From NCBI RefSeq assembly GCF_006345805.1, contig NC_043002.1, positions 82,274,001 to 82,338,000 on the forward strand: 64,000 nucleotides of DNA, in the 5' to 3' direction. A program made the translations under genes and the position numbers. The notes under the pieces were generated by a model. It did not search any database and was not told the origin of the DNA. It saw nothing but the letters and a program-made list of their open reading frames with translations. The first letter of the stretch is position 1. Every line of letters begins with the position of its first letter. The DNA is from Octopus sinensis. Lineage: Eukaryota. This document shows, in pieces, positions 1 to 64,000 of the stretch.

Positions 1-1056
1 GTCTTTGTTTTGTTTTTTCCTTGATTTTATTATTATTATTATAATTATATCCTTCCTGCTAAAGTATTGCCACTAACCCAGTTCCTATTTTTATTTTAAT
101 ATAACACTTTCTTTCAAGCTTTCAACTTTTGCACACTCTCCCACCCCCAACACTTTTGTTAACATTTCCTTATATTTTGCCTTATTTTTTGTTTCTTTTT
201 TTTTTGTATTTTGTATTTCTTTTTTCTTCTTTCCCAGTCTTTAGTGTCATTACCATTAATATAATAATTTCATTTTGCTATTAGTTTCATCTCATGTCAG
301 CCCCAATAGTCAACATCTTGGGCTTTCTCCTATAGTCTTTGGCCAACCAATACTTTGTGAGGCAATTTTGTAGGCAGAAACTGAAAGAAGCTCATGTGTG
401 CATGTCTGTTTGTATGAATGTTTACAACCTACACTGAGCTGAGCTTGCTTCTACTACAACCAAACCAGTAATGTCACCATTTGTGGTTGGACTGCAACTG
501 GTGACGTTTGTTGGCATTTCATTTCAAATCATTCATTAGCTTTGTGCTTTCAAATTTCTCTGGAATAAAATATATCAACTCACTTGAAAAACAGGTAAGG
601 GTTGGCAACAGGAAGAGCATCCACCCATAAAAATCCTGCCTCAATTACTTCTCCCATCTAAACCATGCTAACATAGAGAAAGTGATATTAAATGAACTAA
701 GAAGAGTTGATGAAATGTCAGCTGAGTTCATTTCTCTGGCGATGTAGAAAATCTAACAGTTTGTATTCTTGCTCTTCAATGAAGAGAAGAAAACTAATGA
801 GTGAGAGCCCAAATTGGATTTTGGCATTTTGCAAACTTTCCTTTTGATTTGCTGGTGTCTTGGAGGATCCGTTCTAATGTCTTTAGATTCCAGACTACCT
901 GTATGTGTGTATTGTACAATTAGTTTTGACTAGGACTTAAAGATTTGCTTGACAGTTTATTTATCCAATCAACAAATGTTTTACTGTTATTCTTAAACTT
1001 GCTTCAAACTAATAGCTTCAGTTTTATATATATATATATATAAGAGAGAGAGAGAG

Positions 1057-1462
1057 GGTCACAGGCGTAGTTGTGAGGTAAGAAATTTGCTTCCCAACCA
1101 CATGGTTCCATGTTCAGTCCCAATGCATGGCACCTTGGCCAACTGTCTTCTACTATATAGCCTTGGGCCGACCAAAGCCTTGTGAGTGGATTTGGTTGAT
1201 GGAAACTGAAAGAAGCCCATTGTATGTATTTGTGTGTGTCTTTGTGTTCGTGTTTGTCCCTCACCACTGCTTGACAACCAGTGTTGGTGTTTACATGCCT
1301 GCGAATAAGCAGTTTTGGCAAAAAAAGACTGGTATAATAAGTACCAGGCTTTTAAAAAAAATAATAAGTGCTGGGGTTGATTTGTTTGACAAAAATTCTT
1401 TGAGGCAGTGCCCCAGCATGTCTACAGTCTAACATACAGACTGACATAAGTAAAAGATAAGA
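1057..1462 (+). mobile_element. tRNA-derived SINE with CORE-like segment (family A), intronic
   Basis: Head with B-box-like GGTTCCATGTTCAGTCCC, CACCTTGGCCAA core, (GT)n middle and AAAAGATAAGA tail. Many homologous copies occur in the window. Confidence 0.85.
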
Positions 1463-1613
1463 TATATATATATATTAAATCCTAAGTTCTTTTTTAAACA
1501 TACATACTCTTTATCTCTCTCTCTATGTCTCTCATTTACTCTTTTCACACCTCTCGCTGTTCTCTCTTTCTTGTCTGCATGCTTTTCCTTATTCTGACTC
1601 ATTCTGATTCCAG

Positions 1614-1686
1614 AATGCTCAAACCCAAAGAAATGCAGAGCTAGATTTGGTCTTGACCAACAGAATCAGTGGTGCAAACCATGCAG
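1614..1686 (+). CDS. pan: TCF/LEF (pangolin) internal exon, first part of C-clamp ([25 protein letters not shown])
   Basis: Acceptor ttctgattccag at 1613 and donor CAG|GTAGGG at 1686/1687. The translation contains the TCF-diagnostic CRARF motif. Length is 73 nt, phase 1 in and phase 2 out. It is absent from the ORF track. Confidence 0.96.
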
Positions 1687-4600
1687 GTAGGGAATATTAA
1701 AAAAAAAAAAGAAAAAATGTCTAAATAAATATATATATATAAATATATATGTATATTTGCATACATGTATGTTAATATATATATAAATATACATATATAT
1801 ATATATATTGTGTGTGTGTGTGTGCGCCTTGTTTCTTTTTTTTTTTTATCTTTTTGTTTTTCTCTTTTGTTTCTTAGCCTGCTAGTGGCTAATGCAGAAA
1901 AGTTTGTAATTTCTGTCATAGCCCCGTAAGCTGGGTACTATATGTTAATATATGGTACTTAAAGCAAGTTCAACATCGTATTTTAAAAGTGATTATATAA
2001 TTTATTTAATGTACAAATAAGGAAAAAAAAAAAAAAAGACAGCATGATTATTTCTCTCTCACTTTCTCTGTCTTTTAGTCCCCCCCCCACCTTTCTTGTA
2101 CTAACATAATTGTTATAGTATTCATAAGCAGTTCCCTCCCCTACCTCTTTCTTTGCTGAGACTATTAATAGCAGTAGTTACATACATACATACTTACGTG
2201 TATATATGTATATATTATGGTGATTACTGTTAATTCTTATACTTTTCCTTTTCTTTCTTTTTGTACATTATTGAGATATTTTAAGATAATCAAAAATTTC
2301 CTTATTTGAATTTTAAAAAAAAAAACGATATATTTCTTTATATATATATATATGTATCCACATATATATCTCCGCATATCTATTGGCCACAGAAAAGAGA
2401 TCCTGTTTTACAAATTAAATGGATAAATTATTCCAGTATTGCGATTTGAAGTAGGTTTTCATGACATGTTTGTCTGCTTCTGTTTATTTCATTGTCTTAC
2501 CAAGTCGTTCAACTTTTCTGCAATGGCCATCTTGTCTCGTTTCAGATCAATGCATGAAAAGTGTGATCAAACTGCTGATTTAGAAACGAAAATCTCCACG
2601 GAGGTATAACATTAAGGTATCCTCGTTGACCTCTCCGCAGCATGCTCCTCGGCCAATGTAATGCTTAAATCTTCTACATCCTCGAAAAGTCATACATTAA
2701 GGTGTCAGCTTTGCATGTTACGATATCTCATAGGGGTCTGGGGATATAAAGCTGGTATACCCACCGATATTTTTCCACCCTGTCTTTTTTTACAACCCCA
2801 CCCCCCCAAAACTCCTTGTCCCCCCACTTTCAATTTTTCTGCCACTTCCCGTGAAACCCCCCATCCAAATGTGGTCATGCTTGTTACGTTGATTTGGTTG
2901 GTTGTCCTTCTGCTGCCTGCCAGGGCACCTTGCTTTGTTGTGTTGTATCTTCGAACTGCTTGTCGTTGTAGCCAATCAAAATGCTTGTTTCAATGTTCCC
3001 AAGCATGAAACTCTTTGGCCTGCTGCCTTCGTGGTTTTTATAGGTGTATGTCTTTATGCGCAAGCCAATGGTATCATACCTAACTGTCTGTAACCTGTGT
3101 TTATTTTTTTGGTTTGTTTGTACAAAATTATATCTTTTATTGTTTTTTGTCTTTTTTTGTATTGTTCTACCCTTACCCCACCTTTTTTTTAAATACATTT
3201 CCTATTTTTCCATATTTCCCACCCCATTCTTCTTATAACATCAATATCTTAATATTTAAACAATCTTTATTGATTCTATTCCATTTGCTGTCTACTTCTT
3301 GGAATTTTGGAATCTGTTAGGGCATTTATTTTATGTTTTGTTACAATTTTTAAAAAAAGAAACATTTTTTTTGTCATGGTTTTGCTGTTGCAAGTAAAAT
3401 GAATAATTCCCTGTGATTCATCTCTAAAGGCTGGTAACAAGATAACTTTCGTTGTTGAGTTGAACACTCCTTGTAGCTTGCTGCCCGTCCATACTTATGC
3501 ATTCTTGTATATTCACACACACACACAATTACAGCTCCTTTACATAACATACATTGTTATTGATATATTTCTCCTTTTTTAAGATTTTAAACACTAAACC
3601 CCAAGCAAGATATCACCAAACGTGGCTGTTATAATATCTTGCAAGTTCTAATCATTATACCGCCTCTTCCATTACTACTACTATTAGTGCCTTCTTTTTA
3701 CTATATTGATATTAGTATTTATAGTTCCTGAAGTTTTCATTCATTCTTAAGACATTTGTAGAAATCATTCACTGTTTCTGTTTTAATGTGGGAGTGACAT
3801 ACTTCTAGCAATCAAATGATACAGAACCAAGGAGAGACAATTCAAAATTTTGTCTAAGTCGATATGAGACATTATACTGAAAGTCTGTTGTAGTTTATTG
3901 TCGTTATTATTATTATTATCATCATCATCGTTATCAAAACCGTTTTTTTTTTTTTTTGAACAAACCATTGATTTCTAATTAATATTCATTTGGAAGTAGG
4001 AAGGAAAAGTAGCAAGGATGGGATGGGTGGATAAAAAAAAAAATATTGAAGTCTGCCTTGTCTAACAAAGCTGACACGTTAATTCTGTTGCTCCAGAAAT
4101 GTGTCTCAGGTCTGACAAGAGACAAGTATGCCTCACTGTCCAATATTTCACTCATCCTTTTCCTACCAACTACCCTAGCAGAAAAGCTGTGCCTGTCTCA
4201 TTCAGTCATTCTATCAATCCATCCACTGGATATATCCATATATATTTATTTTTCTCTCATTGTTTCATTTCACAATTATGCTTCACCGGTCCTCCTTCTT
4301 TTCTTCTTCCTCCTCCTCCTCTTCTTGCGTTTTCAGTTTTAAAAGAAAGAATATAACAAAAAATACAAAACAAAGAGACGGGGGAAAAAACACGGTTTTT
4401 CTCAGTTGTGTGCGTTTCCTTCATTCCCACTTTTTCTTTCTTCCCCTACCCCCACATCTTATTTGGTTTTGTTCCTTTCTGTGCATGACAAATAAAAAAT
4501 GAATAAATAAACCCTTAAAAAAAAATAAAATTTGACAAACTAATCTTCTTCTCATCTCCCATCTCCTCACTTCCTTTCTTACTGTGATGTTTTGATCATT

Positions 4601-5404
4601 TTTAAGCACCATATTTTTTTTTTTCCATTTTTTTTCTGGATGGTTTACATTATGATTGGTTCATTTATTTATTTATTTATTTATTTCTAGTCACCTTTAG
4701 TACGTATGTATGTCCATATGTATGTACGTACATAACATTTTTGTATGTATGTACATATATATATATCTGTGTATGTATGTCTCTGTGAGTGAGCGCCTAT
4801 CTGTCTGTGTGTGCGGCATGCACATTTTTAATAGAAAGAGGCTTGGATATTTTTAACAGCTAACATCGTTGTCCTGTCTTTGTTTATATCCTTATTATTA
4901 TTATTAATATCATCACTATCGTCATCATCATTCCCTTACTCCCCATTTCCTTCTTTTCCTCTAAATATTTTTGGTTCTAAGACTATTCTGCCTGTTTCTC
5001 ATTGATATTTTCTCTTCTTTTTTTTTTTTTTTTTCCAAAGTTTCCTCACCATTTCCATCCTATGGTAATGCCAAGAAATTCTTCAGCTCTGTTTTTGATG
5101 ACCACATCCCCAATTCTCAAATGGAAACAAATGACAAATAAAAATCTTTTAAATAACCAAAAAAAAGACAAAACAAAAAAAAAACATATTCCTTTCTACC
5201 CACCCTTTCTACCACTTACAACCCTGCTTTTTCTCTCTTTCCTCTTTCTATTCCCCTATATCTTATATATATATATATATATATGTATGTATATGTGTGT
5301 GTATGTATACACACCCATTTTACACACATACATATCAGTTAAATACCTCTTACATAAAATATCCCTGATTTTAAAAAATTTTAAACATTTAACTTCACTA
5401 CTTC

Positions 5405-5440
<36 letters not shown>

Positions 5441-8400
5441 ATTTTCCACTTAACTGAGGCATTTCTACCATGGCCAGCTGTTGTGTGAGAGTGAAAACAG
5501 GATTTCACCCTTTTAGGGGACAAGTTTATACTTACTAGCTAATTTTGAACCATCTCAGAGAAATGTCTAATTTTGACCTTTGACTGAGAGTTGTTTGTAA
5601 AATAAGCAAACTAGAAATAAACTTTTATATCAGACTAGTCTATGGTCACACTTCTCTAGCAGTGTTCATCTATGTAAAAGCTTATGTAAGCACCTTGTTT
5701 CACTCATTTTCACACATAGCGAAATTTTCTGTTAACCTTTTTTTTTTTTTTTTGATATTATTGTTATTATTATTTTTTTTTTATTGTTGTTGTTGTTGTT
5801 GTTATTAATCAAAATTTTCTACATGTTATCTTACCGAATGCCTCCACATTTAAACCAAATAGGCAAGTGTGAGTGTTGTTAATAAACAGACACACTCTTC
5901 AATTTCAATACGTAGAACCCTGATAGAATTTGACGAGTTTGAGCACATGTACAACATACTCTACAATATCATATATATATATATACACACACACACGCAC
6001 CATTATAAATAGAATACACATTACAGTTATAATTATTATTCTCTGCACTCCTCTAAACAGACAAATATTTATTACAGTCTATATGAACACCACTAGAAAA
6101 CAACATAGGTCCATTATGAAGATAGACAAACTGATGTAATGATATTAATGATAACCATAACATTAATAGTGTCATACAAAATAATTTACATGATCAATAA
6201 ATAAGTTACAAAATAGGAAATTAAGTATAATTATTTTCAAAAAAATTACGCATTTGTAGATTTGTTTTATAATGAATGATTTTGATGTTATTTTCACTTT
6301 GATTTTTAGTCTTGTTTTTGGTAAATTTTATCTTCAGCTTTTGACACAGAGAAAAACTACAACTTATGTGTGTGTGTGTATATATATATAGCAGTATTTT
6401 GTTCAAGGAAGCTCTCTTTAAAGACATATTATGCTAAAAGACACAGTATACTTCAAAACTAGGTAAAATGAAATCGCCAGAGAAGTGAACACACACAACA
6501 AATATCAATGTTTCACTGTTTTTGCTGCTCATCAGTATCATGTACACATCCCATTTCTGAAGCAAAATTGAAATAACAAACCAGAAGCATATGCAAGTAG
6601 TGTAAAAATTTCTTTGCCAATATGCAGTAAGTCTCCACAAGGAAAACAAAATTCAAATTTTGCTTCAAAGAAGCAGCTCAATGAAGGATGCCAGTTTTAT
6701 GACAGTAACACACATACACACACATATATGTACAATGGGCTTCTTTCAGTTTCTATCTACTAAAATACATTCACAAGACTTTAGTCAGTCCAGGGCTATA
6801 GTAGAAGACATTTGCCCAAGATGTCATGCAGTGGGGCTGAACCAAAAGCTGTGTATTTGCGAAGCAAACTTCTTGACACATAATATTTGAAAAACATTAT
6901 AATGAATAAATAGTTAAGAATTGAGAAATTTTGCCGGATGTTATATGAAAATAGAATTTCGAAGTAAACATATTTAATATTGTTGACTAGAAAGCAAAAC
7001 AAGAGTGCGTCACTTTAATTCAAGGGGCATAACTCTTTCTTCTAATGGTGTTTTCTGTAAATATTTTTCAAATTTAATTTTGTGTGTGTTTGTGTTTGTA
7101 CTGCATATTATGTCTAATACTAATAATATTTGCTGAAACAAGAACAGAAATTCTGACAGTGAGTTTGTTAGCTCTGATAATAGTCGTTTCTAAGTTTGGC
7201 AGGAAGCAAAATGGTCTTACATCTTTTCAGAATTACCTCCCATGTTTTCTAGCTGCCATTATGGATTTTACGAATATTTTCCCTACCATTGGATATGTAT
7301 TAGAGCATTCGTTGTAGGGGGAAGGGGCACACACACATACACACACAAACTAAAGTTGTTTTTTTCCATTTTTTTTTCTTTTTCAGATTTATTTGCGAAT
7401 CTTTTTTTAATGACTATTGTTATTATTATCATTACGTTGACACATCAATAAACAATTGAGGCAGTTTTTTTTTCATACGTAGAAACGTTTATTTGGATTT
7501 TTTGCCATTAAAAAAATACTTTTCATTGATGTTGACGTCATCATCATCAACATTAACCAATATAAAATAAATATTAACAAATGCTTATTTAGAAAGTGGG
7601 GTCTTGTTTTTCTTTTTCTTTTTTGTAAATATATTTTATTTTATGGCCATAGTTTAACTTTTTAGTTATTATATTCCTAATTAAATGCACAGCCTATTTG
7701 TTTTAATTTATTTGTAAAGATTTTGGGAGATTTAGTAAAATACCAAATTTTTTCTTGAATAAGCTGTTGTTTGGAACTCACACACATAATATCATTCAGT
7801 CATACACACACACACAGAGGAAATATTTCTTTAATTAACTAGTTGCTATCATTATGGTGACTATCGGATCATAGTACATAGCTACATTTTAAACTATTTT
7901 CTATACACACACAAACACACAGGTAAACACATAGGTGCAAAACAAGGTAGTAAAAATAGTACTAGAATACCAAAGGTAGAGCAATATACTTTTATTAAAG
8001 CTGAAAAAATCACAACTCTGAGTAATGATTTGTGAAATTTTTTTCAGTTTTAATAAAATAGTGTGTGTGTGTGTATATATATATATAATATATATATATA
8101 TATATACGCACATACATACCACATACATTAATATTTCACTATCAACATTATTCTAACAGCTGCCATTGTGCAAACGTAAGGATTTATCAAACTAAAATCA
8201 AGACTTGCATTTCATTTCCTGTTGGAACTATTCCATTCAAAAGAACGCAAATACCTTGGAACTGGAACATTTCATTTTACTTTTCTTGTCAATGTGAAAC
8301 TTTTACTTGATGATGTTATTTTAATGTTTACAGAGTTCAGTGTCAATTAAATCAATTGTGCAAGTCTATATCTGATAATGTTTCTTGATATCTTTATCAG

Positions 8401-8473
8401 TCTGACACACACACACACACACACACACATATTATATATATGTATATTTACATTATTTCTCTCTTCATTACAG
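1687..8473 (+). other. pan: GT-AG intron of TCF/pangolin (6787 nt) splitting the C-clamp
   Basis: GT at 1687 and pyrimidine tract ctctcttcattacag ending at 8473. The join AG|A restores Arg in CKPCR-RKKKC. Confidence 0.9.
6700..6890 (-). mobile_element. Family A SINE, 5' half
   Basis: Reverse complement of the family A head and core. Confidence 0.75.
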
Positions 8474-8768
8474 ACGAAAGAAGAAGTGTATTAGATTCCT
8501 GACTGGTGAAGATGGAACAGCCAGCAACACTGATGGGGAGGATGGCAATGATGATGTTATGAGTGATGGCATCACCACAATGACAACAACTGCAGATTCT
8601 ATGAATGAAAGTGACTGTAATTTAGAGAGCCCTAACCTGTCACCTCACAGCGAACACATAAAAGAACAGCAGCAACAGAAATTCATTCAAAATATTAAGG
8701 TTGAATCCACAGACTCTGCTTATTCTCCACCACCAGTGCCTCGTTCCTGCTCTTCACCAAACACCTAG
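8474..8768 (+). CDS. pan: TCF/LEF (pangolin) terminal coding exon: RKKKCIRFLTGEDG...SCSSPNT*
   Basis: Extending track ORF 8559..8768 upstream in frame to the acceptor gives RKKKCIRF, the end of the TCF C-clamp. Stop TAG at 8766-8768. Confidence 0.94.
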
Positions 8769-10870
8769 GGAAAGCCACATTTCCAATTCCAAAAACCATC
8801 GATTACAGGTAGCATAATATTTCACTATTACCCCCTGCCATGCTGCTGGCAGGGGAATATGAAATAGATAAGGACATTAAAAGGATTTACCAAACATAAC
8901 CAGACAAAGAAAATAGAGACGGCATGTATTATATATACACATATATATATATAACTATGTATGTATATGTGTGTGTGTGTGTGGTACATGTCTGTGTAAA
9001 TGGATGCATGCACTAAGGTACATATATGCAGAGTCACATTATGCATACATGTCTTCTTGGGCTATGTTTGTGTGTTATGTATGGGTCTATGTCTGTGTGT
9101 GTATGCATAAGAATATATGTGAAGCCATACATATTTGCACATACAATTATGTACATGCTTGTTTCAAGTCTGGTGGAGTGCATGTGTGCATAGTTGAAGG
9201 AAGGGTGTGTGTTTGCATGTAGATTGTATGTTTTACATACACACACATATATATACACACATACATATTTATACACATACACACACACACATATATACAC
9301 ACGTGTGTGTATGTATGTATGTGTGTGTATGTATGTATGTGTGATTGTATCTTAAAAAAAAATTACCAAAGCCTAAATCTGAAGCTTAAACAATTTAGAT
9401 TGAAGAATGAATAGTTGAGCCACTCTGGGAGGTGTTGGGCTCCACTGAGGTCTGTTTAAGCTAGGCTTATGCTTGGGGAGGGTAGGGAGGAATCTCAGCA
9501 CTGCTCAGGGTCAGCAGTCAAAGAATTTGGTTCGATATTTGTCCAACAAAACAAGATTTTGAAGAAAGCAAAAAAAAAAAAGCAAAAACGAAACAACAAA
9601 CAAGCGAAAAATACTAACAGAACTGGGGGTAAAAATACAAGACAAAAAGGAATTTAAAACTAAATAAATCGCAGGGTCGCCCAAAATTTTGGAAAAAATA
9701 CAAAAAAAATAGAAAAAATGAAAGAACGAGCAAAAGCCTAAAACAGAAACTTTACTGAAATCTATTGCCATGCAACTCCGTCGTACAGCTCACAGCTTCT
9801 TTCACTGATGGCGCCTCTGGTCCGTATAATTAAAACAAAAATAAACAAAAAACAATAATTAGTGAAAAAAAAAGTGAGGAAGAAAAAGAAAAGAGAGAAA
9901 AAAAGAACAAGCTTTGATATTTTTGTATAAACATTGCCATCAATATGTGACGATTTCATTCACCATGTGTGTATTCTTTTTGTTTTTCTCTTATCTTTTT
10001 CCTCTATACTTTTAAAAAGGTGAAAGAAGATTTTAAAAAATATAAAAAAATAGGAGCTTATGTTTAACAAAAATATATAAAAAAACAAAAATGACAATAC
10101 TGAAAGAAGAAAATCGAGTCCATCCTTGTTTTTTTTTATTATTTTTTTTTTTTCTTTCTTTCCATTTAAGAAAGACAGTTAAACGAGTAAAAGAGAAAAA
10201 AAAAACAAAAAAACATTGACAATACTTTTTTCCTTGGTTGTATTATTTTAAGAGTAAACGACAAAATGAACAACAGTAAAAAAAAACAAAAACATCCAAT
10301 TATGAGAAACCTGGGGAAAAAAATAACAAAAAAAAAGCAACTTTTTTTTAAAAGTGATAAAAATTCTGATCATTGTAAATATTGCATGAGATAGTGATGT
10401 CACTATTTTGTGATGTTTTTAGTACTCACTAGGAGAGGTTGTTGTTGCCCTTGTTCTGAACTGCATCATCTGCCTCATATCTCCATGGTTACCAGCTTCA
10501 TTCTTCTCATCACTGGACCTAGGGTTCCCCATTCCCACCCCCTGTCACCACTGCTGTGACTCTCCTTCCACCCCCACCCTTCCATTTACTCTTTTCTCTT
10601 TTCAGTCATCACCCTTGTTCGCTCACTCACAACCACCGCCATGCCCTTTTCTCCAAAAAAAAAAAACGGTAAAAGAGGGGACCCCTACCTCTTTCCTGGC
10701 CCTGTAGTCTCTCCACCCTAACCTTCCCACATCCACACCTCCTCTCCACTCAGAACCGAACCTTCAAGGACAGTAAGATGACAAAAATTACTGCTACAAC
10801 AACGCTCTGTCCACAATGTTTTTTTTTTTCAATGGAAAAACAAATAAAATTAAATAATAATAATAATAGT
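8769..10870 (+). other. Presumptive TCF 3'UTR
   Basis: Follows the stop codon and is A/U-rich. Several AATAAA/ATTAAA hexamers are present (e.g. 9663-9668, 10843-10854). The true end cannot be fixed from sequence alone. Confidence 0.4.
8930..9345. repeat. Compound (TA)/(TG)/(CA) microsatellite tract
   Basis: Direct inspection. Confidence 0.85.
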
Positions 10871-11029
10871 CATTAAAGAAGAAAAAAAAGACTCAATTTG
10901 TAGGGGGTGGGGAAGGAGGAACGGATGAGTGGATGTTTGTTTCTAACATTAAAAGTTAGATCATAAGATCTCTTTTATTGGCCTTCACATTACCAAAAAC
11001 AAAAAAAATTCTTTTATGACATCAGTATC

Positions 11030-11062
<33 letters not shown>

Positions 11063-11629
11063 CACATATATATATATATATATATAATATGCAACAAAAT
11101 TTAGGAATACTTGCTGAGTTTGGTGGCTGTATATTTTTTTTTTTACCTCCCCTTCTTCTCTCCCAAATCATGTTGGTAGTCATATCACATTTATGTTCAC
11201 AGATAAAACGTTCTCAAGATAGAGTGGGAATATTGTCACTAAAGAACAGGTTGCATGGGGCAGGGTGCTATTTATTTATGTAATTCACCAACTCACCCAC
11301 CCACCCACGATGTCATTGTCTCCCTCTCTTCCCTCTAAATGCTTAGCAGTTCTGTTTAAGTTTCCATGTACAAACTACTTTGCATTATATCTGGCTAGTT
11401 TTTGTTTTTTAGGTTTTTGCCATAAGCCACTTCCCATTCACTTTTTACATGCATATATATATATATATACATGCTATGTATGTGCGTTTGTATGTGTATA
11501 TATATATATATATATATGTATATATACCACACAAACACACATGTATGCATGGTAGCTTAAGAAACATTAAACATTTGTCTATGTTACTGTATAAGTAGTG
11601 ACATTTGTGTATACTGCAGTATATATATA

Positions 11630-11675
<46 letters not shown>

Positions 11676-12234
11676 CACATATATATATATATATATATAA
11701 TATGCAACAAAATTTAGGAATACTTGCTGAGTTTGGTGGCTGTATATTTTTTTTTTTACCTCCCCTTCTTCTCTCCCAAATCATGTTGGTAGTCATATCA
11801 CATTTATGTTCACAGATAAAACGTTCTCAAGATAGAGTGGGAATATTGTCACTAAAGAACAGGTTGCATGGGGCAGGGTGCTATTTATTTATGTAATTCA
11901 CCAACTCACCCACCCACCCACGATGTCATTGTCTCCCTCTCTTCCCTCTAAATGCTTAGCAGTTCTGTTTAAGTTTCCATGTACAAACTACTTTGCATTA
12001 TATCTGGCTAGTTTTTGTTTTTTAGGTTTTTGCCATAAGCCACTTCCCATTCACTTTTTACATGCATATATATATATATATACATGCTATGTATGTGCGT
12101 TTGTATGTGTATATATATATATGTATATATACCACACAAACACACATGTATGCATGGTAGCTTAAGAAACATTAAACATTTGTCTATGTTACTGTATAAG
12201 TAGTGACATTTGTGTATACTGCAGTATATATATA

Positions 12235-12280
<46 letters not shown>

Positions 12281-12847
12281 CACATATATATATATATATA
12301 TATAATATGCAACAAAATTTAGGAATACTTGCTGAGTTTGGTGGCTGTATATTTTTTTTTTTACCTCCCCTTCTTCTCTCCCAAATCATGTTGGTAGTCA
12401 TATCACATTTATGTTCACAGATAAAACGTTCTCAAGATAGAGTGGGAATATTGTCACTAAAGAACAGGTTGCATGGGGCAGGGTGCTATTTATTTATGTA
12501 ATTCACCAACTCACCCACCCACCCACGATGTCATTGTCTCCCTCTCTTCCCTCTAAATGCTTAGCAGTTCTGTTTAAGTTTCCATGTACAAACTACTTTG
12601 CATTATATCTGGCTAGTTTTTGTTTTTTAGGTTTTTGCCATAAGCCACTTCCCATTCACTTTTTACATGCATATATATATATATATACATGCTATGTATG
12701 TGCGTTTGTATGTGTATATATATATATGTATATATACCACACAAACACACATGTATGCATGGTAGCTTAAGAAACATTAAACATTTGTCTATGTTACTGT
12801 ATAAGTAGTGACATTTGTGTATACTGCAGTATATATATATATATGTG

Positions 12848-12868
<21 letters not shown>
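11030..12868. repeat. Triple tandem duplication, units ~613/605 bp, joined by (AT)n
   Basis: The marker ATGCAACAAAATTTAGG recurs at 11089, 11702 and 12307. ORF translations are identical across copies outside the microsatellites. Confidence 0.95.
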
Positions 12869-12887
<19 letters not shown>

Positions 12888-15284
12888 ATTTGGCTGACAT
12901 GAATCTCAATGCTCCTAATACATTGTAGCTTAGGCAGTCAGTCGTTGTTTCTGTCCAGGAGAACAGTTCTTGTTCGAGGCAGTGGAGAAACAGTTTTATG
13001 CCCTTACAAGCTTACATAGTCATTTAAAGAACAATTCTTCTCTTTTTATGCTCAATATTTTCCAAGTTTGGAGATACCCTGTGCCATCACGCAAGCCCTG
13101 CAAAACTGGCAAGATGTATTCCATCTAACTCAGTAAAAACTGGAAGCTAAAGGAAAAGTTTTCTTTTTCTTTGTCAAAACCCTAACAGCCATATTAACAT
13201 TTCATAAATTTACGTGTGTGTGTGTGTGTATATATATACACATCCACACATAATACATACACATGATAGATTTATTTCTAATATTGTTGATCTCTCCTTA
13301 ATTCTTTAGCATTTAAACTGGCCAGATCTAACATACACTATAATTTTAAATATCATACAATACCCTATAATGTCATTTTTAAAAATAAGCAATTACATCA
13401 AAATCTTGATATTACAAGATAATGCAAGATTAATTCAAAACAACATACATAAATAAGCATTACATTTGACGAGTAATTTGAATGCTAAAGGATTAAACAG
13501 TTGTCACAAATTCAAGATTAGCAAAAATATTTCAGCAGTACATTTCATTTTCTTCTCTTTCTCTTTCTCTCAAATTATAAACTGAGACTCCTGAAATATG
13601 AATGTGTTAATTAATATGAAACTTATCAACATCTCTCTCTCTCTTATTTCTAGTTATTAAATAATTTCAGTTGTTAGTTTTGTTGTTGTTGTTATAGTTT
13701 GTCTTCCTTCATCTGTCTCTTCTCGCCACCATACACACTCATTCAAATGCGTGCACGCACACGCACACACACACGCACACACACACACTGAAATTCTGTA
13801 ATTTAACCCTGATGCATTTAGTAAATCAATTTAGTTTTCATTTGTATCACCTTCATTCTTACTGGCAGTGGGGGAGAAAAAAAAATCTGCTTGATTGTTA
13901 ATGAGAGAGGGGTGTTTTCCTATGAGAGATATGCAGGGAGTAGGGAGAGGAGAGGGGAATAAAAAAAAAAAAAAGCCATCTTAGGGCTTAGCAAATTGTT
14001 CTAATCAGATAGGTTATTCTTTACTGGACAACAAATAAAGCCGCCCATGGAGGACACTGTCTAGTCAATGTCCACCACACTCAATTTAAACCCTACGTAA
14101 GAAAACACAAGCTTTCGTTTTCAGCTGATTCCTTCTTGTAGACATCTTCCATGACAGCTCCTTTTTAACAAGACCTCCTTCTTCTTCTTCACCACACTCC
14201 TCTGTTGTCATTATTGATATTTAAATGAAAAGTACAACAGTGGATGGATCAGGTATTGGACTTCTTTTGCTGTTCTGCTCTTGAGCTGAAAATTCATCAC
14301 ATACAGCTGAAGGTGTTGTATTGTAATTGTTAGGCAAGACTCCTTAATAAATCTGCTTGCCTTAGAGGTTCATGATTACTACTACTACTACTACTACATA
14401 CTGCTACAACAAAATAGCTAAAGAACTTCCGAAGCTTTTTTTTTTTTTTTTTTAAGTAATCTATGAAAAAATAAAGAAAAGGAGACCAAAAACTTGCAAA
14501 AAAAAATAACAAAGACACTTCCCCAAGATGCATTGTTTAATGTCACTAAACGAGCATCATTTTTTTTTTTTCATAGCAAACACAAAAAAAAAAATGGTTT
14601 TTTAAAATTTATTTATTTTTATTTATTTGCTGGAATGGTAGAAGAGTTGTGGAGAATTATTTCAGTAAGAAGAAGGCACCAACTAAAAATCTCCCTCCAC
14701 ACCTTCATACATTGTCTTTGAAGCTTCAACACTAAGCAATAACTGTTATGTTGTCAATATTCTCTTATCTCTTAGCTTTCTTTTTTATTCCCCCTCCTTT
14801 TTTTTTTTTTTTTTTTTTTTTTGATCTGTTGTATTTTTCTCAACTTCTACCTCTTCATCTTGGAGCTGATGAGGCTGTGGATTAATACAAAGAATGAATT
14901 TTTGTCTCACCTTCAAATGTGCTTTTTTTTTTGTCTGTCTGCTCTTCCTCATCCTTCTCTTTTTTAGCTTATATTGTTCTACCACATTTTCTGCTTTATA
15001 TCTATGTGTGGTGTGAAAACTATTGTCTATCTCCTCCTTTCACCTTCTTCCATATCAGATGAAATCTATCTATCCTGTGAGGAATTTTAGGCCACTAATT
15101 AATTTAAGAGACTAAATAGCTTCTATTTCAGATAAGCATAGGTATTCAAGGCCCAAGATATTATTAAGATATGCTATAATATTTGTGATGGGGTATTGAA
15201 CATGTCCTATATTTCAGAAATAATTTTAACTTGCCTTAATAAGAAAAAAATGACAATGATGGTGATGAAAATAATTGACAGTAA

Positions 15285-15567
15285 TCATCATCATCATCAT
15301 CGTTTAACGTCCGTTTTCCATGCTAGCATGGGTTGGACGGTTCAACTGGGGTCTGGGAAGCCAGAAGGCTGTGCCAGGCCCAGTCTGATCTGGCAGTGTT
15401 TCTACAGCTGGATGCCCTTCCTAACGCCAACCACTCTGTGAGTGTAGTGGGTGCTTTTTACGTGCCACCTGCACAGGTGCCAGACGATGCTGGCAAACGG
15501 CCACGATCGGATGGTGCTTTTTACGTGCCACCGGCACGGGGCCAGATGAGGCTGGCAACGGCCACAA
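15285..15567 (-). mobile_element. 5'-truncated RTE LINE 3'UTR with (GAT)n tail
   Basis: Homologous to the 3'UTR that follows the RTE ORF at 55010-55560 (AGGAAGGGCATCCAGCTGTAGAAAC...GTTAAACGATGATGAT). Confidence 0.85.
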
Positions 15568-16134
15568 TCTTCTTAGCAAATTTTTGCTCCACTGTTCTAA
15601 AATCAATGTTATATTCAAATGATAGTAATAATAATTCTAACTAAATAGATAATGCAAATCACAGCAATGAAAGTACCAATATGTCTAATCTGAATGATCT
15701 AATATTTAGCAACTTTGACCGTTTCCTTTTCTCCCTTGTTTCATAGCAACACTTTTCATATAAAATATTCATTCATCAACTCACTCTGATTCCATGAAAT
15801 TTTTAATCAAATCTCTGATCATTTCAATAAGTTTTAAACTTTTTTTTTTCTTTTAACGCACTAATCATTTTAAAGAGCTAATTATTTATTTAAATTCTTG
15901 TTTCAGTATTCCGATAAATGATTAGTGAATGGGAAAAATAAAAAACAAAAGAAAAATTATTTCTTCAAAATGAAAAAATAAATTAATAAACAAATAAATA
16001 AACATAATTATCTCCTATAATGTCTCATTGTAGTTCTGTCTCTTTCCAAGTTCATCTGATCTCAACCAGAGGAATGTGACTCAAACTGGACACAACTGGC
16101 CAATTATTATTATTGTTATTATTATTGTTATTAT

Positions 16135-16350
16135 GGCGGTGAGCTGGCAGAATCGTTAGCACGCTGGGTAAAATGCTTGGTGGCATTTCGTCTGTCTGCA
16201 TGTTCTGGGTTCAAATTCTGCTGAGGTCAACTTTACCTTTCATCCTTTCGAAGGTCGATAAATTAAGTACCAGTTGAACACTGGAGTTAATGACATCGAC
16301 TAGCACCCTCTCCCAAAATTCCTGGCCTTGTGCCAAAATTTGAAACCATT
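16135..16350 (+). mobile_element. tRNA-derived SINE family B (Meta-domain-like centre)
   Basis: GGCGGTGAGCTGGCAGAATCGTTAGC head, GGTTCAAATTC B-box, TTTCATCCTTTCG..GTCGATAAATTAAGTACC core and (ATT)n tail. The Meta assignment is from recalled similarity. Confidence 0.8.
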
Positions 16351-16358
16351 ATTATTAT

Positions 16359-16394
<36 letters not shown>

Positions 16395-18239
16395 TCCTAG
16401 CTATAGAGTGAACTCACAACAATAATTTTTTACGTGTCCTTCTTAGCAGATTTCTAACTCTACTGCTGTTCAACAATGAGTATTTTGGCTTCGCTTAAGA
16501 TTATTGCAAATAGCTGCATCACTCCACAATGCATTTTCCTAATTGTACACTTGTTGACCATTTTAGCCACATTCACACATTACATATGTATGTATGTATA
16601 AAAGTTAATGAAAATCTAAATCCATCCAAGTCCTTGGACAGTTAGCAATTAGAAAATGTGGTTTTATAGCTCATTTTCAATTTTGGAGGGTGACATGGAA
16701 TTATTTAACCAGTTCTTATGATTTGCAACATGAATTAGGAAATGAAATGGATTTTCCTGATTACTAAATAACATTTCCTCTTTAACTCATGAGAGATTTA
16801 ATCTTAGTTAAATAATGATATTACCCTGTAGAATTTGACTGTTGTGTAAGAAGTAAGAGTTATTGAATATACAGTTGCTGTATGGTAACTGATCACATGC
16901 CCCCATGTTATTACTATAGCCATTGTATCGTCTCCCTCTCTCTCTTGCTCTCTTTCAAATTAATCTGCATAACTCTATTTGCCTTACTTCAGCTGGTCGA
17001 TTATAAAATGATATCATCAATATTTCTAAGTTGCTTGAGATAGAAATAGAAGATATACATCGAAGAATGAAAGCAGTTGTTGGAATAATATTTAAATTTC
17101 CATATGTATAAAAGTTGAAAGACTTATTCCAGTTATAACACAATCCTATTATAACTGTTTTAACACTATCCTGTAGAAGATTGTGCTATAATAGCTGGTA
17201 CATTGCTGATTTTTTTAGTACTTAGAGTAACAGACCTGTACCAGATTACTTTTTCAATAGACTAACTGAGGTCATGTAATAATTCAGGGAAATTCCTTGA
17301 AGTCTGCTGCCATATTATTAATTACTCTTCCATTAACAAATCTTCATAACACACTCTTGTTAATTCACTAGGAACTTTATAAAAGTAGAAACACTCTCCC
17401 CAAGTTTGGCAGGTCCATGGGAAATTCAAGTGTTTGCTCATAGTTACATCAAGATTAAAAGAGGTACTGGACCATCAATTGCTAGGAAATCGGTGGATTA
17501 CAAAAAATTCTTATTAAGTCTCAGCTTCTGTTTGTGCGTAAATTCCTGATGATTAAGACCCACTCAAGAAACACATTATGACTACATATTATGTTTAGAT
17601 ATGATTGTCACTTCTTATATTGATTTAAAAAATACAAAACAAATCTTCAGTTTTGAGCCCATCTCAACTGAAAAAGAAAATCTTGCTGCAATTTTAGAAG
17701 ACATCATCTACTATTTCTTATGTATACTTCTTTATATATATATATATATACAGATCTCATTGCTCATCTCTTCATAGGAATAAATTAAGAGTTATTCTAT
17801 CTTCATGAATTTATATTTGTTTAATTTGTTGAGACCACTTAGCTGGCCAATGGGTATGGTAAATGCTAGTCCTATCGCATTGTTCACAGCCAAGACTATT
17901 CTCACTTGTTCAGTCTACCTAATAATGTACCATGAATTAATTATAGCTTCTTTTTGCAAACACTGTAATTAAGTAATGTTTCATGGGCTTAAAGTGCTAA
18001 GTCAAAACCCCCATGTTGTATTATTTAGCTAAGATAATCCTGTAGATATTTCAGTGACAGGGGTATCATAAATTTTTTGAATAGGTAATAATCCTAGCAG
18101 TTCAGGGTATTTATAAAATATGGTCTCATTTAATATTGCTAATTTACATTGATAATACAACCTGTTTGGATAAGGGAATTTAAAAGAAGTGATAATATTT
18201 TATTGTAAAATCATAGAAGTATTGAACAAAATGCCTTTG

Positions 18240-18950
18240 AGCATTTGTTCAGCTCTTTAGATCTTGAGTTCAAATTCTATCAAGGTCAGCTTTACCTTTC
18301 ATCCTCCCAGGGTTGATAAGATAAGGTACCGGTGAAGTACTGGGGTTGATAGAATCAACTAACTTCTCCCTTTCAAAATTGCTGGGCTTGTGCTTAAATT
18401 ATTATTATTAATATTATTGAGGTGGGTAAATGAAGAAGCTGACAGAAACATTAATTTGCTAGAAAAATTGCTCAGCAGTATTTTTTCTGACTTTACATTG
18501 TGAGTTAAAATTCCACCAAGGTCAACTTTGCTTTGCATCTTTTTGGAATTGATGAATAAGTACAAGTTGAGCAATGGGGTTCATGTGAGCAATTAGGCCC
18601 CCTCCCCACAAATTTCAGGCCTTGTGTCTATGGTAGAAAGGATTATCACTGATGCTGGTGTATTGGCTGAATGGTTAAAGAATGATTTTCTTACTACCAC
18701 AAATATTTGGTCCTGTGCTTATGTTAGGCATTATTATTATTATTATCATTAAGGGAGCGAGCTGGCAGAATTGTTAGCATGCTGGGCAAAATGCTTAGTA
18801 ACATTTTGTCCATCTTGATGTTCTGAGTTCAAATTCGCCTTTCATCCTTTCGGGGTCAATAAAAAAGAGTACTAGTTGAGCACTGGGATCATTGTAATCA
18901 ACTTAATCCCTCCCCCAAACTTGCTGGCCTTGTGCCAAAATTTGAAATCA
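18240..18950 (+). mobile_element. Three consecutive family B SINEs
   Basis: The core recurs at about 18290, 18530 and 18835. Confidence 0.75.
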
Positions 18951-20217
18951 TTGTTGTTAAGGCAGTGCACTGGGCTTAGTGGCATTTCATCCTGTCAGGG
19001 TTGATCAAAAGAGAGCCACACTTTCAAGCCATTATTATTGCTGTAATAATAGATCCTACTGTATTATACGGAAAAGTTCTCAGCAATGTCATATCCAGTT
19101 TTGAGTCTGAGTTAAAAGCATTCTTTGGAATGAAATAAATGAGACACTCTTTTTACTTCCTTTGCAAATATTTAACATGTCCTTATCGTCATGGTTACTG
19201 TTATTGTTAAAAACTTTAAAAGCAAAATATCCTATAGCCAAGTTTGTTTTAAAAAGTCAAAGTAGGAGTAGGTAGTGGTAATGGGTAAAATGTTTAGGAG
19301 TTATATTTAACCATCTTTCTGCCATTTGAGGTATTTTGATTTAAATTTGGTTAGAATAAGGGTAAAATAGCTGCTTCTATGACCCTTTCAAAGACAACCA
19401 CTATTATTTCTTTTTTGTCCACATGCCTCCCTATTTGATATTTTTCATGTAGTTTGTTTCAACACCCACTGGTAATTTTAATTATTAACTAGATCCAGTT
19501 ATAGATATTTTAGTTTTTGTTTAGTCTGTTCCTGAGTGGACATTGGAACAAGTCTAATAGAAGTGTCATTTCAAGTCCTATTATCGTTGTCCTTGAATAA
19601 GCAACTGATCTCTTTATGCCTTATGTCACCGTGAAACTGTAGAAGCAGCAAGTAGACCTGAACCTCACTGGTAATAAACAATTAGTTATAGGGTTTACAT
19701 CTTTCTCTCTTCTGTAATTTAAATTGAATAACTTCAGATGTAATCATTAGTTAAAAGTTATTATATGATCAATAAAATTTAGTTGGTTTTTAGCATTGGA
19801 AAACTTGATTTGTTGAGACTGCTTCAATATGGATTGAAAATTCTAAAATTTATTGTTTAAAAAATCTAATAATAGTAATAACATTTTTTTCTTTTAGTTG
19901 TACCAAGTCCTCTTTTGTCTTGTAGAGTTATTTTGAATTATTCTGTTGTTTAATACCAAATTTCTTTTCTGTCTTGTTTTCAATGTTGAATCAAAGCAAA
20001 ATCACTTTTCTTTTGGTCTTTATTGTTCCCTCTCAGGGAAGAAGAAAAAAAAAATTAAATTAAAAATCATAGAAAGGGAAAGAAAAACTTAACTTGGTCA
20101 AGTTCTTGGATTTTTGCTTTTTCTTTCTTGATTACAATTTCCATCCAAATATTGTATTAAAATCATGCTTGCATTATTATATCTTTTTGTTTCCCTAATA
20201 TCTAATAAATGTCAAAT

Positions 20218-20402
<185 letters not shown>

Positions 20403-23400
20403 GCGTGTGTTCACATACACCTGCCTGTGTCTTCAAAATGAATGCGTGACTACTTGTTAGCTACATTTCCTGTAACCTAAAGCTGGAAAAGGCGGGTGCA
20501 CTGTGGAACTGAATACAAATGAAAATTAAAGCCATCCTTATTGATTGAATGTGTGTGTATGTGAGGACGTTTACTGTATATTATGGTCTTTGTCTAATTA
20601 GTTAATTTATAGTTTGTGACTACAGCAAAAAACAAAAAAAAAAAAAAAGAATGCCAGAGTTATCTCCCCTTGCATCTAAATTCTGAGCTTGAAGATGTTT
20701 TTGGCATCGACCACAGCCATTTACTTCCAGGTTACGCTTCTATGTCAATAATAATTGTTATTTATTTATTATATTTTTCACTCATCCTTCACCACCAGCC
20801 TTTTTGTTGGCTTAATTCTGTATTTTCAAATCATAACATAACAAAAGCTTTCAGAATACAATATTATTAGTAACATTTCTCAAAAACAAAAACGTTGTCA
20901 AATTGTACATCCATCTTCTGCTGACTTACGAGTTGGAATACACTAATATATTTTATCATTGTTCTCTTTTCTTATCCCTCTTCCTTTCCATATTTAAAGG
21001 AAAGGTCAGCTATATACGGGTTATGGCTTGGCCGGCTGCTAGGAATTAAATGTTCTGTATTTTGAAAGAAAACGGAGAAAAGCAAAACAAAAAACGACAG
21101 AAATATTGTTCTATTATAACTACTTTCTTTCTAAAATAAAAATGGTTTCTTTATTGGGTATTCTAAGTGACAAGTAGTTTCACTTCCTAGCAATTGTTTC
21201 TGTGTCTAAAATTGTCAGACTGGCTCGAGAGGGATAGAATGCAAGTGTACATTAAAAAGAATGTTCTGCTCATTATAAATCTTTTTTGTCCCTACCATCA
21301 CCCACTACCCACCACCACCCCCACTTTTTTTCTCTTCTAAATTATGAAGAAAAAATAACAAAATACCCCTCATTTTTTTCTTTCCTCTCCACCCCCACCC
21401 TGCCATCAATCATCTGAACATGCAATGCCATAAATAAACATGGAAAGACAAAAAAATGTGACTCTCTTCAAAGTTGAGCTTCAGGAACTTAATTAATCAT
21501 GGAGAAACAATGCCTCTGTATACAATGATAAAGCATAAAAAAAAATCTCACTTTGTTGTTCTATTGTCTTTAATTCACACCTTCCACTTATTAACATTAT
21601 CTCAGCTTTCCCCCCTCCTCTTCTTCCAAAACCTACTTAAAATTTTTTTATAAAATAAAATTTCAAATTGCTTTCCTTTTATTTATTTTTTTTACTGCAT
21701 TATAAACACCACATTTTTTTTAATTTCATGTCCTAGTGTACTGTTGGTGCTAAATTATTAATGATTGTATTCTTGTTCTCTACTTATTCACTGCTAATAA
21801 TTATTATCATTATTATTATTATTATTATCTTTACCATAATTATTAATTTTAATATTTTTGTAACACATATCTTCTTCATAATCCTCATTTGTTCGTAGCT
21901 ATATTGGGTGCTGTAAACTACCATTGCACAGACAACAATAGATTCCATTTCCTACATTGATAAACAGAAAGAGTCATCTTTACAATTTTTTTTTTCTTTT
22001 GTTATTTATAAATAAAGGTTAAAGTGATGCATAGTAGTCTAATAGAAAACAGAGGGGAACCCCACCCACCAGAAAAAAAAATCTTCCTTTTCAGAACAAA
22101 CAATGACAAAAAAACTCAATCATCTCCATTTAACAATTCTAATTAATTTGTCACGTGTTATATATATCATATGACATCAAAATATATTTATGTTACTATT
22201 ATGTTATATCCAAGTGTGTATATTGCATGCACGAATAATTCTGTTGGTTTGCAGATTCTAAAAGTATTTTCCAGAGAAAACAATGTTTTAATTAAACTCA
22301 TTAAGTATTTAATTATTTTTGAAGTCCAGTTAGCTAAGAACATAGCAAGTCTATTTATAACCACAAATAATTTCTAAAATCTACCTCATGTAACTCTTAA
22401 TTCTAGTTTGTTTTTGTCTCATTTTCAATGTCAGCATGTAAAGTTGTTATATTTTCCCCAATAGTTTTAAAGTAAACAGATTGGAGATAATGCAGACAAC
22501 TCTTAGAATTGTATCTAGTCATTATGTTTTGCAAGATGTGAGACCTTTAAAACTCTACAACTAGACATCATTTATCTATTCTGTTCTGTAATGACGCCTC
22601 ATCTATCTTAAGTGTGGTGGTGTATCTGTACAGTTCTATAGCTAAGCTAAGTCAAGAATATTAACTGCTAATTCTAGTGTACCAAATGAAATTCAGTGGG
22701 AAGGGTAAGGTAATTTGAAGCAAATTTAAATAGTTGATACACAAAATATAAGATATAGAATATTTTGTCAAATTTATTCTGGAAGAATTTTCTTTTTAAC
22801 TTTGTTTAACAGCTAAAATTTATCTCGTAATTTGAATCATTATTCACACGTTTGAGAGAGAGTGTGTGAGTGTGTTTGTAATAATATATCATCGATATAC
22901 ATACACACTTGTATAAACATATATAATCATATATAAATATAACTAAAAATGTATAATGCTATCTATCCAATATCTTTCTTTGACAAGCAAAGAACTTCCA
23001 TGACATTTAATTTATTTCTGCTTAAGTATTAGCACTTTTTTTTTCTTAAATCCTAAAATTTAATCTTCTAGTTCTGTTGAATAAAGAAAAATCATTGAAA
23101 AATTAATTTACTTTCCTGGAAATTAGATTGCAACTTGTATCATGTGGGCTAATTGGTTGTTTTTGTAGCAATGGTATTTTTTAAAAAAGTCCTAATGAGA
23201 TCTACCTCAGTTCCCACACATACACACAGCTTCTTAGGAATGGAATGTGTTGCCCTTTCACCAATTTCTTATTTTCTGACTAATTAACTATGTTATTTGC
23301 TACTACAGTTCTACCACAGTGACTGTACAGTGATCATGCAGCTTTAGACAAATTGACAATAATATCTAGCAGCAAGCAAGTGCAAACTACAATGTAAAAT

Positions 23401-24019
23401 ACTAAAAAAAAAAACAGCTGATAACCAGACGAAGAGGCTTGGTGTAAACTTTGTCTTAGCTCTATCAATGGTTTAGATCGGGATGTGCCAGTTGTAGACA
23501 AAGTGTTTAGGATAGGGCAGAAGCTCCTTTACTGTATATAATAAACCAAAGTTCTTTTTGACTTGAGAGGAAAACAATTCAACACAGAAATGGGAGAGGT
23601 ACCAGCATCCACAGCAAGAAAAAAAAAAAAGGGAAAGTGTGAGAGAGTGAACAAAAAAAAATTTTAAAAAAAGGAAAAAGTAAAAAAAGTCTATGGCACC
23701 TAACTATTATAATAATAATAATAATAAATAAGGTTGGCTGGGTTGCCATATATGGTTCTGCAGAGAAGCTCTAGCAGAGAGAATCTGTTTACTTCTGTTA
23801 AAGATGTATCTCAAAGGTCCATCACATCCTCCCCATTCATCATTCCAGTTGTACCCTCTGCTGAATAAATCTTTCAAACATAATTTCAGTTATTTTTCTT
23901 CTTTTTTCCTTCCCATCTGTTTATAATTTATTTAATGATTTACTCTATTACAATGTCATTCTTTTTTCTGTATTAATATTTATATTATGCAGTTAAACTT
24001 ACTAGTATATGATGCCTTA

Positions 24020-24770
24020 ATAATAACAATTCTTTCTAATTTTGGCAGAAAACCTGGAATTTTGTAGGGAGGGGCTAGTCAATTACATTGATCCCCAATA
24101 TTCAACTGGTTCTTATTTTACTGTCTCTGAAAGGATGAAAGGCAAAATATTTGAATATGCCTGGCCCAGTAAGCTACCAGTTGTGCCAACTTAGCACCTT
24201 AATAATAATAATGATGAAGATATTTCTAATCTTGGAGCATGACAAAATTTTGCAGGAAGGAGTCACCCTCAGCAGAATTTGGACTCAAAATGTAATGGGT
24301 CTAAAGAACTACTACAATGCATTTTTTTAATACTCTACCAATTCTGCCAGCTTGCTTCCTTAATAATAAAAATTCTTTCTATGATAGGCACAAGACCTGA
24401 AATTTTGAGGGAAGGGAGAAAATTGATTACATTGATCCCAGTGTTCAACTGGTACCTATTTTATAGACCCTGGAAGGATGGAAGGCAAAGTTGATCTATG
24501 TTGGGTTTGAACTCAGGACATTAAGATTCAAAAGAAAAGCTGCTACATATATTGTCCAACTCACGATTCTACCAGCTCATTACCTTAATAATAAACATTA
24601 ATGATAATAATGGTTTCAAATTTTGTGGGTGGGGCAAGTCATTTACATCAACCCCAAAAAGATGAAAGGCTTTGGTGGAATTTGAACTCAAAATGTAAAG
24701 ACTGATGAAATGTCACTAGGCATTTTACCTGGTATGCTAACAATTCTGCCAGCACTCCAACTTAATAAAT
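24020..24770 (-). mobile_element. Family B SINE cluster (three copies)
   Basis: Repeated GGATGAAAGGCAAA...TTTGAACTC...TTCTGCCAGC segments. Confidence 0.75.
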
Positions 24771-24789
24771 ATTGATGATAAGCGCAATA

Positions 24790-25069
24790 TTTGTTTGTTC
24801 CTTCTTGAGCCATCCCTGGCTCCTAAGGGCTGGTTTCCTTGGTGTATAGGTTCCCTACCTGGACGGGACACCAGTCCGTCGCAGGTGAGCTGCAAGGTGC
24901 AGGAGAAAGTTGTGGCAAAAGAGTTGGCAAAAGTTTGCCATTACCTTCTGCCAGAGCCACATGGAGCTTAGGTGTTTCACTCGTAAACACATCACCCGGT
25001 CTGAAATTCAAACCCGCATTCCCTCAACTGCGAGTCCACTCTTCTAACCACTAGGCCATGTGCCTCCAC
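24790..25069 (-). mobile_element. tRNA-derived SINE with V-domain-like segment and (AAAC)n tail
   Basis: On the minus strand: A-box TGGCCTAGTGG, B-box-like GGTTTGAATT, and GACGGACTGGTGTCCCGTCCAGG resembling the V-SINE domain (recalled similarity). Confidence 0.7.
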
Positions 25070-25999
25070 AAGAGCAATAATAATCTGATATATTCATTTA
25101 AATGATGTATGAGAACAAACAACAAAATTTATTAAGAAAGAAACAATGCTTTCCTTGCTGCCCCTGCAAGTGTTGATGTTGACTTGGAATGCAATTTATT
25201 GAATGTCAATTTTTCACAGTTTTTTTAATGCAAATTTGCTTTCCCTCAAATTAATTTAACTCATTTTTAAGAACTTTATTGTTCTTTCTAATTATCGATA
25301 TAGCAACACAAACTTCTTTGTCAGAGAAACAAAAAGGCATAAATAAATAAAAGCACAGTACTGAGTTGAAGTAGATAACCATTTTCCATAATATTTTTGT
25401 CTTTGAATATCAGTTGTTTACATTGTCTCTTTCTTTTAAATGGAAATTTCAAATGTTGAATGGTATCAGGAATCATTGTGAATTCCTACATTATTTCTTC
25501 CAGCAGCATTTCTGATTGTTCTAAGGACAGTCTCAATGATATGTTGATATAAATACTATTACTATTTACCTTGGGCTATTTGTGGTTACTGTTTTGAAAA
25601 ATCAGCTTCCTCAATAGCATTGTGAAATATTTAACCTTCTGATAAGATTTTACTTGTTATTCAGTAGAGTAGGATATGAAATATTCAATACAAAGAGAAA
25701 AAAATTGATTTGTAGAAAAAGACAACTTCTTAGATTGATCAATATTGAATTTGCTTTAAAAAAAATCAGATTTTTTTTAATATGAAAAATCAGTTTTATT
25801 GAATGATTGTGTTAGTAAGGCAGCCATTTTTTTCCTTCAACCTTGAGTGAGTCTGAAACAAAAGCTGCAGTAGCAATGACCAGGACTGACCATATACAGA
25901 CTTCAGCTCTTTGTGCAAAATAATTATTGTAGTTGTTTCTAGCATAGGCCCTAGACATAAAATTTGGATGGGATTAATCGATACCATGAATTCCTATAC

Positions 26000-27380
26000 T
26001 GCTACTTTATGTTATCGACCCCAATAAAAGATGACCTCAGTACGATTTGAACTCGGAGTGTAAAAAACTGTCAAGATATTTTTTGTCCAATGCTCTAATG
26101 ATTTTGCAAATACACCATCCTCAATAATAATTCTTAATTTAGGTACAAGACTAGCAATTTTGAGGGAATGAGGCTAGTTGACCTCAACAGGAATTGAACT
26201 CAGAAAATAGAGAGATGTATTTAAATACTGTCTGGCATTTTATCTAGTACAATGTTTCTCAACCATTTTTTTTTACCTATGGACCTCTGATTTCTCTTTT
26301 ATTCAGATGGATCCTCCTAGCTATTCAATGTTGAAAAAGATCATGTTTTTATAATGACATATTAGGAATTGTATTAAAAAATTGTTGAAATATTTTGTGT
26401 ATTGTACAAGTATAACAATTTATTGCATATAGATTTTAACAAAATCTTATATGGACCCCAGTTGATTCTATCTATCCATCAGCCTTTGTCAAATCCAAAA
26501 GGATGAACATCAAAGTTGATCATGGCAGTATTTGAATTCAATGTAGATAGCTGGAAGAAATACATCGTAAACATTTTGTTCAATATGCAAATGATTCTGC
26601 TACCTCACTGTCTTAGAAGAATATGATGACGACGATGATGATTTAAGCACAAGCCCAACAGATTTCAAGGGAGGGCAATATTTAATTATATCAGCCCCAA
26701 TACTTGACTGGTACTTTATGATAATGACCCTGAAAAGATAAAAGGTAAATTTGATCTTGGCAGGATTAGAAACCAGAATGTAAAGAGCAAATACTACTGA
26801 GTGTTTTGACCAGCACTCTAACAATTCCACCAATTCATCTTTCTACTGTAGGTACAAACAAGGCCAACAGTTTTAAGGGAAAGGAGTTAGTTTATTACAT
26901 CAACCTCATTTCATCTCCAAAAGGATGAAATGCTTTGGAGGAAATAAATTCAGAATGTAAAGACCCAAAATAGTAATCCTTTCTACAATAGGCACAAGGC
27001 CAGAAATTTGGGGGGAGGCGGCCAGTTGATTAGATCGACTCCAGTACGTAACTGGTTCTTAGTTTATCAAATCCAAAAGGATGAAAGGTAAAGTCAACCT
27101 CGACGGAATTTGAACTCAGAATGAAGCAATGGGCAAAATACCAAGCATTTCATCCAGCATGCTAATGATTCTGCCAGCTTACCGCCTTTATAGAGCCAGA
27201 ATAATAATGGTTTCAAATTTCGGCACAAGGCCACCAATTTTGGGGGAGGGCTTAGTCAATTACATAGCTCCTGTGTTCAAATGGTTTTTATTTTATCCCC
27301 AAAAAGGATGAAAGGCAAAGTCAGCCTTGGCAGAATTTGAACTCAGAACATGCTAATGATTCAGCCAGTTCACCTCCATC
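26000..27380 (-). mobile_element. Family B SINE chain (about 7 full or partial copies)
   Basis: Core repeats at about 26030, 26190, 26500, 26740, 26920, 27080 and 27305, all in the same orientation. Confidence 0.75.
26250..26460 (+). mobile_element. One-ended hAT-like MITE
   Basis: Starts CAATGTTTCTCAACC. Homologous in reverse to 47314-47530, which ends GGTTGAGAAACACTG. Confidence 0.6.
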
Positions 27381-28229
27381 AGTAGTAGTAGTAGTTGTAG
27401 TAGTAGTAATGATGATTTCCTTATTAACCATGGAGGGTTTACATTTAGATATTATTTTTTAGTATTTTATAAGGTAAAATCTTAAATTATTGACACATTA
27501 CTTATCTTATAACAGCAATGTCTGTAAAAATCATGGATTGCATGGGAAAATGCAAGCATTAAAAATAAGATTCTTAAGATTATAAACCTGGAAAAGTACA
27601 GGACAAGTTATTACATCTGTAAGAGTATAGGACAAGCTATTACTTCAAGTAAAGAATAAGAAACTTTTTACTTAAAATATTGCAGCTAAAATTAAAATTT
27701 TCAATATTAAAAATTATTTTATTATAGTTTTCAAATAACACTATACATATTTAAGTACAATTTGGCTAATTTACTACTTTAAATACAGAAAATAGTGACT
27801 AATTAGAAAAACTTGCAAATTAGCTGAACAGTTTTGTGCAATAAAAGATGAGAACTTTAAAGAGTGATAAATTAGAAGAACTGGCAATATTTTAAGTAAA
27901 AAGTTTCTTATTCTTTATTTTACTTGAAGTAGTAGTTTGTCCTATACGTTAACAGGTGTAATAACTTGTCCCATACTTTTCCAGGTTTATAATCTTAAGA
28001 ATATTACTTTTCATGCTTGCATTTTTCCATGTATATATATATATATACTAGCAGAGATACCCGGCGTTGCCCGGTTACATTCATTTGAAGAATTAGACCT
28101 TTCTGTTATATATATATATATGGATACACACCCATACACACATATATATGTATATTAATATAAATACATGAAAGTACATGAAGTTTGTTTAAAAAAAGGG
28201 ATCATGTATATACCTCCTGGCTGTTGAGA

Positions 28230-31110
28230 TTATAACACCTCGTTATAAACAATGTTCCTTGTTTTTCCTTGTGGAGCATATACAAAAAGGTTTCTTTTGT
28301 TTCCTACTCTTGAGCAGCCAACATACAGTTGTCCATGCGAGAAGCAGGGTTCTTCCAAGAGAAGACCAGCTACAGAGAGGGTTTGACCCTGAGATTTGTT
28401 AATGGACATGGCAGAGCTGACACGAAGGGGGAATTGCAGTCTTCTGAATGTAAATGGAATTTCTGCTCCTGATGGAGTAAGAGGAATTCTTGGAATAAAG
28501 ACGTCATCACCTTTTCCACATCCAGAAAGAATGATCGCCTCGATAACGTGTGACATCATTTTCTTTATCACCAGTCATGTTCCATTGCAAAGTCTTGGTG
28601 GTTCCAGATTGCGGAGTAGCATTACAGGAGTTCCAACTTTAAGTGCTAATATGTGTGGAGTGTGGAGGTAGCCCAGGAGACTCCAGTGAATTGAGAAATT
28701 CAGGAGGATAGTTCACAACTTCATTTATATCTGAAATTGTATCAACAGACTTGTAAGTGTGTATAGTGCCGGGAAGAGAATGCATTAGCTGTTGATTAAT
28801 TTTGTTAACAGCGACGTTTTTTGGAGCTAATATTGCTCTTTCACACAGCCAATTGTGATTTTGGTAGTTTTGTGTGAAGTTGGGAAAGACTTTGTTTTTG
28901 AGGTCATCTACAGAATTAACAACAGAGGAAAATGATCACACTTCCATTTGTCCTGCAGCATCGAGAGGCATCCTGCCGTCACCAAGTGTCAAAATGTCCT
29001 GTGCAAACTTTGTGGACATTTTGTCGCCGTGTAGCGGTGAGACTGAGGATTGTAACATGATGCCACAGGGTAGAGGACTTTAGGCATGCTTGGACTTCAT
29101 CTGCTCTAGTGCCTTTCAGAATGACAGGAAGAGTTTGCCTGAAATCACCTGACAACAGAAGCGTTACACCTCCCATTGGAGCCTGACAGTCTCGGATATC
29201 TTTCAGGGCTCTATCTAATGCTTCCAAAGCTCCCTTGTGAGCCATAGTGCACTCATCCCAGACAATTAGATGACACATTTTAAGAACTTATCCCTGGTCT
29301 GAGCTTTTGTTGATGTTGCATGAAGGCATTTTGGATGCTGCTAAATTGAGAGGGAGTTGAGTGTGCTGTCCTGCTACCGGGTAACAAAGTAGCTGCAATG
29401 CTAGAGGAGGCTACAGCTACTGCAATGTCCTGATGCTGCCTAACTTCTGCAAGAAGAAGCTTTGTAATAAATGTTTTTCCTGTCCCTCCAGGAGCATCGA
29501 GGAAGAAGATTCATCCCTCGCGTTGGCGTACACTGTTAAGAATAGTTCTGTAGGCCTGCAGCTGGTCTGGAAGTAATTTAGGCTCATTTTCAACAATGTA
29601 CTTTGAAAGCGCTTGAGTGTCATAGGTTGTTTCACGAATGACAGCAGTGGGAAGGCTATTTGACCCTGACCAGAACGCTTGTGGCAGGCCATACGTCAAC
29701 AATTCATTTCCACCCAGTTTAGCAATTCTGTCTTCAATGTCAATGAGTGTTTTGTTATAGATTCATTGCTGATACCCTCCATGTCAGGATAGAGCAGTTG
29801 AGCTTGGCGCTGAAAGTCTTCAGCCAGGTTGTCTCTATATTTGAGCCATAGAGTGGCTGGATCACACAGTTCGCATGCCTGTAGTAATACTGCAAATAGT
29901 GCCCTGAGACTTTTAGGTGATTGTGATAAAGCAGCCTCTCCTAAAGTTGCATCCCATTGTGCACCATCTTCTAACAGGCCTTGTCGATAGCAGGCTTCTC
30001 TGTATGTTGTGCAGACATGTCCATGAACGGTTTTTAGGGCCTGGAAAGACGTTGGCCCTCTGACCTCATGCAGTAGTAGACGAAGGTAGAAGCACTCTTG
30101 TTGAGTGGGATGCACTATGTATACTTGCCCAAGGCAAGTGTGAAACTTAATGCCAGGGTATCTATGAACATTTTGACCTGCTTTCCGTGGGGCCCATTTT
30201 TTTTCATTCCAAGTGTAGTACGATCGAATCTGTGGATACAGCAAGGTTTGAGCAAATGGATCCACTTGACAAAGCTTGAAGAATGCAGTGAGTGTGCTAT
30301 CCCTTGGTTCCTCTGCCAACAGAGAAGCATTAGCATCAGTGAAGTACACTCTTTGACCATTTCCAGGTGCACTGCAAGCTGTTGAATGGCAGGGTGTCGT
30401 TGGTGAATTGGAAAGCCAAAGATGCGCCAGAAAGCCTCATTGCTACTTATGTACCGTCCCACCTGATAATGCGTCACCTCATCCTGGCAGTATTCTTGTT
30501 GAAGTCCAAACATTGCAGTGTCAGAACCCTTGTTTACATATTTGCAAACGTACTTGATGGATTTAACGGAGTTGCAAAACTCAACATTGATGTGGGCATT
30601 GAAAGTCTTTGACAGGAGTGGGCAGTATGGAACAATCCATATATTATCAATATCGTGCTGTCTGATAGTTGCTGTGAAACCTCCGTCTTCTGGTTTTCTG
30701 CGTCTGTATGATGGATACCCATCAGCACCTGTCTGAGTTTCTTGTAGGAACCTCTTTGGAAATCTTTTTGAACATATGCTGTCCTTCAAGCATGGTGAGT
30801 TTATGTTGAATCCACGCCCACATGGACCATGTACCATGTTTGCTTTAACTATTTCGTATAGTTCTTTGTCTAAAGCTGGACCAGGAAGCTCTGCAGAGAT
30901 TATGTTGTCAATGTCATTGGAATTGATCTTCGCTGAGAGCCAAAGCAGGATATGAGCATGTGGAAGGCCCCTTTTTTGCCACTCGATTGTGTACATGTCA
31001 CATTGTATGGCCCAAAGACTTGCCCTTTTTGTATGAGCTCCATGAGAGAGATTAACTTCAGATGGAAAACTCAGGCGTTGAGATTCCGGTTCGAATGTAA
31101 GGCAGGTTTG
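28230..31110 (-). pseudogene. Frameshifted Helitron Rep/PIF1 helicase
   Basis: HUH motif EWQKRGLPHAHILLW (HAH at 30952-30960), YVCKYVNKG, Walker A DAPGGTGKT (GGTGKT at 29472-29489), Walker B IVWDE, GDFRQTLPV and INKSQGQT...HGQLYVGCSRV. Motifs are spread over several frames. Confidence 0.93.
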
Positions 31111-31139
31111 AAAGTGTTCCCAACAGTTATTAGTTGTAG

Positions 31140-31345
31140 TAGTAAAGTGTTTATGCCGAATATGTACGTATGCATGTATATATATGTATGTATGCCTGTA
31201 TATATGTACAAACTCCACTGAGAAGGCTTTTGTTGGTCTGAGGCTACAGCAGAAGACACATGCCAAGTTACCACACAGTGGGACTGAACCCAGGACCATG
31301 TGTTTGGAACATAGTTTGTTACCACACAGCCACACCTGCCCCTAT
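31140..31345 (-). mobile_element. Family A SINE 5' half nested in the Helitron
   Basis: Family A head and core in reverse, interrupting the Helitron upstream of Rep homology. Confidence 0.8.
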
Positions 31346-32514
31346 GTATGTGTGTGTGTGTGTGCGTATGTGTGTATGGGTAGATATATTATGCATGTAT
31401 ATATGTGTATATATATGTGTACATATTACATGTACATCTATATATATATACATCTACACATAAAATACAAAATACAAAGTTATATCTTGATATCGCTAGT
31501 GATAACAATACTCAAAATATATAACAGACTGGAATTGTAGGCCCGTCTCTTGCAATTTCGATCAATTGGATCTTGTCCTCCCTCTTGTATAGAAGTGTAC
31601 GGCTGCAGCGAAATTCATTTTTGGACTTGCTTCTATCAAAGGCATTTTAACAAAAATGCTTCCGTAAAGACAGTGAAAATATTGTCAATTTCCCCAAACA
31701 GGGACACAATTCAATTTTTAAACAATAACCAAAAGGGGGAGGGTTACAGTTTACAATTATTTAACAAATGCAACACAACAACGTTTCCCTGACAAGGAAC
31801 CAACAAACGTGATTACAATAGTCAAACAGTAATGATAATAACAACAAACCTTTTTAATTTATCCCCATTTATGTGAAACCACTTATTCAAGTTCAAGTCA
31901 TTGATGCAATTTTATACGAATTGCTAATACACATACGCACACACACACACATAATAAGGGTAAAAAATTGAATATTAATTTGATTAATATGAATTGAAAA
32001 CCAGTGGTGTAACAAATAAGACCATAGTTTCAGTATTAAAGTGAAAGTGTCTGCATTACAAAAGAGAGATGTTTTTGTTTCACTTTTAACACAATACTGA
32101 AATAGGTGAGAAGATATGATATTGCTGTGGGGTCACCCTAGGGAAAAAGTTAAGATTTTTTTGCCGATGACACTCCCCGGACCTTAAGTAAGGCATGTGT
32201 AAAATTTGAATGAAATTGGTTGTGTAGTTCTCAAGTTTTAGAGAAACACACAAACAGACAGACAGACACACACATTCTCAGTTTTATATATATAGAGATA
32301 CAAGATATATCATATGAAAAATGGAGAATTATTCATCTTCAGCATTTATATATTTAAGCATTCTGTTCAAATTACATTCTGAATATGTGTTTCTGTTGGA
32401 TAAATGTCCGAGTAAACTTTGATGTAACTCATGATTTACCAACAAAATAGAATGCAGTTTAATCAGTTATCTTTGGTGATTTTAAATGTTTCATATCATT
32501 TGATGTAGTTAGCT

Positions 32515-32559
<45 letters not shown>

Positions 32560-32689
32560 TATATATCGTTTTTGCATTTGGTTTGCAAGATTCTTTATGT
32601 GAATTTGTGTGGTTGAAGTATATTTTATTGTCTGGGGAGAGTCATTCTCTTTTAGTGCCTATAACGCAGGTTATAGGAACATAAACCTT

Positions 32690-32825
32690 CTTCCATGAAA
32701 AGATAGCTTAAACTGTGCTCTAAATAGAGGTGTTGTCAAATCCTATTTTATGGACTCAACCATGTTCTAAAATAAGTCGAAAGGTAAGCTACTATAAATT
32801 GGAACAAACTTTCCGGACAACCTGA
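32690..32825 (-). mobile_element. Solo mariner-like terminus
   Basis: Minus strand TA|TCAGGTTGTCCGGAAAGTTTGTTCC resembles mariner TIRs. No partner TIR found. Confidence 0.5.
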
Positions 32826-33429
32826 TATATAATGGCATGAAATTGCGCTCAACGTCCTGGCCAATAACTGATGTGGAATTTGTGACCTGTGTTTGTTCCC
32901 TGTTGGTCTGTGTGTTCAGTGCATTTAGTATGACTTTCTGTCCATTTGTTTATTACTATACACATTTGACTTCTGAAAATACTATTCATGTCATGCAATG
33001 AACTCCTTATTTTCGACCCATATATATAAGTTATCTACTTAGCATTTAAAATCAGCAGAAATATTGCCAGCAAGCAGTTTAGCTTCATGGTAAAGCACTC
33101 AGCGGTATCTTGGGGGATGTGGGTTTGACTCCTATGGCTGTTTGTTGACAACTTTTTCTGCCTTGTAAGGGTAATATTGCCCAAATTTTCTGTTGTTTTA
33201 ACGCGATACTGCATTTGAAAATATAATTTTGTTGTCTGCATTGTATGATGCACATTCAATGCTTCTAAAAAACAAATGTAAGTTTGTTTATATACACATG
33301 TGATTGTATTATATATATATATATACATGTATGTGTATATATATATATATGAGAGAAAGAAAATGGAAATTACAAGTCTCTTTTTAAACAGCATATGACA
33401 AAGTGTATACCTGAATATAAAATTATTTA

Positions 33430-33790
33430 TAGGCATGGCTATGTGGTTAGAAGCTTGTTTCCCAACCACATAGTTTGGGGTTCAGTCCCACAGCATGGCA
33501 CCTTGGGCAAGTGTCTTCTACTATAGCTTTATGAATGGGTATAATAGATGGAAATTGAAAGAAGCCCATTTATCTATGAGTGTGTATCATTTTGTCTGTT
33601 TTGTCTCCCCACTACTACATGACAACTGGTGCTGGTGTGTTTTACATCTCCATAAATTTGTGATTCGGCAAAAGAGACCAATAAAATAAGTACTGGGATC
33701 AAAACATTAAACTATAAATTCTTCAAGGCAGTGCCCCAGCATGGCCACAATCTTATGACTGAAACAAGTAAAACGTAAAAGAAAAAGATA
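33430..33790 (+). mobile_element. Family A SINE
   Basis: Head, core and tail are all recognisable. Confidence 0.8.
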
Positions 33791-33799
33791 TACATATAA

Positions 33800-33970
33800 A
33801 ATATGTTTCTTTCAGTTTCTGTCAATCAAATCTATTTACAAGGTTTTGGTCAGCCTTTAGGCTATGGTAGAATAGTAGAAGACACTTACTTGCCTGAAGT
33901 ACCATGCAGTGGTACTGAACCTGGAACCATGTGGTTGAGAAGCAAACTTCTTACCACACAGCCATGCCTG
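33800..33970 (-). mobile_element. Family A SINE 5' half
   Basis: Reverse complement of the head and core. Confidence 0.75.
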
Positions 33971-34209
33971 CATCTTACACTAAACTTTTTGCTCCCTTAT
34001 TAAGAGCTTGTACATTAATTTAAATTACTTTGAAATGATTTTTCGCATGAACCAGGATTATAACTGTTAATCTTGACAGAACACTCTAAGCATTATCTCA
34101 AAGTAGTTAATTTACTTCTTCATGCTTTACAGAAGTAAGTTTTTAACCCTACAACCAGGACACGGTAAACATGGCATATGAACCATCATATTAAGATTGC
34201 CTTTCTGCT

Positions 34210-34249
<40 letters not shown>

Positions 34250-34494
34250 GATACATACATACATGTAAACACACACATGCATGTTTATATATTTGTATAT
34301 ATATATATATATATATACTTAGTACATTCTTTGATTAATTTTAATATATGTATGTATGTATGTATGTATGGATTAAAATGGAGAAAACAAAATATTTGGC
34401 ATCATTCAAGAACATTTTATTTAGATAGGGAATATAAACAGATATATATGTATCTATGTGTATGTATGTATGTATGTATGTATGTATATGTGCA

Positions 34495-34526
<32 letters not shown>

Positions 34527-35424
34527 CGTGCGCACGCTCATATATGATCTACTTTCTAGTGTATGGAAGTGGGGTATCTAATTTGTGTTAATCCCAACAT
34601 ACAGTATCTTTTCTAACCCTGCACAGACCCTAAGGCTATGGTGAATAACCATTGAGTTATGGGAAAGCAATTTTTTAAAACGGTGGTGGATAAAAAATAT
34701 ATATATTGACATGGCTGTATGTTAAAAATTCCATTTCACATTCTGCTGTTGCTTTAGGTTGGCCAATAAGTATCTTAGGAGTGAAATTCAATAGACATGA
34801 ACTATGTAGAAGCTTGTTGCATATGTACACACATGCACGTGTATACAAGAGTGTGTGTGTGTGTAAAATTAGTACCTTGCAGGCAATACCCCAAACATAG
34901 CTGCTCTGCAATGATTGAAGCAAGTAAAAATATAAAAAATCATTATCATCATCATCATTGTTGTCATCATGATCATCATCGCTGCTGCCACTACCACCAC
35001 TAATGTTTCAATGTCTATTTTTTCATGCTTGCATGGGAAATGGAGTTTACAAAAGCAAGTCTTCTACAGCTGGGTGCCCTTCTTATCATCAATTCTCACT
35101 TGTTTCCAAACAAGGTAATATTTCTCTATGGCCAGACTTGTTTTTGCAGAACATTGGAAATGAATGATACCTCTTGCATGATGGTGACATCATCATCATT
35201 GTTTAATGACCATCTTCTGTGCTGGCATGGGCTAGACAGTTTGACAGGAGTCTGCACCAGACCTTTGTGTCTATTTTGGCAGGGTTTTTATGGCTGGATG
35301 CCCTTCCTAATGCCAACCACCCAGCAGAGGGGACCGAGTGCTTTTTACATGACACAAGAACACTCACTTATTAACTTGCATGCAATGTCATGACACATAC
35401 ACACACACACACATACACACACTA

Positions 35425-35617
35425 GGGGGTGCTGAAAAGTTCCGAGCTTTAAGGGTATTGTGAAAGGCCTGGCTGGAGGTTCAACCTCTTGAGTTCTTTT
35501 ACAGGGCTTAGAAAAACTGAAGGATCACCGAGACAGGAACACATTGAATAAAATCATAATTAACTGAACTCTTGTATTTTCTTTTACGCAAAGCCAGGAA
35601 CTTTTCAACTCCCATCT
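35425..35617 (+). mobile_element. mariner-derived MITE
   Basis: Left end TA|GGGGGTGCTGAAAAGTTCCGAGCTTT and right end AAAGCCAGGAACTTTTCAACTCCC form an imperfect TIR pair. Confidence 0.7.
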
Positions 35618-36384
35618 GCTATATCCACTCACAAGGCTTTGGTCAATCTGAGGCTAAAGTAAAAGACACTTGTTCATGGTGCTCTATAGTGGGGCTATAT
35701 CCAAAACCATGTGGTTGGGAAGCAAACTTTCTAACCACACAATCACAGGTTGTTGTTGTTTTTTTGTTTGTTTGTTTTTTTTGTTATTGAATTTTTTCCT
35801 CTTTTCCAGAAGAAACATTGATCTGCAAGTTTAAATACATAAATATACTTAAAGTTATTCATTAGATTTTTGGAAAAACTAATTTAATTGTTTTATCTAC
35901 TTATGCTTACCCAATAGCTGATCCTTTTAAAGCTATCTTTACAGATTAACAACAGATACATCTCTACCAATTGACCATCTGATAAATTAAGATTTAGGTC
36001 ATACAACAGAAGTTTATTGAGGTAGATTTGATTAATTGCCTTAAGTAGATTAAACAATTAGGTTGAGATTTTTCAATTTTACAGCTTTATTAATCTTAAT
36101 ATATATTTTATAATTTTTCAGGTTTCAGTCATTGAACTGCAGCCATACAGTCATATCAACCACAATTCTTATCTTTAAATCTGAACCTTATTTTATTGAA
36201 CTCTATCAGTCACAATGCTAAGTTGTGGAAGACAAAGAAACAAATGGAGGTGGGAACTTTCTCCATGAGGATACTGCCTAGAGAGCTATAATTGTTCAAA
36301 AGAAGAGTACTGATTGCTAAGTGGTGTCAACATCAACATGAGCATAGAAACAGACATACAAATCCACACATTCAGATAGACATA

Positions 36385-36712
36385 CTGGCACTCTGTTGAT
36401 TATGATGACGAGTGTTCCAGTTGATTTGATCAACAGAACAACCTGCTCATGAAATTAGCATGCAAGTGGCTAAGCACTCCACAGACATGCATACCCTGAA
36501 TGTAGTTCTCATGGAGATTCAGTGTAACACAGAGTATGATATGGCTGGCCCTTTTGAATTGCAGGTACTACTTATTTTTACCAGCTGAGTGGACTGGTGC
36601 AATGTGAAATAAAGTGTCTTGCTCAAGAACACAATGTACTGCCAGTTTCCAAACTCACAACCTTATGATTGGGAGCTGAGTACCCTAACCACTAAGTCAT
36701 GTGCCTTCACCT
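36385..36712 (-). mobile_element. tRNA-derived SINE family C
   Basis: Minus-strand head GAAGGCACATGACTTAGTGGTTAGGG and core GTTCTTGAGCAAGACACTT. A partial copy lies at about 47790-47885. Confidence 0.7.
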
Positions 36713-36724
36713 GATAGACACACA

Positions 36725-37420
36725 CAAACACATATGCTTCTCCTGTCCCACACATTCTTGTAGAGTCTGCCAAATGTGACATTGGCCTTGGTGAATCTGG
36801 CATTCACTTCATCACCAATGACAACAGTTCAAGACAACTGAACTTGTCCACTGCATTCACTTGTTGCTCATTAATATATCACTTTGGTTTTCTTTGCACC
36901 AGTCATTTGGCTGAGGTTGTTACAGATATCAGAAAACTTGCCAATACTGTACAACATATCAGACTCTGAGGTAGCATTGAAGGTACAATCATTGGAAAAT
37001 AGAAAGTCAGTCATGTTATTTGTTGAAACCCTAAATTTGCTTGAAGCCTTCTGACACTGTAGACTGAGCCATCAGTATGGTCTTTGATACCAATGGCAGT
37101 AACTGAGTCAGAATTTTCAACTTTGAAAACATCTATCACTATAACTGAAAACATGAGGATGAACAGAGTGGAAGTAAAGATACAACCCTGTTTCACTCTA
37201 CTGGAAACAGAAAACAACTCTAATGTCTGTCTGTTGTCTTGAAATTTGGCCAGCATGCTATCATGTAGCTTTTGTACGATGGTGATGAATATTCTGGGGC
37301 ATCCAAACTTTGCCATGATTCTCCAGTGCTCTTTCCTACTCAGTATTGAAAGCCTTGGTTGATGCAGGTGAAGTATAAGTCAGCATTCTGTTCTTGAAGC
37401 TTCTCCTAAAGCTGTCCAGC
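36725..37420 (-). pseudogene. RTE-BovB-like reverse transcriptase fragment
   Basis: KFGCPRIFITIVQKLHD, VKQGCIF, TDGSVYSVRRLQA and degenerate LFSNDC (from LFADDC). Confidence 0.85.
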
Positions 37421-37519
37421 AGCAACAGACACCATTCTGATGATCACATGTTCTTTCCTGAAGTCACACTGGCATCTGGAAATAAATGAATAAATAAATA
37501 AATGAATAAAAGCACACAC

Positions 37520-37830
37520 ACGCATACACACATATATATAAATATGTAAAAGAATACAAAAAAATGGGACAAGAATGTGACAGGCAACAACAAAACATCC
37601 AGTCTGATGGATGATACAAAAAGGGACATGAAAAAACAAGGATGGGTCATTCAGAGTTTTCTTTCATCAGTCGATTTCCGGATTATCTTTGCAGTTTCAG
37701 CTGGTTATACTCAAGACTGCTCCAATCTGGCCAGCTCCAAGGAAAATCTAAGCTAAGAGCACTAGATTCCTTGGAAGAAAGCAGCAAATACATACAAAAA
37801 CAAGGATGGAAAAAAAACAGAGAAATGGTA
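37520..37830. repeat. Dispersed repeat, partly duplicated at 38860-38985
   Basis: ACAAAACATCCAG...GATGATACAAAAAGGGACATGAAAAAACAAGGATG occurs twice, about 1.3 kb apart. Family not determined. Confidence 0.7.
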
Positions 37831-37849
37831 CACAAATACAAATGTATGT

Positions 37850-38152
37850 ATCATCATCATCATCATCATCATCGTTTAACATCCGCTTTCCATGTTGGCA
37901 TGGGTTGGACGGTTTGACTGAGGACTGGCGAGCCAGATGGCTGCACCAGGCTCCAATCTGATCTGGCAGAGTTTCTACAGCTGGATGCTCTTCTTAACGC
38001 CAATCACTCTGAGACTGTAGTGGGTGCTTTTACGTACCACAGGTACAAGGGCCAGTCATGTGGTACTGGTGACAGTCACGCTCAAATGGTGTTTTTTATG
38101 TGCCACCTGCACAGGAGCCAGTCCAGTGGCACTGGCAATGACCTCGCTTGAA
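37850..38152 (-). mobile_element. RTE 3'UTR remnant with (GAT)n tail
   Basis: Same family as 15285-15567. Confidence 0.85.
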
Positions 38153-38481
38153 TGTTGTATATATATATATATATTATACAGACAAGGCAATATTTTGAAC
38201 AGAGTATAGCCATGAAAACAGCAGGAAGATTGAGTATTATTACTCTTATAAGACAGAAAATATTTGTCATGTTATTGTTGCATTCCAAAGAAAAGCTATG
38301 CATTTAGCACTTAATTTGACAGAGATTATTGTCAGCAAGCACTTTAGCTTAATGATTGAATACTAATCTTCCTGTTGTTTTTATGACCATTCTGCAATCA
38401 AAATATTACCTTCTTGTCTGTGCAATGTGATATACGTTCAATACTTCTAAAATAAAATAAAAGTTTGTTTACATGTTGTTG

Positions 38482-38514
<33 letters not shown>

Positions 38515-38567
38515 GTGTGTGTGTGTAAACCAGTGTGTGTAAACCAGTTTTATTTTGCTTTAACCAC

Positions 38568-38603
38568 CTTTCTGTTGAAGAGTGTAAGCTCGAAACGTAA
38601 AAG
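38568..38603 (+). ncRNA. Minimal type I hammerhead-like motif with variant core, in a probable Penelope-type terminal repeat
   Basis: CTTT-CTGTTGA(A)-GAGT[GTAA]GCTC-GAAA-CGT-A-AAAG: 4-bp stem I, GNRA-capped stem II and palindromic ACGT stem III. Confidence 0.5.
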
Positions 38604-38782
38604 ACTTTCTCACCTTCCTGAGAGTCAAACTAATACACCTGCCTGTTTGTTTATACACCTGATAGATATATGTATGTATAAATAATAATAATAATAATAA
38701 TAATAATAGTAGGGAATATAATTCCCAACTTACAGGGAAAAATTCAATTTAGCAATTCTAAATCAAATTTCACAATATATAA

Positions 38783-38821
<39 letters not shown>

Positions 38822-39143
38822 TTACATATAAGAGACCAAAGTGTACATATGCTGCTATATGTATATAAACAAGAATGCAAAAAATGCGACAAGAACGCAA
38901 CAGGCGACAACAAAACATCCAGACAGTTGGATGATACAAAAAGGGACATGAAAAAACAAGGATGAGTCATTTGGAGTTTTCTATATAGTGTGAATAACAC
39001 CTTTCATTATTGAATTGTTTAATAGAGGTTTTTCTCTAAATTATATATATATATATATATATACATCATCTTCATCGTTTAACATCCACCTTCCATTCTG
39101 GCATGGGTGGGACAGTTCCACAAGAGCCAGCCAGGCCGAAGCC

Positions 39144-39302
39144 TGCACCAGACTTCTGTGACTGTTTTGGCAAGATTTTTACAGCTGGATGCCCTTCCTA
39201 ACATCAGCCACTCAGTAGATACCCACTCTGCTGAGTGGTTGATGTTAAGAAGGGCATCCAGCTGTAAAAATCTTGCCAAAACAGTCACAGAAGTCTGGTG
39301 TA
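39144..39302. repeat. Foldback inverted repeat, ~74-bp arms and 7-nt loop, derived from an RTE 3'UTR
   Basis: 39146-39219 pairs with 39227-39300 with two G-U pairs and one C-A mismatch. Confidence 0.92.
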
Positions 39303-39949
39303 AATGAGCATGAATGTTGAGTGAATGTTGAGTGAAATGGTGAGGCTGCTGAAATTCTTTTTTGACATTATGACTGTCCACTTTATTTTTGAAGACTTCC
39401 AGAATTAAAAAAAAAACCCTCAACTAGAAATCAGTCAACTGTTGGTGAGAGTAAGTGTATCTGGTTGTAAAACCAAACCCCAAATGACTTCTAACCAAAC
39501 ACGTTAAAATAGTATGAAAAAAATTGTATAATGAACATTAAATGAGAACAAGTATGATGGGGACTCCTGTTGATGTTAGTATAAGAGTCTAACAACTCTA
39601 TCTAATGCCTGCGTTTATGGGAAGACATTAAACAAACTTCAGATTTACAAATGAAACCCAAAATTCTCACAGATCACAGTGCGATCAGAAAGAGAAAGAC
39701 CATGAGCATAAGCGCAGGCACAAGCACAAGCACAACCACATGACAGGCTGCAGTCATGTGTGTGTGTGTGTGTATATGTGTATGATCATAAATATGTAGT
39801 TTGAAGATGTTATTTATCTTCTGTCTTAATTCTATTGTAGAGAACTGTCCAACCAACATATTTCCTATGTACTTTACATTAAATGCCAAAGAGTTACATG
39901 CAGGGTTCAAAACCTCGAAGGGTTTAGTCAAATAAATCAACACCAGTAC

Positions 39950-40250
39950 TTATTTTTAAGTCTAGTATTCATTTTATCAATCACTTTTGCCAAACTGCTA
40001 GGTTACAAGGTCATAAACAAAGCAACACTGGTTGTCAAGCAGTGGGAGGTGGACAGATACAACAAAGACACACATACACATGTACATGATAGGCTGCTTC
40101 ACAGTTTCCACATACCAAGTCCACTCAAAGGCACAGGTCCTCTCAGGGCTACAGTAGAAAACACTTGCCCAAGGTGTTGTGCAGTGGGACTGAACTCAAA
40201 ACCACAAGGTTTCAAAAAGAGCTTCTTAACCACACAGCCATGCCAGTGCC
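39950..40250 (-). mobile_element. Family A SINE
   Basis: Reverse complement of family A. Confidence 0.75.
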
Positions 40251-40859
40251 TGGAATTATTTTGAATATAATTGGTGATGGGATGATATTAAGTAATACAC
40301 TTTTGGGAAATAATTACCACTAAAAAGTGAAGTTTTAAAATGACTCATGCCCATACTTGTAAATATTTTCTATGACTTTAATAATGACCATATTTTCTCT
40401 CCATTTTCTTCTTAAATTTGAAGTACCACTTGGCATCCAGATATCAGTTGGAGCAATAACCATTGGGTCATTAAAACACTAATCTTACTTGTCAGGGCAA
40501 TTAAAAACCATCTGTAAATATTGCCAGCATTATGTAATACAAGATCATTCCAATGAGAGAGGCCTCTATGAGGTTACTAAACTTGCTAGAAATAGCAGCC
40601 TAATCTCCCTCAGATTGTACCCTACTGTCTTAAATAAGGAAAGAGTGCATTAGATAACATTGTCCAAAATACCACTAATATAAAATAACATGGTCATGGC
40701 TGGAATCTCTTTGATCATGGGTTTTCTTGAGCAGAACAGACTTGTGATTATACAGCAACTGGTTATATGATTCCATGAGATGGCTTTTCTGGTTAAAATG
40801 TTGGAGACTGATCCAAAAGTTTAGAATTCATATTACATCAAGATATTTATATTGTTTAT

Positions 40860-41240
40860 CTTTTATATTTTATCTTTTACTTGTTTCAGTCATTAGACTA
40901 TGGCCATGCTGGGGCACTTCTAGTCAAATGAATTGATCCAAGTATTTTCTTTTTAAAGCCTGGTACTCATTATATTGAACTGTTTTACTGAACTGCTAAG
41001 TTATGGGACGTAAATACATCAGCACTGGTTGTCAAACAGTAGGGTGGTGGGGAACACAGACACAAACACACATATATACCTATATATATATACATACAAT
41101 GAGCTTCTTTCAGTTTCTGTCTACCAAATCCACTCACATGACTTTCATCAGCCCGAGGCTATAGCTGAAGACACTTACCCAAGGTGCTGCACAATGGGAC
41201 TGAACCAGGAACCATGTGGTTGGGAAGCAAGCTTCTAAAT
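40860..41240 (-). mobile_element. Family A SINE
   Basis: Near full length in reverse. Confidence 0.8.
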
Positions 41241-41289
41241 GTACACTCATGCCTGTACCTATGTACCTATTTAAAAAGTTGTTTTTTTT

Positions 41290-41470
41290 ATGGTTGTGTG
41301 GTTTAGAAGCTCACTTTGCAACTACTCTATTTCAAGTTCAGTCCTTCTTCACAGCACCTTGGACTATAGTCTTGGGTTGAAAAATGCCTTGTGAGTCTAT
41401 GTGGAAGCCCACTGTATGTCATCTTCATCATCATCAGTTAATGTTTGTTTTCCACGTTGGCATAGTGTGT

Positions 41471-41502
<32 letters not shown>

Positions 41503-41710
41503 ACATGCATGTGCTTGTCCCCCACCCTACTGCTTGACAACTGGTGTTGGTTTGTTTATATCTAGTAATATATTAGTTCAGCAAAATGATCAATAGAATA
41601 AGTATCAAACTTTAGAAAATATAAGTACTGGGGCCAATTTGTTTGAGTAAATCCTTCAAGGCAGTGCCCCAGTACAGCTGCAGTCAGATGACTGCAACAA
41701 ATAAAAGATA
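41290..41710 (+). mobile_element. Family A SINE (diverged)
   Basis: Head, (GT)n middle and AAAAGATA tail. Confidence 0.75.
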
Positions 41711-41892
41711 AATGCTGTGGTTAGTCAGAAGAAGGGTAGTACTTGGGACCATTTTAGAAAGATCTTTGAGACTGGTGGAAGGAAAAGAAGTGTTCTAAAT
41801 ACTTACAGCCAAGTGAACTCTACTAAAGCCACCCAAATAAATGTCAAGTGGTGGAGTTTATGATTTTCACTAAAATTATTTGTCTCAATTTA

Positions 41893-42178
41893 CGGCCTTT
41901 GTAGTTTCTGATGGCCAAGTAGAGAGGGTACTAGACCACCAGAAACAACTGAACAATCAAGCAGTTCAAAGCCTGACACCAGCCCTGTGTTGTGTCTAAG
42001 GCAAAGACACTTAACTTTGAAATGGCTCAGTTCACTTTGAAATAGACGCAACAGCTGGGACACAGCTTACTCCAGCAACAGTGTGTAAAGAAAGAAATGG
42101 TTCAGTGTTGTTATAGTTTTCTGTAGATGTTGTTATTTAGCCCTTGGTATCTCTGATTGAACAGACCTATGATCAAAG
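41893..42178. promoter_or_regulatory. Cluster of five TCF/LEF consensus sites (candidate Wnt-responsive element)
   Basis: CTTTGTA 41897, TTCAAAG 41965, CTTTGAA 42015, CTTTGAA 42035, GATCAAAG 42171. Motif match only. Confidence 0.3.
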
Positions 42179-43384
42179 ATATTCAAGACATGACCATCCC
42201 AACCTTATTATTTTCTCACTGGGTTCTTTTTTCCATGGCTTTCGTTATTCCAGCTTTTACAATACCTGCTAACTAGTTGTGAAACTTTCTGACCTTCAGT
42301 GGTATAGAGCCTGCAGCATACTTTTCCAACCAGCTCTTCCCACAAGATTTGGGAAAACTAGTCAAGACTGGTTTTCCCAAACTCTCATGTGTGAAACCAA
42401 TAGTAAAATAGTGAAATTGGTCAGTAATATTGTATTCCTGTGTTATGTAAATAATTAATATCCTACTCTGACGATTATATGAGGGCTTGTTTTTGTTTTT
42501 TTTTTTCTAATTTATGGATTTACCATCATCATTTAATGTTCTACTTCCATGCTGGCATAGGTTGAATGGTCTGGCAGGAGCATGCAAGTCAGAAGACTGT
42601 GTCAAGTTCCAATGTTTCCTTTGGTATGGTTTCTACAGCTGGTTGCCCTTCCTAATGCCAACTGCTTTACAAAAATGTACTGGGTGATTTTTATGTAGAA
42701 TGAACAGCATTGAGGTCACCAAGTAACTTGCAAGACAAGACCCCTTCAACTGAAGAGGGAGTAATAATAAAGGAGGTGGCTTTGTATCAGATGATGAGAA
42801 ATTAGAGTATAAATAGAGGGGCAGAAATAGGTGTCTTGCAGTGGATGTGGTACATGGTTACCTCAGTTGGAGAAAGTCAAAGGAAGAGAAAGAGAGAGAC
42901 AGAATGGAGAGGGAGAGAGAGAGAGAGAGACAAAGTGGTAAAGATGTGAGAGGGTACACACCAAAGTTACAAAGAGGTCTGTATAGTGAAGTGAACCAGA
43001 GATTGCCTTGGGTGAGTTTGTGAGATTGTGAAAGGAAAGTGGGAGCTGGAGGGGAGAAGAATGTAGTTAGTAGGTACAGGTACAAGGAGGGGGTATTAAG
43101 AGGATATATTGCAGGGGGAGAAGATTTGATAGGGACATAACTGCATGCAGTAAGGTTTCTGAGGAAGAGTGGGAAATAGAGGGAAGAAGAATACAGAAAG
43201 TGGTGAACATGGGAGAGGAGGTGTTGGGAAAGTAGAATGTGGGGAGAGGTTTGTCAGGGACACTCTGTACAGGGGCATGGACATGAAGGGCATGCCTCTA
43301 TGACCTTGATTTTACTTAGCTGGACAGGTTTCTGAAGCAAAGAAAATCATCAATTGTCTTGGTCTTTTCCTATTTCCCCTGCGA

Positions 43385-43800
43385 AACTCAACATCTGAAG
43401 ATCACTTTTTACCACTTCATCCCATATCTTCCTCTTCCACAGGTTCCCTCCACATTTAGAGACTGGCACTTCTCCATGCAGTTATCTTTATCCATATCCA
43501 TCACATGATCATACCCATGCAGTTTTCTCTCTTGGACACTACATTTGATGCTTCTTATACTCAATTTTCCTCTCAAAACACACTGACAATGTATATCCAT
43601 TGGGGCATGCTGGTTTCATTTCTTTTAAGCCTTCGTATATCCTCTGCATTCACAATCATGTTTCACTGTCATATAGCTTGCCTGCTCACACACAGGCATC
43701 ATTGAGAGAGGTCCTTTGTTACCAACAAAGGTAATTGCTCTCTGAATTGTGCCCAGCTGGTTCTTATTCTAGCAGCTGCACTTTCAGAGCATCCTTCTAC
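43385..43800 (-). pseudogene. Old RTE ORF2 C-terminal fragment
   Basis: Homologous to 55570-56000, including EGTCGRGR-like and GSET-like remnants. Confidence 0.75.
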
Positions 43801-43814
43801 ACAGTTAATATGGT

Positions 43815-44180
43815 TATATCTTTTATTTTTACTTGTTTCAGTTATTAGACTGTGGCCATTCTGGGGTACCACCTTGAAGAATTTTTTGTCCCCCGAATCG
43901 ATCCCAGGACTAATTTTTAAGACTGCTACTTACACTACCAGTCTTTTTTGCTGAACTGCTAAGTTACAGAAACATAAACATACACATACCAATTGTCAAG
44001 CAGAGGTGAGGGACAAACACAGATGCAAAGACACACACACACATGCATATACAATGAGCTTTTTTTGGTCTGTCTATCAAATCCACTCACATGGTCAAAG
44101 TCTATAGTAGAAGACACTTGCCCAAGGTGCCACCAGTGGGACTGAACCCAAAACCATGTGGTTGGGAAACAAGCTTCTCA
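43815..44180 (-). mobile_element. Family A SINE
   Basis: Reverse complement, near full length. Confidence 0.8.
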
Positions 44181-44195
44181 CTACACATATGTATA

Positions 44196-44241
<46 letters not shown>

Positions 44242-44264
44242 CACACATATGTATACATATATAT

Positions 44265-44590
44265 GCCAACCACATGGTTCCATGTTCAGTCCCACTGTGT
44301 AGCACCTTGGGCAAGTGTATTCTACTATAGCCTTGGACTGACCAAAGACTTGTTAGTGGATTTGGTAGATGGAAACTGAAAGAAGCCTATCATATGTGTG
44401 TGTGTGTGTCCTCAACATCGCTTAACAACCAATCCTGGTTTGTTTACGTCCCCGTAACTTAGCGGTTCGGCAAAAGAGACCAATAGAATACGTACTAGGC
44501 TTACAAAGAATAAGTCCTGGTGTCGATTTGCCCGACTAAAGGTGGTGCTCCAGCATGGCTGCAGTCAAAATGACTGAAAGAAGTAAAAAG
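44265..44590 (+). mobile_element. Family A SINE (well preserved)
   Basis: Core plus 3' CCCCGTAACTTAGCGGTTCGGCAAAAGAGAC...GACTGAAAG. Confidence 0.85.
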
Positions 44591-46324
44591 AAAAAAAATA
44601 TATATGTATGTATATGCATATATGTATGTATATGTATATATATATATGTATATGAATATATATTCCTCCCTTCCCAAACCTATCTGAGATGATGCAAATG
44701 TCATGGGGATGCTGACTGTCCTCCTTTGAGTGTGCCATGCACACACATAAACATACAAACACATACATGCAGACACACACTAATACACACATATGTATGT
44801 CAATAAACACACACAAGTGCCCTGTGTATAGATGAACTGTTTTTCCTTGCAGCACATTCACACCACACACACATGTAGATAGTGCCATAAAAAAAATGTG
44901 AAAAAGGTGGAATAGGAAACACAAGGACAAAGAAATAGGGAGAAGGAGGGAGGGAGGGAGAGAAAGAGAAAGACAAATGAGGAAACATTTCTTTATTTTC
45001 TTTTCTGTTCTTTTGTGCTGTTTTGTCTGCTGATGTTTTTCTATAACCTTATAACCGTTATATGACCTTTATTTCAGGAAGGCAATAATTATGTATGAAT
45101 CTACTGAATAACACCCAAATAATCTACTTGCTCACTTGTTTTGCTCTCTCCTAAACATGTTTCCTATTACCAAGTTCTATTAAAATTTTATTTACACACT
45201 GGATGCTTTGTAGGAATTGTAGTAGACCTGAATTCCTCTCTGTCCCCCCCCCCCCCACCCCGAAGAAAAATATGTAAACTTTGAAATGAAGTTTTTGCTT
45301 GTTATGCTACATGATGTTCTTGATGTGTTTGGTTATCAGGAAAGATTATCAAAAATTGTGACGTATAACCTTTATAAAGAAGCAACAAATTGGCAGAGTT
45401 TTCGACTTTGTGATGGAATGCTTTGTGGTTTTCATTTGTGCTGTATGCATTCTGAGTTCAAATCCTGCTGAGATCAGCTTTTATCTTTCTGGTGTCAATT
45501 CTTCAGTTTGTATATCCAGTTATCTATCTTCCCCACTTTTTATATGTCTGTCTGTCTGTTTCTGTTTTTTTTTTTGTTTTTTTTTAAATCTATTTCTTGT
45601 TCTGAATTAACTAACCACTGCAACTATGTAAAGAAGCACACCACCACACCAACTACACACTGCCCACTACACTATTTCCAATTTTGCTTCTTTTTTTTTT
45701 AAATCTAAATTTGTTAATTTGACAAAATGAGGATTGAATGACATAAAGACCACCACCACCACAGCAGTGACCAACACCACTACTTTGTATAGAGGAAGGC
45801 TAGGTTGCTATGACAACAACAACAACAACAACTACTACTACTACAACTACTATTCAGGTGACACTTCCCTGAGTCATTGCTCATCAAGGACTTAATTATT
45901 ATGTCAGCTGTTCACCATGAAGTAAAGACACATAATTAAATTACAAAAAGTACAACACTCACCCCACCCCACCTCAACCATCCATCCATCCATCCACCCA
46001 CTCCACACCATACCATTCTCCCACTTTCACTGTTTCACACTGGGTTTACAAGAGAGATCAAGAAATAGAACAATAACAACAATCTTAGCATTTATAAAAT
46101 ATTTCACCCACCATCCATTCAGTTGTAATAAAGTTTTGCTTAATTAAATAAATTTCGAAGCCACATAAAGATTGTTACCATCATTTGTTACATTTCAATC
46201 AAATAAATTAACGAACTAATGAAATATATCTCAATCAATTTCTTCCCTGAATCTATACACATCTATGTCTTTGAGGTAATAAATTAATTTTATATGATAT
46301 AATGAAAAACAAACAACAATAACA

Positions 46325-46900
46325 GGCACAGACATGGCTGTGTGATAAGAAGTTTGTTTCCCAACCACATATTTCTGGGTTCAGTCCCACAACATGGCAC
46401 CTTTGGTAAGTATCTTCCACTATAGCCCTGGGTCAACTAAAGCCTTGTGAATGGATTTGGCAGACATAAACTGAAAAAGCCCAGTGTGTGTGTGTGTGTG
46501 TAGGTGCAGGCACAGCTGTGTGGTAAGAAGCTTGCTTCCCGCATGGTTCTGGGTTCAGTCCCATTACATGACATCTTGGGCAAATGTCTTTTACTATAGC
46601 CTCATGCCAACCAAGGCATTGTGAGGGAATTTGGTTGGTGGAAACTGAAAGAAGCCAGTCATATATATATGTATATGCATGTGTGTCTTTGTGCCTGCGT
46701 TCATTCCCCACCACTGCTTGACAATTCATGTTGGTGTGTTTATGTCCCTATAACTTAGCAGCTTGGCAAAAAGAGACTGATAGAATACGTACCAGGCTTT
46801 AAAAAAATATAAGTCCTGGGATTGAGTTGTTCGACTAAAACCCTTCAGGAGGTGTCCCAATATGGCTGCAGTCAAATGACTGAAACAAGTAAAAGATAAG
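46325..46900 (+). mobile_element. Two tandem family A SINEs
   Basis: Heads at about 46325 and 46503. Confidence 0.8.
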
Positions 46901-46917
46901 ACATACATATATATATA

Positions 46918-47144
46918 CAGGGTGTTCAAAAAGTCTCTCTGAAGTAAGTATTTTCAGGCGATTCTTGTACACTGATCCTTTACTTGCTCCCCAGAAAATA
47001 GAAAGTTTGGCGGTGTCAAATCAGATGATCTTGGTGGCCAAAGTTCTTTCGAAATAATCCATTCACCGAAAAACTCTTGAAGTAGCACCATAGTGATGCA
47101 CAGGATGGCAAAATTCACTGCTGAGAGACTTTTTGAACACCATG
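46918..47144. mobile_element. Tc1/mariner internal-deletion derivative (227 bp) with TA TSD
   Basis: 24-bp TIRs CAGGGTGTTCAAAAAGTCTCTCTG / CTGAGAGACTTTTTGAACACCATG (2 mismatches), flanking TA on both sides. Internal minus-strand WPPRSSDLTPPNF matches the WPPRSPDL transposase motif. Confidence 0.9.
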
Positions 47145-47313
47145 TATATATGTATGTGTGTGTGTGTGAGGTTTTGTGCCCCCCCACCACCTCTTGACAA
47201 TCAGTGTCAATTTGTTTATGCCCCGTAATCTAAAAGTTTAGTAAAAAGAGAACAATAGACTATGTGCCTGACTTAGAAAAAAATATGTACTGGGGTTGAT
47301 TTGTTCAACTAAA

Positions 47314-47530
47314 CCAGGGTCCATATAAGACTTTTGTTGTTAAAATATATCTGTAATAAATTGGTTGTACTTCTACAATAAACAAAATATTTTTATAATT
47401 ATTTTTATACAATTCCTAATAATATTTAATTATATAAATATAATAGGGATTTTTTTTTAAAACAACAAATGGCTAGGAGGGTCCATCTGAGTAAAGGGGT
47501 CCATAGATCAAAAATGGTTGAGAAACACTG
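47314..47530 (-). mobile_element. One-ended hAT-like MITE splitting a family A SINE
   Basis: Ends GGTTGAGAAACACTG. SINE sequence resumes after 47530. A third diverged copy lies at about 49760-49968. Confidence 0.65.
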
Positions 47531-48661
47531 GGCTGGACCCTTCAAGGCAGTACCCTAGCTTGGTTGAAGTTTAATGACTGAAACAGGTGAACGAACATAC
47601 TCTGTGCTTCATTCACAAGCATTTTAATTTCATTTGCTTCAGTCATTGGACTGTGGTCATACTGGGGTACCACATTGAACAGTTTTAGTCAAACAAATTG
47701 ACTCCAGAACAAATTTTTAAAGTCAGGTTCTTATTCTATTGATCTCTTTTGGATATATTATTAGAATGCGACATTACTGTTGTATTTACCTTGTCTAGCT
47801 GCTCAAGAACACAATACATCGCCTGCTTCAGGAATTGAAATGACAATCTTATGATCACAAGTCCAACACCCGAACCACTAGGTACTATATTAAGTTATAG
47901 CTCTTTATGTTCCAAGTTCAAATCATCCTGCAGTCAAACTTTGTCTTTCATCCTTCTAGGGTCAATAAAATAAAGTACCTCTCATGTATAGGATTGGTTT
48001 AATGGACTAAACCCCACTCACAACAAATTTCTGACCTAGTGCCCATGTAAGAAATCATTATTTATCAGTATATATTTATGGTTAAGTTCTATGTTCAAAT
48101 CCTCCAAAATTAAAACAAAATGAGGCATGACTTCATTATCATTGTCATTGCGACAATCATCATCATCACCGTAATCATCATCTTCATCATGATTATTGTC
48201 ATTGTCATTGCTATTATTATCATCCTATTCCTCCTTTTCCTCTCCTCCTCCCCCATCCTTCTGATAGCTTCAACATGGTCACTCAACTTACTAGTAATAG
48301 CAGCCAAATTTTTCTCATCACACTCCATCATCTTAAGAAAGTGAAGGACACATTAGAAAATGCAATGCAAAATACTTCACCCTCCATGTCCTAAAAAATA
48401 GAAGTTGTGAAGGCCGGCGGGGGGTCTTTGATCATGAGTCTGCAACAACAATTAAATAATAATTCCTAATATAAGTACAAGGGGTTAGTCAATTAAATCA
48501 ACCTTAATATTTAACTGGTATTATATTTAATCAGCCCTAGAAAAAATGAAAAACGACGTTGACCACAGTAGGATTTGAACACAGAACTTAGAGAGCAATA
48601 ATAACTTTTTCGCTAGATACAAAGCCAGAAATTCAGTGGGAAGGGATTTAGTTGATTAAAT

Positions 48662-48941
48662 CAGTGGTTCCCAAAGTGGGCAGTACTGTCCCTCTGGGGG
48701 CAGTAGAAAGATCCAGCAGGGCAGGTGTTGAAGAAAAGTGGGTGTGATAAAGGAGTGGCTAAAAGGGAACGGTGGGTTAATAATGGGTTAATTAAGTTAA
48801 GTTTAATTTTTGAAATAAAATTGTTTTGAATTTGCTGTAGAAAGTGGTCTGTGTTTGTGGTGTAGAGGTGGGAGGGGGAGCTCAAGGAATGTGGCCTGGG
48901 TGCCAAGGGGGCAGCAACCCCCAAAAGTATGGGAACCACTG
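48662..48941. mobile_element. hAT MITE (280 bp) with perfect 8-bp TSD GATTAAAT
   Basis: TIRs CAGTGGTTCCCAAA / TATGGGAACCACTG. GATTAAAT at 48654-48661 and 48942-48949. Inserted in a family B SINE. Confidence 0.92.
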
Positions 48942-49289
48942 GATTAAATCACCCAACTCCTGTACTTGACTGATATTTTATTTTATCAACTCTGAAAGGA
49001 TGAAAGTCAAAGCTCCTTTTTAGGGGGATAGTGCATATGAGAAGTGTCAGAGAAATAAGTTCTTGAATAAGAAAGCCCACAAATCAGTGAAATTCTTATG
49101 TGAAATATGTTCACTTCATCTTTGTGACAAGTCCTCTTGGGAAAGGTGTGTGGGAAATGATTTTTCATTGCCCTTTTGTCCTATATCATAGTGCCTCATA
49201 AACCAACCAGGAAGGCACATCTATATGGTCATTTTACATAACTAGAAATAGCAGCCAAATCTCCCTTAAATCTTAGCTTATCATCCTCA

Positions 49290-49600
49290 CCACCATCATT
49301 TAATGTCTGCTTTCCATGCTAGCATGTGTTAGAGAGTTTGAGTGGAGGGCTGTACCAAGTTCCAATCTGATTTGGTTTGGTTTCTACAGTTGGATGCTCT
49401 TCCTAATGCCAACCATTCAAAGAACATAGTAAATGCCTTTTACATGCCACCAGCACAGGTGCCTTTTACATGTTACTGGCACAGGTGCCTTTTATGTGTC
49501 ACTGGTATGGGTAATTTTTATGTGTCACTGGCATTGGCTATGACTACAATTTCACTTGGCTTGATGAGTCTTCTCAAGCACAGCAAATAGCCAAATGTCT
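49290..49600 (-). mobile_element. RTE 3'UTR remnant
   Basis: Same tail family. Confidence 0.75.
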
Positions 49601-50700
49601 CAACCGCTTGCTGTTTTCAGAATGAAAGGCCTATTCAGAAAAAAGAAAAAAAAAGATGGTATGTTTAATGCTGAACACCATTGAACATATGCCAGAGGGA
49701 TCAGGGCTACCTTGGGACTAAACAATATAGAGCTTCTGTGCCTTGTCAAAAATCACTATGAATCTAAGTTGCTATACCATTTATGTGTAATAAATTGTTT
49801 ATATTTCTACAATAAACAAACTATTTTAGCAATTTTTTATGCAGCTCTTAATAATATTTAATAATAAAAATATAATAGGATTTTTTAAACATTGAATAGC
49901 TATAAATGTCCACCCAATGAAAATAGGAATCAAAAGGGTGCATAGGCAAAAAATGGTCGTGACCACTGATTTACAGTATTTAGCAAGGAACCAAGTGGAG
50001 TGAACAATTTAGAGTTGATATTTTACCACATTAACTGCCACAGCCTGTTACTGGAACTTATTTCATGCGCTATTGATCTCAGTGTAGCGACAGCTGTGAC
50101 AGAAAGAGGTATCTGAGTGTTCAACTTATTTCATAATTAAGGTATAATATTTAGCCCTCAAGTTATTTCAATATCCTCAAAACCGTGATAAAAATACAGA
50201 ATAAAATGTTATCTCAAATTATGAAAGTGTACAACTGGTACCACAGGTAGTGCATATTGTGAAGTTTGTGATGAACCATCAGTGAACCATGTGGCAGTTA
50301 ATTTATTAAAAAAAAAAATTATCTTAGTTGTAGGAAAAATAACAGCAACCTCGATCCTTTTCAAGATCTTCAGGACTTGTGAGAAGTACAGACGAAGTAC
50401 AGTTTGAATTCCTGCAATACAGCAGAATCTGCTAAATGCACCGAAGGGCCAGGTGGCAGAGGCAGAGAGCGCTAGACCAGTCAACAGATTAAGTCAACTA
50501 CTCAGTAACAAATACAGTCTAACAAAAGTGATGCACAGTTTCGATCTACTTAATTTCACTCATGTAGTTTTGAGTTCAGTTCCACTGTGGTGTGCCTTGA
50601 ACAGGTATCTTCAACTTTAGTACTGGGTCAATCAAAGCTGTATAAGTGAACTAGGTCAATGGAAACTGAAAAAATAACCTCTGTGTGTGTGTGTGTGTGT

Positions 50701-50739
<39 letters not shown>

Positions 50740-51322
50740 ATGTGTTTGTCTTGTCTTAACATCAACACTACCGTAAAGAAACATTGCTCTCATACAAGTG
50801 GTATTGCTCATTTGCAATCTTCCATGAAAACATGTCTGACCATTGGACTGTATGTATCTGAAGGACTAGGGAGAAATATTACTTTGCTTGGAAACAGGTG
50901 AGAGTTGATAAAAGTGGAAGTATCCAACTGTAAAAAAAAGTCTGCCTCAGCAAGTTTTGTGTGACCCTTGCAAGCATGGGAAAAGTGGACGTTGAAACCA
51001 TGATGATGATGATAAAGGCTTTGGTCAACCCAAGGTTGTTGTTGAAGACACTTGTCCAAAGTACCATGTAGTGGAATTGAAGTGACTGTCTTAGTCACAC
51101 ATGCACCTCTGCACGATAATATAATTTTGTTATTGACAGTGTCATGCAGATGACAGGGCGTTGGCTGACAAGTAAACTAGTAAGAAAACCAGACATGCAA
51201 CTAATAGGCCACTCCCAAACCAAAAACCCTGACAAATGTTTAAGAGCATTTCAAAGATAGATACAAAATATACAATGATGTGTAGAAAGGAGTGCTGATA
51301 TAGCTTATACTTATACATGGTA

Positions 51323-51324
<2 letters not shown>

Positions 51325-51364
<40 letters not shown>

Positions 51365-52270
51365 CCTTTCTTTATTAGCCACAAGGGCCCACAAAAATAA
51401 GATTAGACATTACAAAACATGAAGGACAAAGTGGGGCTACATAAAGTGTTGTGCAAAAAGTCGATAACAATGAAAAATATAACAAAGAAAATGCCTAAAA
51501 GAGGTAAGCAACTCAGGACTGCTCATGGGGCCTCCACAAAAAATCTTCAAGTGCCACAACCAATAGGGCAAGAGCCCTCACTCCATCTTTCTCTCTCAGC
51601 CTTGCAAACTCCAAAGCGCATGCTCAAAGTAGGCCCATTGACACGGACTATCTTTGCCACATTCACCCTCCTTTCAACAAATTTGCTGGAGGTCAGCACT
51701 TCTCTCTCAACCCTCACTTTCCTTTTCAGTTGGTATCTGAAAAAGTTGATGAGGGGTAGGCCAAAGAGGAAAGTATCTGTCTTCAACCCTTTCAGTCTAG
51801 ACCACTATACAACTTCTTTCACTACAGCCACAAGGCAGATGAAAAGTGCCTCCCTTTACTGGCCAAAGGAAGGCGGTGGGGCAATCCTCATGATGAAATC
51901 AGCCAACAAGTGGACACATCCTATATGTGCCAGCAGATCTTCAACATAAACTCATATATCACATATGCTCAGGCATTGGACATGTGCATGCAGAACAGTT
52001 TCATCGCTCTGCGCACATCTCAGGCAGGTCTGACTGATGGCACTTCCATGCTTGTAGAATTTATTTTGAACAGGTAAAGACCCTGGTAGCACTGCCAGGT
52101 CAGGGATTTCTGGAAGTTATCCATAGGCCTGGCCCGAAAGTCCTCTGAAACAGAGTGGCGAGTTGAAATTCATTGACGCCTAGAGTCTCCCCGAGAACAT
52201 CATCATTTCCTTTCATCACTAACCCTCTATACAATGCCATAGTAGTAGACTTTTCCCTGTCTAACCACTC
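51325..52270 (-). mobile_element. L1-clade (Tx1-like) LINE 3' end
   Basis: CCHC knuckle CLRCAQSDETVLHAHVQC (C-x2-C-x8-H-x4-C) at 51973-52026, C-terminal VEREVLTSSKFVERR, then AATAAA and an (ATT)n tail on the minus strand. Confidence 0.8.
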
Positions 52271-52418
52271 AGCTCAGCAAGAGCCCAGTCAGCCTGGCCA
52301 CAGAAATGTCCTTAAAAATTTTCAGATACAACAATATTATCTGTAAAAAATTGCACAAAAACTTACAGCTCACAAACACACATCCTTCCTCTTTGAAATC
52401 CACAAGCAGTGTCCAATC

Positions 52419-52449
<31 letters not shown>

Positions 52450-52453
<4 letters not shown>

Positions 52454-52620
52454 CCTTTCTACCTGAAATTGGAAGGAAGAGGACTAGTCGATTACATTGA
52501 CCCTGAAAAGACAAAAGGCAAAGGTGACCTCAAGAGAATTTGAACTCAGAATGTAGCGGCAGGTGAAATATCACTAAGTATTTCTTCCAGCATGCTAACA
52601 ACTCTGCCAGCTTGCTGTGC
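52450..52620 (-). mobile_element. Family B SINE
   Basis: Core and head in reverse, between (TAA)n runs. Confidence 0.75.
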
Positions 52621-52745
52621 AAATAATAATAATAATAATAATAACAATAATAATAATGATGATAATGATGATGATGATAATGTTGTATATGTATAAAACG
52701 AGGATAAAAATACCATATGCAAGATACATAAACTGGTCTCAAAAT

Positions 52746-54250
52746 AGCATAATAACCTGAGAATGAAGTTAATTATTTAACCAACTTCGAAGTAAAAACC
52801 GGTAACTTCTATGGTTTACCCAAGATTCACAAATCAAAAGACATCCAAGACAACATAAAAAGAAACAATTCAACATATGAAACTATGCCCAATCATTGCA
52901 GGACCAGCATCCAGTACACAATACTTAAGCAACTTAATATAGTTCTAAAACCTTTATGCAAAATGATAACAAGCTTTGTTCAGGATGATATGGATTTCTT
53001 AAACTACATACCTAAAAGTGTCCACCAGGAGACAATTCTTGTTACTTTTGATGTAGCTAGTCTATACACCAATATCCCACATGACCTAGGAATTGAAGCC
53101 ATAAATTTCTGGTTAACAAAACTACCGAATCATATCATGGAAAGATTATCAAAAAACTTTGTTTTAGAAGGACTAAAATTAATACTGGAAAATTATCACT
53201 TCTTTGACAACCTCTACTTATAAATAAAAAGAACGGCAATGGGGACAAAAACAGCCCCCACCTATGCAACATTTGTAATGGGCTTCTTAGAGGTCAAGCT
53301 CTATTCTCAACTAATAGAAACATTTAACAAACAATTCACCATTTATATATATATATATAAATGGAAGTGATATTTGGATGACTGCTTTATATTCTGGACC
53401 AAAAGCCAAGAAGACTTAGGAATCTTTCACTCATTTTAAAATAATTTACAAATTTCAATAACATTCACCATGGAACAACACACAAATGAATTACCTTTTT
53501 CAGACATACTGCTAATTAAAGAAAATAACACCATAAAAACAGATCACTTCTACAAACCTACATTTAAACTTTCATCCCTCCCATCCCTTACATACCAAGA
53601 GAAACATACTCTTTAATATGGCAAAACAAATTTGCACTATAGTAATAGATGCAGGATTAAGGGATAAAAGATTACAGGAATTAAAAATATTTCTAAAAGA
53701 AAAAAATATCCCATTAGTTTATTTGACACAGCAATCACCAAAGTAAAAAACACCCGAACTACAGACCTCAGAGCAAAACAAACACACAGATATAAAAATG
53801 AACTCATAAGCATTCCTTTTGTCATCACCCACAACCCAAGAAATCACATCATCAATACTGCAAAAAGATACCTCCCAATTCTTCAACAATCATCAAGAAT
53901 AAACAAAAATAATTTATAGCAGACATCAAGCACCCAATCTAAAAAAGCTCTTAACCCAAGCAAGATTTACAACTAGAGAAACAACAAAGAGAGTTCAGAA
54001 ATGTGGTGACCCTCGCTGTGGAACGTGTGATTACATTGAAGAAGGAGAAAATTACTTTCAAAGACAACAACACCTTTAAAATAAATGCAAATATGGATTA
54101 CAAATCTAGAAACCTAAATTACTGTGCCACATGTCCCGAATGCAAAGAATACTAAATTCCCTTTCTTCAAACTATGGACAGAAAATGAACACTTTTGTAA
54201 GACAAAGGAAGAATATTTTATTTGGAAATACCAACTGAAATTGAACAAAA
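52746..54250 (+). mobile_element. Penelope-like element (Neptune-type) RT plus truncated GIY-YIG pseudogene
   Basis: FYGLPKIHK, RPIIAG, TFDVASLYTNIP, TAMGTKTAPTYA, YLDD (53371-53382), KCGDPRCGTCDYI and NLNYCATCPECKEY. Multiple frameshifts. Confidence 0.9.
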
Positions 54251-54319
54251 AATTAATACCAAAATCACTGGAACTACCATCCCAATAATCTACAGAAAGA
54301 CACCAAGCAAGCAGTGCCT

Positions 54320-54956
54320 GAACTACATATGAGTATACACACTTTTATGGACTATATATATGAGTATATGTGTGGGTATGTGAGTATATATGTATCTCTG
54401 TATGTGTGCATGCATGTGTGTATGTATAAGAAAATATATATAGGAATATATGTTTGTATGGATTTACACCCTCTTGTGTATGTATGTATTGTATGTGCAT
54501 ACTGTACATGTGTGCATATGTATGTGTACATGGGTATATGGGTGTGTGTGGTTGTATATATATACATAAATGCACACACACACGTTTATATGTTTATGTA
54601 TGCACACATGCACATACAAGTAGGTTAATACATTTATGTGGGTGTGTATGTACACATGTAAAAAAATCTGTGTATATATGCACCTGTCTTGAGATATGTC
54701 AATACATATAAATGTGTGTATATATATATGTGTGTGGGGGGTGTATATGTAAATGTGTGTGTACATTTTTGTATGTATATGTGTATATGTATGTATGTGT
54801 GTGTATATGTATATGTGTGTATATTGTATATATGTGTGTGTGTGTGTATGTAGGTGTGTATATATCTGTGTGTGTGTGTATAAGTGCATGTATATATTCG
54901 TGGATATGTATGTGGGATATGTAGATGTATATATATATGTATATGTGAGTGTGTGA

Positions 54957-55008
<52 letters not shown>

Positions 55009-55010
55009 TT
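54320..55010. repeat. ~700-bp compound (TG)/(TA)/(TATG) low-complexity tract
   Basis: Direct inspection. It is the source of many spurious ORFs. Confidence 0.9.
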
Positions 55011-56348
55011 ATCATCATCATCATTGTCGTTTAACATCCACTTTCCATGCTGGCATGGGCAAGCCAAAAGGCTGCACCAGGCTCCAATCTGGCAAAGTTT
55101 CTACAGCTGGATGCCCTTCCTAAGACCAACCACTCTGTGAGTGCAGTGGGTGCTTTTACTTGCCACTGGCACGAAGGCCAGTCAGATGGTTCTGGCAACG
55201 ACCACACTCAAAAAGTGGTTTTTATATGCTACTGGCATAGGAGCAAATCAGCAGCCCTGGCAACAATCACACTCGGATGGTGCTTTTAACATTCTGCTAG
55301 CACAAGTGCCAATCAGGCGGTACTGTCATCGGCTGCATCGGTGATTTTGATTTTGATTTCACTTGTCTCAACAGGTCTTCACAAGCAAAGTTTATTGTCC
55401 TATGAATGAGGGGTACTCATAAGTGGGCTGGTTATACCCACTAGTATAGGCCATAGGTTATGGTCTCACTTGGCTTGTTGGGTCTTCTCAAGCACATCAT
55501 TCCTCCAAAGGTCTCAGTCACTAGTCATTGCCTGGGTAAGGCCCAATGTTTGAAGGTCATACTTCACCATCTCCTCCCACTCTTCCTGGGTCTACCTCTT
55601 CCACAGGTTCCCTCAACTGCTAGGGTGTGACACTTTTTCACACAGCTGTTCTCATTCATTTGCAACACATGACCATACCAGCGCAGTTGTCTCTCTTGCA
55701 CACTACATCTGATGCTTCTTAAATTCAACTTTTTCTCTCAGGGCGCTTACACTCTGTCGTATATTCACACTGACATTACACATCCAACGGAGCATACTGG
55801 CTTCATTCCTTGCGAGCTTACGCATGTCCTCAGCAGTCACGGCCCATGTTTCACTGCCATGTAGCATGGCTGTTCGTACACATGCGTCATACAGTCTACC
55901 TTTTACTCTGAGTGAGAGGCCCTTTGTCACCAGCAGAGGTAGGAGCTCTCTGAACTTTGCCCAGGCTATTCTTATTCTAGTAGCTACACTTCAGAGCATC
56001 CACCCACCCACTACTGACTTGGTCCCCAAGGTAACGGAATCTATCAACTACTTGTAGTTTTTCTCCCTGAAATGTGACAGAAGCTGTTCTCTGCACATTT
56101 TCAGTGTTTATAGCACCTGAGCATTTGCTACATACAAAAACTATCTTCCCAGTTAGCCTTCCTTTGATATTGCTGCACCTCTTATGTGTCCATAGCTTAC
56201 ACAGGGTACATCTTATGGAGTTTCTACCTACGCTTTTCCAACAGATCAAGCACAGCCATCTACCTGAAGAGATTTGTGGTTTGTCTACCTTCCTACTGAT
56301 GAAAACTTTAGTTTTAGCTAGGTTGACTCTAAGGCCCTTTGATTCTAG
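55010..56348 (-). mobile_element. RTE LINE 3' portion (RT end with PHD finger, C-terminus, 3'UTR, (GAT)n tail)
   Basis: ESKGLRVNLAKTKV, a C4HC3 finger, FRYLGD and LYDACVRTAMLHGSETW, followed by the 3'UTR shared with many short copies in the window. Confidence 0.9.
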
Positions 56349-56389
56349 TATTTATCTATGTAATCTATCTATAGAAATATATATATATA

Positions 56390-56575
56390 GTCGCCATGCT
56401 TGACCGCTAAATGCACAAGTTTTTTTTATTCTCTGTTTATGTTTTCTTATTCTTTTCTGTTGAAGAGCTCGAAACATAAAAGACTTTCTCACTTTCCTGA
56501 ACATCAAACTAATACACTTGCTTGTTGTTTATACACCTGTCTTCGTCTTTTGTTTTTCGGTAAATTTCAACTATA
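56390..56575 (+). repeat. Second copy of the hammerhead-like-motif repeat
   Basis: CTGTTGAAGAGCTCGAAACATAAAAGACTTTCTC...AAACTAATACAC is homologous to 38570-38660. Confidence 0.7.
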
Positions 56576-56699
56576 TATCGTATGCTCATGTGGCTGCACC
56601 AGTTTTATCCTGCTTTAACCTCCTACACTTTAGATTTACTACTACCTGAACTTACCAGCATTCTACATGGATTACTACTGAATATACATATGAATACCA

Positions 56700-57335
56700 A
56701 GAGTGTTTATTTCCCCTGTGCATCTGCCACACACGAAAGCTATCTTCCCAGTTAATCTTCCTTTGATGTTGCTGCACCTCTTATGCATCCACAGCTTACA
56801 CTGAGTACATCTTATAGAGTTTCTACCTACACCTTTTCTACAGATTGAGTAGAGCCATCTACCTGAAGGGATGTGTGATGTATTCGCCTTTCTTCTTACT
56901 AAGACTTTGGTTTTTGCGACATTGACTCTAAGGCCCTTCGATTCTAAACCTTGCTTACTCACCTGAAATTTCTTCTCTAGTTCTTGTAGTGATTCTGCTA
57001 TGAGAGCCAAGTCATCAACATAGAGGAGCTCCCAGGGGCAACCTGTCTTGAATTCCTCTGTTATTGCCTAGAGGACTATGATGAATAAGAGGGGGCTGAG
57101 GGTTGATCCTTGGTGGACCCTTACTTCTACCCGGAATTCTTCACTATACTCATTGCTAATCCTAACCTTACTAACAGCATCTCTGTAAAGCCCTTATTAA
57201 CCATTCGTCAATCCCTAGTTTCTGCATGGCCCACCAGATGAGGGATCAGGGGACCCTGTCAAAGGCTTTCTCCAAGTCCACAAAAGCCAAGAGTAGGGGT
57301 TTATCTTTGGTTAGGAATTTCTCCTGCAGTTGCCA
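56700..57335 (-). pseudogene. Second RTE RT fragment
   Basis: FVDLEKAFDRVP, VHQGSTLSPLLF, LLYVDDLAL and GLRVNVAKTKV, plus the same Zn finger. Confidence 0.9.
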
Positions 57336-57366
57336 TACCTACATACATACATATATACATACATAC

Positions 57367-57402
<36 letters not shown>

Positions 57403-57403
<1 letters not shown>

Positions 57404-57890
57404 TAGCAGATATATTGCTCGGGTTAAAGAGAAGAATGAAATTAAAAACACCCTCTAGATTACACAGGTCTCAACTGCTAGTAGGTGAGATGCCAACTTT
57501 GTACAATAATAACTCTCCAACCCATGCCAGCATGAAACATAGATGTTAAGTGAAATGTTAAAAGAAAGTTTTCAACTCATATATGTATATAAAGTAAATA
57601 CACATAATTCAAAAACACGTTTTGTGTAGCTTATTTCGTAACCAAAAAACAGGTACAAATTATAAACAATGAAAGGCCGATTTTGGTGATTCATTTGACA
57701 GACATATTAGAGAGCCAATCCGATGATAAATCTGAACTTGTATCTTGAAAGTTTGTATGAATCCTGAATGAGTTAATGCCTTGTGGCTCCAAATGATATC
57801 ATCTGTAGTGCAGCACTGTATTGTCTAATTTTGTTTTGGGAGTGCTTGGAATTTTAGTCAGTTGATGACAACAGTTTCTTCAATGGCTCA
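57403..57890 (-). mobile_element. Helitron remnant: N-terminal region plus degenerate 3' end
   Basis: Minus-strand EPLKKLL..KIRQYSAALQMISFGA and GFIQTFKIQVQIYHRIGSL match the Helitron N-terminal conserved block. ACTAGCAGA at 57402, next to (TA)n, resembles the 28048 terminus. Confidence 0.7.
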
Positions 57891-59384
57891 TCATCATCAT
57901 CATCATCATCATCATTTAACATCTACTTTCCATGCTAAAAAAATGCGTAATTAAATGGGTTTTTATGGTATGTATATAATATCACCATATATATGTTCTC
58001 CATGCTGGTATGCTGGACAGTATAATGCTTATGTTTACTTTATAAATTTACTGAAACCATTAAATGGTTTTTGAAGTCTGACGTTCATGCTGGTAATCAC
58101 GGCCTGGGACATATTTTACTCAGTTGAGTAAAGTGTCATTCAAGCTGATACTTATTGGTAATTAAACTTAATTTGCAACACCTGTGCGTACTTATCAGCT
58201 TTGTTTTTTTTGATAATTCTTATCAACAACTTTTCCTGAGATCGTGATTTAAGAAGACATACAGCAGTATGCTAATGATTGGACATTATCTCTTGTGGGC
58301 AAGAAATGTAAACAAAGTGTTTATGTTATAAACAACATGAACACTTTGTAATTCAATAGCTTTTAATGTGATACATGTTAAACAGAAATTATTTTTATGT
58401 AGCGAAAATTTAATTAAATCTAACAAGTGAAATTATGCTAAATACAACCAAATTGGAAACCTTTTTTCCCTGGCGATATCGGCAACTCTGAAAACTTTTG
58501 GGTGCAAATTTTACATTAGTAGAAGCTTTTTCCAACAATTTTTATCCTGAAAATCATCTTTGTAAATTACACAGGTGCACAAATTACATGGATTTTTACA
58601 TTTCCTTCATCTCACTAGTGTCAGTGCAGACACATATCTCCATGTTGAGTGACATTGGTTTAACAGTACTTTTGCAGTTGTACATTTCCCCAATTACATA
58701 ATGGTTCATAGAAGCAAATTGCCTTGCAATTTTGGCATACTTCCTTTTTCTTATTCTCATATTACTGAACACTACTGAATCTCCTTCTGTTAGTTTATCT
58801 TTTGTTTAGATAAAATCTTCTAGTTTGTTGTTATCACCTCTTTCAGGCTTGCCATGTATCTCTTCTGAAATCTCTTCAGTGTACTATTCCCACCCACCAC
58901 CCCACCAAAAGACCTCAAAAGTGTGGTTCATATCTTCACAGCAGATTATTTAAATATATAATTATTTTATCCCAAAAAACAGATTCCACCTCTTGTCACA
59001 ACACATTCTACATAGTTGCTTGACTTGCTAGATTTAGCAGCCAAATCACCCTGAAATCACACCATACCATCAAAATAAGAAATGACACACTAGTAAATGT
59101 AGCCCTAGTTAATCTTTAAAAAAAAAGATGGAATGGTCATGGCTAGAACGTCTTTGATCATAGGTCTCCTCAATCATGATCAATCTGGGATTGAACAATG
59201 GTAACAACAGCAGCCACAGCAGCAGTAGTAGCACTCAAAACATCTTATTTTACAAGTTTTTGTTAACTGTCTTATATTTCTGCTCCTGCAGACCATCTCT
59301 TGTACTATGTATTTTTCTTGGACTTACTCCAGATTATTTTTTTCTTTACAATCTTTTATATTATAGATAATCCTATAATAATTG

Positions 59385-59945
59385 ATAATCAACCTGTCAA
59401 AGTAGCATATGAGTTTTTGCTATCTTGGAAGTAGTATTATTACAAATCAATGCAATGACAGGAAAGAAATAAAACAAGAAAAAATGGCAATAGCAAAATC
59501 TGCTGTAATTTCTTAAAACCACATTTGAAAAATTTTGTCCAATAAATAAAAAAGACCAGAGAGAAACTGCTGTATGCTTTGATATTTCCAACAGCAACAT
59601 ATGGATTTGATTACTGGGATCTTAAACAAAAGCAAAAATGAAATGGAACGAAATGAAAAAGATAAAAAAGAGTTTCCAAGTTTGATGTAATAAAAGGATG
59701 CTAAGAATAACTAGCTAGACCAAAAATAAAAAAAGAGGACAAATCAATGTGTAATGGAACAATTTGGAATTCAGTGGAGCTAACTGAGTTAGCAAGATCT
59801 TAGATAATTTGAGCATGTTGTAAGGGAAGATGATATAAAAAGAAAATTTTGCTGATGCTAGAAAAGACCATGAAAGAACATGAAGAGGAAGACCGAGGGA
59901 AAAACTGGACTGTTTATATGATGGAAATAACAAGATTGATGATTT
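59385..59945 (+). pseudogene. Highly degenerate RTE ORF2 C-terminal fragment (different subfamily)
   Basis: Remnants CYLGSSI, LLYALIFPTATYG..W, KRMLRI and RGRPRE across frames. Confidence 0.7.
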
Positions 59946-59946
59946 A

Positions 59947-59988
<42 letters not shown>

Positions 59989-60152
59989 TATTTAGTTAAA
60001 AGGACACAATACATGTCTTTAAGTGCTACTAATAGTTTCATATGTTGAGAAATATATCAAACGTATTCATCAGGCACAAACAACATATCATAAAAAGCTA
60101 GAAAAAGACATGTATTGTTTCCTTTAAATATATATATATATATATATATATA

Positions 60153-60560
60153 TCATCATCATCGTTTAACGTCCGCTTTCCATGGTAGCATGGGTTGGAC
60201 GGTTCAACTGGGGTCTGGGAAACCCGAAAGCTGCACCAGGCCAGTCAGATCTGGCGGTGTTTCTACAGCTGGATGTCCTTCCTAATGCCAACCACTCCAT
60301 GAGTGTAGTGGGTGCTTTTTATGTGCCACCGACACAGGTGCCAGACAAGGCTGGCAAACGGCCATGCTCAGATGGTGTTTTTTATGTGCCACCGGCACCG
60401 AGGCCAGGCGAGGCTGGCATGGCCACGATCGGATGGTGTTTGTTACATGCCACCAACACGGAGGCTAGTTGATGCGGTGCTGGCTATGGCCACGTTCGGA
60501 TGGTTCTCTTATGTGCCACAAACTACAAATTCCATTGATGTTGATCGATTTTGATTTTGA
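60153..60560 (-). mobile_element. RTE 3'UTR with four internal 61-67-nt tandem units
   Basis: Tail (CAT)n at 60153. Units start at 60311, 60374, 60435 and 60502. Confidence 0.85.
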
Positions 60561-60619
60561 TTTGATTCTTTGATTTAGGAAATCAACTTGGGGTGATTTT
60601 ATTCATGAAAAACAACAAT

Positions 60620-61359
60620 CTAGGGAACTAAGTAACTAATCTTAAGGTAACTTACTTTACGGGATGTTCAAGGGCATGGAAAAGCTAGTGGAGTGCAGCC
60701 TTGTAAACCACATTCCTTGTTACTCCGTCTAGAGCATAGTAGAAAAGGTTTGTCAAACAGCCAACCCTCGAACAGCCCACATACAGTTGTCTGTGCAAAA
60801 AACAAGGAGTGCTGAAGTCCAACCCCTCGACTTTCAATGACTGCCCCTGTGCTTTGTTGATGGTCATTGCGAAGCTCAGGTGAATAGGGAATTGAATGTG
60901 TTTCATTGGGTAAACACAGTCCGATGGAATCAATGACATGCGGGAAATAAAAACAACATCCCCTGCTCCTTGACCCGTGATAACTTTTGTCTCGAGAACG
61001 TCATCCAAAAGTTAAAGGGAGGTAACTAAATTGAGTTTAGCAAATTTGTTTGGTGCTCAACAGTAGTTGAAAAATTGAAAAAGAAAAACGATTGACTGTG
61101 TATGAAATATGCATGCTTGGTGTTAAGGGTGGTAACTCCTATCAGTGCCATACAGTCGATTGTGCAACCAAAGAAAAACGATTTCCCACGGCTTTATCGA
61201 TTGCATTCTCACCTGGAATCAATTTTTGTAACCTTTTCAAGACTTATACACGCCCTGATACAGTCGGTATCTACATATCAAATTTGAGTGCAATCGGATG
61301 GAGGATGCCCGAGATCCAAGAAGACCCACACACACACAGAACAGATTTTATATAAGAGA
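60620..61359 (-). mobile_element. Mini-Helitron: 5' end fused to PIF1 C-terminus
   Basis: 5' end A|TCTCTTATATAAAA at 61359. ORF 60685-61008 has FAMTINKAQGQSL..HRQLYVGCSRV. The 3' CTAG at 60620 is uncertain. Confidence 0.75.
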
Positions 61360-61364
61360 TATAT

Positions 61365-61850
61365 TGGTGATATGCTGTGCTTGAGAAGACCCGTCAAGCC
61401 AAGTGAAATCATAGTTGTGACTGATGCTGGTGTCATGTAACTAGCACCTGTGCTAGCAGAGCATAAAGAGCACCTTTCAAGTGCTGAGCCTCATGGAAAC
61501 AAAGTGGCTGAGTTCCTTTCGTACAGTGGGCCTCATGGAGGTGAGTTCCTTTCAAGTGTTGGGCCTCACGGAAGCAATGACCGAGACCTTTGGCATTATG
61601 TCATGCTTGAGAAGAAGATCCATCAAGCTGAGCAAAATTGCAGTTGTTGCAGATTCAGGTGTCATGGAAATGGCGAGTAAAAGCACTCAATACACTTTCA
61701 GAGTGATTGGTGTTAGGAAGGGCATCCAGCTGTAGAAACTGTGCCAAATCAGGCTGGAATCTGGTGCAGCCTTCCAGCTTGCCAGCCCTAGTCAAACTGT
61801 CTAACCCATGTCAGCATGAACAACAGATGTTAAATGATGATTATGATGAT
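61365..61850 (+). mobile_element. RTE ORF end and 3'UTR with internal duplication
   Basis: YAVLEKTRQAK-type end appears twice (about 61370 and 61595), followed by the common tail. Confidence 0.8.
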
Positions 61851-62237
61851 ACATAATAAAGAAGTTGAAAATACACAAGAATTTGTTTGGATTTTTTTTT
61901 TATTTCTAAAAATTTAACCAGTTTCACAGGATTTCCTGATTTTCAAAGATTGAGATAGACAGACCATGGCGCTGAAATAGTCTTGTTTGTGTTTGAAGTT
62001 CAAAAATTCTTTGTTTTTATAGAGAGAACCATTAGTATTTGTTTTTGGTAGGAGAATGTAGTGGGTGCATTTTACATGCCACTGGCACAGGAGCTAGCCA
62101 GGTGGCACTGGCATTGGTCACGCTCAAATGGTGCTTTCTACATGCCACCACCAGGGGTGCCAGTCAGGCAGCACTGGCATAGTGTCACACTTGGGCATGC
62201 ATGCATGCATGCATGCATCCATCCATCCATACATATA

Positions 62238-62438
62238 CAGGGTGCAGCAGAAAGGTTGCCCCGATTTCAAAGGTTAATGAAAAACAAATACATGAAGATA
62301 CAAGAAAAAAGCGATGCTCTCCACTTCAGGCCATAGTGTGTACTACCTGAATCGGAAAGAAAAATGGCATTTAATGAACTTCGTAAAAATACAAAGTTTT
62401 TTCATGCATCTTCATGTCTTTGTTTTTTGTTAACACTG
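62238..62438. mobile_element. TA-flanked MITE with ~38-bp subterminal inverted repeats
   Basis: GTTAATGAAAAACAAATACATGAAGATACAAGAAAAAA pairs with TTTTTTCATGCATCTTCATGTCTTTGTTTTTTGTTAAC. Ends are TA|CAG and CTG|TA. Confidence 0.7.
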
Positions 62439-62739
62439 TATATATATCCGCTTTACAGAGTGTACTGGGTGCTTTTTATGTGACACCGGTGGGGTTACCA
62501 AGTAGTTTGCCAGACAAAGACCTCTCATTTGAGAGAGAAAGTTGAACAGAAGGAAGTGGCTGTGAGTCAGTTGAGAGGTTAGAGTGTAATAGAGGGGCAG
62601 AGATAGTTGTTTTACTATAGACGAGATATTTGGCCATTCCAGTAGAACAGGGAAGGAGAAGGAGTTAGAGAGAAATATAGAGAGACAATCAAAATGAGAG
62701 AGAGAGAGAGAGAGAGAAATAGATTTAAATATCATTTCT

Positions 62740-62950
62740 CATCACTTCGTCCCACGTTTTCATGGGTCTATCCAGGAATTAAAGATCAGCACTTGTTTAT
62801 GCAGCTGTCCTCATCCATACACATCACATGTTCATACCAACACAGTCTTCTCTCTTGCACACTGCATCTGATGCCTCTTTTACCCAATTTTTTGCTTCAA
62901 ATATTTATACTCTGTCATACATGCAATCTAACATTACTCCCCCAGCATGA
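62740..62950 (-). pseudogene. Old RTE ORF2 C-terminal fragment
   Basis: Homologous to 55570-55780. Confidence 0.65.
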
Positions 62951-63239
62951 AGACATGTTAAGAATAAATACACAAATGTTCATCCCAGATCTCACAGTAC
63001 ATGGTGCAAACAATAATTTTTTAACAGTTGGCAGATATAAACACTAATCAGCACAGAATCTGTTCGTTAAAAGTATAAGCTATGCTAGTGGCTTTGTTTA
63101 GGCTCATAGTTCTGGTTAACAAAAGACATGGTGAAATACTGGTGTCCCAAAGTGACATGCACCAATGAACTGAGTATGTTGAACACACTGTCATTGTAAA
63201 AGTGAGATGTTATTTTTTCATGACATGTACTACATCTAA

Positions 63240-63505
63240 ACACTCCCTGTGCCAGTGGCACGTAAAAAACACCATCCAAACTGGGTTGATGCTAGTGACC
63301 CCTGACTGGCTCTCGTGCCGGTGGTATGTAAAAAGCACCCACTACACTCTTGGAGTGGTTGGCACTAGGAAGGGCATCCAGCTGTAGAAACCTTGCCAGA
63401 TCAGATTGGAGCCTGGTGTAGCTTACTGGCTTGCCAGACCTCAGTCAAACCGTCGAACCCATGCCAGCATGAAAAACGGACATTAAACGATGACGATGAT
63501 GATGA
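63240..63505 (+). mobile_element. RTE 3'UTR remnant with (GAT)n tail
   Basis: Same tail family, plus orientation. Confidence 0.85.
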
Positions 63506-63933
63506 GCTCAATAACATTCCAACTCTCTCAACCAGAAATGAAGTTATTTGTTAAGGCCTACACAAATTTCATCATTCCATCAATTTGACCTCTGATGCTA
63601 GAAATAACAGTCAACGCCCAACATTAGTATCAATAAACAGATTTCAACTCTTAGTTAAACAGCTCAACAAGTGGTCCTTATACTTATTTACAGCTGCAAT
63701 TGGTGACTCATTCACACGGCCACAACAGTTGAGCCCCACATCTGAAATAGCAGTCACCAACACCCACTTTTATCTATTTCACCTTTGCTTTTTGACCAGA
63801 TTCTTCCATATCTCTCTCACCTGCAACATGTGAATGTTGGTACTCATTTGAGGTGAGCTCTCCATATTCGATTCAGCATGTGACAGATGGAATAGACAAA
63901 GCTGGGGTGGGGGAGAGAGAGGGAGAAAAGCTG

Positions 63934-63976
<43 letters not shown>

Positions 63977-64000
63977 CACAGACAGGCAGGTGGATAGGTA

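Follow-up and report, generated by a model that had tools for sequence, protein, structure and literature searches.

The 64,000-nt stretch of the Octopus sinensis genome analyzed here (contig NC_043002.1, positions 82,274,001 to 82,338,000; hereafter the window) very probably covers the 3′-terminal part of the only TCF/pangolin gene of octopus, where the last exon is joined by splicing in three ways, each of which places its first codons in a different frame. The gene, named 'transcription factor 7-like 2' in RefSeq, spans approximately 385 kb in O. sinensis, and tblastn searches with four TCF proteins and the tails of the octopus isoforms found neither the HMG exons nor the exon upstream of the C-clamp within the window. 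HMG boxes (PF00505/PF09011) are instead carried by O. sinensis TCF7L2 isoforms with C-termini 100% identical to the window exons, an identity at the sequence level that allows the locus to be assigned to the TCF/LEF HMG-box family. The C-clamp exon and the last exon together encode a 121-aa product, which is 100% identical to the C-terminal end of isoform X5 (XP_036359963.1) and matches C-clamp proteins (precomputed PF27556) with E-values down to 1e-15 in a protein search; given these two results, its reading as a C-clamp is not attributable to chance. Scanning the same product against a local copy of Pfam returned no C-clamp model match, and the 121-aa sequence, used as a protein query, at first retrieved only short proteins and none from a cephalopod; the octopus isoforms were reached with the full-length abalone TCF as protein query. 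A scan of the whole window against Rfam yielded no family match. A Doryteuthis protein (P0302) has the N-terminus typical of TCF, and the octopus RefSeq models retrieved start downstream of that part.

The C-clamp (CRARF) exon, which we designate exon A, lies on the forward strand at positions 1614..1686. It is bounded by AG and GT, with a pyrimidine-rich tract followed by ccAG at the acceptor and GTAGGG on the donor side, and its 73 nt enter in phase 1 and leave in phase 2, as two nucleotides, 23 codons and two further nucleotides (AG) left over for the next codon. When exon A is joined to the last exon, the junction reads AG|A CGA AAG AAG AAG TGT (RRKKKC), and the C-clamp signature, KKCRARF/Y...WCxPC followed by RKKKC with four conserved cysteines, is found across the two exons. 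The original prediction, which had given this exon 73 nt and split the clamp at CKPCR|RKKKC, proves right to the base. Skipping exon A shifts the last exon by one base, and the phase of the upstream exon follows from the RefSeq isoforms, which read ...RPSII-E-CSNPKK (G|AA) with exon A and ...RPSII-D-ERRSVLDS (G|AC) when it is skipped. A 73-nt C-clamp exon with identical codon positions is also present in the cuttlefish, in a genomic contig (L001) and in fish TCF7L2 (the CRALF exon); the corresponding exon of an arthropod-like contig is about 70 nt long and shifts the frame as well. Searching with four clamp proteins (tblastn), we detected no second C-clamp exon of the CRARF/CRALF duplicate type in the 6.8-kb intron or the rest of the window.

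The coding part of the last exon spans positions 8474..8768 on the forward strand, behind a ttacAG acceptor, and its initial 21-29 nt are translated in all three frames, each of which is used by RefSeq isoforms. The E-like frame, used by isoforms X1-X8, reads RKKKCIRFLTGEDG... up to the TAG at 8766-8768; the S-like frame (frame 0), used by X9, reads TKEEVY and stops at the TAG at 8492-8494; and the M-like frame, used by X10 and X11, reads ERRSVLDS and stops at the TGA at 8500-8502. The original prediction had anticipated two of these outcomes, a full four-cysteine clamp with a long tail upon inclusion of exon A and an xERRSVLDS end upon joining an upstream phase-1 exon to position 8474, and both are borne out exactly, the long tail running for 98 residues.

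These splice patterns suggest a simple scheme for the protein products. Splicing of exon A to the last exon would produce a complete C-clamp, composed of the CRARF part and RKKKC, followed by a 98-residue acidic tail; interposing a cassette exon (exon B, described below) would retain the CRARF part with three clamp cysteines and replace RKKKC with SMHEKCDQTADLETKISTE-TKEEVY; and skipping exon A would remove the C-clamp altogether, ending the protein in DERRSVLDS. The C-clamp thus truncated or lost is the second DNA-binding domain of this Wnt-pathway transcription factor, besides the HMG box. The lengths of exon A (73 nt) and exon B (58 nt) each exceed a multiple of three by one base, and both exons lie immediately ahead of the last exon, which is therefore where every early stop is located. 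Transcripts with an early stop located within the last exon should escape nonsense-mediated decay, and hence be stable and translated. By analogy with fly and vertebrate TCFs, only the E-like form would be expected to bind GC-rich helper sites through its C-clamp, while the S-like and M-like forms would bind DNA through the HMG box alone, and the forms may in this way activate different Wnt targets.

Exon B, absent from the original prediction, is a 58-nt cassette exon at positions 2546..2603 on the forward strand, with borders tttcAG and GAG/GTATAA. Following exon A it encodes (R)SMHEKCDQTADLETKISTE, and its inclusion places the last exon in frame 0 (TKEEVY*), giving a clamp without RKKKC. 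It is present in O. sinensis isoform X9, in O. bimaculoides and O. vulgaris models, all of them S-like, and in the cuttlefish genome, again with 58 nt. Besides cephalopods, gastropods and bivalves have tails of this type, the brachiopod Lingula and the nemertean Lineus carry cassettes in a similar position, and an oyster cluster of such forms comprises 45 member sequences, many of them from RNA assemblies. The donor itself carries an in-frame stop (GTA TAA, 2604..2609, forward strand), which would end the protein in ...STEV* if the donor were not used, so that exon B could also serve as a terminal exon. O. vulgaris models do end in STEV, the cuttlefish has GTG TAA at the same place, and comparable ends are found in Haliotis X4 (STDV) and in Mytilus forms (PEVQ). 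Near the position of the fourth clamp cysteine, exon B-type tails keep a histidine and often a cysteine; a rebuilt zinc site is nevertheless doubtful, because the cysteine is missing from the tails of Aplysia, Elysia, Candidula and Mytilus. A tblastn search of the fish TCF7L2 intron with the exon B peptides of six species, which has no power at this peptide length, gave no meaningful match, and enumerating AG...GT-bounded candidate cassettes in that intron was uninformative.

Comparison of the region with the Sepia pharaonis sequence (L007) outlines several conserved blocks, all on the forward strand. The first (1576..1693) comprises exon A together with its donor site and the last 38 nt of the preceding intron, and is 86% identical over 118 nt to L007 positions 62537-62653. 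On its 3′ side, a 57-nt intronic element (1867..1923) is 86% identical to its cuttlefish counterpart, which begins 14 nt beyond the exon, 8 nt from the end of the donor block; an AT/GT microsatellite displaces the octopus element to 180 nt from exon A. The same small hairpin is predicted for it in both species (GGCUA..CAGAAA...UUUCUG..UAGCC), with weak z-scores of -1.6 and -2.5, and the element may contribute to splicing control. The exon B block (2502..2676) extends 44 nt into the upstream and 73 nt into the downstream intron and reaches 90% identity over 176 nt, compared with 77% for the coding sequence of the last exon between the same two species, a pattern typical of regulated alternative exons; judged by these alignments, exon B is the better conserved of the two alternative exons at the locus. 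RNA folding around exon B revealed nothing significant other than a possible 5-bp pairing between the donor and a conserved CUCUCCG. Within the intron that separates exon B from the last exon, a further element (2869..3084) is 89% identical to cuttlefish over 222 nt; it has stops in all six frames, marking it as non-coding, and no Rfam match. Downstream of the stop codon, a block at 10364..10504 aligns at 78% over 141 nt with sequence just 3′ of the last cuttlefish coding exon, and is probably part of the 3′ untranslated region.

That exon A is skipped in a cephalopod, as originally proposed, is upheld by gene models and RNA assemblies, the latter consisting of cuttlefish-like contigs; for Octopus itself, the evidence consists of the computed models X10 and X11, which end in ...RPSIIDERRSVLDS (DERRSVLDS), the predicted skip product. 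The skip junction, with the tail GERKSALDS*, is found in cDNA-like contigs identical to Sepia pharaonis exons, from three runs: L004 and L005 (SRR23936182, SRR25158138) and L008 (SRR25158147), the last of which continues through the last exon into the 3′ UTR. The splice sites of all three contigs are exactly those of the S. pharaonis genome. A fourth, annelid-like transcript (L006, DRR659537; 3.7 kb, full-length) has the same type of junction. A protein search with a 67-aa peptide across the octopus skip junction returned no matches, and no plain skip isoform is included among the RefSeq isoforms listed, up to 15 members per cluster, for oysters, mussels, clams, scallops, Lingula, Lineus, beetles, shrimps, spiders and ticks. 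The original prediction had also drawn on the resemblance of ERRS in octopus to GEKKS at the start of the vertebrate M-tail. We discard this as independent evidence, since both strings result from reading the conserved RKKKC codons with a one-base shift; likewise, the nine-residue skip tail bears no sign of selection, because its sequence follows mechanically from those codons.

Skipping could also be unregulated. Exon A would then be effectively constitutive in octopus, with skip transcripts arising as low-level splicing errors that survive because their early stop lies in the last exon, where it triggers no decay, and that encode a truncated protein without a role. Such a reading would account for the fact that two of the 11 O. 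sinensis RefSeq isoforms skip exon A, for a tail that is a mechanical by-product, and for the lack of a plain skip form in the listed RefSeq isoforms of other protostomes. Minor products can moreover be assembled in the source assemblies of L004-L008, which, being produced by the Logan method, presumably keep rare k-mers. Yet the junction was obtained from three independent runs, with two different variants upstream of it, and in both L008 and L006 the skip path forms an unbroken contig from the coding region to the 3′ UTR, which suggests that the skip form is a main form in those samples. The conserved intron flanks of exon A in octopus and cuttlefish also weigh against noise, as does the observation that in vertebrates the equivalent M forms occur in abundance and differ in function (PMC2847248, PMC12166992), and we regard mere splicing error as unlikely. 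A stronger competitor, to which we assign slightly less than an even chance, is that the main regulated event at the locus is the inclusion of exon B, yielding a distinct clamp variant or an alternative terminal exon, with the skipping of exon A as a secondary event. No other sequence in the region is as conserved as exon B with its flanks, the taxonomic spread of such tails and the 45-member oyster cluster attest to their wide occurrence, the stop right after the donor is retained in octopus and cuttlefish, and the tails keep a histidine, often with a cysteine, near the place of the fourth clamp cysteine. Against this, the prominence of exon B does not exclude skipping, as both are found in RefSeq models of the same gene, and the lack of the cysteine in several of the tails makes a rebuilt zinc site doubtful.

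Whether a three-frame tail switch of this kind is ancestral is a separate matter. The original prediction had suggested that the switch may be ancestral to bilaterians; of this, the shared exon architecture stands, whereas an ancestral switch is not shown, given that the listed RefSeq isoforms of bivalves, brachiopod, nemertean and arthropods include no plain skip form. That the whole three-way switch (full clamp, cassette-truncated clamp and no clamp) is homologous in molluscs and vertebrates and descends from the last common bilaterian ancestor appears to us rather doubtful; if true, C-clamp-lacking forms and exon XIII would be ancient, and in flies, nematodes, sea squirts and other invertebrate models they would either have disappeared or have been missed. 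Roughly balanced for and against is the view that only the architecture is ancestral, namely a 73-nt exon entering in phase 1 and leaving in phase 2 before the last exon, with separate origins of the skip switch in cephalopods, in some annelids and in vertebrates. Such a switch could easily arise more than once, because any skipping of this 73-nt exon gives a stable mRNA, and repeated origin fits an architecture that is identical in octopus, cuttlefish, L001 and fish TCF7L2 while skip forms are patchy among the sampled protostomes. It also agrees with a deuterostome survey in which C-clamp-lacking isoforms are a potential vertebrate innovation (PMC9303524), and with Platynereis, where the C-clamp-less form is made in another way, by an intron stop after the HMG exon (PMC5996498). 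The patchiness, however, comes from shallow sampling of computed models, with no more than 15 members listed per cluster; the annelid-like L006 places skipping outside molluscs, and scallop isoforms reach the same M-like frame by another route (...EKRNVLDTCSKMESNT).

Taken as a whole, the interpretation of the locus put forward in the original prediction is supported, with exon B as the element that it missed. The three tail classes (E-, S- and M-like) are already in the public octopus annotation as RefSeq computed models, and a literature search on the C-clamp in molluscs and cephalopods returned no paper on these isoforms. The accepted account is that of one invertebrate TCF with essentially one form, C-clamp-lacking isoforms being dated to vertebrates (PMC9303524). 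Frame-shifting gives octopus, cuttlefish and many further molluscs the same three tail classes, with exon length and phases as in fish TCF7L2, which makes the question of ancient or convergent origin testable with existing RNA-seq data and provides cephalopod Wnt studies with specific TCF isoforms to tell apart.

The closest known system is vertebrate TCF7L2 (TCF4), for which rules for the E, M and S tails have been described (Weise et al. 2010, PMC2847248; PMC12166992), and the octopus tails correspond to its E, S and M classes, with a shared exon architecture. The proposed likeness of exon A to the vertebrate 73-nt C-clamp exon is confirmed by the fish CRALF exon, which has 73 nt and shares with exon A the layout of 2 + 23 codons + 2 and the last-exon acceptor codon, and whose skip frame reads GEKKSAFATSKVK; mouse TCF7L2 RT-PCR products likewise differ by 73 bp (PMC12166992). 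Both systems share the 73-nt CRARF exon, its phases and the intron positions relative to KKCRA...WCKPC|RRKKKC. In both, the inclusion of one 73-nt exon gives the full clamp and a long tail, its omission gives a short tail that soon stops in the last exon, an additional exon inserted after CRARF and ahead of the last exon gives a clamp without the fourth cysteine, and more than one frame is used at the beginning of the last exon. Exon B occupies the same intron as vertebrate exon XIII, which generates the S/F forms, and has the same effect. They differ in exon number, octopus having a single CRARF exon and the window no CRALF duplicate, whereas CRARF and CRALF are duplicated in vertebrate TCF7L2; in the skip tail, of nine residues in octopus and about 25 in vertebrates; in the long octopus tail, which lacks the PLSL-type CtBP motifs of fish TCF7L2; and in the S class, whose common forms in mouse arise from the inclusion of both 73-nt exons, while the octopus S-like form arises via exon B. 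Isoform function has been tested in vertebrates only.

Other TCF genes offer partial parallels. In the B, C, D and E isoforms of vertebrate TCF7 (TCF1), the CRARF exon (exon XII) is alternatively spliced and, as in octopus, when it is absent the last exon changes frame and the clamp is lost (PMC9303524); TCF7 also uses two alternative last-exon acceptors, to which nothing in octopus is similar. Pdu-Tcf of Platynereis dumerilii (PMC5996498) is, like the octopus gene, a single lophotrochozoan TCF gene producing forms with and without the C-clamp, and part of its HMG domain comes from either of two alternative exons, which have a counterpart in the two versions of the HMG C-terminal exon among octopus isoforms. 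Its C-clamp-less form, unlike that of octopus, terminates where the frame meets a stop within the intron that follows the HMG exon, and its other variants use alternative splice sites inside a single clamp exon, an exon-skip frame switch not being described (PMC5996498). Invertebrate TCF/pangolin, as usually described, is one gene in which the clamp is always present; invertebrates typically have a single TCF isoform, according to reviews as cited in PMC9303524, and the same deuterostome survey lists C-clamp-lacking isoforms and the extra exon XIII as potential vertebrate innovations. The octopus gene has the same domain set and clamp sequence (CRARF, RKKKC) as this invertebrate TCF, but contrary to the single-form description both kinds of variant, C-clamp-lacking and extra-exon, are present in the public annotation of octopus and other molluscs.

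The start of the last exon of the Octopus sinensis TCF gene is read in all three frames, according to which of two small upstream exons are spliced in. Exon A, the 73-nt C-clamp (CRARF) exon, lies at 1614-1686 (+), with a pyrimidine-rich tract and ccAG on its 5′ side and GTAGGG on its 3′ side. On translation it takes one base from the previous exon and leaves AG for the next codon; the last exon, starting at 8474 (+) after ttacAG, continues it as AG/A CGA AAG AAG AAG TGT, finishing the clamp as ...CKPCRRKKKC. This full-clamp frame runs for 98 further residues after RKKKC to a TAG at 8766-8768. When a phase-1 exon is joined straight to 8474, the translation is xERRSVLDS, with a TGA at 8500-8502. 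The original prediction had placed both exons at these coordinates and had given the 73-nt length, the skip reading and its stop; all match the sequence. The 121-aa product encoded in the window matched C-clamp proteins of many animals in a protein search (E down to 1e-15), with no cephalopod protein among the matches of this word-based search, which seemed to favour short targets. Using full-length abalone TCF as a query, octopus proteins were reached, and the window product proved 100% identical to the C-terminus of XP_036359963.1 (O. sinensis ‘transcription factor 7-like 2 isoform X5’), identical also to O. vulgaris models and one residue different from an O. bimaculoides-like sequence, which assigns the window to O. 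sinensis or O. vulgaris. The O. sinensis gene spans ~385 kb, and its HMG-box exons are further upstream, outside the window. In octopus, 6.8 kb of intron separate exon A from the last exon, versus 23.7 kb at the locus of the cuttlefish Sepia pharaonis, where the HMG exon and the last exon are 76 kb apart.

The third frame is provided by exon B, a 58-nt cassette at 2546-2603 (+) bordered by tttcAG and GAG/GTATAA. It is the source of the extra sequence in O. sinensis isoform X9, which, like O. bimaculoides models and several O. vulgaris models, ends ...WCKPCRSMHEKCDQTADLETKISTETKEEVY. After exon A, exon B contributes one base closing an Arg codon and 19 codons, and the last exon follows in frame 0 as ACG AAA GAA GAA GTG TAT TAG, with its stop at 8492-8494. 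If the exon B donor is left unused, GTA TAA gives ...STEV-stop, the ending of some O. vulgaris models; the corresponding cuttlefish sequence is GTG TAA. Three tails result, which we name after the vertebrate E, S and M isoforms: joining exon A to the last exon yields the E-like tail, RRKKKCIRFL... (stop 8766-8768; X1-X8); inserting exon B yields the S-like tail, SMHEKCDQTADLETKISTE-TKEEVY-stop (stop 8492-8494; X9); and skipping exon A yields the M-like tail, DERRSVLDS-stop (stop 8500-8502; X10 and X11). Because exons A and B are each 3n+1 nt long and the last exon comes next, every early stop lies within the last exon. Under the usual rule of nonsense-mediated decay, mRNAs with an early stop in the last exon should escape decay. 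Exon B is a second cassette, better conserved than exon A and using the third frame, and the picture is richer than the one originally proposed.

All of these isoforms are already in RefSeq, and no new sequence is reported here. The members listed for two octopus protein clusters include 11 O. sinensis RefSeq isoforms, eight of them (X1-X8) with the full clamp. X10 (XP_036359968.1) and X11 (XP_036359969.1) have the C-terminus ...YQWERTRPSIIDERRSVLDS, exactly the skip product predicted, with x = D (G/AC). The same two clusters hold P0303 and P0304, proteins predicted from sequencing-run assemblies, both ending ...AKSRLPWYFNDVNTGERKSALDS. Three runs contributed their contigs, all of them cDNA-like and uninterrupted: L004 (SRR23936182), L005 (SRR25158138) and L008 (SRR25158147), each with the skip junction ...GTTAACACGG/GCGAAAGAAAAAGTGCATTAGATTCCTGA. 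Both sides of this junction are identical to Sepia pharaonis genome exons, at its annotated GT/AG sites, and the cuttlefish-like skip variant omits an in-frame 72-nt cassette together with the 73-nt exon. L008 crosses the last exon and, beyond the full-clamp stop, reaches the 3′ untranslated region; in L004 and L005 the sequence ends 29 nt past the junction, as would be expected where a k-mer graph merges several isoforms. Skip transcripts exist in cephalopods, in Octopus itself as computed RefSeq models, and the original proposal that exon A is a frame-switching cassette of TCF7L2 type is supported.

Comparison of the window with the Sepia pharaonis locus (blastn) revealed that exon A is 73 nt and exon B 58 nt in both species. 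Exon A and its flanks (1576-1693) are 86% identical over 118 nt, an intron element downstream of it (1867-1923) 86% over 57 nt, exon B with 44 nt upstream and 73 nt downstream (2502-2676) 90% over 176 nt, and the last-exon coding sequence (8456-8768) 77% over 316 nt. Conservation of intron flanks above that of coding sequence is often seen around regulated alternative exons. A further intronic, non-coding element at 2869-3084 (89% over 222 nt) matches no Rfam family and is interrupted by stops in each of the six frames; it could serve as an enhancer, as a splicing element or, in transcripts that end at exon B, within an alternative 3′ UTR. The cuttlefish counterpart of this intron also aligns with 5469-5502 (97%, 34 nt) and 5644-5789 (72%, 148 nt). 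Within the conserved element downstream of exon A, 1887-1923 (62680-62716 in the cuttlefish locus) is predicted to fold into the same small hairpin in both species, GGCUA..CAGAAA/UUUCUG..UAGCC, with z-scores of only -1.6 and -2.5. In octopus and cuttlefish alike, the exon B donor (CGGAG/GU) can form base pairs with a CUCUCCG conserved further downstream (2597-2640 in the window), with folding statistics that are not significant; such pairing could mask the splice site.

Microsatellites (AT, CA/GT and related) are numerous in the introns and 3′ region (1725-1808, 8404-8430, 9058-9343, 11030-11090, 11620-11703); the first, with GT and T runs after it, lies between exon A and the conserved downstream element. 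Broken ORFs at 28230-31335 (-), with a Helitron helicase-like N-terminal domain (PF14214, E 3.5e-6, just below the curated cut-off) and a PIF1-like helicase C-terminus recognised by eye, are probably a decayed Helitron transposon. Probable retroelement remnants are a weak reverse-transcriptase fragment at 52885-53223 (+) (PF00078, E 0.009) and, at 56675-57010 (-), a small ORF encoding a PHD-type zinc finger (PF00628, E 9e-6).

The exon encoding the HMG C-terminus and the nuclear-localisation tail, which is not in the window, exists in two versions, and octopus isoforms (P0286, P0298 and others) have either WHALDRAEQAKYYEMARKEKELHMQ...SHTKKKKRKRETT or WHALTKAEQAKYYDMACKEKDLHMQ...GRYAKKKIKRGKQQSEDT, the basic stretch being weakened in the latter. 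The two versions seem to be mutually exclusive exons; alternative HMG exons, again two, are known from the annelid Platynereis (PMC5996498). Cephalopods have two additional small exons that lie between this tail and the clamp (44560-44632 and 31934-31976 in the cuttlefish locus, and in octopus isoforms), encoding AK[AS]RLPWYFNDV[TN]T and DSITAEGSSG.DSY.WERTRPSII. Of these, the second is a 72-nt in-frame cassette, alternatively included and absent from X6-X8.

Tails of exon B type, with the pattern S[LM]HE..[CS][DE]Q..A[DE][LIV][EK], are found in Haliotis, Aplysia, Elysia, Babylonia, Batillaria, Candidula, oysters, mussels, clams and scallops, and cassettes at a similar position in Lingula, Lineus and a beetle. 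They usually finish with the last exon in frame 0 (KEEVY, EEEMY or KEEVHSL before the stop); a few stop just beyond exon B (STDV, PEVQ). Five scallop RefSeq isoforms (P0348, P0349, P0353, P0359, P0360) end ...ISTEVSSGEKRNVLDTCSKMESNT and seem to include exon B in an extended form that puts the last exon in the M-like frame, which is thus translated in bivalves by a route other than skipping exon A. Plain exon A skipping was not seen among the listed members (at most 15 per cluster) of other mollusc, Lingula, Lineus, beetle and arthropod clusters. An annelid-like 3.7-kb transcript contig (L006, DRR659537) has the junction ...GATCTAG/ACGAAAGAAGAAGTGCATCCGG... and encodes a protein ending DERRSASGFLKMEA before the stop, the full-clamp-frame tail persisting downstream as an unused open frame; this protein is nearest to annelid TCFs (60-64% to Lamellibrachia and Platynereis). 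Platynereis is known to make TCF both with and without the clamp, by means of a stop located in the intron that follows the HMG exon and of alternative sites inside the clamp exon (PMC5996498). On present evidence, the exon architecture is ancestral to protostomes and deuterostomes; the switch itself may be ancient or may have arisen repeatedly, and a common origin of the full three-way system we regard as rather unlikely.

In TCF7L2 of the fish Diretmus argenteus, the CRALF exon is 73 nt long and comprises 2 bases, 23 codons and 2 bases, as in octopus, so that the likeness to the vertebrate exon put forward originally is exact in length and layout. The fish last exon begins at the octopus codon (AG/G AGA AAA AAA AAG TGC), and its skip frame reads GEKKSAFATSKVKAAV... 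The proposed resemblance of octopus ERRS to vertebrate GEKKS is present, but consists merely of the RKKKC codons read out of frame. Exon B had no detectable similarity to the fish TCF7L2 intron in a comparison without power. Unlike vertebrate TCF7L2, octopus has a single CRARF exon and a much shorter skip tail, and its long tail lacks the PLSL-type CtBP motifs of the fish tail. In mouse, inclusion of the CRARF exon changes the RT-PCR product by 73 bp (PMC12166992), and in vertebrates E forms carry one 73-nt exon, M forms, with their proximal stop, carry none, and S forms, which lack the fourth cysteine, carry extra exons (PMC12166992, PMC2847248). The predicted octopus isoforms follow the same rules. 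A deuterostome survey restates that invertebrates typically possess a single isoform and counts C-clamp-lacking isoforms and the extra exon XIII among potential vertebrate innovations (PMC9303524), and a long-read study by the same group covers only Ciona, lamprey and frog (PMC12865960); our literature search found no papers on the C-clamp in molluscs or cephalopods. The parallel between octopus TCF and vertebrate TCF7L2 is apparently undescribed, and it bears on the published claim of a vertebrate innovation.
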